Shown piece by piece: positions 1 to 64,000 of a stretch of DNA of 64,000 nucleotides. Source of the stretch: Rhizodiscina lignyota (taxonomy: Eukaryota). The number at the start of each line of letters is the position of its first letter. The stretch's first letter is position 1. The notes under the pieces are model-generated. The model did not search any database. It was not told where the DNA came from and was given only the letters and a program-made list of their open reading frames with translations. The DNA is taken from assembly GCA_010015805.1 (NCBI GenBank), contig ML978122.1:372001-436000 (forward strand), in the 5' to 3' direction. Position numbers and translations under genes: made by a program.

Positions 1-832
1 GCAAAAAGTCCGGTAGGGAATTGAGAGCAAGCCGTTGCCTAAAAGATTGTTCATGAAAAAAGGAATACGGTTGATTGTGTACTCGAGCGAAGTAGAGGTC
101 GACCAGAGAATCTCGTACCTCTCGCGGCGGAAGCATCTTGAAGGAACGTCTGAGACAGGTGGTTAATGACGCAATTTCGGAGTCACTACAAGAACACTCA
201 CGGCTCTGACATATCATGTTGGGAGGCGACGACTTTTGCCGCTTGCGAGAGGTCGGATGCGTGTGTACTCGCGGCATTCGTGGGATAGATTATCCCTGAC
301 TGAGAGGATGCACTGGGAGTACGAAGGTTCTGGTTTATCAGGTCAGGGAGATAGCTATACATGGTTATTATAGAATAGACTATTGGTGCTGGAAAGTGTT
401 CTTACCTCATAAGTATGTCTCGTAGGTCATTCAACTTTGCTTCGATTGAAGCGACTCTTGTCGAGAGACTATCCTATAATTGATCTTATAAGATCTGTCT
501 TATCAATGGAGTATATGAACGTACATCGGCGTTCGAGGTGGCAACATCGCTCCCACTTTGAGCACGCTGGGGATCGGGTGTGATGCTACTGCCATTGCTG
601 GGCATCCACTGGCAGTCTTGTGACAACCGCTTGCAATAACTACACACGGGACGCTCCCCAGAGCACTTGGCTTTCTTACGTCTGGGTGAGAGTCAGCGAG
701 GAACTCGACTGGCGGAAGCTCTAAACTCGTCCAGCTTCTGTGATGAGCGGTCGCATACCTGCAGTTCAGACATGCTTGCTGGATTCGCCTGATGCCGCGA
801 TACCCGTTAGGGACAGACCGCTCTGGGGGCAT
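1..832 (-). CDS. Zn(II)2Cys6 fungal transcription factor, 5' part (3' end runs off the window)
   Basis: ATG at 832. Exon 1 (832-759) ends ...QQACLNCR. Intron 758-682 (GTATGC...GCTGAC...CAG) joins it to RKKAKCSGERPVCSYCKRLSQDCQW, giving a complete C6 zinc-cluster motif. Later reading frame shows a coiled-coil-like LSTRVASIEAKLNDL. Confidence 0.9.
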
Positions 833-1315
833 TCTGAGGTGGAATGGAAGCCAATACGTCGTCGCTTGACAGGAAGTCCAATGGGCTCACTCTCGATCTA
901 GACAATGAAGTGTTGGTGACTAGGAGAGGGGAGCAGAAGTTTGGATGTCGGCTGAGGAGTTACTGTAAGACCCGCATTTCGGCTGCCGCATGGGCCGAGA
1001 TTTGTCCTTATGTACGGCACTTCCCTACTACACTGCCGCCAGATTCCTACTTGGGACCAAATCACAATTCCTCAACCGCGGAAAGTTAAAAAAGAAAAGA
1101 GAAAGACTCTTCTTCTTTGGACTCTACGGCATTGTGCTATCTGTTATCCATGCCGCAGGGTAGATCCGAATCTATACGCCTTCTGGGCGACATTTTGTAG
1201 CTGTTTCTCTTGCTTGTACTGATCAATATCGGATACAGTCACCCCCATGCCAAGCTGATCTCAAAATGCCGCCGCGACTGCAAATAATATATTCCTATAA
1301 TATTTGTCTTGGTGG

Positions 1316-3357
1316 TTACATCCTCGCCAACCCCCTGAATCCGACATTGCCATACACAGGATCAATTGTGACAACCTCCAGACACATTCCAAGCACATGC
1401 CTCGTATCTCGAGGGTCAATGATCCCATCATCCAATAAGTAAGCAGAAGTCTTGTAAACTTCAGAATCTCTCTGCACTTGATCACTGAGCTTTTTGGTTG
1501 AAGCTTTGAGCTCATTTTCATCGACGGCACGGTTTGATCGAGCAGCTGCCCCACGGGCAATTGTCTCCATGACTCCACCCAATTGATCAGGACCCATCAC
1601 TGAGCATCGACTGTTGGGCCAAGAGAAGAGGAATCGAGGGGCGTAGGATCTGCCGCACATTGCATAATTGCCGGCCCCATACGAAGCTCCGCAGACGATA
1701 CTAATGTGCGGAACTGTGCTGGTGCTCACAGCGCCCACGAGCTGCGCACCTTTCTTGATGAGACCAGCTCTCTCAGTCTTGAGGCCAACCATGAATCCGG
1801 TGACATTGTGCAAGAAGACGATTGGGATCCGGCTACAGGCAGCAAGTCTGTTGTCAGATTTCATTCGGGGGAAGAATTTGGAACGGGGAAAAGCTTACTT
1901 CTGATTGCAGAGACGAATAAATTGCGTTGCTTTATCCGCTTCATTGCATAGAATGACTGGATTTTGATTCGCGATGATTCCCGTTAGATGTCCTGATGGT
2001 GTCAGAGAAAGAATATTATGGCAGGAATAGCACTGACCATGAATACGTGCCCACACTGTCAGCATACCCTTTCCAAACTGTGGTTTGAACTGGGACATCC
2101 GAGAGCCATCTACGATGCGCAATGTTACTTCTGTCATGTCCAAACTTTGACGGATGTCTGGGTCAACCAGCCCGAGAATATCCTCCATGTTATACTTGGC
2201 ATCCGAATAGACCGATGCTGTCGTTGGCTTCTCCAACTGTACTTGTGCACAGGAAGTTGTGAGGATCCACTCGCGAGCTTTTCGGATTGCATCAAGTCTT
2301 CAAAGTCTGTGTTAGTGATGCGGAGAGCCAAGGTCTGGACGTGGATGCATACTCATCAACAGCAAGTCCGTCTGAAAGTCCGGTCACCGTGGAATGCATA
2401 GTTGCGCCTCCAAGCGCCTCTGCCTCGACGACCTCCCCAGTTGCCATTTTTACCAGCGGTGGCCCACCCAGAAATACTTGTGCTTGATCCTGAACGAATA
2501 TTGTATAGTCTGACAAGGCTGGGTGGTATGCACCTCCCGCTGTTGAAGAGCCGAAGACAATCGCACAGCTTGGCTGCCCATTTTTGGTTCGGAGGGCGAG
2601 ATCTCGAAATATTTGGCCGCCTTTGTGGAAGACTCGAAACTGTTGGGGAAGAAAGACGCCAGCCTGCAGACAATATTTTGTTAGCGAAGTTGCACAGCTG
2701 GTTAAAAAGTGTCGTCGCAAAGCTTCACTTACGGACTGCACGAGTGCTATTAGAGGTAGATTGTTCTCCGATGCAATTGCCGTAATGCGATTTTGTTTCA
2801 AGACTGGGGATCTGTTAACGTTTGGTTGGAATAGGACTTCCACACCTACCTGTTAGCTCATTCCAAGAACCTCCCTGCAGAGACGGGATGTGTGCTAAAA
2901 TCATGCAGATGACCCCACTGTCAAGAAAGGAGTTAGCCATACAAGATGCATATCGTTTGGGAAGGCAGTTCTCACTTCACTACCCCAATGCCTGCGACCA
3001 AGCTTGCAGAAGGGGATGAGTCGTCCAATTTGTGACCCGCAAACGCGCAGAGCTCTAGAAAAGGAGTATCCGGATCTCGCAGAAGAACAACTCTATCTCG
3101 TGCTGAGTTATGTCAACAAATTGATGTTTTATTTCAGTGGAAACCTTACCAAGGATATGTCGCGCCGTGTGCTTTTCAAGGGCTTTTGCAGACTTCCCTT
3201 CCCGACTTGCCTCAACAGATGCGTCTTCATATTTTTGGATAATGTGCTTCCATTTGACGGAGTTTTCTTCGAACTTAGGTGACTTGACATTGATCTTGCT
3301 AGGTATTCGAGGGAACACGTGTTGCCTTGATGTCGAAGCGAAATTAGGAGTAGCCAT
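1316..3357 (-). CDS. Biotin-dependent acyl-CoA carboxylase, carboxyltransferase (beta) subunit, MCC-beta/AtuC/AccD-like; multi-exon
   Basis: ORF pieces 3055-3381, 2292-2843, 1895-2236 and 1316-1864 carry carboxyl_trans motifs (GSSTAGGAYHPALSD, FLGGPPLVKMATGE, LGGATMH, NVTGFMVG, GASYGAGNYAMCGR, DDGIIDPRDTR). They are separated by GT-AG introns; the C-terminus is ...GLARM. Confidence 0.93.
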
Positions 3358-3558
3358 GATGCTGCAGATTAAAAAGCGCAAATCGCAGGTCTGTTATCTC
3401 AATCTCGGGGTTTAATCTTGTAATTAGAAGACACCCGATCTAAGGAGATTCAGTCCCAGAGTGCTACTCACCATGGTATCTAGGATACGGGATCTCGATT
3501 CGCATTCATGACTCCGAGATCGCCGCATGCTCAGTTATTACAGTCAGTTGGGGGGACA

Positions 3559-3584
3559 CGGTCCGTGGGAGACGGAGCGGACCG
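3559..3584. promoter_or_regulatory. Inverted CGG-containing repeat in the divergent promoter; candidate Zn2Cys6 site
   Basis: CGGTCCG (3559-3565) and CGGACCG (3578-3584) form an inverted repeat with a 12-nt spacer between the two divergent genes. Confidence 0.3.
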
Positions 3585-3829
3585 ATCTGAATACCCCGTA
3601 GGAAAAAGGGGTTAGGACTGGGGATGAAAGCGGTCCAAAAAAACCCCCGAATTATATCTTTCGAAGGAGATTTGGGGAAACGCCTTGGTACCTCGTTCTG
3701 TCGGATTCAAATCAATATTCTAAGCCAGTCGCAGTGCACGGCGGTTTTGTTCAACGCGTACAGCTTCACTTTTTCGCTTCACCCAATCGAGAAATACCTG
3801 ACAATATTTCGCACACTGAAATCGAAACC

Positions 3830-5802
3830 ATGGCTATCGAGGACATCCAGCAAAACAGTAATGAAAGGCGCAAAAATTCGACAGCAGTTGCACCAAAACC
3901 GTCTTTCCTTGTTGGGGAAGTCCAGTCACCCCTCTGGGAAATTACACTCACCCAACTTCTTCAGCAACAAGTTCTGTCAAATCCATCTGGCGAATGTGTT
4001 ATTTTTCCAGAGTACAACTACCGGAAAACGTATAATCAGCTGTACCAGACCACCTTAGAGGTTGCCCAAGGACTACGAGCAATCGGCGTTGTCCACGGAG
4101 ACCGAGTTGGAATATTTGCAGGAAATATCCCGGCATATGTCGAACTGTTTTTTGCAGTATCACATGTTGGTGCTGCATATGTGGTTTTCAATACCACTTA
4201 CACACCCAAAGAACTGCAGTCCGCTTTGCAACATTCAGGTAGGCTTCCACTTGAAACTGTGTTAGAGAAACATAGACTTAGAAACAATACTAAATAGGAT
4301 GTAAAGCTGTTTTTGTGGCAACATCAATTGGCAAGACCCAAACTAATGGCATCTTGGATATGTTGAGCAGCAGCAGCCGAAACTCAGTCCTGACTGAACT
4401 GAAGTCTGTCATCTTGCTGAAAGATCAAGCTGGGAGGAATTTCGACACCTATGATCATTTGCGAGAGGCAGGTAAAAGGATTTCAAAGCAGGAACTTTCT
4501 TCCGTCATGGCGTCGAATACCGCAGGCAGTATCTGTAACCTTCAGTTTACAAGTGGCACCACGGGTACCCCAAAAGCAGCAGTGTTGACTCACTTGTACG
4601 TCTTCCATAATGCATGTTAAGAATACAAATACTCATTTTGCATAGGAACATTATCAACAACGGGCGCTTTGTTGGTGATCGAATGCGGCTAACGTCTCGG
4701 GACGTCATTTGTTGTCCTCCTCCGCTCTTTCACTGCTTCGGATTGGTATTGGGCCTTGTTGCTGTTTTCACTCACGGCAGTTGTATAGTATTTCCCAGTG
4801 AGACTTTCCAGCCAGCTTCAGTTCTCAGAGCCGTGGCGGAAGAGCGCTGCACTGGCCTGCATGGTGTGCCAGCAATGTTTTCTGCGGAATTGGAACTTCA
4901 TAAGGCAAACTTGAAATCGATGGATTTCTCATCATTGCGGACTGGGATAGCAGCAGGCTCGCCAGTTTCGAAAAAGATGATGGCGGAGCTGCAAGAAGTT
5001 TTCAACTTAACCGAAGCTACCATAACATATGGTGAGTAAGAGTCTTGCCCTCTTCCACCTGCAGGTAAATAAACTTTGGTAGGAATGACGGAGACGTCGC
5101 CAGCATCGTTCATGTCATTTACGGATGATCCGCTTCACAAACGACTGACAACAGTTGGAAAGATACTCCCACACACTAAAGCGAAGATAGTCGATGTTAA
5201 GGGGAAGGTTGTGCCGGTGGGTACGCGAGGAGAACTCTGCGTCGCAGGTTTCCAGCTCCAGAAGGGATATTGGAGGAATCCCAAACAAACCGCGGAGGCA
5301 ATGCAGACTGATGACGAGGGCTGCCTCTGGATGAGAACAGGTGATGAAGCGATTTTTGATGATGAAGGCTATTGTAGCATCACAGGACGTATTAAAGATA
5401 TTATCATTCGTGGTCCGTCAACACATCATCCCAATGAGAACCGCCAGAGCTGACGCTAGCTATATAGGTGGCGAAAATATATTCCCCTTGGAAATCGAAG
5501 AGAGGTTAGGGCAGCATAAGGCTATAATCCAGTCAAGCGTGGTCGGATTGCCTGATGAAAAGTATGGTGAAGCGGTTTGTGCATTTATTCAGCCACGACT
5601 GTCCGAGCAACTTCCGTCGGCGGAGCGCTTGAGAGACTTCGTAAGACAGACGTTGGGCTGGCACAAAGCGCCCGTGCATATTTTCTGGCTCGGAGAAGGA
5701 GAAGACTTTCCCAAAACAGCAAGTGGGAAGATCCAGAAACATATCTTGAGAAAAAAGGGCCAGCAGAGGCTGAGGTGTATGGCCCGCACATCAAAGATGT
5801 AG
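3830..5802 (+). CDS. AMP-dependent acyl-CoA synthetase (ACSF2/fatty acid-CoA ligase-like); multi-exon
   Basis: AMP-binding motif LQFTSGTTGTPKAA, plus PPPLFHCFG, YGMTETSP across an intron, GELCVAG, RTGD, GRIKDIIIRGGENIFPLEIE and PKTASGKIQK. Ends ...TSKM. Confidence 0.95.
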
Positions 5803-6233
5803 ACTACAATATGATGACGATTGTATATCGTTCGCTCGTTTCTTTCTAGCAATCGAAACGATTTTTTCTTCTTTGGATCGCAACATATTAAATCGATTAG
5901 AATTACCTTTTCGAGCAGTGTATACCCAGGGTATTACCACAGGGCGGCTGAACACCGCCATGATTCTCAAGCTGATGTGGCGCGTGCATGAATTAAGTTG
6001 CCAAGTGCTTTCTATTGGGCTGAACTCGTTGCTGAGTTGCACTCTTGGCCTATGGGTGACAACATCCATCTCACATCGTGGTGTCCACAATATCCCGTGA
6101 TCTTAATGACTGCCCCTCTTCTCAGGAAGGGAATAGCCGATGGAGAGGACTATGCCGAAGTTTTAATTGTTATGATTATCATGCATGCATGACAAGTGAA
6201 GTGAGATGAGCACCTCTAAAGCGATGAAATTTG

Positions 6234-6344
6234 GGGTCCGGCTCAAACACGGCAATACGGTCCGTGACCGTGAGCTATCTAGAGTAGCGGGTGGTTCTGG
6301 TGGGTCCGGCTCAACACGGCACTACCGTCCACGTCCATGAGCTA
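6234..6344. repeat. Two diverged ~43-bp direct repeats
   Basis: GGGTCCGGCTCAAACACGGCAATACGGTCCGTGACCGTGAGCTA (6234-6277) vs GGGTCCGGCTCAACACGGCACTACCGTCCACGTCCATGAGCTA (6302-6344). Confidence 0.75.
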
Positions 6345-7810
6345 GTGACTTCTCGATCTCGCACATCCTTTGTTTCATGTCCCCAAGCTGTACTCCGTAG
6401 GGGGTTCCAGCATCATGTTTGTTGAGCTAATGCTCTTTCTGGGGTATATTATTCGGCTCGGTGTCTAAATCTTCAATGCGGGGTGAATTTGCTGTCATCT
6501 TCTCCATGCAACCCGGCCTTAATTTATTCAACTGGTCTTTACCTTCTCCATAGATTACCTGAATGTATCTACGTGCACAACCTTTTTCTCCTTCTCTCAA
6601 CTGGCCTCAGCAATCGCATCCTTATAAGCAGCAGAAACTAAGCACAATGTCAAACACAAACCTTGAGCAGGGTCAGTACATCCCAAATGGTGATAATGCT
6701 AATAGCATCAAACCCAGACACCAACAATTGGATAACCTTAATCGATATGCCACCTCGTTTGCCCCGTGGTCTTCTACTGCATGTACCCTTACGAAATGCG
6801 ATTCCGTTCGGGCTCCTTCAGGTCTTGTATCCGCTTACGTTCCGGAAATGCTGACAGTGCACGTTCGCGATGCATAGACATTTGCAAATCTCCGATAGGC
6901 CAACTCTGTTTTCAAACGTTCATTATTGTCCTTTCCGCCGAAAGAGTTAACTACTGTGGACTATACGGTTCTTGTAGCTGTATGTAGGATGTCCCGTTCA
7001 GCACGTGCGTAGAAGATCTCATCCAGAATGTCGGAACCACGACGGAGAGCATTACCATTTGCGTATTAAACCCTGCCTGTGAGTAAATCTATTACTTCCG
7101 TGTCGATAGGTGTGTTATTGCGAATTCTCTACTGCCGCAGTTCAACGTCGCAAGGCTCGCAAGGCTCGCAAGGTTTTCTCGTACGATAAAATGATGCACA
7201 GGTACCTTCGCGCACTTTAAAAAGGTGCTGATATGTCATATACGATACGGAGTTCGATTGTTACGAAACGATCTGGAAAAGTCTTCAGTATCCGCACTCG
7301 TACCTAGAGTAGCTACAATTACTTAATTACCATGCTTCCTCATCGATTCAGGTAGTATAGCGTGCCGCCACTGCATTTTAAATGATGCTTTTCCGGCTTG
7401 CTCGACGACGCCCACGTCCACGACGCCTACAGTAGTCAGAAAATATGCGACACAAACTCCGCGCATAAGAAATTTGGAATGACAAATTAAGGCGGAGAAG
7501 CTCAATATATGACTGCATGTTCTTCATTATCTTCCACAGCGTTAGCGTATCGTAATACTATACTTTTGTACCACCACATTGGATCCGATAATTTGAATAA
7601 CTGATTGTTTGTACACGCGTTCGAAGTTTTTTATGGGTGGTTTGGCCCCATTGGAGTCGTTCTTCGTATTGGATTTGCTGTGATGTCGCGAGGAAACAGA
7701 TGTTTGGGGCTGCTCCACGGTATAAAACTACGGGAACGTCCGTTTCTGTTCCATCAGGCTATCAGCTCCATTGAACGCATACACTGTTCATCAAGGTCAA
7801 ACCCATCATT

Positions 7811-8252
7811 ATGAAGTGCACTGCATTCTCATCAATCGCGGCCGCTGCTGCCAGCATTGCGAGCTTGGTAGCGCCCATCTACGCATACTTCAATGCACGT
7901 TAGAAGCTAATATGTTTCCAGGCAACTGCGGACATCATTTTCGAAGTCAATAACGGGCTCGAGCATTTGCTTGATCCAGGTCATGCATTCAGGACGGCAG
8001 AAGGTATACTCTGTTTCCCTGGTGAATCAGATAAATCAGCCTGCTAATCGAGGGTTTGATGCTACAGCTGGCAACCCAGGATTCGCAAATGCTACAGAGG
8101 CTCGTGTTGCGAATGTTGGCCCAGAGGCATGCGGTTGCGTCGTATACGGAAATACTGAATGCGATGGCAACCCGAGCATCGTGGTGAATGGAGATTTCGT
8201 CCAGCTTCCATCGGACATTGCAGGCAAAGTTGGATGCGTCATATGTTTGTAA
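7811..8252 (+). CDS. Small secreted cysteine-containing protein (~108 aa), effector-like; 3 exons
   Basis: TATAAAA at ~7721. Signal-peptide-like MKCTAFSSIAAAAASIASL|ATA. Introns 7868-7921 and ~8004-8067 with GCTAAT branch points. C-terminal CGCVVYGNTECDG...VGCVICL. Confidence 0.7.
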
Positions 8253-9991
8253 CTCGAAGAAGGATGACCGAGCGGGATTGAATGATTCATAGCACAGCCC
8301 CGAAAACCCCTTTAGACTTTGAAATGGTCTTCACTCAACATATTAGCCCACTCTCCGTGCGAGATGTCCCTGTTCAAAGCCACGGTTTGGTGTGCACTTT
8401 AGTACTGAACATTCGGCACTGCCAACGGCGCTATCGACAAAACAAGACGACTTCACGTGCCATGTCAGCGAAAGCTGAACAAGGCGATGGGTAAGCTCCG
8501 AAGCAGCAATACGAAGGAGCATTTCCGATTTTCTAATACGAATGGTTAGCCTTACATTTGCCAAGGAATCCTTCTGCACCGCTTGGTTAGGATAAAAGTG
8601 TAGTGATCTCGCATTTAGCGCATTGGACTTAGCCCCATACGTGCAGGTAGATCGCTATTCTACTCACCAGAGTGCTGCGCAGTCGTTAGCAGAGCTTTTC
8701 GGGTACCTGTGCGTTTTCTATTAGCCAGTGTGAAATGATAATTTGTGCCGTCGACCATTGTTCATACTCTCAAGGCCGGATGTCTAAAATAATCCCTGAG
8801 TTGCGAATATACAACAAAATGCCGAGACCCAATCAGCCAATCTCCTCTTCACTTGTTCGCTCGCCCGCAAAGACAGTAACCATATTGTTCAACGGTGTGC
8901 TCTGGTTCAGGTTTGATTAGAGTAAATCTCTTGCTCGTGAACTCTCTTGAAAACGATAGGGGTTGTAGAGAGCCGGACCTTTTGCTATCGCCGCCTTTTG
9001 CTCGAGCATACATATTCATTAACGCCACGCTTTGCCCTCCATTGCCTTGTATTCCATGTACACGGTCAGTCGCCTCCCCTCTTCGACTTCTATCCCATCT
9101 CCACGCGTAAGCCGCAGCAGCTCGTTCTCTGTGTCGAGATTTGGTGGGCGTGTCTTTACTTGGCGAAGCAGAAGTGGTAGAATCTGGAAGAATGGCCGTG
9201 CTTGATTGTAGGTATTGTGGTTGAGTATGTATAGGCGCAATAGCTATGTGCTGCTAGCTAGGGTTGATCAACGGCTGCCCGTTCGAAGGTAGATCTTTGT
9301 GCTTGCGGCTGAAGGAGGAGGATGAGTTTGAAGTCGCGGCCTCGTGCAGGAGCTTCTGCTGCTGTTACTTTATTGCTATTTTCTTAGTTGCTGCAACGGA
9401 GCGATCAGGAACGGTATCGTAGGCGGCTAAATGCTGGAGAGAGAGTCTTCGGGGTTGACTGGAATGGTGAGATGGAGTGAGAAGTTGGCTGATGTGTCAT
9501 GGAAGGTCAAGGGAGTTGTGGAGGGCGAGGCGAAAGGTTGCGTGTTGAGAAAAAGAGCAAAATAATGGTGGGTGGCCTTGAATTCAACACCACCTCCCCG
9601 CGCTGGCTGAGCCAACTCTTCGCACACCTCCCCTATTGTTGGTAGTGGCCAAGATGATACTATATCGCTTATGTGTAAGGTCTCAAGTAAATTTACCTAC
9701 AGTAGCAAGTAGTGCAGACCTGTGGATGGAAACCTGCCAAACGGATTGGTTGTGGCCATGTACGATGCCAAATGCTTCAGTGGTGGACTGCTAGCTTTAA
9801 ATACCAACTATAACTGATGTTGCGCATGAGAACCTACTAGAGGCGCCTATGCTAGTTGATGGATCATCCTGCAAGTGTTGTATGACAGGCGAACTTTTGG
9901 GAGCATCAAAGCGTAGAGTAGCGTCTTGAAGGCGCAAAAAATAAAACTTAAGATAAAACGACGAAAACGGAGGCATTGTTTGCTCGGCCTA

Positions 9992-10002
9992 GGATTCGAA
10001 CC
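9992..10002 (-). promoter_or_regulatory. Pol III B-box (GGTTCGAATCC) downstream of putative ncRNA copy 1
   Basis: Minus strand GGTTCGAATCC matches the B-box consensus GGTTCRANYCC. The GTTCGAATC core is kept in copy 2 while the flanks differ. Confidence 0.65.
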
Positions 10003-10056
10003 TGTGCGTGCTCACCGCGCAAAAAGGAAGCGCATGGAACCCCAAAAAAAAAAACC

Positions 10057-10170
10057 AAAAAAAACACCTCCCCTTTCGGGGCGAGCAGATAGTTGTACAG
10101 GACAAGTATCTGTAATAACGTTCTCTCTATAGCAATGAATAAACCGCCACAAGGGCGGGTTGAAGGTAGT
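10057..10170 (-). ncRNA. Putative structured Pol III-type small RNA, copy 1 (family not recognised)
   Basis: Terminal stem UACCU/AGGUG; hairpin CCGCC-CUUGU-GGCGG; hairpin CAGAUA-CUUGUCCUGUACAAC-UAUCUG; hairpin CCCC-GAAA-GGGG (GNRA loop on this strand); then T8 (10064-10057). Confidence 0.6.
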
Positions 10171-10474
10171 AAGTATTTAATATAATGGGGGTTAAGAGTC
10201 TCACTGGGGGATAGTATATTTTGGGTTTACGCCGTGCCACTTGTGGCACGCTACCAATCTTACTGAGAGGGGGATTTGAAATTGTATGTATACTCACCAT
10301 CCACCAGTAGATACTCGCCATCTGCAAGTGGATACTTAAAATCATCATCCTGCAAATGTTGCAAACGGAGATGAGCCTCTACGAGAATTATAGCGTAGGG
10401 TAGCGTCTTGAAGGCGGCCAAAAAAAAAAGAGAAAGGAAAGATAAAAACGTAGTGGTGGTGTTGCCCCAGCTCC

Positions 10475-10485
10475 AGATTCGAACT
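10475..10485 (-). promoter_or_regulatory. Pol III B-box-like element (AGTTCGAATCT) downstream of putative ncRNA copy 2
   Basis: GTTCGAATC core at the homologous position, about +165 from the inferred RNA start (about +168 in copy 1). Confidence 0.6.
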
Positions 10486-10523
10486 CAGGGTGATGACTGT
10501 GCAAAAAGGAAGTGGACAGGAGC

Positions 10524-10650
10524 AAAAAAAAGACACCTCCCTTCACCTCAATGTGAAGGGCGAACAGATAGTTGTACAGGACAAGAATCTGCAATTTTAA
10601 GTTCTATAGACTTGGGTTCAAACGCCGCCCGAAGGGCGGGTTGAAGATGT
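10524..10650 (-). ncRNA. Putative structured Pol III-type small RNA, copy 2
   Basis: Terminal stem ACAUCU/AGGUGU; hairpin CCGCC-CUUCG-GGCGG; hairpin GCAGAU...CUUGUCCUGUACAAC...AUCUGU; last hairpin CCCUUCAC-AUUGAG-GUGAAGGG; T8 (10531-10524); AT-rich TTTAAAAAATATTTAT about 14-29 nt upstream. Confidence 0.6.
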
Positions 10651-10926
10651 ATTAGCTGTTTCGATAAATATTTTTTAAAGTACGTACTGGGGGATTGTAT
10701 GTTTTGGATCATGCATGCCACCGTGGCATGCCACCAACTATTGAGAGGGGGGGTATTTGAAACTGTACATATACTCACTGTTCTTAAGACGTACCTGGCA
10801 CCATGCTCCATACAATCCTTGCGCACAGCCCTTAATCACAACCTATGCAGAACATAATATCCTTGTCAAGATTCTCTTTCGATGCACGTTTACTTTTGCA
10901 CATGTGGTGAAGTGCCCTCGTCTTTC

Positions 10927-12312
10927 ATGGCCAGGTCGTCTCTTCGCCCGATGCCACCGCAGCGACAGCGCCGACAGTGCAGCACTTCCTTACGACCACC
11001 CTTACCACCCCACATACCTCCCGGAGTACCGGCGGCAACTCGTGGCCCCGTGGTGGCGAGGCTGCGTGCGACGCATCAAAATGCTTGGCGTAGAGGTTTT
11101 GCTTTCCGGCTCCTCTCCCACAACTCTCTCTTCTCCACGCTCATGCCTCACCCTCTGCGATACAACAACGACGTCCTTTACCAGGCTGGAGTTGGTTTAC
11201 TTCTGCTCTGGCTCGTCATAGCAGATGGCCTCGTCTATATTTCTTTATTTTTTCGGCCCTCCCTAGACCACGCGTGTCACACAGCACGGCCTGAGGCGCC
11301 ACCAAGATCGGAACCACAACAGTGCCCCAAGGTGCATGCACACCACTGCAGATAAGCATCGCAGACGCCTTGACCTTCTTCAAGGCTGCTCGCAATATCC
11401 ACGAGCTCATTCACCCCATTTGCATCGAAGTACGGAGCAGGTATGTTCCTTCATGTCCGAGCCTGGTAAGAGCCGCCTCGCCCACAACTCCGTCAAAATT
11501 GTCAGCACTGAGTGCTTCGCGACCAACAAGATTGATCTGACGACTAGAGCAAAGGCCATATCGCGACGCCACCCTTCGAAACGCGTCTCCTCATGTGCAC
11601 CAAGACGCCAGTCAACAAGCTCCTTAGGCTTCGCACCCCCGGCAGCAAACCGCAGAAGAGGTCAAACACAAATCGACGCAAACGTCTTGCCTGTTCGCAA
11701 CCAGTGGACAAGAAGCTGTGACGACTATAGTCTTTCAGACTGGCCCGTAGTCTCTTTGAGTTGACGTGGTTCCTCATCGAGAGCAGCGACCTTTATCGCC
11801 CACACTCTCAACATGTGCCGCGTCCAGGCGTCGAACATCATGTAGTAAGATATAAACCGGGTAGATCTTGGATCATGGCTAACAAGCGTAGTTCGTATCG
11901 TCGTCTCCATCGGAAAAGATGCAGTCTGAAGACTACTAGCCTCTTGCCTGACACCACGGTCCCAAAGATGAAGCTCTACGCTATCATGCTTCACTTGAAC
12001 AACAGACAGGGCAAACATAGAAGTGCATCTCGTATGTCCATCTTGCAACGGGGTCTCAATGTTTACGCTCGGTTGTCATGAGTGACTGACGATCGTGACA
12101 GCCAAAACGCCGACAATGCAGCGGAGACCATCCAACGAAGACGACAACCATCCTCAAGGAGCACGAGAGCAGCAGGGACGAGACGACACGGTGCCCATCC
12201 CCAACCATATCCTAGTGGCATCATGGACGCAGTCCGAGACGTCCAGTCCACCAAGCATACTACGTCGATCTGGATCAACAGCCTCATGGAAAGTACCAGG
12301 CATAGGAGATAA
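10927..12312 (+). pseudogene. Possible decayed or orphan multi-exon gene
   Basis: Intron-like segments (~11845-11890 GTAAGA...GCTAAC...TAG; ~12032-12100 GTATGT...CTGAC...CAG) link short ORF pieces. No continuous frame or recognisable domain. Confidence 0.3.
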
Positions 12313-12519
12313 GGATGCCTAGGTCGTTGATCACTCCAGGTAAGTAGCCGTTCAGTCTGAGACCCTTGTCTGTAATGCTGATTCGGTCCAGTGACCCGCA
12401 CGCCACAACCTCACTGCGCGGAATCAGCTTCATCCCAGCTCTTCATCCAATAGCCAACATTGAGGCACACACCATGTTCTAGAGTCTGGACACGCTCTCT
12501 TATCCAACCAACGACAACT

Positions 12520-12904
12520 GTTTTAGTTTTGGGCGGGTTTGCGGTCCCGAAAAAGAAAGAAAAACCAGCGATTCTTGTCGATATTTTGTCGACGTCCAAG
12601 GACCGGGCCACCTCCCGGATGCTTTTGTTCTGGCTTCTCTCTGGGCTTCTCTCTGGTGTTGGACTCGGGTTTAGCGGTCCCCGGATACTACCCAGGCTAG
12701 GGTAGTTGTCCAGAAAACCAGCCTGCTTTCTTGTCGATATTTGTCGACGTCCATGGGACCGGGCGCCCTCCCGACTTTCCTTTGTTTGTTCCTTGGTTTT
12801 GGGTTTTTTGGTTTTGGGTTTTGCGGTTCCCCCGTCGTCTGTTGGCTGGGTCGACAGGCGGCGACAAAACGCAGCGATTTTTTTAAAAAAAAAAAACCCA
12901 AAAC
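12520..12904 (+). repeat. Array of three ~130-150-bp units with a conserved scaffold and a variable hairpin insert (third unit truncated)
   Basis: Units start GGGTTT(A/T)GCGGT(T)CCC at ~12535, ~12667 and ~12816, followed by AAAAC(C/G)(C)AGC. Units 1-2 continue CTTGTCGATA(T)TTTGTCGACGTCCA..GGACCGGGC..CCTCCCG. Confidence 0.8.
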
Positions 12905-12938
12905 ATGTAAATAAAAATATCTTTCTCTGTTCACATCC

Positions 12939-14549
12939 ATGGTCGTATTCTTGAGCGTTCTTGAAGTGATCACGGCGGCGCGGGATCATTGTAGTGATAG
13001 TGAGTTGTCCTTGCATCGCTCTTCGTTACTGCTTTCTCTTTACTGACCGTTTATGATTTAGGCCTCGTATCCCACCCATGTCTTGGTCCGTCCTGGTGCT
13101 CAAGTCGCATTGGATGAGACAAGTACCGGCCAGGAGCCCAACATTTGTGCTCTCAAAGACTCCATCTGGAAGAGCAGTTCACTCTCAGAGCAGCCACCAC
13201 AAGCCGACCACGCAAGACCAGTCGCGAAGCTCAGACAAAATCTAGATCCTTGCTCCCTATCTAGAGCAGCGCATGCTTCTATGGCAACTCGAGAGCTCAT
13301 CGAATAGGAGATGGCATATAATGAGAGCATGTCGGTATGGCTTCCGTCTGTTGGAACACAGAGACTGTATGGTGGTGTGCGATGTCTGAAAGGGGGCTTC
13401 ATTGCCCGGCAAGTCCTCAAGTCGACATTCCGTAGCTGTTCAGAGAGCTGACTTGGAAGTCTGTCTGATAGATGGTTTCGCAACCGCTCGACTGTCCTTC
13501 GGTCAATACTCTTGCCACATAATTCGTCGTCCTGTCCGATCGATCGATCTGCCTGCCGCAATTGGCCACCGAATCTCTGCGACGCACCAAGCATATCGTC
13601 TATCTGATATACCGTTCGAGCAGCTCGTTGCAGAAATTTTACTGTCGCAAATGTCGAACGCCATATCGTGGCCTTCCACACCCCTGAAAAACATGAGGGG
13701 CCGGCGCACGAGGCCATAAAAAGCGCAATCGAGAGCATTGTTGGTCGCCATTCTCGATACAACAGCAACTGCCAGCGCAGCCCTGCCGCCCCTCCTGGGC
13801 TGGAATATACAATATACCACATCGTACACTTGGTGATGAGGAGGAACACAGACAAAGCCAGGTAGCAGCACCACGCGTCTGGATCTAGTATCCTCGCCGA
13901 GCTCCTTGAAGACGACTTTGTACATTTGCAAGGTACGTTGAGGATCGAGGGCAGGACATCGCTGACGCAGCTTGAAGCAGGCATTGAACAAGTACTCCCG
14001 GAGAAGGTACCTCGATCAGAATGGCCTCCATGGCAGCGTGATTCTTGAAGTGCACAAGTGAGTTTCCTCGACGGCGGCGGCCACTCCCATGCTATTTCGA
14101 TCCTTTGCTGACTCCATTGCGCATCCGAATCTCTTGTCCGCCGGAATCCCGTCAGGAATGGAATTCTTCGGCACCTGCAGTACCCGAATGGCAGGTACGC
14201 TGCATGAGTTTCCGCCAATGGCAGCAGAGAGATGGAGAAGGCGTACGACCACATCAGTAGTATTGCTGATTTCAACTCGAGTTCTTCGAACCCTGCGCCA
14301 TCCTCGCTTGACGTTACATTGACTTCAGCGATCTCCTGTGAGCAATATCTGATCATCTCAATGGGAAGATGTGAATCTCCGCCGGCCATTCGTAGCGCGG
14401 TACGTTGTGCTCCTTTCTCTAGATGCCCTGATGCTTTCATGATGTACACAATTCGAAAGCGTGATACCGATGAGCTCCGAAAAACACGTGTGAGACCCGC
14501 TGAACAGCACCCCAATACCTTCTCTTTGCTGGACCATGGAACTTGTTGA
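12939..14549 (+). pseudogene. Possible decayed multi-exon gene of unknown family
   Basis: Canonical + strand intron signals (13000-13061 GTGAGT..CTGAC..TAG; 13933-13980 GTACGT..GCTGAC..CAG; GTGAGT at ~14058). A 471-codon stop-free antisense frame (13100-14515) lies in register with a + frame broken by several stops. Confidence 0.35.
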
Positions 14550-17500
14550 TTTCAGACAGTTAACATTCTGCAACAGGATCTGTCTCCAGAACGATTCTCG
14601 ATATCCACTGCGAAACGTCGCACAGACAGGTTGTTCGTGGACAATTCATAGCGCGGTGCGTCGTATTTCTCCTTTTGTGAAAATGTCTTCGTGATGAAAG
14701 CACCGAAGTGAGAAGCAAGGATGAGCTTTCCAATTTTTCTACTACGGTATCCTGATTCGCAGGCCCATACCTTCCATTCGCTGGGCCAGAGAACTCGATG
14801 TCAGACGGTTACCATGCATTGCAGAATCTGTCTCGGGGACGATTTTCGACATCCATTGGAAATATCGCATAAACGGGAGGTGCTTTGTCGGTAATTCGTA
14901 GCATGGTACGTCGTATTTCCTTGTCCAGATTCATGAATTCTTGCGATGATGACACCGAACCAATGTCCAAAAACCTTAGTGCAGAGCAGAGTGGGGGGAG
15001 GGCCTCCCACGCTGAAGAGAATTGGCCAAATGTATCTGAACAAAATCTACCAGATTGTGTCCACGTTGCATCAGTAACTTGTTGGCATCAGACCGCTGAC
15101 AGCTGAAGCAGGCTATATCTCGAGCACGGGTTTCGACGTCCATTCAAAAATATCGCAAGGTACGTCGGACTTTCTCCTCTTCCTTGACATATCACTGTGA
15201 TGGGCGAAATCCCTCAAAACTAAGCAATGACGATGCTGTGGCTTTGAGAGCCAAATCTCGAAGCCGCTCTTTTGGTTTCTTTCTCTCATCTTGTTCCGCA
15301 GTAACGCTATCGAGATGGATGTAGAGCATTGTCTAGTCATTAGATAATGACACGTTATCCGATGTCCAAGAGCGGATCGACAGGAGTGGCATTAGGTCAG
15401 CCACCATCACAGACATTGGCAGCAGGACCTTTCATAAAGTCCATGAGTTCTGTGATGCAGATGGCCGAAGCGATGACAATGACGACTTCGGAATTTAGCC
15501 ATGTATGCAGCAACCGCCTTTCCAGTGGCTCAGCTTCCGAACTCAACACAAGTTTCATTCCAGAGCCTGTGATTGCTCAAAAGGAGCGAGTCTTCGACAA
15601 CAATTCATATCGGCATAAATGGAGAAGATGGATCCTGATGAGAGTCGGCGGAGCATCCGAACATATCCTGTAATGTCGTTCAGCAGCCGAGTCATTCATC
15701 AATATGGACGAAGAGGTGCCGCTTTTTGAAGTCTTGTCCAGCAGAGGTCCCCAGGATGGTGCCATCGTTAAGATAAGATCATCAGTTGTATTTATTCGTG
15801 TGGTGTCCAGATTTTGCTTCTCTCGGAATAGGAGGGCATATTGTACCTCAAGTGATGGGATAATGTTTCGGCTTGACTGCTCGCTAAGTCGACCTGGCTC
15901 CAAAGAAGTTGGCGATAATGGGACGACGCTCCTCTCGGCTCATATTGTCGATGTGATGAAGTCAAGCAGTTGAGGCAAAAGACAACAGCAGCTACTGACT
16001 TCCACATATATCCGCTGGATGGTGGGGGAGTGCCCGTTGATTTGTGGACGCCAGTGGCATATATCGCTTCCCAATAGTGTGATGAAAGGCTTTGGACACG
16101 TCTAGAGGGACTGAAAGTCTTCCAAGTCCTGATGGCAATGGCATGCTGATCATTTTATGCGTCACAGGGTTTCCAGAATCGCGCATCCCAAATATCCGCT
16201 TCGGTTCTATCCAGGCTGGGGCCGCCTTTTGACAACTGCAGAGCATAGTGGTGACGATTTCAACGCTGGCCGTGTCCCCGCATCCCGTCCCAGCCGAGAC
16301 GTAAGTTGCAGCGAGTCGCCGATGGAGACTAAGGATCTCGGCTCCGGTTCCGGTGGTTTTGCTCTCTGCAAGATCTCGATCCGCCAAAGGATGGCCTGTG
16401 ATAATTTTCTTACTTCCCAGTCTTTGGAAATGGAGTGTGAGAATATCGCAGGGTTGGTCCGCTAACGATTGAGGGGAACATCGAATGTACTTGAGGTACC
16501 GCTGCCAAACAATTCGAGTATAGGGAATCTCATCGCCTGCAACGTCGACATTGACACATTGCAGGAAGGCGTCGGTTCGAGGTCGAGATCGAGATTGGAC
16601 ATCAAGAAGAGGCATGTGTCCTGCGATATGGATAGGAGGCTGAAGCGCAGCAAAACAGGCTTCGTAAAAGAGCCGAAAAGGTCGCAAGATGTCTGGCGAT
16701 GAAAGCTAGTCGAACGGAGTGATGAGCCTTCTTCGGTGGCTTCGCGTGTGGAAGATGGGAAGTCTCAGAGCGATGGCGCGCTTCGTGCGAGACCCGTAGG
16801 AGAAGTAGCATTGTCACAAAGTGTTTGAATTCGGCCGTGCTGCAATTCGTTCGTTGTGTCCAGTGCAAGAGTTCCATCTCATCCCCAGGTGCTAGGCCCG
16901 CGGTGAATACGGCCATGAGAACAGGTCAACAAAAGAAAGAGCTTGGATCGAGGAAAGGTTTGACAGCCGCTGGTGGGAGTCGATATGTTCGACGATAAGC
17001 TTTGCGCACTTCCAAAGCAAACCGTCGGCCAAGTATTCACAGTGTGTCATTCGATGTATTCCTCAAATTGTTCCGGAGATTTATTTCGCAAGAGGCCCAC
17101 CGTCGTCATTGGACAAAATCTTCGCCAGCTAGAGGGGGCTAAGGCCCGGCATTCTCGGACTCATCATGCCTCCTGTCTTGGACCGTCCTGTTGGCAGCTC
17201 TCACCATGTCTCTTAACAAGAATATACAAGCCAGTCAGGGAGGAGGTAGAGTGGAGTGACGACGAAAGGATTCGACAATGCTGCAGATCGCCGACTATAC
17301 GAAATATTTGACAGATTAGAGATTCAAGATTCGACTCTGGAAATATATCAGCAGATTTAAGCAACAATAATAATCAGGCCAATTCAATATTAGTGCGATC
17401 GCTCTCAGCAAATGTAACGAATATGCTCCGGGTATGTTACATCACCAGACCACCAAGCAGTCCAGTGATGACATGTTAGAGTGCATAACATGAGAGAGGG

Positions 17501-18895
17501 TGATCGTCATTCCTAATGGTCAAAGTAACCTTATGACCGCACTCGCTTGTTGTCTCACTCACTGAGTCGTCGGAGGCCGGGCTGCTCGATGACAGGACCT
17601 AGCAGTGGGAAGTGTAGGCATCACTTCCACGAGGAAGCACCACATCAGGTGGAGATTGTTCTTAACATCAAGGTCGTTGAAGTGTAAAGCTGAGATGCAA
17701 CTCGACGTCAGCGAGCTGCACTCTTCCAGTCCGAGGGTGGGAGGTTGGTTCGGACTCGGTGCAGCGACCTCTCTTAGCGGCTAGAGTGCTAGCGAGGCCT
17801 GAGAGCTGCTTCACTGTCGCTATTGCCGCTCATGGCTGCGGATGTTTGTTGAGGAGTCGCATCAGAGCTGGGGAAAATACCGCGCTCGGCTTGAGTTGTC
17901 GCTTGGGACGCGTCGCGGGCTCTGTGAGGCAAGAGCAACCCTCGCTGTCATTTGTCGTACGATCCTCAGCTGTTCAGTGGTACGATCGCTCTGAAGTTGC
18001 TCACATCGGGGTTTGTTGATACGCGCATCCAGGCGGTGGTCATCCTATGTGGTGTTCACATCGCTAGTGGTGGCTCATCGTGACACTGCTGTTGGCGACC
18101 AACCTCCCCTCGCAGTCCACACTGATTAGCAGTCTCTGAGTCTTCAGATGGCGACTCGCTGATAGGTCTGAGTTGGTCTCAAGGCATGCTGCCTCAGAAA
18201 GACTGCACAGGGGTGAGGGTGGCCGTCGGTGTGGTTGTTGTGGCACGGATGAAGTGCATCGCCAGATCGCCGCCATGGGTGGTGAGATCGCACAAATCTG
18301 CGAGGAGCACTCACTGCAGCAAGTTTGCAGGTCCTTGAGAGTTGCTACGCGTTCCCACTCCATGAGTTGGCGATGAATGCGGGCCTGTAGGTATGTAGGT
18401 TGATGGCGGTGGTGAGGATAGAATTGCGGTGGGACGAGCGAAGGAAGCTTGGCTTGCAGCCAACCACGCTTTAGGGAGGCGCGGACCGAACGGCCGGCAC
18501 AGCTCATCCCCTGGATCACACAGGACCAGGACATCCACCAAGGGACACCTGCAGCATCTCCAACACGATCGCGCCAGGCCAATTCCATTCACACTGCATA
18601 TCACCACCAGAGCTTCAACGCATCTATCAGCCCTACCGTTGCCAGCAGCTGCAGCTGCTTCCAGGCATTGTAAGTAGCCTCCGTCTTTGTTCCACCATCC
18701 CTCCTCCCCTGCTCCCTGCTACAGCTCGATGCCTGCACGTCATGTTCGCCGTTGTGGTGCCTAGCACTACTAGCTGGCATTGTTTCAGACGGCTCTTCGC
18801 ATATGTGGACACAGCCAAACTCTTGTTCTAGAGCTTCAACCTTTGCACAAGCCCGAGTGCGACGAGTATTCTAACAGCTGCACGCTTCAACAGCC

Positions 18896-20805
18896 ATGGC
18901 CTCCAACCGGACCAGCTCTGGTGGTGTGCGGTCCCTGCGAGCGATGTTCGAGAATCCGGCAGAGCAAGCCTCGTCGCCGGAGACTCGTGGTCGCAGCCCG
19001 GCGGCAAGCGTCACAAGTAACAGCGAGCGTCCTCTCTCGAAAGTTCGGACTAGCTTCGTCGCTGTGGAAGCTAGTGGGCAGCTCTCGAGGACGCTAAGTC
19101 GCACGGAGAGCCAGCAGAGAGACACAAGTCGAGGTACGTAAACCACTCCATTTACACGGCCGCGAAACCCGACACGAGAGCCCTTCACCACGATCTCTAT
19201 ATTTCATTACACCTTACAGGCACACTTCCCCGTACTTACAGCTTGGACGACGAACATCTTAGAGGCGACAGCCTCCATGCGTGGAAGATGTTCGACAGCG
19301 TGGATCTTAAAATTAGATTCGCTGACTTCTCCCAAGCGGTATCAGAACGATCACAGTCTATTGCCGAAGAACCAACCTCTCAATCGCCCTCTGCCTCCAG
19401 GGCAATTCCTGATGCACCAGAAACACCCGCGCCTCCAATCGAGACAGTCATTGGCAAGATCAGAAAGTTATCAAGCAACAAGGAGTCGGACTCGAACCCG
19501 GACAAGCCAGTTTCGACTGCTGAGGATACGGAAGCAGAGCTTAAGCCTGCGGATCCAAAAGACGAAGCGACAGTTTCTGGAGGTGATGGCCTGTCTCCTC
19601 CACAAGAAAACATTCCACCGCTGGCGAAGATTGCAGCGGAGAAGACAGCAGTGGAAGAATCAGCAAGAGACGAGGTGCCGAAGGAACAAGAGAATGACGA
19701 GCTAGCAATTGCGTCGCCTGAAGCTGTGATTGCAACGCCTTCTCCGGCACCCAAATCAACGCCAGCCAAAGTCAATGGCACCCCTACCCCTACGCGATCA
19801 ATTGGACTTGCGGCGAAAATGACGCCCAAACCCACTCCATCTCCTGCAATTGAGCGACCTTCTCGTCCAACTCCGATTTCTTCTGCGAAAGGCCCACCGG
19901 AACCTACCGAGTCGCTCGAGTCTACGGCGGAGTCTAATCTTCCAGTATCCAAAATGCCAATTACACCTACCTCTCCAACACCTGCGAAATCGATGGCACC
20001 GCCAGCAAGGAGCCCTGCACCAACATCCACCAAGTCCACGACTTCGTACATGAAGCCCACAAGCACGTCTGCGCACCATAACCAGACGAACGGCACCACC
20101 AAGGTCCCACCGCGCCCCTCGTTCCGCAGCTCAACTGCTTCTGTCTCATCCATCACATCAACCACAACAACTGGCACGCGCACAGCAGGCGGCTTCATCA
20201 AGCCTCGTCCCAAGTCGCCCACACGGCCTGTCAAGTTGCCCTCCCATCTCGTTGCGCCGACAGCAAGTAGCGCTGCGAAGCATGATGGTCCAGGGGCCGC
20301 CGGCCCAACCCCATCACTCGGTCGCAAGGCGTCAATCCGCAGTCTTGGGAGCGCAAGAGGCCCGTCCGGTCCGCCGAAGCTGACTATCTCAAGCCGCGAT
20401 CGCAGGCCGAAGAAAGAGGAGGCACGCAGTCCAGTCGCGAGCAAGAGTGCACCAGATGAGAGCTTCTTGGCCAGGATGATGAGGCCGACTGCGAGTAGTG
20501 CGAGCAAGGTTCGCTCTAGGGACGAAGTCCCGCCGGTGCCGAAGGTGAAAATCAGTCCGGCAAAGAAGGTTGGCGCAAGATCGCCGCACGCTGAGCGCAA
20601 GAAGGAGATGGAAGATGTGGCTGAGGCAGTAGATCATGTCAAAGATGAGGAAGATGTCCCGATTGAAGAAGTAGACGAGACGGTAGAAGAGGCTGCACAT
20701 GACATTGAGCCCGCTGCTGCCGAGCCGGAGCACGTGGTCGAGGACCATCCAGAGGACGCGGCAGAAGAGATGCAAGCAGAGGATGTTTTAGCCGTCGAAG
20801 AGTAG
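18896..20805 (+). CDS. Pro/Ser/Thr-rich, largely disordered fungal protein with acidic tail; spliced
   Basis: Exon 1 MASNRTSSGGVRSLRAMFEN...SKVRTSFVAVE with a GTACGT donor at ~19134. Long exon to TAG 20805 contains RPKSPTRPVKLPSHLVAPTASSAAK and SFLARMMRPTASSASK. Confidence 0.85.
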
Positions 20806-21834
20806 CTGATATAGCGACATCGTTCGGAGTTTGTCTTTTTGCTGATTTTCTGAGGGAAAAGCTTGATACCACTAAAGTTATACTGAATTAAGATTGGCTG
20901 GAGGCCTAGGGACTGTCGACTCTGTCTTGAATGTCCGTCTTCGCCTCGGCCCTTCTCATCCCTGATTATGCATGTGAGCATTCTAATTTGCACTTCCGGA
21001 CGAAGTCACAAGTCCATGGAGAAGAGTCGTCTCAACCCCTGTAAAGGCCACAAATATGATGTTTAAGGTTCGTGAGAGCAGCTTCTGAGCTACAATTCTT
21101 GTGATGTATCTTATCAATCACGTACTCGCCATGGCACCAATTTAAGTCCACATTGTTAAATTCACTAGTCAGCGTTTATTCGTCGATGCTCCTCTAACTG
21201 GGGTAATACGGAGATGCGTTGATATTTACTTCTGGAATTTTCTTTGCATCAGCCATCGAAGTGCATTCTGCCACCTCACACAGATCGTGGGAAGCTTCAA
21301 AAACCCTGTAACTTACCTTCTGTCAGATCATCGCGTGGGACTTCAGGTAAGGGATCCAAGTGGCAGGAGGAATCGTCCCGATTATCGTTAATGAGTCGGG
21401 TATTGTAGCCAATGTTCTATATAAAAAGAACTAGTGTCCTACTGACTATTCAGAACTCGGATGCTGAGCATTACGATGCTCTGTAATTGCTTGCGATTTA
21501 TGCCAAGCAATGTCGACATTGGAATCTCCTATGGGTGTGCGGATATCGACAGCCCCTATTGTTCTGCGCGGCCGCAGCTATTGCATAGCCTGCTTCCTAC
21601 CAATACTAGCAATTTCAGGCAAAATGATAGACAGCCAAAAGGAGAGGAAGGTTACCCACAACACCTCCGAACACCATATCATAATACAAGGCAGAGCGGC
21701 TTGGGACGCGGAAGACCTTCAAACATTGTATTCAATATCAATAGAAGCCAGCTCATAGACCTCGAGACTTTGCTGAACTCAAGCATCATACATCGTTAGT
21801 CATCTCATCATAGCCATCGCACCATAATGTACGC

Positions 21835-22879
21835 CTACGCCTCCTCTTCCTGCTTAACAACCTCATTCCTATACAGCGGCGCAACCTCCACCTCCCTAAC
21901 CCAGAGCTTCCACGCCCTTCCCACCGCCTTTCCCATCGCCTCCCACGCATCACCCGCCTCCTTCTCGCTCAGAAACTTCAACTTCTTCCCCACATCCCCG
22001 CCCACCTTCCCACTCTTAATCTTCCCTCCCCCCTCTACATCAACCTTCCCCTCCATCCCCGCCCCATCAAGCTCCAGCGCCCACGCCGCCTGATTATGCA
22101 ACGCCGTAGACTGCACAATCGCTGCCTCGCGCGTGTAAATGGCCTGGAAGACCGCGTGCTCGACGCTTGCGGCGCAGGTGGTGAAGCCGTGCCCGCGCAT
22201 CAGCACGACGGGGTGGTCTGGAAATTGCGAGGGGTCGGGAGGCTTGCCGCCGATGGAGGGAGGGAGGGCGGAGCGCATCTTTTGGTAGATGAAGGAGGTG
22301 CTGGTGGCGGGTTTGAAGGACGCAGCGAGGGAATGGGCGAAGGTAAGGTTGGAGGCGAGGAAATTGTGGTTAGAAGAGGCGGATGAGATGTCCCATACGG
22401 GAGTGGATGATCCTGCGTTGCGTCAGTGATGGGCATATGATTGAGCGTGGGCAGATTCAGGTACCGAGAAAGCCCGTCATGTGTGTCATTGACTTGAGCG
22501 GCACGCTGCCAACACAGTATGGCAGCACGTCGGTGCAATGGCTATGAATGACGCAGTTGACACCTGGGAATTTCTTGTACATCTCGGCGTGGATGTAGCG
22601 CTCTGAGAAATGCTGTCTCTTCTCCGCGTCTTCCTTCTCCATTACCTCGCCATCCTCGATCTTGTACTCGATCAGATCATCTCCCGAGGTCAGCAGCGCA
22701 GGTGCGAGATTCTGAGGGAGCCAGAACGACGCTGTTGGATTGTCTGGATTGCGGACAGAGACATGACCGTACGCGTCGAGAACGGAGTGATAGTGGAGGA
22801 TGTGGTGAGCAGAGATCAGAGCGCTGTACAGATCATCGAGGTACAGCTTTTCGCGTTTGCCAAAGTAGCCTTCGGACAT
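21835..22879 (-). CDS. Class II aldolase/adducin N-terminal domain protein; spliced
   Basis: HILHYHSVLDAYGHVSVRNP, ERYIHAEMYK, CVIHSH and VVLMRGHG, which are the metal-binding His motifs of this family. Confidence 0.9.
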
Positions 22880-23143
22880 TTTCACGGTGCACGGTAAGAT
22901 TGATAGAAGTCATGGTAAGAGATGAAAATATTCTATTTGGAAGTTTCCTATATCAGCAAATTGTTGACGCTAAATGACGTCGTGTCCAGACCCTTGAACT
23001 CCCAGAACCCTAACCCTGAAGTATCGTACCTTATATGAAAGAGTACATTTACAAGTGAAATCAAGATCCAAATCAAGTGTCGCGAGAAAGACGCCATTCA
23101 AACTCCTGAAAAGACAATAGAGCGCTTTGAGGTCCTTAGTCCT

Positions 23144-24544
23144 TTAAAGGCCTCCCATGCGACCCTCAAGATCACTCATCTCCTGGATATTCTCTTCCAG
23201 TTCCCCAAGAATCTGAAACAACTCAGTTGCCTTTGCCTGAACGGCTTCTCTAGCGCGCTCCGGTACTGCGGCGAACTTGTCTGGGTGAAACTTTAGCTTC
23301 TCCTTCTTCAGTGCCTTCAAGATCTCTCCGAATCCCCCTGCTGTTCGGAACAAGCGCTTAAGGTCGTGCCTGCAAGCCTTCAGCTTACGGTTACCACGAT
23401 CGTCCTGGCAGAGGCGGCAATTTGTTGAAGGGGGCTCCGGGAATGTCAAGGCGGTTAGAGTAGCCTTGGAAGCAAGTCTCTGTGAGGCATGAGAAGACCA
23501 CTCGGCATAGGTCATGTTGAGCGGCTGTTCGGGCTCACGAGGCATGCGCCCGGCGCCGGGACGCGAATGAGGAGAAGCGCGGCCACGAGGAAGGTGATCC
23601 CAAGAATCGGGGCCATAACCGGGAAGATCCCAAGGTTCATCGTTGCCAGCGCCTGGAAAGCGAGGCGCTCTGTGCTCGAAGTTCGCGTTGCGAAAATCGG
23701 GCCTACGGGAAGAGTGATATCCCGATTCATCGTGGAAGGGGCTGTAGCCTGTACCATGTGACGATGAGCGAGAGCGTGACTCAGAACGATGGTGTGAACG
23801 TCTACTAGAATGACCGTGACCATGACCAGGCTCACGATATTCATAGTTCGCGTTACGGGAAGAGGGTTGAGGGCGCGAATGAGAAGAGCTGTGTGATTTA
23901 CCTTCCCTGTGAGGTCGAGCCCGACGAGGCTCGCTGTCCTCAGAGTCGGAGTCCTCATACGAAGGACGGGATCGAGGGTCACGGGAATATGATCGGGGTT
24001 GGGGACGCGGGGAAGAGCGAGTGCTCGAATGAGAGTGTGAGTGTGAACTAGAAGAGCTGCGCGACGTACCTTCAGTGTAGCGTTGAGAAGGCTCACGGTA
24101 CTCGAACTCAGCATCGTCATACGCAGGATGAGCCTGAGTATTGCGGCGTTGTCCATATCCTCCAGACAAATCGTCGGCTGTATAGCCGTGATCCAGATCG
24201 GCGAACAGACCACGGTCATGGGGGTACTCTTGCGCATCTGGCCGCCAGTTGGTTCGTCGGCCCCCATTTATGAGGGGATCTGAGTCTGAATATCGAGGTG
24301 CACCGGATCCAGAGCGAGAGGGATACTCGGAGGCGCCATAAGGAGTGCGACGCTCCGTGTTGTATGGCGCACGGTACTCTGTATCGTAATCTTCTCCATA
24401 TGGAGAGCCGCCAGCAAATCCGGGTTGAGAAGGATATCCCCGACCGGAATGTCCTCGATCGCCCATAGCTGGGAAGTCATCCTCGAAATCGTCGAAATGG
24501 CCAGCGCGTTCGAAGCTGCCTCGTCTGCGACGGAAGAAGGACAT
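23144..24544 (-). CDS. Ser/Arg/His-rich low-complexity protein with a C-terminal J-domain-like HPD helical module
   Basis: 466-aa ORF; C-terminus LKKEKLKFHPDKFAAVPERAREAVQAKATELFQIL, preceded by CxxC...C-x-H. Confidence 0.8.
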   Translation of the reverse strand: MSFFRRRRGSFERAGHFDDFEDDFPAMGDRGHSGRGYPSQPGFAGGSPYGEDYDTEYRAPYNTERRTPYGASEYPSRSGSGAPRYSDSDPLINGGRRTNWRPDAQEYPHDRGLFADLDHGYTADDLSGGYGQRRNTQAHPAYDDAEFEYREPSQRYTEGTSRSSSSSHSHSHSSTRSSPRPQPRSYSRDPRSRPSYEDSDSEDSEPRRARPHREGKSHSSSHSRPQPSSRNANYEYREPGHGHGHSSRRSHHRSESRSRSSSHGTGYSPFHDESGYHSSRRPDFRNANFEHRAPRFPGAGNDEPWDLPGYGPDSWDHLPRGRASPHSRPGAGRMPREPEQPLNMTYAEWSSHASQRLASKATLTALTFPEPPSTNCRLCQDDRGNRKLKACRHDLKRLFRTAGGFGEILKALKKEKLKFHPDKFAAVPERAREAVQAKATELFQILGELEENIQEMSDLEGRMGGL

Positions 24545-24936
24545 GGTGGCTGTTGTTGACTGAGAGTTATTCCAAGCGCAGGACTGTTAAATAGGACCTG
24601 CTGTGTGGTTTAGGGGATACGATGGTGTTGAAATGAATTGAATTATATGCACCGTGCAACGTGAAGATATAGGTTGATCGAGTCGTGAAAGTTTGATGTG
24701 ACAAGGGATTATGTTTCGGTTGACCTCTTTGTTGTACACTTCTTTGTATTGTTTAAGTTAGAATCTTAGCAACAAGACCAATATTAGCCACACGATGAAC
24801 TTGTAGGAAAGTTGACAATGGTGCGGTATGACAAAGAAATGCGACTCGGTGCCTCCGCAAGGATCAGACAAACCGCGATGCATGGTCCGAATTGCTGGGG
24901 AATTTAGATTTCAGCTTCTAAAAAAGTATATCATTT

Positions 24937-26706
24937 TCATTGGAAGCTCCCAATGATATTTAATCTCAAGTGCATTCCATTTGCGGGCTTCGTCGTGATG
25001 ACTCCAGTACAAATGACGTCCTCGTTGGGGTCGGCCATCTCCCATTCGAACACGCTTGTGAATGTAGCAACTAAGCAGCGCAGCTCTGTTTTGGCGAAGT
25101 TCTGGCCAATACATGACCGTGGCCCGTGAAGGAAAGTTAGAAGGCTGTAGTTGCTCTCCGCGCCCCCGTTATTGTTGGGTTTCCCATCTTCGCTTACCCA
25201 TCGCTCAGGTTTGAACTTGTCTGCGTCCTCGCCCCACAAATGTGGATTTCGGTTAACCGCCCACGGAGAGAGAATCAGCTGGGTCCCGACTGGAACTTGC
25301 TGATCTAACAGAGTTGTGTCTGTCATTGCGTCGCGGATAGTTATGGGGACAGTGGGATATAGGCGAAGGGTCTCGTTACAGACAGCATTCAGTATCGGAA
25401 GAGACTCTAGTATGCTCGAGAGCTCGTCGGCCGACTGAGGTGGTCTATCGTGTGCAATATTCGCCTGGATCTCCTCCCGCAGTTTTGTCTGCCATAGTGG
25501 ATTCTTGGCAAGAAGGTAGGTCGTCCATGTAAATGCAGAAGAGGTTGTTTCGTGCCTGTCAAGCATCAGCTGCAGAATCAAATTAACACTGTTACGGAAG
25601 GCCTACCCTGCAGCTAAGAAAGTGAGCATTTGATCGACTAGCTGGATGTCGTCAAAGTTGTCTGATTTGATGAGTACTGAGAGGATGTCCAGGTGCTCCT
25701 CTGCCGCTGCTTTGATAGCCTCTCTTTTCTCTTGTACTAACTGCATGCAGATCCGACGAAGCGTGTTTGTTGTGGCAGTAATTCGTTCATTGATCTTCCA
25801 TGGAAGCCGATTCACTAAAGTCTGCGGTCCGGCGACTTGGCTTGCAAAGTAGATGAGTTTCTCTGTTGTCGGCTCCAGGATCTCCTCATATGTCTTGATG
25901 AGCTCGTCATCATCGTTTTTCAGTGCGTTGAACTCCCTTCCCATAGCAGCAATCCCGATGATATCCATCGTGACTTTGTTGGCCCAATGATTGACTTCCA
26001 GGGCACCTGAGACATTTTCGCTGTCATTAGCATCGGAAATGCTACCAGCTTGTTCTCGGATCTCAGCAGCCATGCCTTGCGTGAGAGCGACTGCTTTCTT
26101 CCACATCATTGGATAAAGCTCTTTGAGGTGCCTGAAGCTGAAAACTGGCATGACATTCTTCCTCTGAAATTTATGGACATCGCCTTCAGCAATGATCAAG
26201 CCATCGCCAAGCACGCGACGTAGGAAACTTCGTCCCTTTGCAGGCTTCTCAAAGTCGTACGGATGGGTGACAAGAATTTCCGCGAGCGCTTTAGGATTCG
26301 TGACGAGCAGCCGATCCTGGTTAAAGAAGCCTCGGAAATGGATGATGCCGTCGTTCGGTACCTCTGTGACCCACCGCAGAAAGTCTCTTCCAGGCGGTCG
26401 ATTGAAGACGGCTAGTCCATGTCCGAGAAGTGGTAACGCGCCCTTCAACTGTCAGCTATTGAGTTGCCTCAGAAAGTATCTTGAGCGTACCTTTGGTCTT
26501 GGTAAATGCCGCAGAGGACTGAGGAGCCGAGGCCATATTTCAACAAGGTATATTATATACAAGAGAACATTAAGTGCAATCAAGCGAATGAGAGTCCACA
26601 AGAAAGCATTTCGCAGAAGACGTTCAGAAATGAAGGTAACCGCTGCGAATGACTCTAAAGCAGAGACTAGGACGATCGTAGGTACAACAGGTAGCCTTGA
26701 GGCCAT
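24937..26706 (-). CDS. Cytochrome P450; 3 exons
   Basis: N-terminal TM segment and PLRHLPRP; I-helix FLAAG|HETT; K-helix ETLR; PERW; heme motif FLHGPRSCIG. Confidence 0.96.
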
Positions 26707-27197
26707 ATTTAAAAGATAGAGGAGACGGTGATCAAGATTGAAAGAAGATGAAATGGGTATATTGTCTTAGATGGCGATCGATGGTGGGCTATTGCTCTTC
26801 AGGTTTGTTTGCAGCGTCTCATTGTATACCAAATCACAAAGCCATGTGATAGATTGTATTCAAGAAGCCCATTAAACCTCGACCGCGAAACTTTACACCC
26901 CAACGCAGGTTTCTGGGATAACCCCCTCCGAAAATGGACGGTTGTGACGCTGTTTTGTGAGGGCCTTTTCCCGCTGTGCCAAGGCGTCTTAGCGCGCCGT
27001 TTCTGACAAGGTTCAACTTCTACGTAAGATACATAGGGCCTTGGGCCCAACCACACTGCAAGCCAGGTGAAGCACGAATCTCTTCGAAGAGACATCTAGA
27101 ATTTCATCCTACAACCGAACCACACCCCAAACGCCTCCAATATTTGCCTGAAGATCGTGAAGCAGTAAACGGATCGCACATTCCTATCCGCTAATAA

Positions 27198-28185
27198 CTA
27201 CATTTCACGTGGTCTCTCTACTGTTTCTAGTTCGTGCGGTGACATATCCTGTAGAGCAACTGGTAACTCGCTCATACCACCCTCTTGGTTGTATGCACCG
27301 TGCTCGTCGCGATACGCAGTTCCTGGTCCCCCGCGCGTGTAGAGTCCTTCAATATGTTGCTGGAGCTGACGATGTTTCTTAGCTTGTCGCACGAAGAGGT
27401 ATGCAACCAGCGCAATAAGTATGACTACAACGATAACCCCAACAGCGATTCCTGCTTTTGCCCCACCAGAGAGTGAGCTGTGCGATGCTGGCGCTGAGAC
27501 CTGCGGGCTGGAAGATGTACTCGTCGATGATTTGCTTGCCGATGTACTCGTCGATGTTGTCCTTTCCGATGATGACGCTGATAGCAGAGAACTCGACGAG
27601 GCAATGGACAATGCCGTGGTAAATGCAGCACCTTTGGCACCACCGATTGTGGTAATGTTTTCAATCGGGCCCAAGGTGAAAGTTACATTACTTTTACACG
27701 ATGGCTCTCCCTCTGCGGGCCTACAATCTCGTAGTCAGCCGTCGCACAATGTACTAGCCTCATAATCTACTTACGTGCACTCATACTCATCATCTCCGCA
27801 ATTCCATACCGACTGTGCACCGCGATCGAGATAAGATCCTACGTACACCGCCAAATCAGTCACAGCTCTGAACATTCAGCGATCTACATCACCCACCACC
27901 TCTACAGTACGAAGGGCATGCTGGAGAATTCCAACTTTGGTCCGTGCATGTTCCTCGCTGCAGTGTCGAAAAATTGCCCGCGAGATCTGCGAACGGAGAG
28001 ACACAGAGAAGATTCGTAGTGCAAATCCATCCAGTTCCGCAACAGAAGGATACGTCTGCATCTGGGAAGCATGGCAAATTGTTGCCGAGCGTACCATTCG
28101 GCCCGTAGCACGGCTTTTGCGCAGCACAACCCGTACACACGACGAGAAGCGCAACAAGAGCCGCGAAATCGAATGTCGCCTTCAT
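27198..28185 (-). CDS. Secreted single-pass membrane protein (Cys-rich N-domain, Ser/Thr stalk, TM, cytoplasmic ELP motifs); Mid2/SKG6-like sensor
   Basis: Signal MKATFDFAALVALLVVCTGCAA; CYGPNG...CC...C...C...RGTCTDQSWNSPACPSYC; LSGGAKAGIAVGVIVVVILIALVAYLF. Confidence 0.85.
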
Positions 28186-28829
28186 TGCGTATACCTTCAC
28201 TGTGATGTAAGGAATACGGTGTACCAGCCACTCGTCATATCTTATCGTGTTTCCCCTCTCCAAGGCTGTGCAGCAGCCTTACATTATAGGGGTGCAAAGG
28301 ATTGACGTGCAGGCACACAACAACGCCACAATCCAATCGAATGCCGTGAAAACCTGCGACATGCAAATCCAATACTATATGCCGCATACCAATACGAGGC
28401 GCCATCATCTTTTAATAGTCTACAATGCTTATAACATTGCAAGGCTTCCCGCTCTCTTCCTTCAATCCGCGCTGTTGAGCTGCTTCGTGACGCATTCCGT
28501 CACACGGGAAGTTTGGGAAGACGTGAAACGCAAGGCTGTCGCACTTTTGGGACTCTGCTCGCCATTCGCTGCCAGGCTGAGCCAAGCAGGCGAGGCCAGC
28601 TGCGCCACATTTTGCATTCGACATGCTACCTGAGCTATGCATGTACATTACCTTACCTAAACTGAGTATTGAACTGAAGAGCAAGCACTTGGAAGAGGTT
28701 GAAATAAACTCTCAAGAGAAAAGTCCCCTTTAGACCCGCCCCCGGCATCTTCCGCTACTATCTCCGAACGTCCCAAAGTCGTGGCTCTTGTTAGCAGAAA
28801 ATTTGATATCAGCGCTATATAATGCTGGA

Positions 28830-30545
28830 ATGTCCCTTTGGCGAAGAGTTGGGCGGCGAGCTTCCACCGTATCCTTTCAATGTCGGCGATATAGCAGGCC
28901 GGTGAAGATGGAACGAAACTATGCAGTAAGTAATGAAAATCTTGTCATCGGAGTCTCTCACTCACTATAAGCTAGGCTGCTATAGCGGCGCTGAATACGC
29001 TGCAAACAAACTTTGTAATTATAGACGCGCTGCGGAAGGCGGGGATGTGGAAAAATGCCCAGGCCATTCCTGAGATGATTGAATGGTGTCAGAAGATTGG
29101 ATATCAGGTGTGCGGTGACCCTTGCTGCTACAATTTTGTTTTGCTCTATACAGTGGCGATCGCCTTTCTAATCCGTTCAGCAGCCTTCCGAATTCGACAA
29201 GATCAAACCCCTGCATATAGCCGGAACAAAAGGAAAAGGCTCAACAAGCGCCTTCATATCATCTATACTCGCACAGTACCAAACCGATGGGGCACCACGT
29301 CTCCAGAAAATTGGGCTTTATACCTCACCACATCTCCGCTTCGTCAGGGAGCGTATCCAAATCAACAATGTGATGCTATCGGAGGCGCTATTTACGAAAT
29401 ACTTCTTCGAAGTCTGGGATCGTCTTGAGTCAGCAGCCACGGCCTCTGGCATTGCCGCAAATGATCCTGTCGCAAAGCCTATCTACTTCCGCTTCCTGAC
29501 ATTAATGGCATTTCACGTTTTCTTGTCCGAAGGCGTCGACACTGCAGTCATTGAGTGCGGCATCGGCGGCGAGTATGATAGCACTAACGTCATCGTATCA
29601 CCACTGGTGACCTCGATCACAAGTCTTGGAATTGACCATGTTGGTGTGCTCGGGAATACGCTGTCGGAGATTGCGTGGCATAAAGCAGGAATCTTCAAGC
29701 CCGGTATACCAGCGTTCACGGTCCCACAGCCACCCGATGCAATGGAAGTATTAGAGAAAAGGGCATCCGAAAAGGGCACGACGCTCACGGTAGTGGAACG
29801 ACATCCAGAGATCGACAGCATAAAGCTTGGCCTCGCAGCAGATTTTCAGAAATCGAACGCCAGCCTTGCTGTAGCGACAGCAGCTGCCAGTCTCCGAGCA
29901 CTAGGACGCACCGACGTTCCCGAGCCGGCCGATATCATTCGAGGACACCTTCCGGAACCATTCCGCCGCGGTCTTGAACAGGTCCACTGGCCCGGTCGAT
30001 GCGAAGTCCGGCGCGAGAGCTCTCCAAGGATTGCGTGGTGCATTGACGGCGCACACACCCTTGACAGTATCGAAGTTGCAGGCCGCTGGTTCGCAGAGGA
30101 GATCGCTGCGTCTGGAGTATCGCGATCAACACCACGAATACTGCTTTTTAATCAACAGAAGCGCGACGCCTCTTCTCTAGCCGAATCTCTCCATGCGGTT
30201 CTCTCCTCTGCCCTAGGCTCAGGTTCGCCTTTCACTCATGTGGTATTTTGCACTAATATTACATTCAAGGACGCCGGTTACCGTCCTGACCTTGTCAGCA
30301 TTAATACAAATTCTGTGGATGTTGAAGCGCTCAGCGTGCAACGAGCTCTCGCGGAGACCTGGAAGCACTTGGACGACAAGACGGAAGTAGCTGTGCAAGG
30401 GACCGTGGAGGAGGCAGTGGCTTGGTGTAGAAATATTGCTCGAGCAGCAGGAGACGGAAACGACGAGGAATGTATGGTCTTAGTTACCGGAAGTTTGCAC
30501 TTGGTTGGAGGATTCATTGAGGTCCTAGAATCCGAGAGGATCTGA
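28830..30545 (+). CDS. MET7: Folylpolyglutamate synthase; spliced
   Basis: MERNY..AIAALNTLQTNF; HIAGTKGKGSTSAF; GLYTSPHLRFVRERI; ECGIGGEYDSTN; SLGIDH; WHKAGI; WPGRC; DGAHT; VTGSLHLVGG. Confidence 0.96.
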
Positions 30546-31985
30546 TAGCAGACAGGACTGGGGTACAATGACGATAAAGTAGAGATACATTGGCTGTGAT
30601 ACCTTAGAGTTTTGTGCCTCAACGCACGTCGATAGTACATCGAATCGACACTTTCCAAGGATGATGGTCTTTCAACGCCTGTCCAAACGCCATCATTCCC
30701 ATCATGCGCTTCAAGTTCATTATAAACATGTCCACCCCGCTCTGATCACTCCGTGATAAGTCGTGCCGCAGCTTTTGGCTAGGCAATCGCCGCATCGGGA
30801 GAGCTCCCACTCGTATGCTGGGACGGACTCATCTCTTCCTCTCGAAGTATGAGCTCGTGCTCATGAGTGCTACGCTCCGGTCCATTACGACCTCGCCAAC
30901 CCATAGATAGTTATCGATCCATTTCCTTAACTCGGTCGATTCTGAGAGGCCATCTGATCGGAGGCTGGGGCTATGTCCCAAAAGGCGGACAATCGTCAGT
31001 TACGCGTAAAACTTCGCTTTATATCGTACATAGTAGGGAAGGGTGGGAAGAGGCATGAGTTGATTTGTTCACGCAAGGAACTCATTGAGAACATACGTGA
31101 GGCCCGTTGATCGTTTGACGCCGGCGAGAAACGCAGAGACTGTGAGCATGATTAGTCCTTTTCAAGTCGCGTAGAAATAGTGTGGCAGCTGGAGTACCTA
31201 ATACAGCATCAAATGCAATATGTGCTATTCTTCCGAGCTGTTCAGGTCAGACGACGTCCGTTTGAGTTACGATTCGGCAAGATGCGGAGACATACAACCA
31301 TGTCTGGAGAGTGTGAGAGGCGTTGACGTGGAAAGCGATATGTCGGTGATGAGGATGGCTTCTCGAAAGTAAGCACAAACTCGAATTGGGTAGCGTATTG
31401 TAGTTTCCGGGTATCTTGTTGGGTATCTTTGTTGTCTCGTAGCTGGCTCTCCAAACGATCAGGTTACCTTCGGCCTCCGCCGCGGTGGAGGGCTGCACGT
31501 GAACGAACGGCTGGACCAACGATTCTCCGACTCTCGCGGACACGCTGACATAATACGCGGTCCGGTCCTTCGATAAGAAAGAGAGACGGCGACGATGCGC
31601 TCTGATTGGCCAATACTGTGTTGAACCAGCGCTGGGTGGTAGGGGAGCTCAGGGCGTGTCCCGCGTTGCAGCTCGATAGCTCAGCAATTTTCTTTTGACG
31701 CACCCCTCCTCCTCCATCCAGGTGACGTCGCAGGGGCTTTCATGCGTCTGAAAATTTCCCTCAATTGCTGATTCACCGCTCAGCTATATTTCTGGCTGAA
31801 ATCACAAAGGCTGAACGCGAGACACTACTTGACGGAGCTCCCCCTAGCTTTCGCCGTAGGAGCATTGGAGACCCGCTGACGGAGCCGCGCAACGGTCAAC
31901 ACCAAAAAAAAGTCCCAGCCCTTCCGCTCGCACATTTCTTCCTTCACACCGCACAAACACTCCTCGAGCAAAACTCGTAGACATC

Positions 31986-33770
31986 ATGGCGAACGCATTG
32001 GATCATCTCAATGCAGGGAGGACGAGGATGGAGTGGTTGGCGCAGCTCAATACTGAGTATACGCCTTCCAAGAATTACCGTCGGACTTCAATCATTTGCA
32101 CAATTGGTGGGTCACTGCAAGCTCGATGAGAATCGAGAAGCTTCACCCCCGTGTTTGCGAAATTGTGATGTGAAATAGGTCCAAAGACGAACTCCGTCGA
32201 GAAGATCAACATGCTGCGCAAGGCCGGCCTCAACATCGTCCGGATGAACTTCTCCCACGGCTCCTACGAGTACCACCAGTCTGTCATCGACCATGCCAAA
32301 GAGGCCGAGAGACTGCAGGCTGGTCGTCCTCTCGCTGTCGCGTTGGACACCAAGGGCCCGGAGATCCGGACTGGCAACACAGTCAACGACGAAGATATCC
32401 CCATCGGTGCTGGCGATGAGCTCAACATCACCACAGACGACAAATATGCCACTGCTAGTGACAACAAGAACATGTGAGTTGGAAGCAGGACGGGGCAATG
32501 CTGTTTCCGGTGAATTACTGACGCACGTTCCCTAGGTACGTCGACTACAAGAACATCACCAAAGTCCTCGACAAGGGCAAGACCATCTACGTGGACGACG
32601 GTGTCCTTCAGTTCGAGGTCCTGAACGTTGTCGACGACAAGACTATCCGCGTCAAGTGCGTCAACAATGGCAAGATCTCCTCCAGGAAGGGCGTCAACCT
32701 TCCCAAGACCGATATCGACCTTCCTGCCCTGTCCGAGAAGGACCAGAATGACCTCCGATTCGGCGTCAAGAACAAGGTTGACATGGTCTTTGCGTCGTTC
32801 ATTCGCCGCGGTGAGGACATCAAGCACATTCGACGGGTTCTGGGAGAGGACGGCAAGGACATTCAGATCATCGCAAAGATCGAGAACCAGCAGGGTGTCA
32901 ACAACTTCGACGAGATTCTGAAGGAGACCGACGGCGTCATGGTTGCGCGTGGTGACTTGGGCATCGAAATCCCGCCTGCTCAGGTCTTCGTTGCTCAGAA
33001 GATGATGATCACCAAGTGCAATCTTGCGGGCAAGCCTGTCATCTGCGCGACCCAGATGCTCGAGTCGATGACGTACAACCCTCGACCGACGCGTGCGGAG
33101 GTTAGCGACGTCGGAAATGCGGTTCTGGATGGCGCAGACTGTGTCATGTTGTCTGGCGAAACTGCAAAGGGTAACTATCCCAAGGAGGCCGTCACCATCA
33201 TGCACGAGACCTGCTTGCTCGCCGAGATTGCGATCCCGTACGTCAGTGCGTTCGACGAGATGAGGAAGTTAGCACCTACTCCTGTTGACACTGTCGAGAC
33301 TTGCTGTATGGCTGCCGTCAGTGCAAGTCTGGAACAGAGTGCTGGTGCTATTCTGGTCCTCACCACTAGTGGCAAGACCGCTCGTCTCATCTCCAAGTAC
33401 CGTCCCGTCTGCCCTATCATCATGGTTTCTCGTAATGCACGCGCTTCAAGGGTAAGTTATTTACCAGCCACGGTTTTGTGACTCTCCAGACCAATTTTGC
33501 TAACGCCTCATACAGTACTCCCATCTCTACCGTGGCGTCTACCCCTTCCTCTTCGCCGAGCCAAAGCCCGACTTCACCAAGATGCCATGGCAAGAGGACG
33601 TCGACCGTCGTCTCAAGTGGGGCATCAAGAACGCCATTGACCTTGGGGTGCTGAACCAAGGCGACCCGGTGATATGCGTCCAAGGTTGGCGTGGTGGCAT
33701 GGGCCATACCAACACCTTGCGTATCGTACCGGCCTTGCCCGATCTGGGTCTGAACGAGGAAAACCCATGA
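31986..33770 (+). CDS. PYK1: Pyruvate kinase; spliced
   Basis: [68 protein letters not shown]; strong C-ending codon bias. Confidence 0.99.
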
Positions 33771-35597
33771 CTGCATGGCAAGACGATGGAGTTTGCTAGG
33801 AGTAAGGGTCGATGAGCGTTGCGTCATAAATGTAAAATGATATGGCGGAGAGCATGAAGCTGAATCATGAAAGCTTTTCTTTTCTGGCAATTGGTTTTGG
33901 GATGCGTGGTCTAGTCATGAAATGGTTCCTTAATACAAATGCACAAGTGATTGTCCATGAGAACAAAGAAAATACTGAAAGTGATTGATGATGTTAATTT
34001 ACCTGCCACGAGAGAGTTCCACGAGAGGGTTGTGGGCTCCGATGCTCGTCTGTTCCGATAACGACAAGTTAGACTGCCATTGCTGGAGCATAGCATTGAC
34101 TGTCCTGATGGCGCAGAGGAAGCTTTGAAAGCGATTCATAAATTGCATATATCTACCAAAAAGAGAACGCAGGCGTAAAGACGGGGATTGTAGTGTTCGT
34201 CTGTTCTGACGATAATAACATAGTTGAGAGTATATCGGCTGTTTTGATGAGCACAAAGGAGACACGCAAACAGTTGATAAAATTATTATGGCTGCTGAGA
34301 GAAAGGTCAAGAGTAGGAATAGGGCGTGATGTTTCTTTATTCCAGAAATTGACAACTTAGGTAGTCTTTCACAGCACATATTTCACTGCCTGAAAGGACG
34401 GTTCTATCGACAGCCATATCTGTGGCAAAGCTACTCTTCAATCTAAACAACTTGTGATTGTCTCTTACGCTTCAGGTCTTTGGAGATTCATTGTGCAATC
34501 CTCTAGCCAAACCGGGATGGTTGTATTGTCATTTCGCCCATCACGTCCGTGCCATGAGACATTGCCACATTCTGCGAGGAACTCTTCATCTGAAAAGACT
34601 CCACTTGATACTTGTAATCATAAAACCTACAGTATATCTTGACCTAATCGAGGGATGCCTTGCGTATTGTAGGAGGGAATTGGTTCGGGGTCAATCGTCT
34701 CGAGACTCGTTCGCCATGGTACAAGGAGGAGAGGTCCAAGGGCGGCGTACAGGACACAGAGCGTAATCCTAGCAGAAATGTCCAATTTATTTCGTGCGAG
34801 AAGGAAGTTGGGTCGGTAGTTGGCCCTTATGTGGTAGTATGAGGTCGCCGAGGTCGGCTTGAAGCTGGTGAGAGCTGGGAATGGCTCCTCCGCTTCATCT
34901 TCTGTCTTCGCCCCCACCAGATCTCCTTGACATTATAGTGGATCAGAGGAGCTACTAGTAATCGACATGATGCGAAGATGTGAGAGTGAAGATGGCGTGG
35001 AATGCCGAACGGTTTTCATTAGCGTTCTCACATGGCGGAATCGGCCAAAATCCTCAGCCGGCCAGAGCAGCTGGAATGAATTTCCATACCATGCCGTCTG
35101 GAGAAGATCGGACGATCAAGACTAAGGGACCACAACAACGCCGGCATCGACACTACGCAGTCCGAGAGGCCACTATTTCCAGCACCTGCAGGTGCTCTCT
35201 GTGCCCTAGTGCCCGCCGAAGGTGATGGCGCGATACGTTGGCCCTATCTGGAGCTGCACTTTCGAGCGTGGAGCCTGAGATGCCGCGGTTCTTGTTTTGA
35301 GGAATGAATCGCCCCAGCCCAGAGAACAAGGCTTCAGAGCAAGAGGGCAAATCCTTTCATGACGGCGGATTACTCTAGACATTATTGCTCTTCCGTCAAT
35401 CTCTTGTAAGCTCAAGGGCCCTTCAGGAGATCGATCGCATCATACATGCTCTTCTCCGCTCCCGCAGGGGTCAGCACGGAGCAGCCGAGATGAGCTACGA
35501 GCTTCTGCAAAGTACCTAAGAGTACCAGACAGCTGCACTTTCACCGTGCACTTCTGTCAGTCTCGGGCTGAGAGTACTTGCACCTCGCTTGTTCACA

Positions 35598-37327
35598 ATG
35601 CAGAACGTTGTCCAGATCGAGGACCACAGCCCAAGGCCGGCTAAACGAGCAAAAACGACGAAGCAAGCTTCGTGGGAGGATTATAAGGATGACATCTACG
35701 AGCTCTATGCGGTCCAAAACCGTTCAATTGAAGACCTGATGAGCACCATGGCTGAAAAGGGTTTGCATGCTTCGTAGGTCTTTCGGCTGAAGTTGCCTGG
35801 GGTCTTTTCCCGCACAATTATTCTGCTACCTGTACATTCAAAGATAAGACATGTTTCGCTAATTCATGTGACAGACGACGAACGTATATGAAACGAATTA
35901 CAGAATGGGGCTTCAACAAGAAGATCCGTCGCGCCGAGAAGGAGCAGATGCTCCGCATCGAGCGTCATCGTAGCGCCATTGGAAAGCGCACTGTATTCCG
36001 CATCCGAGGACAAGAGGTGACGGCAGCGAAGCTCCGACGCGCTGCTCCTACTGTGGATGATCCTGCTCCGAGTCCAACAGAAAATGCAGACACGCCCTCC
36101 TGCATTAGTTATGAGACGCCAGAGAGCGGTGATCCATCAGATCCGGACAAGGACGTGGATGCAAGTGAGCCTGACGATACCCCTGTGTACACTCCGGCTT
36201 GGGCCACAGATCCCGCAGAGCACTTCTGGCGGACGAGGAATGCTGCGAGAAATAATGAGCTCTCTCTACGTCGGCATTCCAAACCTCCGTCGACAGGTGT
36301 ACCGCTACAGTATGAAAGAGATATGGTGACTTGGTATAACTTTCGAGATGATGACGAACACAGAGTTACAGAAAGCGATATGGAATCTCTGGAAATTGAC
36401 GAAACGGAGACTGGACCTGTTTATGATACTTCCATGCCCAAGCCATTCAACCTGAGGAAATTCCTGACCTCATCCATGCCTGGTTTGAATTATGACTTCC
36501 ATCAGATTGCAAGTGGGGAACAACTTGACGCTGCAGCTTCCCCAGCATATCTGACCGGTTCTTCTGCGGACTCTGTGTCAAGAATTGTCTCAGACGAGGA
36601 TATCGGCGACGCTGATCTGGGCTCGAATGACACTGTCTCCTCCATTTCCGATATTAGAAGCCAGTTTGATGGCAATCTGGGCCTCCATTTGACACTCTTC
36701 CGCGCAGAGCCAGCTCAAGGGGAAGATAGGGATAGAACGCGCTATCGGCATTTCAGCAACATCTTAGGTATTCTGAAATCCCGCTATGACCGTGAGGCAG
36801 CTACACTAGCTCTCATGGGTATGGTTTTCGGCGATGGAGATGTGGAGACTGAGGATCAAGCGAAGGATAAACTCGAGGTGCTACTGGAACAGCGCAATCA
36901 CTTGTACGGGTTTGAGCACAAGTATACACTTGATGCGTGTCTTGCAGGTGTCATCTTCCTCCTGGATGCCACCAGACTCGACGCCGAACAAAACACCTGG
37001 AGTCAACAGACCGTCTTTGCGAGGCTTGAGCGAGCGAGGAGCCTCATCCACAGGGTTTTTGCTGCCCATCTACGGGAGGAGACGGTTCGTGAGCTGCTAG
37101 GTGATGAGAGTGGCCACGACGTACTTCCGCCGGAGGATGTCGCTGATGAGGAGGCATCGGACCAGGCCGAACGTTTGATGGCGGATGTCGTGGAGCAGGC
37201 TGTACGCAGTCAGACTGTGCTGCATGCACTGGAGCTGCTTCCACGGTACCATAGGCAGTGGGCAGGCTATCATTGCTATAAGAGAGAAGAGTTAATGCGG
37301 GAGCGTCCAAGTCTCTTCACAATGTGA
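35598..37327 (+). CDS. Clr5-domain protein; one intron (~35775-35874)
   Basis: N-terminal WEDYKDDIYELYAVQNRSIEDLMSTMAEKGLHAS|RRTYMKRITEWGFNKK matches the fungal Clr5 domain pattern. Confidence 0.85.
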
Positions 37328-37510
37328 GGCTGCCTGGGAAGGAAATGAGGTGGTCGTGGCTGCGGACCATATGCCTTAGGGCCGTGCTCTAGCATCTGCA
37401 GGTGCTCGGCCTTAAAACAACAAGCTACCGCATCATCTGCACTCATCGACACCTCCGCATCTGACACGTCGAGCTACACAGCACACTGCCTCCAAGTCCC
37501 ACGACTACGC

Positions 37511-39100
37511 ATGCCCCGACTTGCTAAAGCAAAATGGAAAAGAAGGGGGCGCCCTTCTGCGCGTGTCCTCTCGAGAGCAACAACGCTCCAGCCTCGAGAT
37601 CCTTCATCGTTGATGGGGATGTACATGACATATTCCACGCCTCCTCTTACGCGCCTGCCGCTCGAGATTCTACTCATAATCATCGAGCTTATGGACATCC
37701 GGTCCTTTTTTGCTCTGCGCCGTGTCAGCCGACACTTCTACGAGTCTACCTTCAGAGTGTTTGCGACCACGTTCTTTGCGGAGAAAAAATTCATGCTAGC
37801 CGAGTCCAGCTTGGAAGTATTGTTCAAAATATCGTGCCATCCTCGACTTTCGCAATACGTCCATTCTCTCAGCTTCTCGACGTGTCGTTCCACCCCTGAC
37901 ATCAGGTGCGACGTACATCACTCTAAATACAGCACCGAAATCTATGGCGGCGGTTTCCACCCGAGCAATCACTACAAAATCGAATCCTACCCACACTTCC
38001 AATTCTACGAGCAGCAACAATCTGACCACAAGTCTCGATCTTTCAGAGAATTGCTCGTTCCGGCTTTCCAAAACCTCGAGAATCTAAAGAGCATCTGTGT
38101 ACGGAATTGGCACGAGCATTGGAGCGGCAACTTCGCATCTACTCGATTCTCCGCATTCGGTGTCAAGAGTGCACAACAAGGCAACATGAGGATGACCTCA
38201 TGTCACAGCTTCGAGGTCGACGCGGATTATCTTACATATCTCACTCATGAGGTCTTCGTAGCTCTCCGTCACAGCAGAACTGAATTGGATACATTCATTG
38301 TCGAAGGCAACCGTCGAGGCGTTTGGCGACCCTTACGCAGCGGACTTAAGCTTATCAAACTCATCGGACCTGATCTGCTTGATCAAGCAGGTAACAATGA
38401 CCCATTTGTGTGGCGTGCGTGCAAGAAATTGGTTCTACCGATATATCCGGACAGAACAGAGTATCTTCAAGAAAACGCGACTCGAAACTTCACGCAAGCC
38501 GTGTCCGATTTCGTCGGTGCGCTTCTCGAGACATCAAGCCTCGAGGATCTCACTTTGAACTTTCCCCAATCGTATTACCACGACCCTGGGTATCGGGGCC
38601 ATCGACACCTTCACCCCTCGAAGATTTTTTCAATCTTCGCACACAGTTGGCTGCACGTGCTGCCTCTCCGCAGGCTCTGCTTGAGTGTGGGCGACTATGA
38701 CGCGACCGACTTGTCGCTACTCATATGCAAGCAATCGCTATCACGCACGCTAGAGCACCTCGTCCTGTCGAAGATGTCCCTCCTTGGCGACTGGGCAGAA
38801 CTTCTTGCCGGCTTGTTTGAACACGTCAACGACCTCAAGACCATCACGATGGAGGACCTGCACCAGAGTGCAGAGGGTTATGAGGGACTCTATCACGTGT
38901 ATTTTCACGCTGGCTCGACTTGGCCACCTCAGAATGAGAACATCGTGCGGGGAGTTAAGGAGTCTGGGGTGGAGCAGGTCCTTCAGCGCATAATCACGCC
39001 GAATATGCCTGAATGGGAGGTGGTGGAGCAGATCTTGGAGGGCGAAGACGATGAGGAGGTGGGAGAAGAGGAGGTGGGGGAAGAGGAGGAGGAGCAGTAG
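37511..39100 (+). CDS. F-box protein with LRR-like C-terminal region and acidic tail (start uncertain)
   Basis: LTRLPLEILLIIIELMDIRSFFALRRVSRHF; repeated LxxLxL motifs. Confidence 0.85.
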   Translation: MPRLAKAKWKRRGRPSARVLSRATTLQPRDPSSLMGMYMTYSTPPLTRLPLEILLIIIELMDIRSFFALRRVSRHFYESTFRVFATTFFAEKKFMLAESSLEVLFKISCHPRLSQYVHSLSFSTCRSTPDIRCDVHHSKYSTEIYGGGFHPSNHYKIESYPHFQFYEQQQSDHKSRSFRELLVPAFQNLENLKSICVRNWHEHWSGNFASTRFSAFGVKSAQQGNMRMTSCHSFEVDADYLTYLTHEVFVALRHSRTELDTFIVEGNRRGVWRPLRSGLKLIKLIGPDLLDQAGNNDPFVWRACKKLVLPIYPDRTEYLQENATRNFTQAVSDFVGALLETSSLEDLTLNFPQSYYHDPGYRGHRHLHPSKIFSIFAHSWLHVLPLRRLCLSVGDYDATDLSLLICKQSLSRTLEHLVLSKMSLLGDWAELLAGLFEHVNDLKTITMEDLHQSAEGYEGLYHVYFHAGSTWPPQNENIVRGVKESGVEQVLQRIITPNMPEWEVVEQILEGEDDEEVGEEEVGEEEEEQ

Positions 39101-40536
39101 GAAGTGGAAGGGGGGAATAAGCAGAGCGATGAGGGGTAGAGGATAGAGGGGTCCCTGGGACCCATGTATGATAGAATTCCTCAATGAAGTGATGTTATTT
39201 TGGAGCTAGAAGACACATTCTTTCATATCGCATGCTACTTCCAATCCCGTGACCTATATGCTCGACGAGTAGGCACTGAGATAGAACGCAGATCTTACCG
39301 AATATGAGCCTCAAGCAGATAAAGAGGTGTTTTTCGTGACTTGGAGGCTCTCGAAATGAGAACAAACTGACAGGATAGAGACGCCCGAATGGTCTACCCT
39401 TCTTTTCAGTGTGTAGGCGTAAGATTGGGAGCGCATTACCAGCTTTAATGTGGCGTTTAAAACCTGGCCGGTCATTTTGTAAACGATCGGGCATCCATAT
39501 TTAGATAGCGCCTTCGGACGTCTTGTAACATCAAAAGAGTATGGATTCTTAGTCTTAAGATCGAAGTGGGATGCTCATGCAAAGCCAGTAGAAGAAAGCT
39601 TGCTAAAGAAGGGACGATACTTTGAACGGGGGTGTAAAGGTCGTCTAAGAAGGGTTGCTACAACGTAAGTGTAATCCAACTATCTACACTATGGCAATGG
39701 TGGAAGGAGACACGGAGTCGAAAGCCTTCATTCATTCACTTTGACAGCGCGACGAAAGAAATACCAAGCGTTCAAGTCAAGATCGCAGTGCCAGTGGTCG
39801 TCCTTAAACCCTCCAGCCAAGTTATGATAGTGGGGACACCTAAAGTGTGAGCAGAGTAGAGGCGGCTTCTGGTTAAAGTCTATCTGTAACTTGGCAACGA
39901 TAACAGCACAGCGAAAGAGATGTTATAAAGCTATCGAGCCATGTTTGAAGTATTGGTGGCTGACCTGTTTTCGAACCTCGAGTTGGATTACAATAGAAGA
40001 ATTTCTAAAGTCGTCGGCAGGATGGAGGGGGCTTCTGGTCCGAGTTCAGCGATAACTCAACAATGCTTTGACTCCAGGCGACCATCCTTCAAATCTAGTG
40101 AGATCAACAAGACAAGTGGCCTTGAGGTATCATTAACAAGTGTTCTTCGGAAATGGTGAGCTTCTTGCAATTTAAGCGTGCATCCCTTCCCCGCAAAGAT
40201 CGACATACCGGCTAAGAACAATACCTCTTCCTGCATCCTCTTTCAGGAAGTTCCTGCTCGCAAGCAGGCCGAAACCTCGTATGCAGGTACAATTACGCCC
40301 GAAATGCCTACAAACAGCATAGTTGCCGCCATGAGGCTCGGGGTTGGTCGAGATCTTCCTTGATTTGGACCTTACGGGGAAATATGGCCGCGAGCGGGGC
40401 GTTACATCTGCTACATCACCTGTGAAAATGTTACTTCATGTTCATACTATAGATCTATATATTCCGGACAATTTATCATATAGGTGCAAGTATCTCAGCG
40501 CCCATTCCATTGCTTCGCGGGTTCAGCCAATCCAGA

Positions 40537-42003
40537 ATGTTACGCCTTTCCCTCCTCTCCGTGGCGCTGGCAGGTCTTGTTCACTCTACTTCTTTGACTG
40601 TGCTCAAGACTACCACGACGCCAAATGGCTTCCACGAAGCTGCAAGAGGTTGGAACTCCTTCGGGATTCAGGCCAACCCTAATACTACTCCCTCATGGAC
40701 CGGCTTCAACCAAGGCAATGTGACCCCAGAATGCGATGTTCTTGCGACTGCTCCATTCAAAGCAGCCGGATATCAATACTGCAGTCTCGACTCGGGATGG
40801 TCCACCAACAATGGAGATCAATACGGCAGGCTCCTCTATGATCCGACGCTGTTCGATCTTCCGAGCTTCGCAGACCATCTTCACGACGAGGGTCTGAAGC
40901 TCGGTGTTTATGTGCTGCCAGGAGCGTTTTGTTCGGACGGCAACAAGACTATCAAAGGTACCACGATCAAGTTAAACAGCACTTATAACGGTAACAATGA
41001 TGGCTTCCTGCGCTGCGATTTCGATTTCTCGAAGCCGGGCGTCCAAGAGTGGCATAATTCAGTGGTGGATCTCTTCGCTTCCTGGTAAGCACAACAACAT
41101 TAGCTAGCGCAGCAGTTCACTGAGCTAATTCTTCACAGGGGTGTTGATTTCATCAAGCTAGACTTTGTTACTCCAGGCAGTCCGGACAACGGCGCTCATC
41201 TTGTAGCTAACAACAGCGGCGCCGTGATTGCGTACCACAACGCTATCGCACAGTCTGGTCGGCAAATGCGCCTCCATATCTCCTGGAAACTTGAGCGCAA
41301 CGACACGTACTACGACATCTGGCGTGCCAATGCAGACAGCATGCGCACTGACCAAGATATTAACAACAGCGGCGCCAACAACTTTACGATGTGGCAGACA
41401 GTGCAGCGAGCGATCGACAACTACCGCCAGTACATCGTTCTGCAAATCCCGAAGAACCAGCCCATCAGCATATACCCGGACATGGACAACCTGTTTGTTG
41501 TGAACTCCGCGAACATCTCTGGAGTAACAGATGCGGAACGTCAAAGTATCATAAGCCACTGGATCGGTGCGGCAGCAAATCTGATCCACGGCGGTGATTT
41601 GGAGAACATTGACGATCTGGGATTAAAGCTTGCCACAGATTCAGATGCATTTGCAGCTGCTGATTTCAGTGCGCAATACCCGATGCAGCCGCGTAACCCA
41701 GGAACTGGTGGCACTGATGCCCAGCAGTTGCAGGCATGGATAGGTGGGCCAAGTGACGATGGAGAAGCGGTGGTGATTCTAGCGAATTATGGACCAGCAG
41801 GACCCCAAGCAGGTTTCAACACTAGCATCGCCAGGGTCCAGACGGTTTCAGCGAGCTTGGATGACCTCGGCATCGATGGCTCCGGGTGGAACGTTTTCAA
41901 TATATGGGATAAGACTAACTCGTCAGTTTCGAGTGGTGGCTCGTTGAGCGCAGACTTGGACGAAGGCGAAAGCGTTTTCCTGAAGTTGACAAAATCTGCT
42001 TGA
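40537..42003 (+). CDS. Secreted glycoside hydrolase family 27 (alpha-galactosidase-like); intron ~41085-41138
   Basis: Signal peptide; RGWNSF, YCSLDSGW, GLKLGVY, W|GVDFIKLDF, SMRTDQD, YPDMDNL. Confidence 0.93.
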
Positions 42004-42571
42004 TTTATACTTTTGAAATCTACGAAAGAAAAGAGACGAGGAAACCAAAAAATAATAAAAAGTTAACTTGATTTCGCCAGCCAAATGTCAATTGAGCTCC
42101 GGAGAAGCGTCATTCGTGCAGTTGACGCGAAGATTGTAAAAAGCCTGCGACAGCCACAGGCAAGAGTGTATGAAAAAGGTAGCTCCAGTCGTGCGTATCC
42201 AGCTGCGGCCCCAGTGGTCCTCATGAGACATGCCTCAGTAACTCTGCAAGAACGAGCGTAGGCAATGGGGCGTATCGTCATCCGTAGAAATCGAGCCGCG
42301 AGACGTAATTTGTAGCAAAGGTACCACCCGGTAGCTGTTGCGCAATCTAAAGTGCGTTCCCACTGAAGCCCAATCCCAGAGACGAATGCCAAAGAACAAA
42401 CGTGAATTGGTTACGTATCATGAGTAAACCCGATCAGCTTTTGCACCCAAAGAGAGACCATTGGGAAACGCAAACACCAGAGACGGTCAGGTAGCGCAGC
42501 AGTCGTGCATGAGCTGTTGGAAGTCTGCATCAGAATGGACTCAGAGATCTCGCGGACGATGCCGTGCCTGG

Positions 42572-43399
42572 TCAAAATACCATTCCTCCCCACATGGCTG
42601 ATGATATGGTGCCTGACTTAAAGCGCTCGCCTGTCGACTCCTTTGCCATCATGAAAATCTCATTCACCACACCAATAACATTATCAGTGATAATGTCGTA
42701 TGGCTTCTCATCATCGATGACACCCAACTTATCGGCAAGGGGATAGCTCTTCTTGAGCTTCCCTTTCAGAGCACAGACGATAGCATCTGTGGAACCAGTC
42801 GTGGTTATTGGCGGCTTCTTAGACCTTTTCTTTGCTTTGAGTGGTCCAGGGGCGACGGGAATTGCAGGATGCCCGTCTACGACGTCTGGGACTTGACTTC
42901 CGCCTAAATCATTGTTGACTGCCGGCTGTTCATGGTGTGTCTTCTTGGCCTGTGGCCATTCTAGAGTCACGACACCTTTGGGGAATTCCCCGCTTGTATA
43001 GATGTTGAGCTCGATGTAAACACGATTCGCTTCCATGAAAGACACAGTCACCCGTCGCAGTATTTTGCTGTTTTCTGGGCCGATGCGTTGAACCCACGCA
43101 GTCAGTGGGGAGACTTTGTTGAACCGAGGGGCCGGCCTGAAGACAAAGTGATTCTCTGAGTAATACATCCCAGAGGCTTCTCCACGTGTCTGCTTGGACC
43201 CTTTGATAATGGCGGGGAGCCTGTATCGCTCAGGGCCTTTCGCTTTCATTGCGATGGGGTTTGGAGACACCACTGCGAGACGGTAGATACGTTCCCTTAT
43301 GTCCTTCTTCAATTTCAAGAACGGGAACGGAGGACCTGGCGCAAATCTCGTAAGAGCAGCCTCGACAGCAGCCAGTTTTTTTGCTCGTAATTCGTCCAT
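42572..43399 (-). CDS. Hypothetical fungal protein with an F-box-like N-terminal motif
   Basis: 275-aa ORF; PFPFLKLKKDIRERIYRLAV...LPAII..SKQTRGEA..MYYSENHFVF...WVQRIG. Confidence 0.7.
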   Translation of the reverse strand: MDELRAKKLAAVEAALTRFAPGPPFPFLKLKKDIRERIYRLAVVSPNPIAMKAKGPERYRLPAIIKGSKQTRGEASGMYYSENHFVFRPAPRFNKVSPLTAWVQRIGPENSKILRRVTVSFMEANRVYIELNIYTSGEFPKGVVTLEWPQAKKTHHEQPAVNNDLGGSQVPDVVDGHPAIPVAPGPLKAKKRSKKPPITTTGSTDAIVCALKGKLKKSYPLADKLGVIDDEKPYDIITDNVIGVVNEIFMMAKESTGERFKSGTISSAMWGGMVF

Positions 43400-44298
43400 A
43401 CTTTCTTTTGAAACGAAGCGTTGGTGATGATCTGTATCAAATCATTATACATGTACAGCCTCCATAAAGATAGGTGAGACGAGATTGTAAGCCGAACACT
43501 CATATGTTGAGGATGTGGGTAGCAATGAAATATGATGAAGAAAAGGAAACATACGGTGATGAATCAAGTTAACTGCTGGTCGATGTATCTTTGCATGCCG
43601 TCGACCTCAGTCTTTCCAGCCTGTATGATATAAGATTAAGAAGAAGATTAATACGGTAATTGTAGAGAAAGCTTACAGAGATTAAGTATCTAATATGAGA
43701 CTAAAATAAGAGATCAGCAGCTGCACTTGAAGTTAATAGAGCAGATGACCTTACTATATCCGTAACGTCTCTGTGGCGCTCAAATTCAGTGCGAGCAAAG
43801 CGTCGGAGTTCTTGTCGTGTAGCAGAATCGCGAATTTCTTGATGATGGTGATGATGATCAGCAACAAAGAGTGTGAAGGAAGTTGAGAGGGAGGACGCAC
43901 TGTTAGTCGACCTTATTATAGTCCTCCAAAGACTGATAGCTCGCTGCCTCTGAATGAACTAGAGACAGTCAACGAGTTGGAAAAAGACAACGATGGAGTT
44001 GAACGTAAAGAATTGCATACGTGATCGAGGCCAAGGGGCGGTCCCTTTCCGCGAAAGGAGCGTTTAGAAGAAGTTGACGCATAGCGGCGGATGAAATACA
44101 TTTGAACTCGTACTATCAAAGATGAGGCTCCAGTTGAAGAGAAGTTCGTGGAAATGATGCACAAAACTTGAAGGAGGTTTCTCCCCTGTCAGACCTGCCG
44201 AAGATTGCCCGAGCGTCTCTCGTGACTTCGCGTTCGCGATTTCAAACGCGTCATCTTACTGCCTTGACGCGCTGAATGCTCCCGTCTCTCTGTTCATC

Positions 44299-45000
44299 AT
44301 GAAGCGAAAGTCCTACGTTGTCTCTGCTGTCAGAGTTCAACAATTGGCTTCTCACAAGATGGCATCTTCCGAGCCTCAGAAGCTTGTTGATGAGGCAAAC
44401 GCGCTTTCATGCTCCAAATTCATCGAAAAATTCATTCGATCCGGCGAACAAGAACTGAAATTTGCAACAACTTCAGGGGCGCAGTTGAGGATTGAAGCTT
44501 GCCGGTCGGAAAAATTATCAGAAGCAGATTTCACGGCATGCTTCAGTCTCATTCGAGATACTTCATCAACCGCGTATAAAAACTCCTCACGAGGCTGGCG
44601 TCCTTCGGCGAAGAAAGAAGAGATGCGCGAGGAGGACATGTGGTATCTTCTTGTCAGACCTGAGAGCAGTGTCGAAGCTTCTACTGTCTCAGCATTCATC
44701 TCATTCATGATCACCATTGAAGACGATTATCCGGTCGTATACGTCTATGAGATCCATATTTCCTCCGCGCTGCGAGGACAGAAGCTCGGTGCCCATCTCA
44801 TGGACATCATCGAAACGGTTGGGCGGAAGTCCAGAATGAACAAGGCAATGTTATCCGTGTTCACGTCGAATGAAGGAGCCGAGCGGTTCTATCGCAAAAG
44901 AGGATATGAGATCGACGACTTTTCGCCGCAAGAACGAAGACTAAGAGGTGGAAAAGTGAAACGGCCAGACTATGTTATCCTGAGCAAGGCGCTTCAATGA
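44299..45000 (+). CDS. NAT4: N-alpha-acetyltransferase 40 (GNAT); start may be ATG 44359
   Basis: YKNSSRGWRPSAKKEEM, VVYVYEIH, RGQKLGAHLM, MLSVFTSNEGAERFYRKRGYEIDDFSP, YVILSK. Confidence 0.9.
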   Translation: MKRKSYVVSAVRVQQLASHKMASSEPQKLVDEANALSCSKFIEKFIRSGEQELKFATTSGAQLRIEACRSEKLSEADFTACFSLIRDTSSTAYKNSSRGWRPSAKKEEMREEDMWYLLVRPESSVEASTVSAFISFMITIEDDYPVVYVYEIHISSALRGQKLGAHLMDIIETVGRKSRMNKAMLSVFTSNEGAERFYRKRGYEIDDFSPQERRLRGGKVKRPDYVILSKALQ

Positions 45001-45118
45001 GGGAGCGCATATTCACGGCGGGTTGGCTTGAATCTTGGGAACATCTGTCGAGCATAAGACTTTCTATTTTGGCCGCCGGGTATCTCCCGAGCAGTAGGGG
45101 TATCTCCCATATCCAGCA

Positions 45119-46651
45119 TCACACCCTTCTCACCTCCTTTCCTCTCATATCCGGACGTTCCACTTCCCACTCATCTCTCAGCACCGCGTATATTGCATCG
45201 GCTAGTATGACTGTGAGTCCGAGACTCCAGACGAGGGTGATGGCATAGAAAAAGTTGGCGTTTCCACTCCCTGCATAGACCCACAAGTGGTAAAAGGCTG
45301 GTCCGAGAAGGGTGCAGTACAGCAACGACGACACTGCGGGAAATGTGTATCGCATTACTGTGAATTAGATTAGCTTATCGCGTTCGATGTCCACCATGGT
45401 GTATACCGAGAGTATTCGAGAACCGACTTACATGGAAACACATGGCGAAAGGCGCCCAAGAAACTCAAAAACAGACCGGCTTCTCCCACCGCTGGGTACG
45501 GCGCATACACACTCACTACACCAAGCAACGCACATACTACGAAGAGTGGTTGCGTTCGAAACCGGATGGATAGAGCTGGCATGTATGCGAACATGTGTAG
45601 CCAAAATACGCCCAAGAAGAAGGCTCGGAAGGAGTCGAACATTTCGGTGAAGAAATACCACCACAGTCCGACGTTGGGAGTGAGCGACGGGAGTAGTATG
45701 ATATGGAGGTAGTGGGCATTCAGGAAGGACCATGAGGAAGTGAGGCCGTAGGATAGCAGTAAGAGTGCTACTATGGTGGCGAAGAAAAGGGATGTGTAAC
45801 GGATCGTAAATGTCAAGGCGTTCGATGTGGTCGATTGGATCTGTTTTGACGAAGGGTCGGAGTCCGAGGTTGAAGGCGGTTTGCCATTTGATTGTTCGAC
45901 TGGCTTTGCACTCGACTGCGCATCGTAGCACAATATGAGGAGAGGTGGAAAGAGTAGCAGCGGATACAGGGAGAGATATGATGCCAATGCCAGAGCAAGT
46001 ATAAACGTGATACTCTGTCCTGTGGCTGCGCGCGATGTAGCCTGGAGAATTAATGTATGGGTAAAGACGCTTGTCGGTCGCGCGAGGCACGTCAGAACGA
46101 TGAAAGGGTTAAATAAATATCTGCATAGCAACGATCTTGTCAGCCAAATGTTCATATTGAATGCTATGTCTCCATACCCAGCAGCAATGGTGGTACTACT
46201 CCGCCGAAGCTCTCTTCGAGATGATGTAAAAAGGCGCGATGAGACGGCCACGCCAGTGTCCGCAATCTTCATCAGCGCATCCGCACCAACTAGATCTGCC
46301 ACCACATATAGTAGACTCGTCGCTAACGGGTATCTTTGCGCGTTTGGAAGGAGAGAGAAAAGCGGAAGTAGCAGCGGTGATTGGTGGTAGGTTCCTCCAT
46401 CGAAAGGAGACACATTGCGATTATATAGAAACAATCCTTCTTGTACTATGCAGAGCAGTTAGCTAAGAATACCCCCAAACCGGAAACATTTCTATAATGG
46501 CACACTTACGCCTCTTAAAGCTCGTTACTGGCGTCGAGAGCTCGACTCTGCCAGCGAGGACATCTGGTAAAGAAGGGAAGGCAGTGAACAGCAGAAGACG
46601 TAGCGCAGCTGCAGAGCCGAACAGCAACGCCTTTTGCTTGTCCACATCCAT
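45119..46651 (-). CDS. GAB1: GPI transamidase subunit PIG-U; spliced
   Basis: RVELSTPVTSFKR, SPFDGGTYHQSPLL, YLFNPF, LTPNVGLWWYFFTEMFDSFR, WVYAGSGNANFFYAITL. Confidence 0.96.
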
Positions 46652-46867
46652 CGGGCAAATATTATCGACTCATAAGCTTCTCCATGCCCAAGAATTGTTG
46701 ACGGCCGCACCTGGGTGTGCTCTGGCTTGACGATCGTCGCGCTCGGGTTTTCGTCAGCCCTACCGGTGAAACGTCGGGTATACTCTATTTTTCATGTGGG
46801 CAGAATTTCTCGAACTTTTTTCTGGAGGTCGACATTGAAGCCGCACATTCAAGACACAACCCATAGC

Positions 46868-49068
46868 ATGGCGAAAATAAAGAAGAAAGGTTAGTGGCCA
46901 CACAATCCCCTATCTGCGACTGTACTGATTGCTACTAGGAACATCTGGCCAGGCCAAAAATTTCATCACGAGGACTCAGGCCGTCCGAAAGCTTCAGATT
47001 TCATTGCCTGACTTTCGGCGGCTATGTATCTTCAAAGGTCGGTTCGAAGAGTCACTACCTTAAGATATATGTGGTTAATTGTCAATCAGGAATATACCCA
47101 CGCGAGCCCAGAAATAAGAAGAAGGCTTCGAAAAGCTCTACCGGTTCTACCACCTTCTATTACACCAGAGACATACAATACCTCCTCCACGAACCTCTCT
47201 TGAACAAGTTTCGGGATCACAAAGCATTAGCAAAGAAAATTGGACGAGCCTTAGGCCGTGGCGAAATCAAAGATGCAGCCCGGCTTGAACGAACGCAGAC
47301 ACCAAAAATTACCCTTGATCACATTATCAAAGAGCGATATCCTACGTTCGTAGATGCTCTTCGAGACCTCGATGATGCGTTGTCCATGCTCTTCTTGTTC
47401 GCAAATCTTCCGTCTACAGCGGCCATACCTCCGAAGACCATTGCGCTCTGCCAGAGATTATGTCTCGAATTTCAGCACTACCTCATCATCACGCACTCAC
47501 TGCGCAAATCCTTCCTCTCAATCAAGGGAATATACTACCAAGCAACAATTCAAGGACAGGACATATTATGGCTTATTCCTTACAAGTTTGTGCAGAGGAT
47601 GGAAGGTGACATCGATTTCAGGATCATGGGCACGTTCGTGGAATTTTACACTACGCTCTTGAGCTTTGTAAACTTCCGACTATACACATCCATTGGCCTG
47701 GTATATCCGCCGAAATTCAATGCGAGCAGCGACGACCAAGGCGCGGAGCTCGATGCTTTCACGCTTGAAGGGAAGAGTGTTGCAGAGCAACCAAAAAACC
47801 TCATAAATGGGGCAAGCGCAACAAATGGCACGACTCATGCGACTACAGCAGATGCACAAGCCGAAGCCGATAAGCTGACCAACCTTGACGAACCATCCGA
47901 AGATCGGGAACAAGGAGAAGACCTATCAGATGACAGAGCAGAAGAGATAACTGCGACTGATGCGATCGACACGTTTTCTCCAACAGCCGACGACGCTGAT
48001 ATCCTTCCTCAACCAGCTCCTTCGAACGAAGAGTCTGGTGCGCTTTTTACTCCCTTCACTTTTTTCCTGTCTCGTGAGACACCTCGTGCACCGCTAGAGT
48101 TTTTGCTGAAAGCATTTGGATCGAAGCGAGTGGGCTGGGACGCGGTGCTAGGAGATGGAGCATACACAACGAATGAAGGCGACAGGAGCATAACACATCA
48201 AATTGTCGATCGACCAAATCTGCCGGAAGGTGCTCTTCCTGCCGTACCGGAGACCAAGCCTTCACCAGCGCAGAAACATGCGAACGGGGAGACAGATGGT
48301 GCAGCGGATGATGATGAGAAAGAGGAGGAGAGCAGCAATGGCAGGCTTAGACCTGGAACGAGAGTACCTGGTCGCATTTATGTCCAGCCGCAATGGGTGT
48401 GGGATTGTGTTAATCAGGGCAAGTTACTTCGTCCGGATCTGTACGCACCAGGAGCTACGCTGCCACCCCATTTGAGTCCTTGGGTCAAGGCTAAAAGAGG
48501 CGAATACGACCCGACACTCTCTCTGGCAGAGCAAGAGAAGGAAGGTGAAGTCGAGGCCGCGATGTTAGAGGATGGAGATGAAGACGTGGTGGAGGCTGAA
48601 AGTGATGAAGAAGCCGAAGATGGTGTTGATGAACAAATAGAAGAAGAGACAGGCATGAAGATTGCCGGCTCAGAGAGCGAGGACGAAGATGAGGACGAAG
48701 ATGAGGACGAAAATCCTGAACAAGACGAAGAATGGGGCGGAATATCAGACGAGGCAGAAGATCTCGAGGATCCCGATGTCCAGCACCAGAGAGAACTTGA
48801 AGCCGAAGCACTTGGCCAGCGTCTCACGGCGAACCAGCCGAAGTCTGAAGATGAAACGAGAAAGAATGAGGCAAAGATGAAGACGAAGGCTGTAGCGAAG
48901 AGGCGAAGAGAAGAAGCAGAAGAGCTCGAGAGACAGAAGATGATGATGAGCAGGAAGAAGAGGAAGGTTCTTGAGAAGATGCTCTACGGCAACGAGAAAC
49001 GCGAGGAAGAGGCAGAGAAGCTGAGAAAAAAGAGGCGCGCTCTTGAGAAAGCAGCGCAGATGATATAA
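46868..49068 (+). CDS. NOP7: Pescadillo homolog (PeBoW complex); two 5' introns
   Basis: [68 protein letters not shown]-region [17 protein letters not shown]. Confidence 0.98.
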
Positions 49069-49306
49069 TGTCATGAGACAACGATTGCATGTACAGGGAC
49101 CCAAATGCTTACTGGGACTCCTTTAGCGAATGAGCATGCGCAAGATGTCGAAAATTCTCTAGCTCCGAAATCTTGACGAATTTCAACTTGCACTGGAAGC
49201 GATACTTCCGATATTGTGATTATCGCTCACTGTGTTGGGATTATCTGTCACCGAAGAAAACATAATACTTTTGGTGACTTTTTGTACGCCCTACTCGTTT
49301 GCCTCC

Positions 49307-50800
49307 TCAGGAATCCTTCTCACCGCCAAACTGTCCCAGAGCAGGAAGGGTCTTCTTGTAATAGTCCCGCACGCTGTGCGCGTTTTCTTCATCAAGGATC
49401 AATTTCGCTCGACCCATTATATTCTCTGCGGACTTCCTCAACCGTCCTCTCAGTTCTGGCCAGGATTGAGATGTCTCCCCTTTAGTAGCAATGCACGGTG
49501 CCAATTTGCCATCGCGCTTGACCGGTACGCCATCGACAAGGACTGTGTCAACATCAGAAGCGTTAGCGTACAAGACCAGCGCGATCGCAGGGTCATGCAC
49601 CGGCGTCAGGCGCAGCGAGTCGCAACGTGTGAGCACCAAGTCGGCACGCTTCCCTGGAGTAATGGATCCGGTGAGATGCGAGAGCCCCAGTGCTTTGGCA
49701 CCTCCCAGAGTTGCCATGCGAAGCACGTCTTCGCATCTCGCAGCGACTTTCCTTGGTGGCGGTGGCGCGCTTCCCACTTCACTGTACCGCTTCTGTTGCA
49801 ACATCAAGCGCATTTGGCCAAACATGTCGGCGGGATTGTTGGACGTGATGTCGATTCCAATGCTGGCCGTGCAGCCATGCTTTTCCGCCTCGAAGGCAAT
49901 GGGTTGGCCCATGCCCATCTGGAGCTCCGTGTCGGGGGTGGAGGAAATAGCGGCGCCAGCTTCTTTGATGGCCTTCAGTTCATCCTCTAACAGCGCTGCA
50001 CCATGACTGAAGACCAGATCCGGACCTAACAATTTGCGTTCTGCCAATATCCGGACCAGATGCAGTTCTCGATCGTACGAGCCCATCGCAATGTGACCAG
50101 TAACGATGGCAGCCCCTAGAGAGCGCCCGAGTTGGATCTCATTGAGCGTCTGCTCGAGCGGTGTACGCTCGACTTCAGTAGGAGCGAATCCAAACCGAAG
50201 AAGATCCTCGGCCTTGTTGGACTGAAACTTCTCCTCTCGGATACGGCGAGCGTCGTCGTGTCGCCAATCCTGATTGTCGGTCACGAGAGCGGTTCCATCG
50301 CTTATCTTTGGATCAGAAAACACAGGATTCCCATAAAGCCCATAACAGAAGGTACCACGGATTCTGGATGCACGAAGCCCGTCAACAGCGGCATCAGCAT
50401 GAGCTGGAGAGTTCAAGATATGACAATGGTCGAGGAGACATGTAGTTCCCGCGTCCAGAGATTCGAGAGCACCACACAGATTTGCCAAGTAAACATCTTC
50501 TGGTGTATAGCATGATCCGTATCTGTTCCTAATGTGGATGGCATAGTCTGTCAATGTGAAATCGCCCGTGACGGTGCGTAACTGAGTCTGCCATGTGTGC
50601 CTATGTGTGTCGACGAATCCTGGACTGAGAATAGCGTTAGTAGCATCAATTATAACCGTATCATCAGACGGCGCCGAAATATTTGGTGCCACTTCGCTGA
50701 TGATGCTGTCTTGGACCAAAACATCGCAGTTCTTTACGGTTCCAATCTTTTCGTCAATCGAAACCACTGTAGCGTTTCGAAAGAGCCAGCTAGATCCCAT
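49307..50800 (-). CDS. Metal-dependent amidohydrolase (MTA/SAH deaminase / chlorohydrolase-like), intronless
   Basis: PGFVDTHRHTWQ (HxH), GTTCLLDHCH, VFSHG, SIGID, ATLGGAKALG, GSITPGKRADLV, VDTVLVDG. Confidence 0.93.
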   Translation of the reverse strand: MGSSWLFRNATVVSIDEKIGTVKNCDVLVQDSIISEVAPNISAPSDDTVIIDATNAILSPGFVDTHRHTWQTQLRTVTGDFTLTDYAIHIRNRYGSCYTPEDVYLANLCGALESLDAGTTCLLDHCHILNSPAHADAAVDGLRASRIRGTFCYGLYGNPVFSDPKISDGTALVTDNQDWRHDDARRIREEKFQSNKAEDLLRFGFAPTEVERTPLEQTLNEIQLGRSLGAAIVTGHIAMGSYDRELHLVRILAERKLLGPDLVFSHGAALLEDELKAIKEAGAAISSTPDTELQMGMGQPIAFEAEKHGCTASIGIDITSNNPADMFGQMRLMLQQKRYSEVGSAPPPPRKVAARCEDVLRMATLGGAKALGLSHLTGSITPGKRADLVLTRCDSLRLTPVHDPAIALVLYANASDVDTVLVDGVPVKRDGKLAPCIATKGETSQSWPELRGRLRKSAENIMGRAKLILDEENAHSVRDYYKKTLPALGQFGGEKDS

Positions 50801-51139
50801 GTTGGCGGACGTATGTGCGGATGCGACAAATCTGATGTGAATTTCGGACTAAGTCCAGAATTATACAGCACTGGAAGCCTTTCATCCTACCGACCGAGCA
50901 TATATCCAGACGGAGTTAACAACCTTGTCCCGGACCCGTTACCACATCCACGGGTCTGCATCTGAGGTGAGGTACGGGAAATGGGGAGAGGAAATGCCGA
51001 CCAGCCAAGGCGCATTTCCGTGTCTCTCTCTGAATCTCTCCTCCTTTCATCTCACTCCTTCTAGGTTGTTACACAATCTAAACGTCGCAAAGTTCTATTG
51101 CGATAATGTGGGCCTGCATTTGACAGGTATTTCTCGAGA

Positions 51140-53587
51140 ATGCCGGGTCGGCCTCGAAGGGCGTGCGACCGCTGCAATGCTTCAAAAGTAGGACATTCCT
51201 CTCCGACGGTGAACTGGGCTTGGGGCCCAATGCCGATTCGGTGTTGGTAATTAATAATTATCTCGCAGATTCGGTGTACTGGGGCTCCACCGAGCTGTGA
51301 TCGGTGCAAGCGTCTTCGTCGAGACTGCTCGTATGGAACCTTCAGCCCTCAGCTACGACGCGACTGGACATCTCCCCCGAGTCGAGCGCCAGTGACGAAC
51401 ATCGCCACTCCTGTCTCAAATGGAGATGCGGCTGCCTCCAGCAACGACAACATTTCCGCCAGTGCTCCGCACCCAAGTGAAACATCCGCTCGGGCGGAAA
51501 GGGGGAATGATCTGCAGGGCGCTTACTGCGGAGTACCCCAAGCACTGATATGGGATCTGATCGAAATATACTTCTCACACATTTACAACTCTTCTCTATT
51601 GCTTCACAAAAGTTCCTTTCTTCAGGATGTGCGGTCTGGCACTGTGACATCTCACGTTCTCCTGAGTGTCTGCGCGTTTGCATCTAAGTATGGAATTGCA
51701 ACGTGTGTAATAATACAGCTAATGTCGAGGACAGGTTCTATCGTGATGCTGCCGGAAATCATGTCCTCACAGACGCAGGTTTTGGCCATGAGTGGGCGAC
51801 GAGGGCTGCCGATTTAGTCTCGCAGAAACTCGGTGAACCAGAGGAAGAGAATATTGTAACTTTCATCAATGTCGCCTTATATTGGTATAGTGAAGGAAAG
51901 TGGAGAAAATGTTACATCTACAAATGTAGGATCATTAAGATTGCATGCCGACTGACTTTCGTTATTTGCCAACTTACTTTGGGGACAGGGAACGGTGTTG
52001 AAATTGCCTATGTGTTAGGCATTCCTTCGCGCCGACGAGAAACGGCCGAGACACTGGGGACAGAATTGAGCCGACGGCGCTTTTGGGCTTGCTTCTGCAT
52101 CATGTCCTTTGGGGCGAAACCTCTATTCCTCGCGAACAACTCACTTGACCTTCTGGAAAATGTGCCGCTTCCCTGCTCAGACCAAGGGTACGAAAACGGG
52201 ACTTCGACCAACGAGACCGAGAGAACAGCAGCACTCGGTGATGATAGCGTCTATGCGGACTTGATTCGCGCTCTGGCGCTATGGTGAGTGGCGTCCATTG
52301 TCCTCACGTTATTGGCGCTCACCCCAAGCAGGAATGATGTCTCTCAGGCGGTCAAAACGGCAGATACTCGGCTCTCCGTCCTCCAGGACCTTCATAGCAG
52401 GATATCAGACTGGTGGTCTGGCCTCTCTCCGTCTCTGAAGGTGTCATCAGACTCTCTTCCGTCAGCACCACGACAGACATCTCCACTGCTTTTACTAATA
52501 TGTATCATATACCATCAGTCTTTATGTGCGCTCCATGCGTCCATAGTTCCCTTGTTCTCATACAATCTAAATACGGAGAACCTATCGTATGCACGGCAGG
52601 TTTCAGCACAGCTAGCATATGAGCATTCAGATGCAATCTCAACTTTGCTCAAGGCCGTCCTCCGACATTCCTTTGAGATGGATCGAATTCCGAGTTTTGT
52701 CGGTTATGCTGCATACTGTGTATGCCACCTTGTGAATGCCCGTATTTATCACAAGTTGTGCTAACTTGTTTCGCGCAATTTAGGCCTGCGCGGTGCAAAT
52801 GCCGTTCTTCTGGTGTACGAATCAAGGCGTACAGGACAGAGTACGCTCGAATGTCTTGGCCAATTTAAGGATAATCCAGCAGATTGGGAAATACTGGAGA
52901 TATGTTGCGCTGCTTGTGAGTCACGATGTATTTACGGAATGCCTGGCATTTCGTCATTCATATCTTGATCGTTAATATTCTTCCGATAGGGCATCAATGC
53001 TCAAGCATTGTATGCAATGCATGCAAGGAACCCACAGCTCTTAGATAACGAGCCCAAGTTCATGGACGTTAGCAAGTTGGACCCTCCCAGAAGGGGCATG
53101 GATCGAGCAACAAAGTCCATCTTGAGCCATAACGACATTGTATGGCGTTCTGGTGGTTCCATGGCTCAACGAGATGCGGAGATAACGGATTTGGGCCTCG
53201 AGCAGAGCAGAAGTGCATCCGTTGCTCCCGGGGAAGGTAAGAGACTCCAAAAAGTCCGTTACAGCTTACGGACAATGCCATTGCGAATGCAAAGTGGGCT
53301 TACCATGCGAATCCATAGGTGCGATCGATTCTTTAATCAACGAAATCTCTGGGAAGAACGCAGCGGATGTGTCTGGCAACCAGAACTTCCTCCCCGGATC
53401 AATGCCGTCTGCGATGCCATATGGCGACATGTCTCGAATGTATTTTATGCCAAATTTTCTCAATGAGGGGTTTGAATATTTGCCGCAGGGCCACGATGTC
53501 TCCTCCGAACAATTGGCGTCTTTTGATACTTGGCTGGGCCAATTTGGATTTGAAATCGAATCTAGGAATGAAGACTTCAGCGCGTAA
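51140..53587 (+). CDS. Zn(II)2Cys6 transcription factor with fungal-specific TF domain; multi-exon
   Basis: MPGRPRRACDRCNASK, intron 51188-51268, then IRCTGAPPSCDRCKRLRRDCSY. Downstream LIEIYF...LLHK..F and ELSRRRFWACF. Confidence 0.92.
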
Positions 53588-53711
53588 CAAGCTATTCAAA
53601 ACAACGAAAACATTTAAGACATTCTGATATCTTCACGGGATGCTAGTCAAAAGCAGCCAATGGAGTGCGACGGTATATATAAAAAGCAAATTCAAAAGGA
53701 TGACGTCTATG

Positions 53712-54296
53712 TCAATGATCTTTACGGCTCGCTGGTACCTCCGTAGCATTACGTATATCCTCTTCAAGCAGGGTCCCTCCGACTTTGATCGGCTGGCAAT
53801 CTTGCAACATAAAAATCATCCTGGCCCATTCGGTGTCGCTCGGGTTGCGCCATGCATGCATGGTTGCTCTCTGTACTGCCACATCGCCTCTTCGCAAGGT
53901 GTGCACCTCGCCCGAGTCCAGCATCATTTCGATTGACCCCTCTAACAAAATGCCGTAGTCTAGGCTCTGAGTACGATGCATCACTGGGTGACTTCCCGGC
54001 CCGAAATCCACATATCTGCAAACAGTGCCATTTGGATTGACCAGTCCCAGATCACCAGAGGCCATGGTCTCTTTGTACGCAGTAATATCCGCATCGTCGT
54101 TCAATGAAGGTGGAAAGCCGGTGGTAGTATATGCGACATTGAAAGCTACCGATGCATTCCTAAGAGACTGCCATTGTCCCTCGTCTTGCGAATAGAGTTT
54201 TGCCTTCCCGGTGGCGTCGTCGTGAGTTGTAATGAATCGTCTGATCGGAGGGAGGTCAGAAACCTGCCCGCCGGTGGAAGTTTCTGTCGACCCCAT
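53712..54296 (-). CDS. Cupin_2 domain protein
   Basis: RRFITTH, MHRTQSLDYGILLEG, LRRGDVAVQRATMHAWRN. Confidence 0.92.
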   Translation of the reverse strand: MGSTETSTGGQVSDLPPIRRFITTHDDATGKAKLYSQDEGQWQSLRNASVAFNVAYTTTGFPPSLNDDADITAYKETMASGDLGLVNPNGTVCRYVDFGPGSHPVMHRTQSLDYGILLEGSIEMMLDSGEVHTLRRGDVAVQRATMHAWRNPSDTEWARMIFMLQDCQPIKVGGTLLEEDIRNATEVPASRKDH

Positions 54297-55362
54297 CTCA
54301 ACTCTGTTTTCCTCTCTGAATTTTAGCGAATAAAGAATTTAGAAAGAATGGATTTCTGAAGAAACGAGACACGCAAGGGACTGTGAGTGTCTTTTGGGGA
54401 AATGAGAGAACTGGAGGCCGTCAAGAACGAAACGATTAGCGAGCATACACGTTCTAGATGATTTATTTACCGACTGCACCTTAAGAGCTGTACTTCAGCA
54501 CTCCAATCAATCAAGGTGCGAACTACGAAGGGATCAAGTGGAGAGAGTGGAGTGTGATATTCCGTCGGTGTATTCTTCAGGCAGACTCTACCCTTCTGCA
54601 ACTTCGGCGAGTTTCATCCAACCCCTTTCAAGTGGAGCTATTCCTTTTCAGGAATGGCTCCATATATTCTTCTCGCATGTCTTCAAGATAAATTTTCATA
54701 GCAACCAAGAGACGTCTAGCTTTTCTTCATTCAACGCAAGTGTGTGCAAGACTAGGATTAGGGATTATCATCGATATGATACTATCAGTTGTATATCTGA
54801 TATGCGACTGCAATGTCACTTCGAAGTTATCGTCAAATCCAGCTTCGTCAATACTGAACTACCTCAGTTCACATGCCACTCACAGAAGGCTCCGAGCTTC
54901 GCTCCACAGTAACTTCAATGCTTGCTCTACGACATGCTAGTTCTGGTGCATAACTCTCAATGCTAATTCAGACTTCTCGGCCGCATTAGATGCGCTGCTG
55001 GAATCAAACTCTGGGGCCAACTATCGAGTCAACGTCTCATTTTCCGCGTCAAACCGCGTCAGTGATGCCTTCTCAATGAGACAGTTTGCGTTCACATCCT
55101 CATGAACCAGAAGGAGACGCGTGTGCCTCAAGCGCCCCGTTCTTCTTTAGGATGTGATGACAGGGTTGTCTTGACATGTATTTCCCGACGCATGTTCGGT
55201 AAATGCATTGACTCCAGTCGGGGCTACGCCGCACCTCGACTGACAACACTTGGACACTCCCCGCTCTGTGGAGTGATGAACCACACTCAAATGGAAGAAT
55301 AAATGATCTCCACATCAGTCGGTTGAGAAACTAAAGAATCCGCTAACAGTCCATATTACCCC

Positions 55363-57467
55363 ATGACAGAGTCATCAGGAACGATGAGCACAGTGGAGAA
55401 GCAGCACAGTGTGGACAAAGTCGAGAGCGTCGCCGGCGACCATTACTCTACTCCAACTAAGCCACGAGTCAGAAACCACATTAATGGTCAGATCGGAGCT
55501 GCGCATCTGTTCATCGGTGAGCTCCCAACTCAACAGAATCGTTTGAAAAGTCACTAATACGCCTCAGAGGATGAAAATGGCAATGTCATTGAAAGACTAC
55601 CAATTCCTCGACCCACAAATGACCCACTGGACCCATTGGTACGTGATCTTACCCACGATGGTATGTGGCGGTGCGGCTGACTTTACGATAATCAGTCCTG
55701 GAGCACAGCAAGAAAGCATATGGCATTTGTGTCCATTTCGTTCTTTGTCTTTCTGTCAAATTACACCCTTGCGTCGATCACCCCAGGATTTCTTGGAATT
55801 GTTGAGGAGTTCGGAGTCACGATCACCAAAGCTACGTATTTGTTGACAACGCAGATTCTCTCACTCGGAGTTGGGGTTAGTGGCTGCTTCTCCCGACCCT
55901 CAGCAGTATCTTTGCCTGCTGATGAATCCGCAACAGAATCTGTTCTGGATCCCATTGTCTTTGAAGTTCGGAAAGCGTCCCATCTGCATCATCTCTTCTG
56001 CCATCTTCTTTGCAGCATGTGAGTCTCAAATTCCTGGGGCAGATTGCGTGGATACTAAGCTTAAATTAGGCGTTTGGTCGGCCAAAGCAGGGTCGTATGG
56101 CTCGCTGCTTGGGGCTCGCATAATTCAGGGCTTCGGAGCTAGTTCTTCTGAAGCTCTCGGGCCTGCAATTGTATGTTCATGTCGATCGTCCCGGGCCACA
56201 TGCTAATCTCCTGGGAACAGGTGGCCGATCTCTATTTCTTGCACGAGAGAGGAAAAATGGTCGGAATCTATACGTAAGTCGCCTACATGTTTGCTCTCCG
56301 GAAGGGCTGCGTTGACATAGACAAAGTTTCATGATCGCCAGTGGTGCTGCATTTGGAGGTATCTTCGCTGGCTTAGCGGTCCACAATTCCGGAGATTGGC
56401 GGTGGGCCTTCTGGATGGACTCCATTCTGACTGGGACCTGCTTCTTGTTCATCACGCTGTTTCAATCAGAGACCAATTTTCGGCGCCCAATTGAATCGGA
56501 GACTGGAGAGGGCATGGATGCGATGTCAGCCCAATCAACAACTCCATCTCAATACAGCTGGGTCCGAAGTCTTGCTTTGTGGGGATGGTATGACAGGTAA
56601 GACATGCTTTTGCGGATTCTCTTTCCTCCAAGGCGTAGCTTTATTGACTTTACAGTGAAACTCCCATGTGGGAGCTCTTTTGGAGGCCTGTCAAGGTTCT
56701 GTACTATCCGGCAGTCTTATTCGCCTCGATGACATATGGAATTTGCCTCGGATGGGTTGTTCTCCAACAGACAGCGAATGCAGTTGCCTTCCCCGAAATC
56801 TATCACTTCGGCGATCTGGGCGTCGGTAATATCAACGTTGCGGTAAAATCCTCCCCAAGTACCTTCGCATCTGTGCCTCCCGCTGACTGGATGTGCAGAA
56901 TCTCATCGGCGCAGTCGTTGGCTGCATTCTCGGTGGTCCGGCATGCGACTGGTTGATAGCAGTGATCTCGAAACGCCACAATGGCCTATTCCGGCCAGAG
57001 ACTCGACTTGTTGCTTTTATTTTGCCAATTATTATGGGTCCCATTGGGTTAATGATATGGGGTGCAGGGCTGGAGAACCATCTTCACTGGTCCGTTCCCA
57101 TTGCTGGCTTTGGAATCACATACGGCCTCCTTTGCATGGTGCCGGCTATTGGCATCACGTATGTTGTCGATTGCTACAGGCCACTCGCGAGCGAGACTTT
57201 GACCGGCATGACGGCGTTCAAGAATACTTTCGCCTTCGGGCTCAGCTTTGGCGTAACTCCTTGGATCGAACTTGATGGATACACCAAGGTATGTCGACTG
57301 CTACTCCCCTCAGTAAATGTCCTACTAATCTTATTCTTTATTCGCAGGTCTCCGGTTATATGACGCTGATCGAAGGCGTGGTGCTCTTGACTGTGATTCC
57401 GATGTACGTCTTTGGGGAGCGTCTGCGGAATTGGACATTGCGACAAGGGGACGTTAAGAAGAATTGA
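55363..57467 (+). CDS. MFS transporter (HOL1/DHA1-like); many introns
   Basis: PIPRPTNDPLDPL|SW, NLFWIPLSLKFGKRP, ARIIQGFG, ADLYFLHERG, WRWAFW, RPETRL, YVVDCY, FKNTFAF; last exon 57348-57467. Confidence 0.93.
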
Positions 57468-57729
57468 GAGACATCGGCGTTTATCACTGTCTTTACCTTG
57501 CGAAATTGGATGAGACACAAACGATGCTATGCGATCGAAGATCATCCCTCGAATTCCACTGGGAATGCTGATCATACTCCACTGTTCGTTGTTTGCTGCA
57601 CAGCGCGTTGTTGTGACTGATGTTGTGAGCGATTGATGCAGACACTTGGTGAAATATGCCCGGGTGTAGCCCATGTATGGAGGAATGTCCTTGGGCGGAA
57701 CAAAGCCAAGAACGCTTTAGAAAAAAGCC

Positions 57730-59495
57730 CTAGCCATTTGGGTCGTAGCTCGGGATAGTGGCGACATATGAAATTGTTCCTTGAACCACAGCCCACATCC
57801 CAATCATGCCACGGCTGCCATTCCCAATGGCTAGTACCACTGACCCAGGGCTGTCCGTCGCTACACTGCTATAATTCTCTACATTGTTGAAATTGTCGCC
57901 AGTCTCAACCGTAACCGGCAAGTCGGGCTCATAAGGCTCTACCGCGGTACTAAAAAGCATTTGAAAACCACCATTAGGCCGAGATGAGAAAACATAGAAA
58001 TCGAAGCCCTGGTCATTGAGAGCTGCCATTGGCGTTCCAACCCTCATGACAGTCATGTTGCGATAATCTGTGCTTGCCGTTACTACCGTCTTTCCATACG
58101 GAGATATTTCAAACGTGTCAAAAGAATGGAAGCTTTACCGATACCCCAGCCGCCATTGGCGTCGGTGTTCGCAATAAGATTTTGTGGGTCCCATTCTAAC
58201 ATATTCAAAAGGCCTTCATGTGGATTTTCAGACGTTTCACCGGCGTCAACATAAGCCTGAAAGAGCAGCCCGGTTAGCCGAGGATCGCTTTGTTCGCCGC
58301 TAAAGCTGAACTTCACAAAAGCAAGACTACTCCCGGAGGCAAACTTAATGTCAGTTCCGTTGAGATTCTCCAAGGCAGGGTTGCCGGAATTGACCGATGG
58401 TGTGAAGATGGAAGAGTTTCCATTGGTCATATTCCATAAGGCGAGAGTTCCATTGTCGTTTTCGAAGGCCACTAGCAACCATGGATCTGTCGTGCATCCA
58501 TCAGAGAAGCTTCCTTTACAGTCGATCCAGGTTGCAGCAAGACCAGAATGACGACCCACTTTGACACCTTCGGCGGCAAGGTCGAAGTCAATGCTAAAAT
58601 TTCCAAATGGCTCCTTTGTGAACACGCTGCCTAGTGTACCATTGGCGTAAAAGAAGAAGACCCGAAGATCCTGTTCAAACTGCGTTAATGCTTCTATGGA
58701 ATTGAAGAGAGGGTACTTGTCACATACAGTTATCTTGCTTACCCCGTAAGCCTCGTCGCCAGTGTATTGGATTGTAGCGGCAAGAGGCGTATTGGACATA
58801 ATTGGGACATCCTTGTCCATTAGCGCCGAGAAACTCCAATTACCATAAGGTTCTTCAAGGCCTTCGCCATCATATGCTGACATGAGGATGGGGCCTTGAT
58901 TTTCTCTTTGATAGAAAGTACGGATGTACGTTAGCAATGTAGTAGTTTCTGACCAGCTGCATGCTGCGAGACTTGAGTGCGAAAGTGGGCCAGCTTGAGA
59001 TGTCGTATTCTTCGGTGCACTTGAGTTGGAGGGCGTTGATGACTGAGAGGTTTCTGGTGGCCCTCCTCTTGATGCGGTCTTGACAGCGCGTGAACCAAGA
59101 ATACCTCCAAGTATCGCCCCTGTTGCGACCATGACAACAGCAGCAAGGACACCGCAAAGGATCGCAGGAGAGCACTTACGTCTCTTCGACGGTATGCTTT
59201 CCAGCTCTTGCATTGGCCCTTCCCTATTAGTGGCGTTAATATCTGGCCAGACTGCTTCCGGTGCATTATCGATGTCGCCCCGCCCATCGCGTTGTATGCC
59301 ACTGTCACTGTCTTCCGCGAAAGTCCTCTGTGGATAGCTAGTTCCATGTTCAATAAATTGTTCGTAGTATGCTGTATTGAGTTCGAGTGTGCTATGTTCG
59401 TTGCTTTCGTTCACTGGTTGGGATGGTTGGGGAGAAGTATCAGGATCGGGATCGCGTGAAGTCGGAGCGTTGCTCTCTGGTGGCGACCCGGTCAT
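57730..59495 (-). CDS. Type II membrane protein with probable fucose-lectin-like beta-propeller ectodomain; spliced
   Basis: Acidic N-tail with QELES; TM AILCGVLAAVVMVATGAILGGILG; repeats SSLAACSW..IRTFYQ, TPLAA..LRVFF, SGLAATW, TPMAA. Confidence 0.75.
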
Positions 59496-60702
59496 GAGAG
59501 CTTGGGTTGGTGGAAGTATTATACGAAATAAGGTAGGTATAGTGGCTATGGATGTAACAAGACACACGTGAGCGCGGCAGTCAGAGATATTAAGCCCACG
59601 TAAAGAGAGTTCATCAGCACGATAAAGAGATTGAGAAGATCGAAGTAAACAGAGAAGCAAAGTAAGAAAAGACTCTGGGCCCTCAGATTAGCGCAGGACA
59701 AACCATGGACAGCATGCATTATGAATGGTCGGCATCACCAAGCCAGCCTTGAGCCAGGTAATGTATCTGAAGCGAGACGGGGTACTGCGATGCGCCTCCA
59801 CAAAACACACCATGCAGTCTTGCGGTGCCTGGATTGGACGAGACCCTATCAAATTCGCTGCCTGAGAGAAAGACTGTGAAGATAAGAACATCGAGCTTCA
59901 GGTGCTTTGGAGAGTGCAGATTGGAAGGAGCGTGCTGTGCCGCAGCCTCGCATTGCCGTGACGGAAATGTCTGGAGGCTGTCCTTCCCGAGCTGTGTGGA
60001 AGTGTGGTCTGGAATGATGTTTCTGAGATGGGTTCTATGAGAATCAGGAGCACTTTAAGAGACTTGACATGGAGACGGGCCTTTGAAGGAGATCCATTTC
60101 GCTGAAGACAGCCAGGTCGTCAGGCTACCGCCAGGCCATCCATGTCGCAACGTCTCCGTAGTCCCTGGTGCAGAGGTCCTTGATTGAACAGTGCTCAGAC
60201 GCCCGATTTGGCAAAGTCCAGGAGCTCAGCGCGAGGCTGTGAGTGGGCGTGGGAATTTCAAAACTTGTTAATGGAAACCCTCTTCGGAGGCGATGCCATG
60301 CGCGAAAAGCCCCTGATATGGACAGCTCATAAGCGAGGTGACTGTTCGGTTGAAGTGATCTCTGACAGCAAGTTCGTTGTGCAGCGAAAGGTCTGACGAA
60401 AGAGGGCGTATCCTACTGTTTCTTGCAGATCCAGTCACGCTAAGCCTAATTTGCCACTTCAACTTCACCTCACACCTCCTGTCCTCAGCGTCTTCGTGCC
60501 TCGAAGTGGAATGTCACGATATTCCCGCCTCTTCAGGCCTCACGACATATTTATTATCGACTGGAAAGCACTCTGAATCATCTAAATCGGATTTCGAAGA
60601 CCCTGACTTGCGCAAACCTCAGACAATGCACAGCCCCCAGTGGCCTCTCGTACCGATGTATAGCGAGCGTTTAACACGATTGTCAGGTTCCTTCGATTAC
60701 GC

Positions 60703-61166
60703 TCATCCTGAGTAAGCATTGAATGGATTCGGCTGATATCGTTTTTCCTTTATTGTCTTTGCAACTATGCCGAGCCTGAGTAGAGTAAGAGTCAAGCCCG
60801 ATTGGCATGTCTCTGTAACTCTGCACACGCTCAGTATGAATTGACACTCGTCCTCTTCTTTTCCCCTCTTTATGATCTTGCAATTCATACGCTGCAAGTC
60901 CCTTCTTGGATCCTCGGGCGTTTGGAGTAGAGGCGAGCCGTCGTTGAACCCTTACAGTTTGACTGTTGATTTGCTCTCGAAGAATCTGAGATCCGTCAGT
61001 GCAAATTCAATATGCTCCTTCTGCTGTACCTTCGAATCACATTCCCGATCGAAATCGAGTTTGGACCCTGCTCCGATTTAGCTGTCTCGTCTACGACCGG
61101 CTTGAAGATGAGCAGGATCTCCGAAATGCTAATCCCATCTGGGACTGAAAGCGAACTGCTCTTCAT
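60703..61166 (-). pseudogene. Probable pseudogene with one in-frame TAA
   Basis: Exon MKSSS...NVIRR, intron 61029-60986 (GTACAG..CTGAC..CAG), then FFESKSTVKL, TAA (60954-60952), after which the same frame stays open to 60703. Confidence 0.4.
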
Positions 61167-62129
61167 CTTCTTTCGCTCCTTAGGGACACGTGGTCTGAAG
61201 CAAGTGTAATTGTCTGATCGGTTTCTAAGGAATGGACTGAGCGTTAAGTGCGCTGTTAGAGAAGCAGTGTAAGTACATTCGACCACATGTATGCGGAGAC
61301 GTCGTTCAAGGGATGCCGGAATCTCCTACAAGGTGATTGGCATTTAAGGTGATTGGCATTATACAATGCTAGCAGCAATGCTGTAGCACATGTGATTGTG
61401 CGCGAGAACCTGACGCAGAGCAGCGTCATGTGTGCGGAGGCGTGGTTTGGGTATTGGTGGGGTCTCAGTAAACTTTGTCGCATTGATGGCAGAAATACTG
61501 TAGAAACGGTTAAATCCCTTCTTCTATACACATGTGACGAATGGAAACTGAGTCATTTTGCGGGCCCTGTTGCAAGAATGTGCGTGTTGCGCGTGTGTGC
61601 GGAAGCGCGGTTTGGACGGCAGCGGGAAGTCGACGAAAGTTGTGGGACATATGAACGAGCGATAGCGAAGATAAGAGAAGACATATACTAAAGGCCACGA
61701 ACAATTGGCTGGCCATCTCATGTTCTTGTTTGCGGAGTGAGGAGGCGGGGCTGAGCTCTGTGTGCGGAGTTGGCTTGTCAGCTGATAGTGCACGATATTC
61801 GCCGCCCTTCACATGTTCGCAGAGGTACGTCGTGGGGGTTGCAGGAGTCCGCGCACCACTTTCACGACAAAGAACAGAGACACCGTGAGGCAAGATATGA
61901 TGTGAGAATGATGGAGCTGAGCATTGATGATGAATGCATTGATGACTGAGCCTTCTTGGTTTCCGATCCCTAACGGATCATACTCACGCCAGGCACCACG
62001 GGAAGGTGAGGCTCGTCGCCCGGCCTATCTACGCTATCTACCTACCTACTTCACGACATGGGCCAAGATGATGACGAACGCAGCAAGGGGAGTCAGAGAT
62101 GGGAAGTGGGGTGATACGTTACCTGTGCC

Positions 62130-62785
62130 TCAATCCTCCTCCTCGAAGCCGTAGCTGCTCCTCCATGGGCCCTGCTGCTGGGGCTGGTTCCTCTCCTCCT
62201 CTTCCCGAACGTGCCTCGTGCTCTCGAACACCTCCACGCCGGCCCGGAACGCCACGTCCCTGAACCAGTCCTTACCCCACCACCCCCACCATAGGGTCTG
62301 AACGCCACAGTCGTCGCCGTTCTCGTCGATCCCCTTCTCTTCCCAGACCTTTGCACGGTCGAACGCCTCCAACAAGTGGCGGCGCTCCCGGCAGATCATA
62401 CTCCGATGGGCGCTGGTCCATCGACAGATCTCAGTCTGCGCCTCGTTCGTTCCCTCCCGGACCGCGCAGTCCATCCTGTGCAACAGTTAGCTTGATGCAC
62501 GTGACAGAAAAGGGGGGAGGTGCAACGCCGTGGGGAGATGATGACTCACCTGTCCACAAGCAGCTCCTGCTTCCACAACGGTCCGGGCTCGTTCTCGGCG
62601 TCGGCGGCGGCGCAACAATTGTCGCAGTAGATGAGGCCCTCGGTGAGTTTAAACTGCAACCAACCTCGGGTACTCTGGTTGCATCGCACGCCCTCCTCCA
62701 CCGACTCGGTGCACCTGTCAAGCCCATCCTGACCCGCCACCTCGATGTGGCAGCAGCGGTGGATGTAAACAGCCTGTTTACACAT
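62130..62785 (-). CDS. Small orphan protein with N-terminal MC..CxH..C..C..CxxC Cys cluster; 2 exons
   Basis: MCKQAVYIHRCCH...CDNCC; intron 62549-62476 (GTGAGT..GCTAAC..CAG) joins in frame to RMDCAVREG...GFEED. Confidence 0.75.
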
Positions 62786-62819
62786 ATCAGCGATTACTTG
62801 TCAAGTGGCTGACTGTGTT

Positions 62820-63062
62820 TGTGTAATAGCGTGAGAGAAATTGATGAAGAGGAGTGAGAAATGTGTATGTGTATGTGTGTAAAGCGGGAGAGAAATGGAT
62901 GTGGATGGGTGAGGATTTGATGGTTTGTGTGTAAAGCGGGAGAGAGATTGATGGAGATGGATGTGCCTTGATGAGATGTGTGAGAGAGATTGATGTAGAT
63001 GACCGAGAAATGTGTATGTGTCTCTGTGTGTGCTTGAAAGTGTGTGCTTGTGTGTGTATGTG
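62820..63062. repeat. Low-complexity GA/GT-rich tract with short direct repeats
   Basis: GTGTGTAAAGCGGGAGAGA x2, GAGAAATGTGTATGTGT x2, GAGAGATTGATG x2; lies upstream of the 62785 gene. Confidence 0.7.
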
Positions 63063-64000
63063 ATTCTTAGAGCAGAAAGAGCTGAGCAGTATTCTCTGAG
63101 AGATGTAGCAAAGTTCTGAAGAGGAAATGGAAGAGGACGAAGAGAGCCCTTTATACTGGCGCGGCGGCAGCAGACGTTGGACCGCGTTGGGAAACGTTGA
63201 GACGTTGAGACCCCCTCCCACCAGTTGAAAGAAGAATGATGCTTTAAACGGTTTCCGATACTCCATACAGATGCAATGATGAATGTAATAAGACCCATGG
63301 GAGAAGGACAGATAGCGATAATAGAGCAACGAGGCGATAGTGGAAGGCCATCCGCTACTGACTACGGAACAGACGCTCGTAGATGGTGGCGACAGCGGAG
63401 GTGGTGGGCGTAATGAATGTTGCATTGCACTAGCACCAAAGGCTTGATCCAGGGTATATGGATCATGATCTGATGTTAGAATCAAAATTCAGGTGACTCT
63501 TAGAGCTCGGACAACCTCCTCGGTTCCTGTGTCCAGAAAATAGGGCATGCTGTGAACCAAGAGCGAGGAGATAAACAGCTGATAGCTTAATTGAGAACAT
63601 ATACTGAACCATGAGGCTCACAGCGCAGTGGTTGTCGTACGCTGGCTGCAGTCCCGGTCCCCACCAAGGCAAGACCGCAGTGATGCTCAACAGCCAAAGC
63701 TCAGGAGGCCAGGTACTTTGCAAAAGTACATACCGAGAGCAGTGTAGAAGTTGCAGAGATGGTTTGGATTTTGCACACAGCTCAACAGCGGCGGTGCTAG
63801 GCCGCAATAGTCTTCCGCGGGCGTGCCATGCATGATTTCACGACGATTCCTGGCCCGTCTGTAGTCGTACGGAAGCCCAGAACTCTTATGCCACTCGTGA
63901 GAAAGACAAACAGGTCTCCATTTCATCTTGAAGGCCACAAGAAGTCCGAAAGGGTGTCTCTGGCTACAATGAAACCGCTGAAGGCTACCCGCAGTGACTG

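Follow-up and report, generated by a model that had tools for sequence, protein, structure and literature searches.

Two diverged copies of a structured element lie in tandem on the minus strand of the 64-kb stretch of DNA that we analyzed (64,000 nt; hereafter, the window), and we consider them a plausible but unproven pair of genes for an orphan small RNA. In our best reading, to which we assign a probability of roughly 0.4, they would be an old paralogous gene pair that combines hallmarks of RNA polymerase III (Pol III) transcription with a layout like that of a U6 gene. The evidence comes from a fold predicted for both copies, from a larger module with invariant blocks in which each copy is embedded, and from a B-box consensus past the putative terminator on the same strand.

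Genomic Setting of the Locus

By its gene content, the source of the window is a filamentous ascomycete. The fungal origin supposed in the preliminary description is supported by a neighboring methylcrotonoyl-CoA carboxylase beta gene (1319-3357, minus strand), whose introns are short and which shows 98% identity to proteins named for Pezizomycotina species. A gene for an AMP-binding enzyme occupies ~3600-5800. There were no Pfam matches among the open reading frames (ORFs) from ~6 to 13 kb, which places the locus in a gene desert. One ORF upstream of the locus (11725-12075, minus strand) was considered as an exon of a host gene; it returned only three matches, all to long repeat-like proteins with many short matched stretches and an incoherent set of Pfam assignments, and was set aside as uninformative.

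Both Copies Are Predicted to Form the Same Four Helices

Copy A (10524..10650; 127 nt) and copy B (10057..10170; 114 nt), both on the minus strand and both measured with a terminal run of eight T (T8), score 151 and 132.7 bits, respectively, with a covariance model. The same four helices, a closing stem and three hairpins, are predicted in each, and T8 comes next. In copy A, the closing stem pairs 10650-10645 with 10538-10533 (ACAUCU/AGGUGU). It encloses hairpin 1 (10639-10625; CCGCC/GGCGG with a CUUCG loop), a linker (10624-10592), hairpin 2 (10591-10565), and hairpin 3 (10560-10539; CCCUUCAC-AUUGAG-GUGAAGGG), and T8 (10531-10524) stands directly after it. In copy B, the closing stem pairs 10168-10164 with 10069-10065 (UACCU/AGGUG), hairpin 1 occupies 10158-10144 (CCGCC/GGCGG with a CUUGU loop), hairpin 2 occupies 10112-10086, and hairpin 3, with a GAAA loop, occupies 10081-10070 (CCCC-GAAA-GGGG); T8 (10064-10057) is followed by GG and a run of 11 T (10054-10044). 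The core of hairpin 2 is an invariant 21-mer, CTTGTCCTGTACAACTATCTG (10565..10585 in copy A and 10086-10106 in copy B, minus strand), which has two matches in the 64 kb against an expectation of 0 and no further match at up to three mismatches.

The closing stems, hairpin 1, the hairpin 2 core, and T8 all proved to be where the preliminary description had put them, on the minus strand. Its statement that hairpin 3 is fully replaced yet still paired was likewise confirmed: the hairpin has been rebuilt, with 4 bp and a GAAA loop in copy B but 8 bp and a loop of 6 nt in copy A, and it abuts the closing strand in both. The linker, described as variable and ~30 nt long, does retain the motifs CUAUAGA and AGAAC in both copies, but it can be aligned with small indels and is less constrained rather than hypervariable. 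Folded singly on the minus strand, copy A reaches -40.1 kcal/mol (z -3.5), a value that none of 200 shuffles equaled; copy B reaches -28.9 kcal/mol (z -1.44; 19 of 200 shuffles as good) and alone folds no better than shuffles.

A two-copy alignment gave 23 pairs common to both copies. Nineteen of these are the same in both copies. The closing stem has two with a change on one side (C-G/U-G), hairpin 3 has one with a compensatory change (C-G/U-A), and hairpin 2 has one that does not pair in copy A (U-U). Forty-five of the 46 pair cells are paired, compared with 37-57% when the partners are slid by one to three columns. A shuffle control for covariation (259/500) is without power at two sequences, and across the whole unit RNAalifold counted 7 compensatory pairs versus 8.9 (SD 2.3) in shuffled alignments, which is no evidence of covariation. 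To call the stems covarying, as had been done, therefore overstates the case, and what stands is a shared fold with few supportive changes.

We also folded the consensus by segment, each segment being scored against 100 column shuffles (alifold z). On the minus strand, the segment upstream of the RNA scored -3.9, the RNA segment scored -3.8 and beat 100 of 100 column shuffles, and the segment downstream of T8 scored 0.05, with 49 of 100 shuffles at least as low. Conserved structure hence stops at T8. RNAalifold had suggested a conserved hairpin downstream of T8, which we rejected with this segment scoring no better than shuffles. The corresponding values on the plus strand were -4.8, -4.6, and -1.4, and the plus strand of the two copies taken singly folds comparably to the minus strand (z -2.75 and -3.23). 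Since the plus strand folds as well or better by both measures, folding energy does not tell the strand.

Other features bear on orientation. The two differences in the closing stem read as U-G/C-G when taken on the minus strand, whereas on the plus strand they would give A-C mismatches. The proposed minus-strand assignment rests on these two G-U pairs, the T runs, the GAAA loop, and the orientation of the B-box described below. A GNRA loop, G-U pairs, and oligo-T had been cited before for the same strand; all of them hold and B-box orientation agrees, with folding energy silent on the matter.

The Copies Lie within a Duplicated ~481-nt Module

Both elements were found at the positions given for them, but the description of the locus as two tandem copies of a ~110-120 nt RNA was too narrow. 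An alignment of the flanks showed that the tandem repeat consists of two ~481-nt units, larger than the candidate RNA, alignable end to end, and with invariant blocks outside the RNA. The whole module runs on the minus strand from GTGAGTATA to TTGCAGGATGAT. In unit A (10344..10778), these end blocks are at 10778-10770 and 10355-10344, and in its paralogous module, unit B (9863..10297), they are at 10297-10289 and 9874-9863. Identity between the units is 65% overall and patchy (140 of the 428 aligned columns are mismatches). Against this background stand invariant runs of 21, 17, 15, 12, and 12 nt; if divergence were uniform, the probability of five or more runs reaching 12 nt would be P = 0.0012. 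We considered repeat-induced point mutation (RIP) as the source of the divergence and rejected it: the mismatches comprise 66 transitions and 74 transversions, with no RIP signature.

The arrangement of the blocks is also preserved. Read 5' to 3' on the minus strand, each unit begins with GTGAGTATA, TTTCAAAT, a palindromic hairpin, ATCCCCCAGT, and an A/T-rich stretch, after which comes the RNA, with CTTCAACCCGCCCTT on its 5' side, the 21-mer in hairpin 2, and then T8. Past T8 follow CTTCCTTTTTGC, GTTCGAATC, a T-rich tract, CGCCTTCAAGACGCTAC with CTACGCT, and TTGCAGGATGAT. Block offsets between units A and B are 479-483 nt, falling to 467-469 nt around hairpin 3 and T8, where a local insertion in copy A is offset by the extra GG-T11 in unit B; across most of the unit the spacing of blocks is constant to within 2 nt.

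All of the individual blocks are on the minus strand. The upstream palindromic hairpin reads GCATGCCA-CGG-TGGCATGC in unit A (10713..10731) and CGTGCCAC-AA-GTGGCACG in unit B (10233-10250), with one compensated pair, A-U to G-C, between the units. Between this palindrome and the A/T-rich box lies the invariant ATCCCCCAGT (10686..10695 in unit A and 10203-10212 in unit B), and just past T8 lies the invariant CTTCCTTTTTGC (10501..10512 and 10019-10030). Further downstream are the invariant CGCCTTCAAGACGCTAC (10416-10400 and 9934-9918) and CTACGCT (10398-10392 and 9916-9910), two blocks without conserved structure. Because identity is patchy at 65%, invariant runs are present, and the transition and transversion counts carry no sign of RIP, the duplication appears to be old and the blocks look selected. 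We suggest that the units are old paralogues that reflect selection rather than decay.

Putative Pol III Signals around the Candidate RNA

Six runs of at least eight T occur in the 64-kb window, and four of them are in the locus. Taking five or more T as a terminator, T8 qualifies in both copies and stands directly after the closing stem. Beyond it, unit B has a perfect B-box consensus (GGTTCGAATCC, 9992..10002, minus strand) 55 nt past T8, on the same strand as the RNA. Unit A has the B-box-like AGTTCGAATCT (10475..10485, minus strand) 39 nt past T8, which agrees with GGTTCGANNCC at 9 of 11 positions (two mismatches). Perfect B-box matches number two in the 64 kb versus 0.46 expected, and the two units share an identical GTTCGAATC, which forms the core of the B-box consensus. 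Although the RNAs themselves differ by 13 nt, their 5' ends lie 165 nt (unit A) and 168 nt (unit B) from the B-box.

Upstream signals are less regular. An A/T-rich, TATA-like stretch on the minus strand lies 14-29 nt upstream of the closing stem in unit A (TTTAAAAAATATTTAT, 10664..10679) and only 6-18 nt upstream in unit B (ATTATATTAAATA, 10174..10186), so its placement relative to the closing stem is only loosely conserved between the units. If the closing stem is transcribed, the unit B stretch is too close for a -30 TATA box; either the start is further in, at the invariant CAAC, or the stretch is not a -30 TATA box. A minus-strand search for an A box (TRGCNNAGTGG) at up to two mismatches found none inside 10057-10170 or 10524-10650.

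The earlier assignment to Pol III is thus strengthened by the same-strand B-box past T8, which the preliminary description did not see, and weakened by the missing A box and the poorly placed TATA-like box. We counted both of these against a Pol III gene, together with the two mismatches in the unit A B-box and the splice-like unit ends. Of the four invariant blocks past T8, a Pol III reading accounts for one only, the B-box.

The Candidate RNA Matches No Known Family Searched

Searches of Rfam 15 at the gathering score returned no family in the whole 64 kb, as expected of an RNA that had been put forward as novel. Permissive Rfam searches of a 4-kb region and of each copy alone gave noise only (E 0.29 or worse), with best scores for cyano_tmRNA (15.6 bits; threshold 70), Hrs1 (16.4 bits; threshold 56.4), and PyrG_leader (17 bits; threshold 65). 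ARAGORN found no tRNA in the 64 kb, and the Rfam tRNA model (RF00005) had no match at E up to 10. Neither copy has a C box (RUGAUGA) at up to one mismatch, a CTGA, an ACA near the 3' end, or a match to the Sm site RAU(3-6)GR, and the residue before U8 is G or C rather than A. These ARAGORN, Rfam, and box-motif searches uphold the earlier view that the element matches no tRNA, Sm, C/D, or H/ACA pattern. The U6 ACAGAGA box and AGC triad are likewise absent from both copies.

Two other candidates were tried and rejected. A telomerase template gave three one-mismatch matches in the window versus 1.31 expected, a count that 10 of 100 shuffles reached, and none of the three is in the locus. A U1-like 5' end (AUACUUAC, upstream of copy B) is not conserved in copy A, and there was no Rfam U1 match.

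To search for relatives, we built a covariance model (R1) from the two copies. In the window, R1 recovered only these copies, at 151 and 133 bits, and the next match scored 14 bits. Among contigs of one public run that are near-identical to the window, one contig covers the whole stretch and no second place was found at 80% likeness, a comparison that could miss short or more diverged copies. The exact 21-mer had no match in metagenome contigs, prokaryote genome contigs, or viral contigs. A 15-mer core followed by T6 matched 13 loci in the metagenome contigs; these are unrelated by eye and score at most 15.4 bits with R1, versus 133-151 bits for the true copies, and were discarded. The blank is uninformative as to relatives because the metagenome, prokaryote, and viral collections are not fungal genome sets. 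An ORF translated across unit B was checked against a protein database for stray ORF calls at homologous loci, and no candidate emerged. There was no match to 14-mers of the hairpin 2 core in full-text literature, and no resemblance to any of the 15 fungal motifs of Li & Breaker 2017 (PMC5640933) in the available portion of that article. The word "family" used of the element before is so far unsupported: only two copies were found, R1 has no third in the window, and the scans of metagenome, prokaryote, and viral sets, all non-fungal, held nothing related.

Comparison with Known Pol III Transcripts

Three known Pol III systems resemble the locus in part. The available portion of the published account of SNR6 describes a TATA box at -30, a box B that lies outside the gene, downstream of the terminator, and 202 bp between boxes A and B; the locus is like it in having an upstream A/T-rich element, a short structured RNA that ends in a T-run terminator, and a same-strand B-box past the terminator (PMC9136082). 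The candidate RNA is nevertheless not U6, for it has neither ACAGAGA nor the AGC triad, and the Rfam U6 model gave no match even at E up to 10. The layout also differs: the locus is without an A box, the position of its TATA-like element is uncertain, and its B-box is 39-55 nt from the terminator, not ~120 nt away as in SNR6.

Y RNAs and vault RNAs are ~100-130 nt long, with paired 5' and 3' ends, a stem that leads directly into a U run, and a variable interior. The candidate RNA shares their size, the end-pairing stem directly before the U run, and the variable interior, but it has no Rfam Y_RNA or Vault match. Its closing stem is only 5-6 bp, whereas the Ro-binding stem of Y RNAs is far longer. 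A closing stem with three hairpins and a nearby B-box consensus also recall a tRNA. Unlike a tRNA, the candidate RNA is 114-127 nt long, has a ~30-nt linker and an 11-bp "anticodon" arm, and has its B-box outside the RNA, past T8.

Discussion

The splice-like unit ends raise a different explanation, in which a non-coding host transcript made by Pol II would carry the units as duplicated spliceosomal introns (GTGAGT...CAG) on either side of a 52-nt exon. The structured element would then be an intron-borne RNA, released after splicing or regulating splicing, in the layout of fungal snoRNA host genes. We hold this to be unlikely, although several features speak for it. GTGAGTATA and TTGCAG, the latter immediately followed by GATGAT, are invariant and stand exactly at the two ends of each unit, and GTGAGT and TTGCAG conform at both unit ends to a 5' GTRAGT and a 3' YAG. 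The GT...AG span is exactly 429 nt in both units despite 35% divergence, the inter-unit segment is poorly conserved, as in host-gene exons, and the conserved blocks continue beyond T8, as expected if T8 is no end. The locus indeed shares with fungal, non-coding host genes of intron-encoded snoRNAs the tandem GTGAGT-to-CAG units, the internal structured element, and the short, poorly conserved spacer. It departs from them in that the two copies have no C/D or H/ACA boxes (with no ACA on the 3' side), while the units have no branch-point motif (CTRAY is absent from the last 300 nt of either unit) and are ~6-9 times longer than the introns of the neighboring gene. Those carboxylase introns measure ~45-70 nt, and at least five carry CTRAC 10-24 nt from the 3' splice site. 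Moreover, no ORF runs across the putative exons, conserved structure is absent downstream of T8, and splicing leaves the same-strand B-box without explanation.

It is less probable still that the locus makes no stable small RNA and that the units are a duplicated cis-regulatory DNA module (a promoter, an enhancer, a TFIIIC-bound insulator, or a nucleosome-positioning element), with the blocks and palindromes as protein-binding sites. Conserved blocks at fixed spacing across the whole 435 nt would suit such a module, as would a 6-13 kb surrounding without a recognizable gene and a lone B-box, which can be an extra-TFIIIC site. Several of the blocks (the upstream hairpin and hairpins 1-3) are also palindromic and fold equally well on both strands. 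However, hairpin 3 has been rebuilt in stem length, sequence, and loop and is a hairpin nonetheless, which fits an RNA or DNA structure and not a sequence-specific site; G-U pairing survives the changes in the closing stem on only one of the strands; and a T8 abutting the terminal stem in both copies would have no role. We give the least credence to the idea that the hairpins are accidental and that the locus is either the decaying remains of a mobile element, derived from a tRNA or otherwise related to Pol III, or a tandem duplication that is neutral and has been patched by gene conversion. The B-box of unit B, with its partial T-arm-like context, could be a tRNA relic, short patches can be exchanged between tandem copies, and the fold of copy B alone is unremarkable. 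Yet neither ARAGORN nor Rfam found a tRNA, and the combination of invariant blocks of 12-21 nt, near-saturated divergence, and conserved spacing is unlike gene-conversion tracts or neutral decay. Nor is it a dispersed repeat, because no other copy was found in the window or, at 80% likeness, among the contigs of one public run.

Under the preferred reading as a Pol III gene pair, each ~481-nt unit would be a gene complete in itself that encodes a small structured nuclear RNA, and selection would have kept both paralogues. The RNA would be read from the minus strand, most likely by Pol III. Transcription would start at or just upstream of the invariant CTTCAAC, at ~10650 in unit A and ~10170 in unit B (each ±10 nt), and would end in T8. 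TFIIIC would bind the B-box 39-55 nt past the terminator and TFIIIB the upstream A/T-rich stretch, a split layout as in SNR6. The transcript, ~105-127 nt long, would comprise the closing stem and three hairpins that are predicted in both copies and weakly supported by substitutions. Its oligo-U tail, adjoining the terminal stem, would bind La, as is established for Pol III transcripts. Hairpin 2, invariant and 27 nt long, would then be the likeliest specific contact, either a protein site or an internal promoter element.

As to function, our best guess is a protein-bound scaffold RNA. A base-pairing guide appears less likely because the linker, the least conserved part, is still alignable between the copies. 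Tentatively, the locus may encode an undescribed and lineage-restricted small RNA that filamentous ascomycetes transcribe with Pol III: a ~115-nt, four-helix ribonucleoprotein (RNP) scaffold with an invariant hairpin, a U6-like split promoter, and two diverged paralogues.

The units would still represent a clear case of strong constraint in a gene desert were they to prove introns that lack a branch-point motif, or else a DNA module bound by TFIIIC. To our knowledge, the known fungal Pol III transcripts are few: tRNAs, 5S, U6, RNase P RNA, SRP RNA, and a handful of yeast oddities. Should the Pol III reading prove true, the locus would provide a second natural example of an SNR6-type promoter with a B-box beyond the terminator, a layout that is useful in practice for expressing short RNAs in filamentous fungi. 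It would also add a further conserved Pol III RNA in Pezizomycotina and, with it, a new RNP to look for.

Architecture of the tandem candidate-RNA units and adjacent repeats

Units A and B, the two tandem minus-strand modules that each carry a copy of the candidate small RNA, meet at a 21-nt tandem repeat of 2.2 copies (10290-10336), which doubles a 5' splice-site-like GAGTAT motif, reading GGCGAGTATCTAC and then GGTGAGTATACAT. In both units, the span delimited by GTGAGT...CAG (9869-10297 and 10350-10778) is exactly 429 nt long despite 35% divergence, with several internal indels that cancel out. None of the explanations that we tested accounts for this exact match in length.

Just downstream of unit B, at 9586-9640, we observed two further occurrences of GGGGAGGTG. 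One stretch of this segment is 70% like the region of hairpin 3 and the closing strand of the candidate RNA (repeat family D1). This segment could be the relic of a third copy; a search of the window with the covariance model built from both copies (R1) returned no match at 9586-9640.

The linker between hairpins 1 and 2 of copy A contains AUUGCAG (10592-10598), a heptamer known from the loops of U2 stem-loop IV and U1 stem-loop II, where U2B''/U1A binds it. Its counterpart in copy B is AUUACAG, and in both copies the heptamer is located at the hairpin 2 base, outside any loop. The likeness to the U2/U1 loop heptamer is probably a coincidence.

Genomic context of the candidate RNA locus

The only other perfect consensus in the window for the B-box, a Pol III promoter element, is GGTTCGAGTCC (19488-19498, minus strand). 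It falls within long ORFs on both strands (19075-20805, plus; 19380-20633, minus), and ARAGORN called no tRNA there.

No ORF with a Pfam match was found across ~7 kb (~6000-13000). GC content is 52-57% at 10800-12400 vs 44-46% at the RNA locus. This gene-poor region holds another small tandem duplication (12570-12900; period ~155 nt), 2 kb from the RNA locus on its upstream side, in which GTCGACAAATATCGACAAGAA is present twice, 35-nt blocks are 74% alike, and a minus-strand T12 run (12885-12896) follows. Two genes, a methylcrotonoyl-CoA carboxylase beta-subunit gene (1319-3357, minus strand), with short introns of 45-70 nt and CTRAC branch points, and an intron-split AMP-binding enzyme gene (~3600-5800, plus strand), confirm a filamentous-ascomycete origin.
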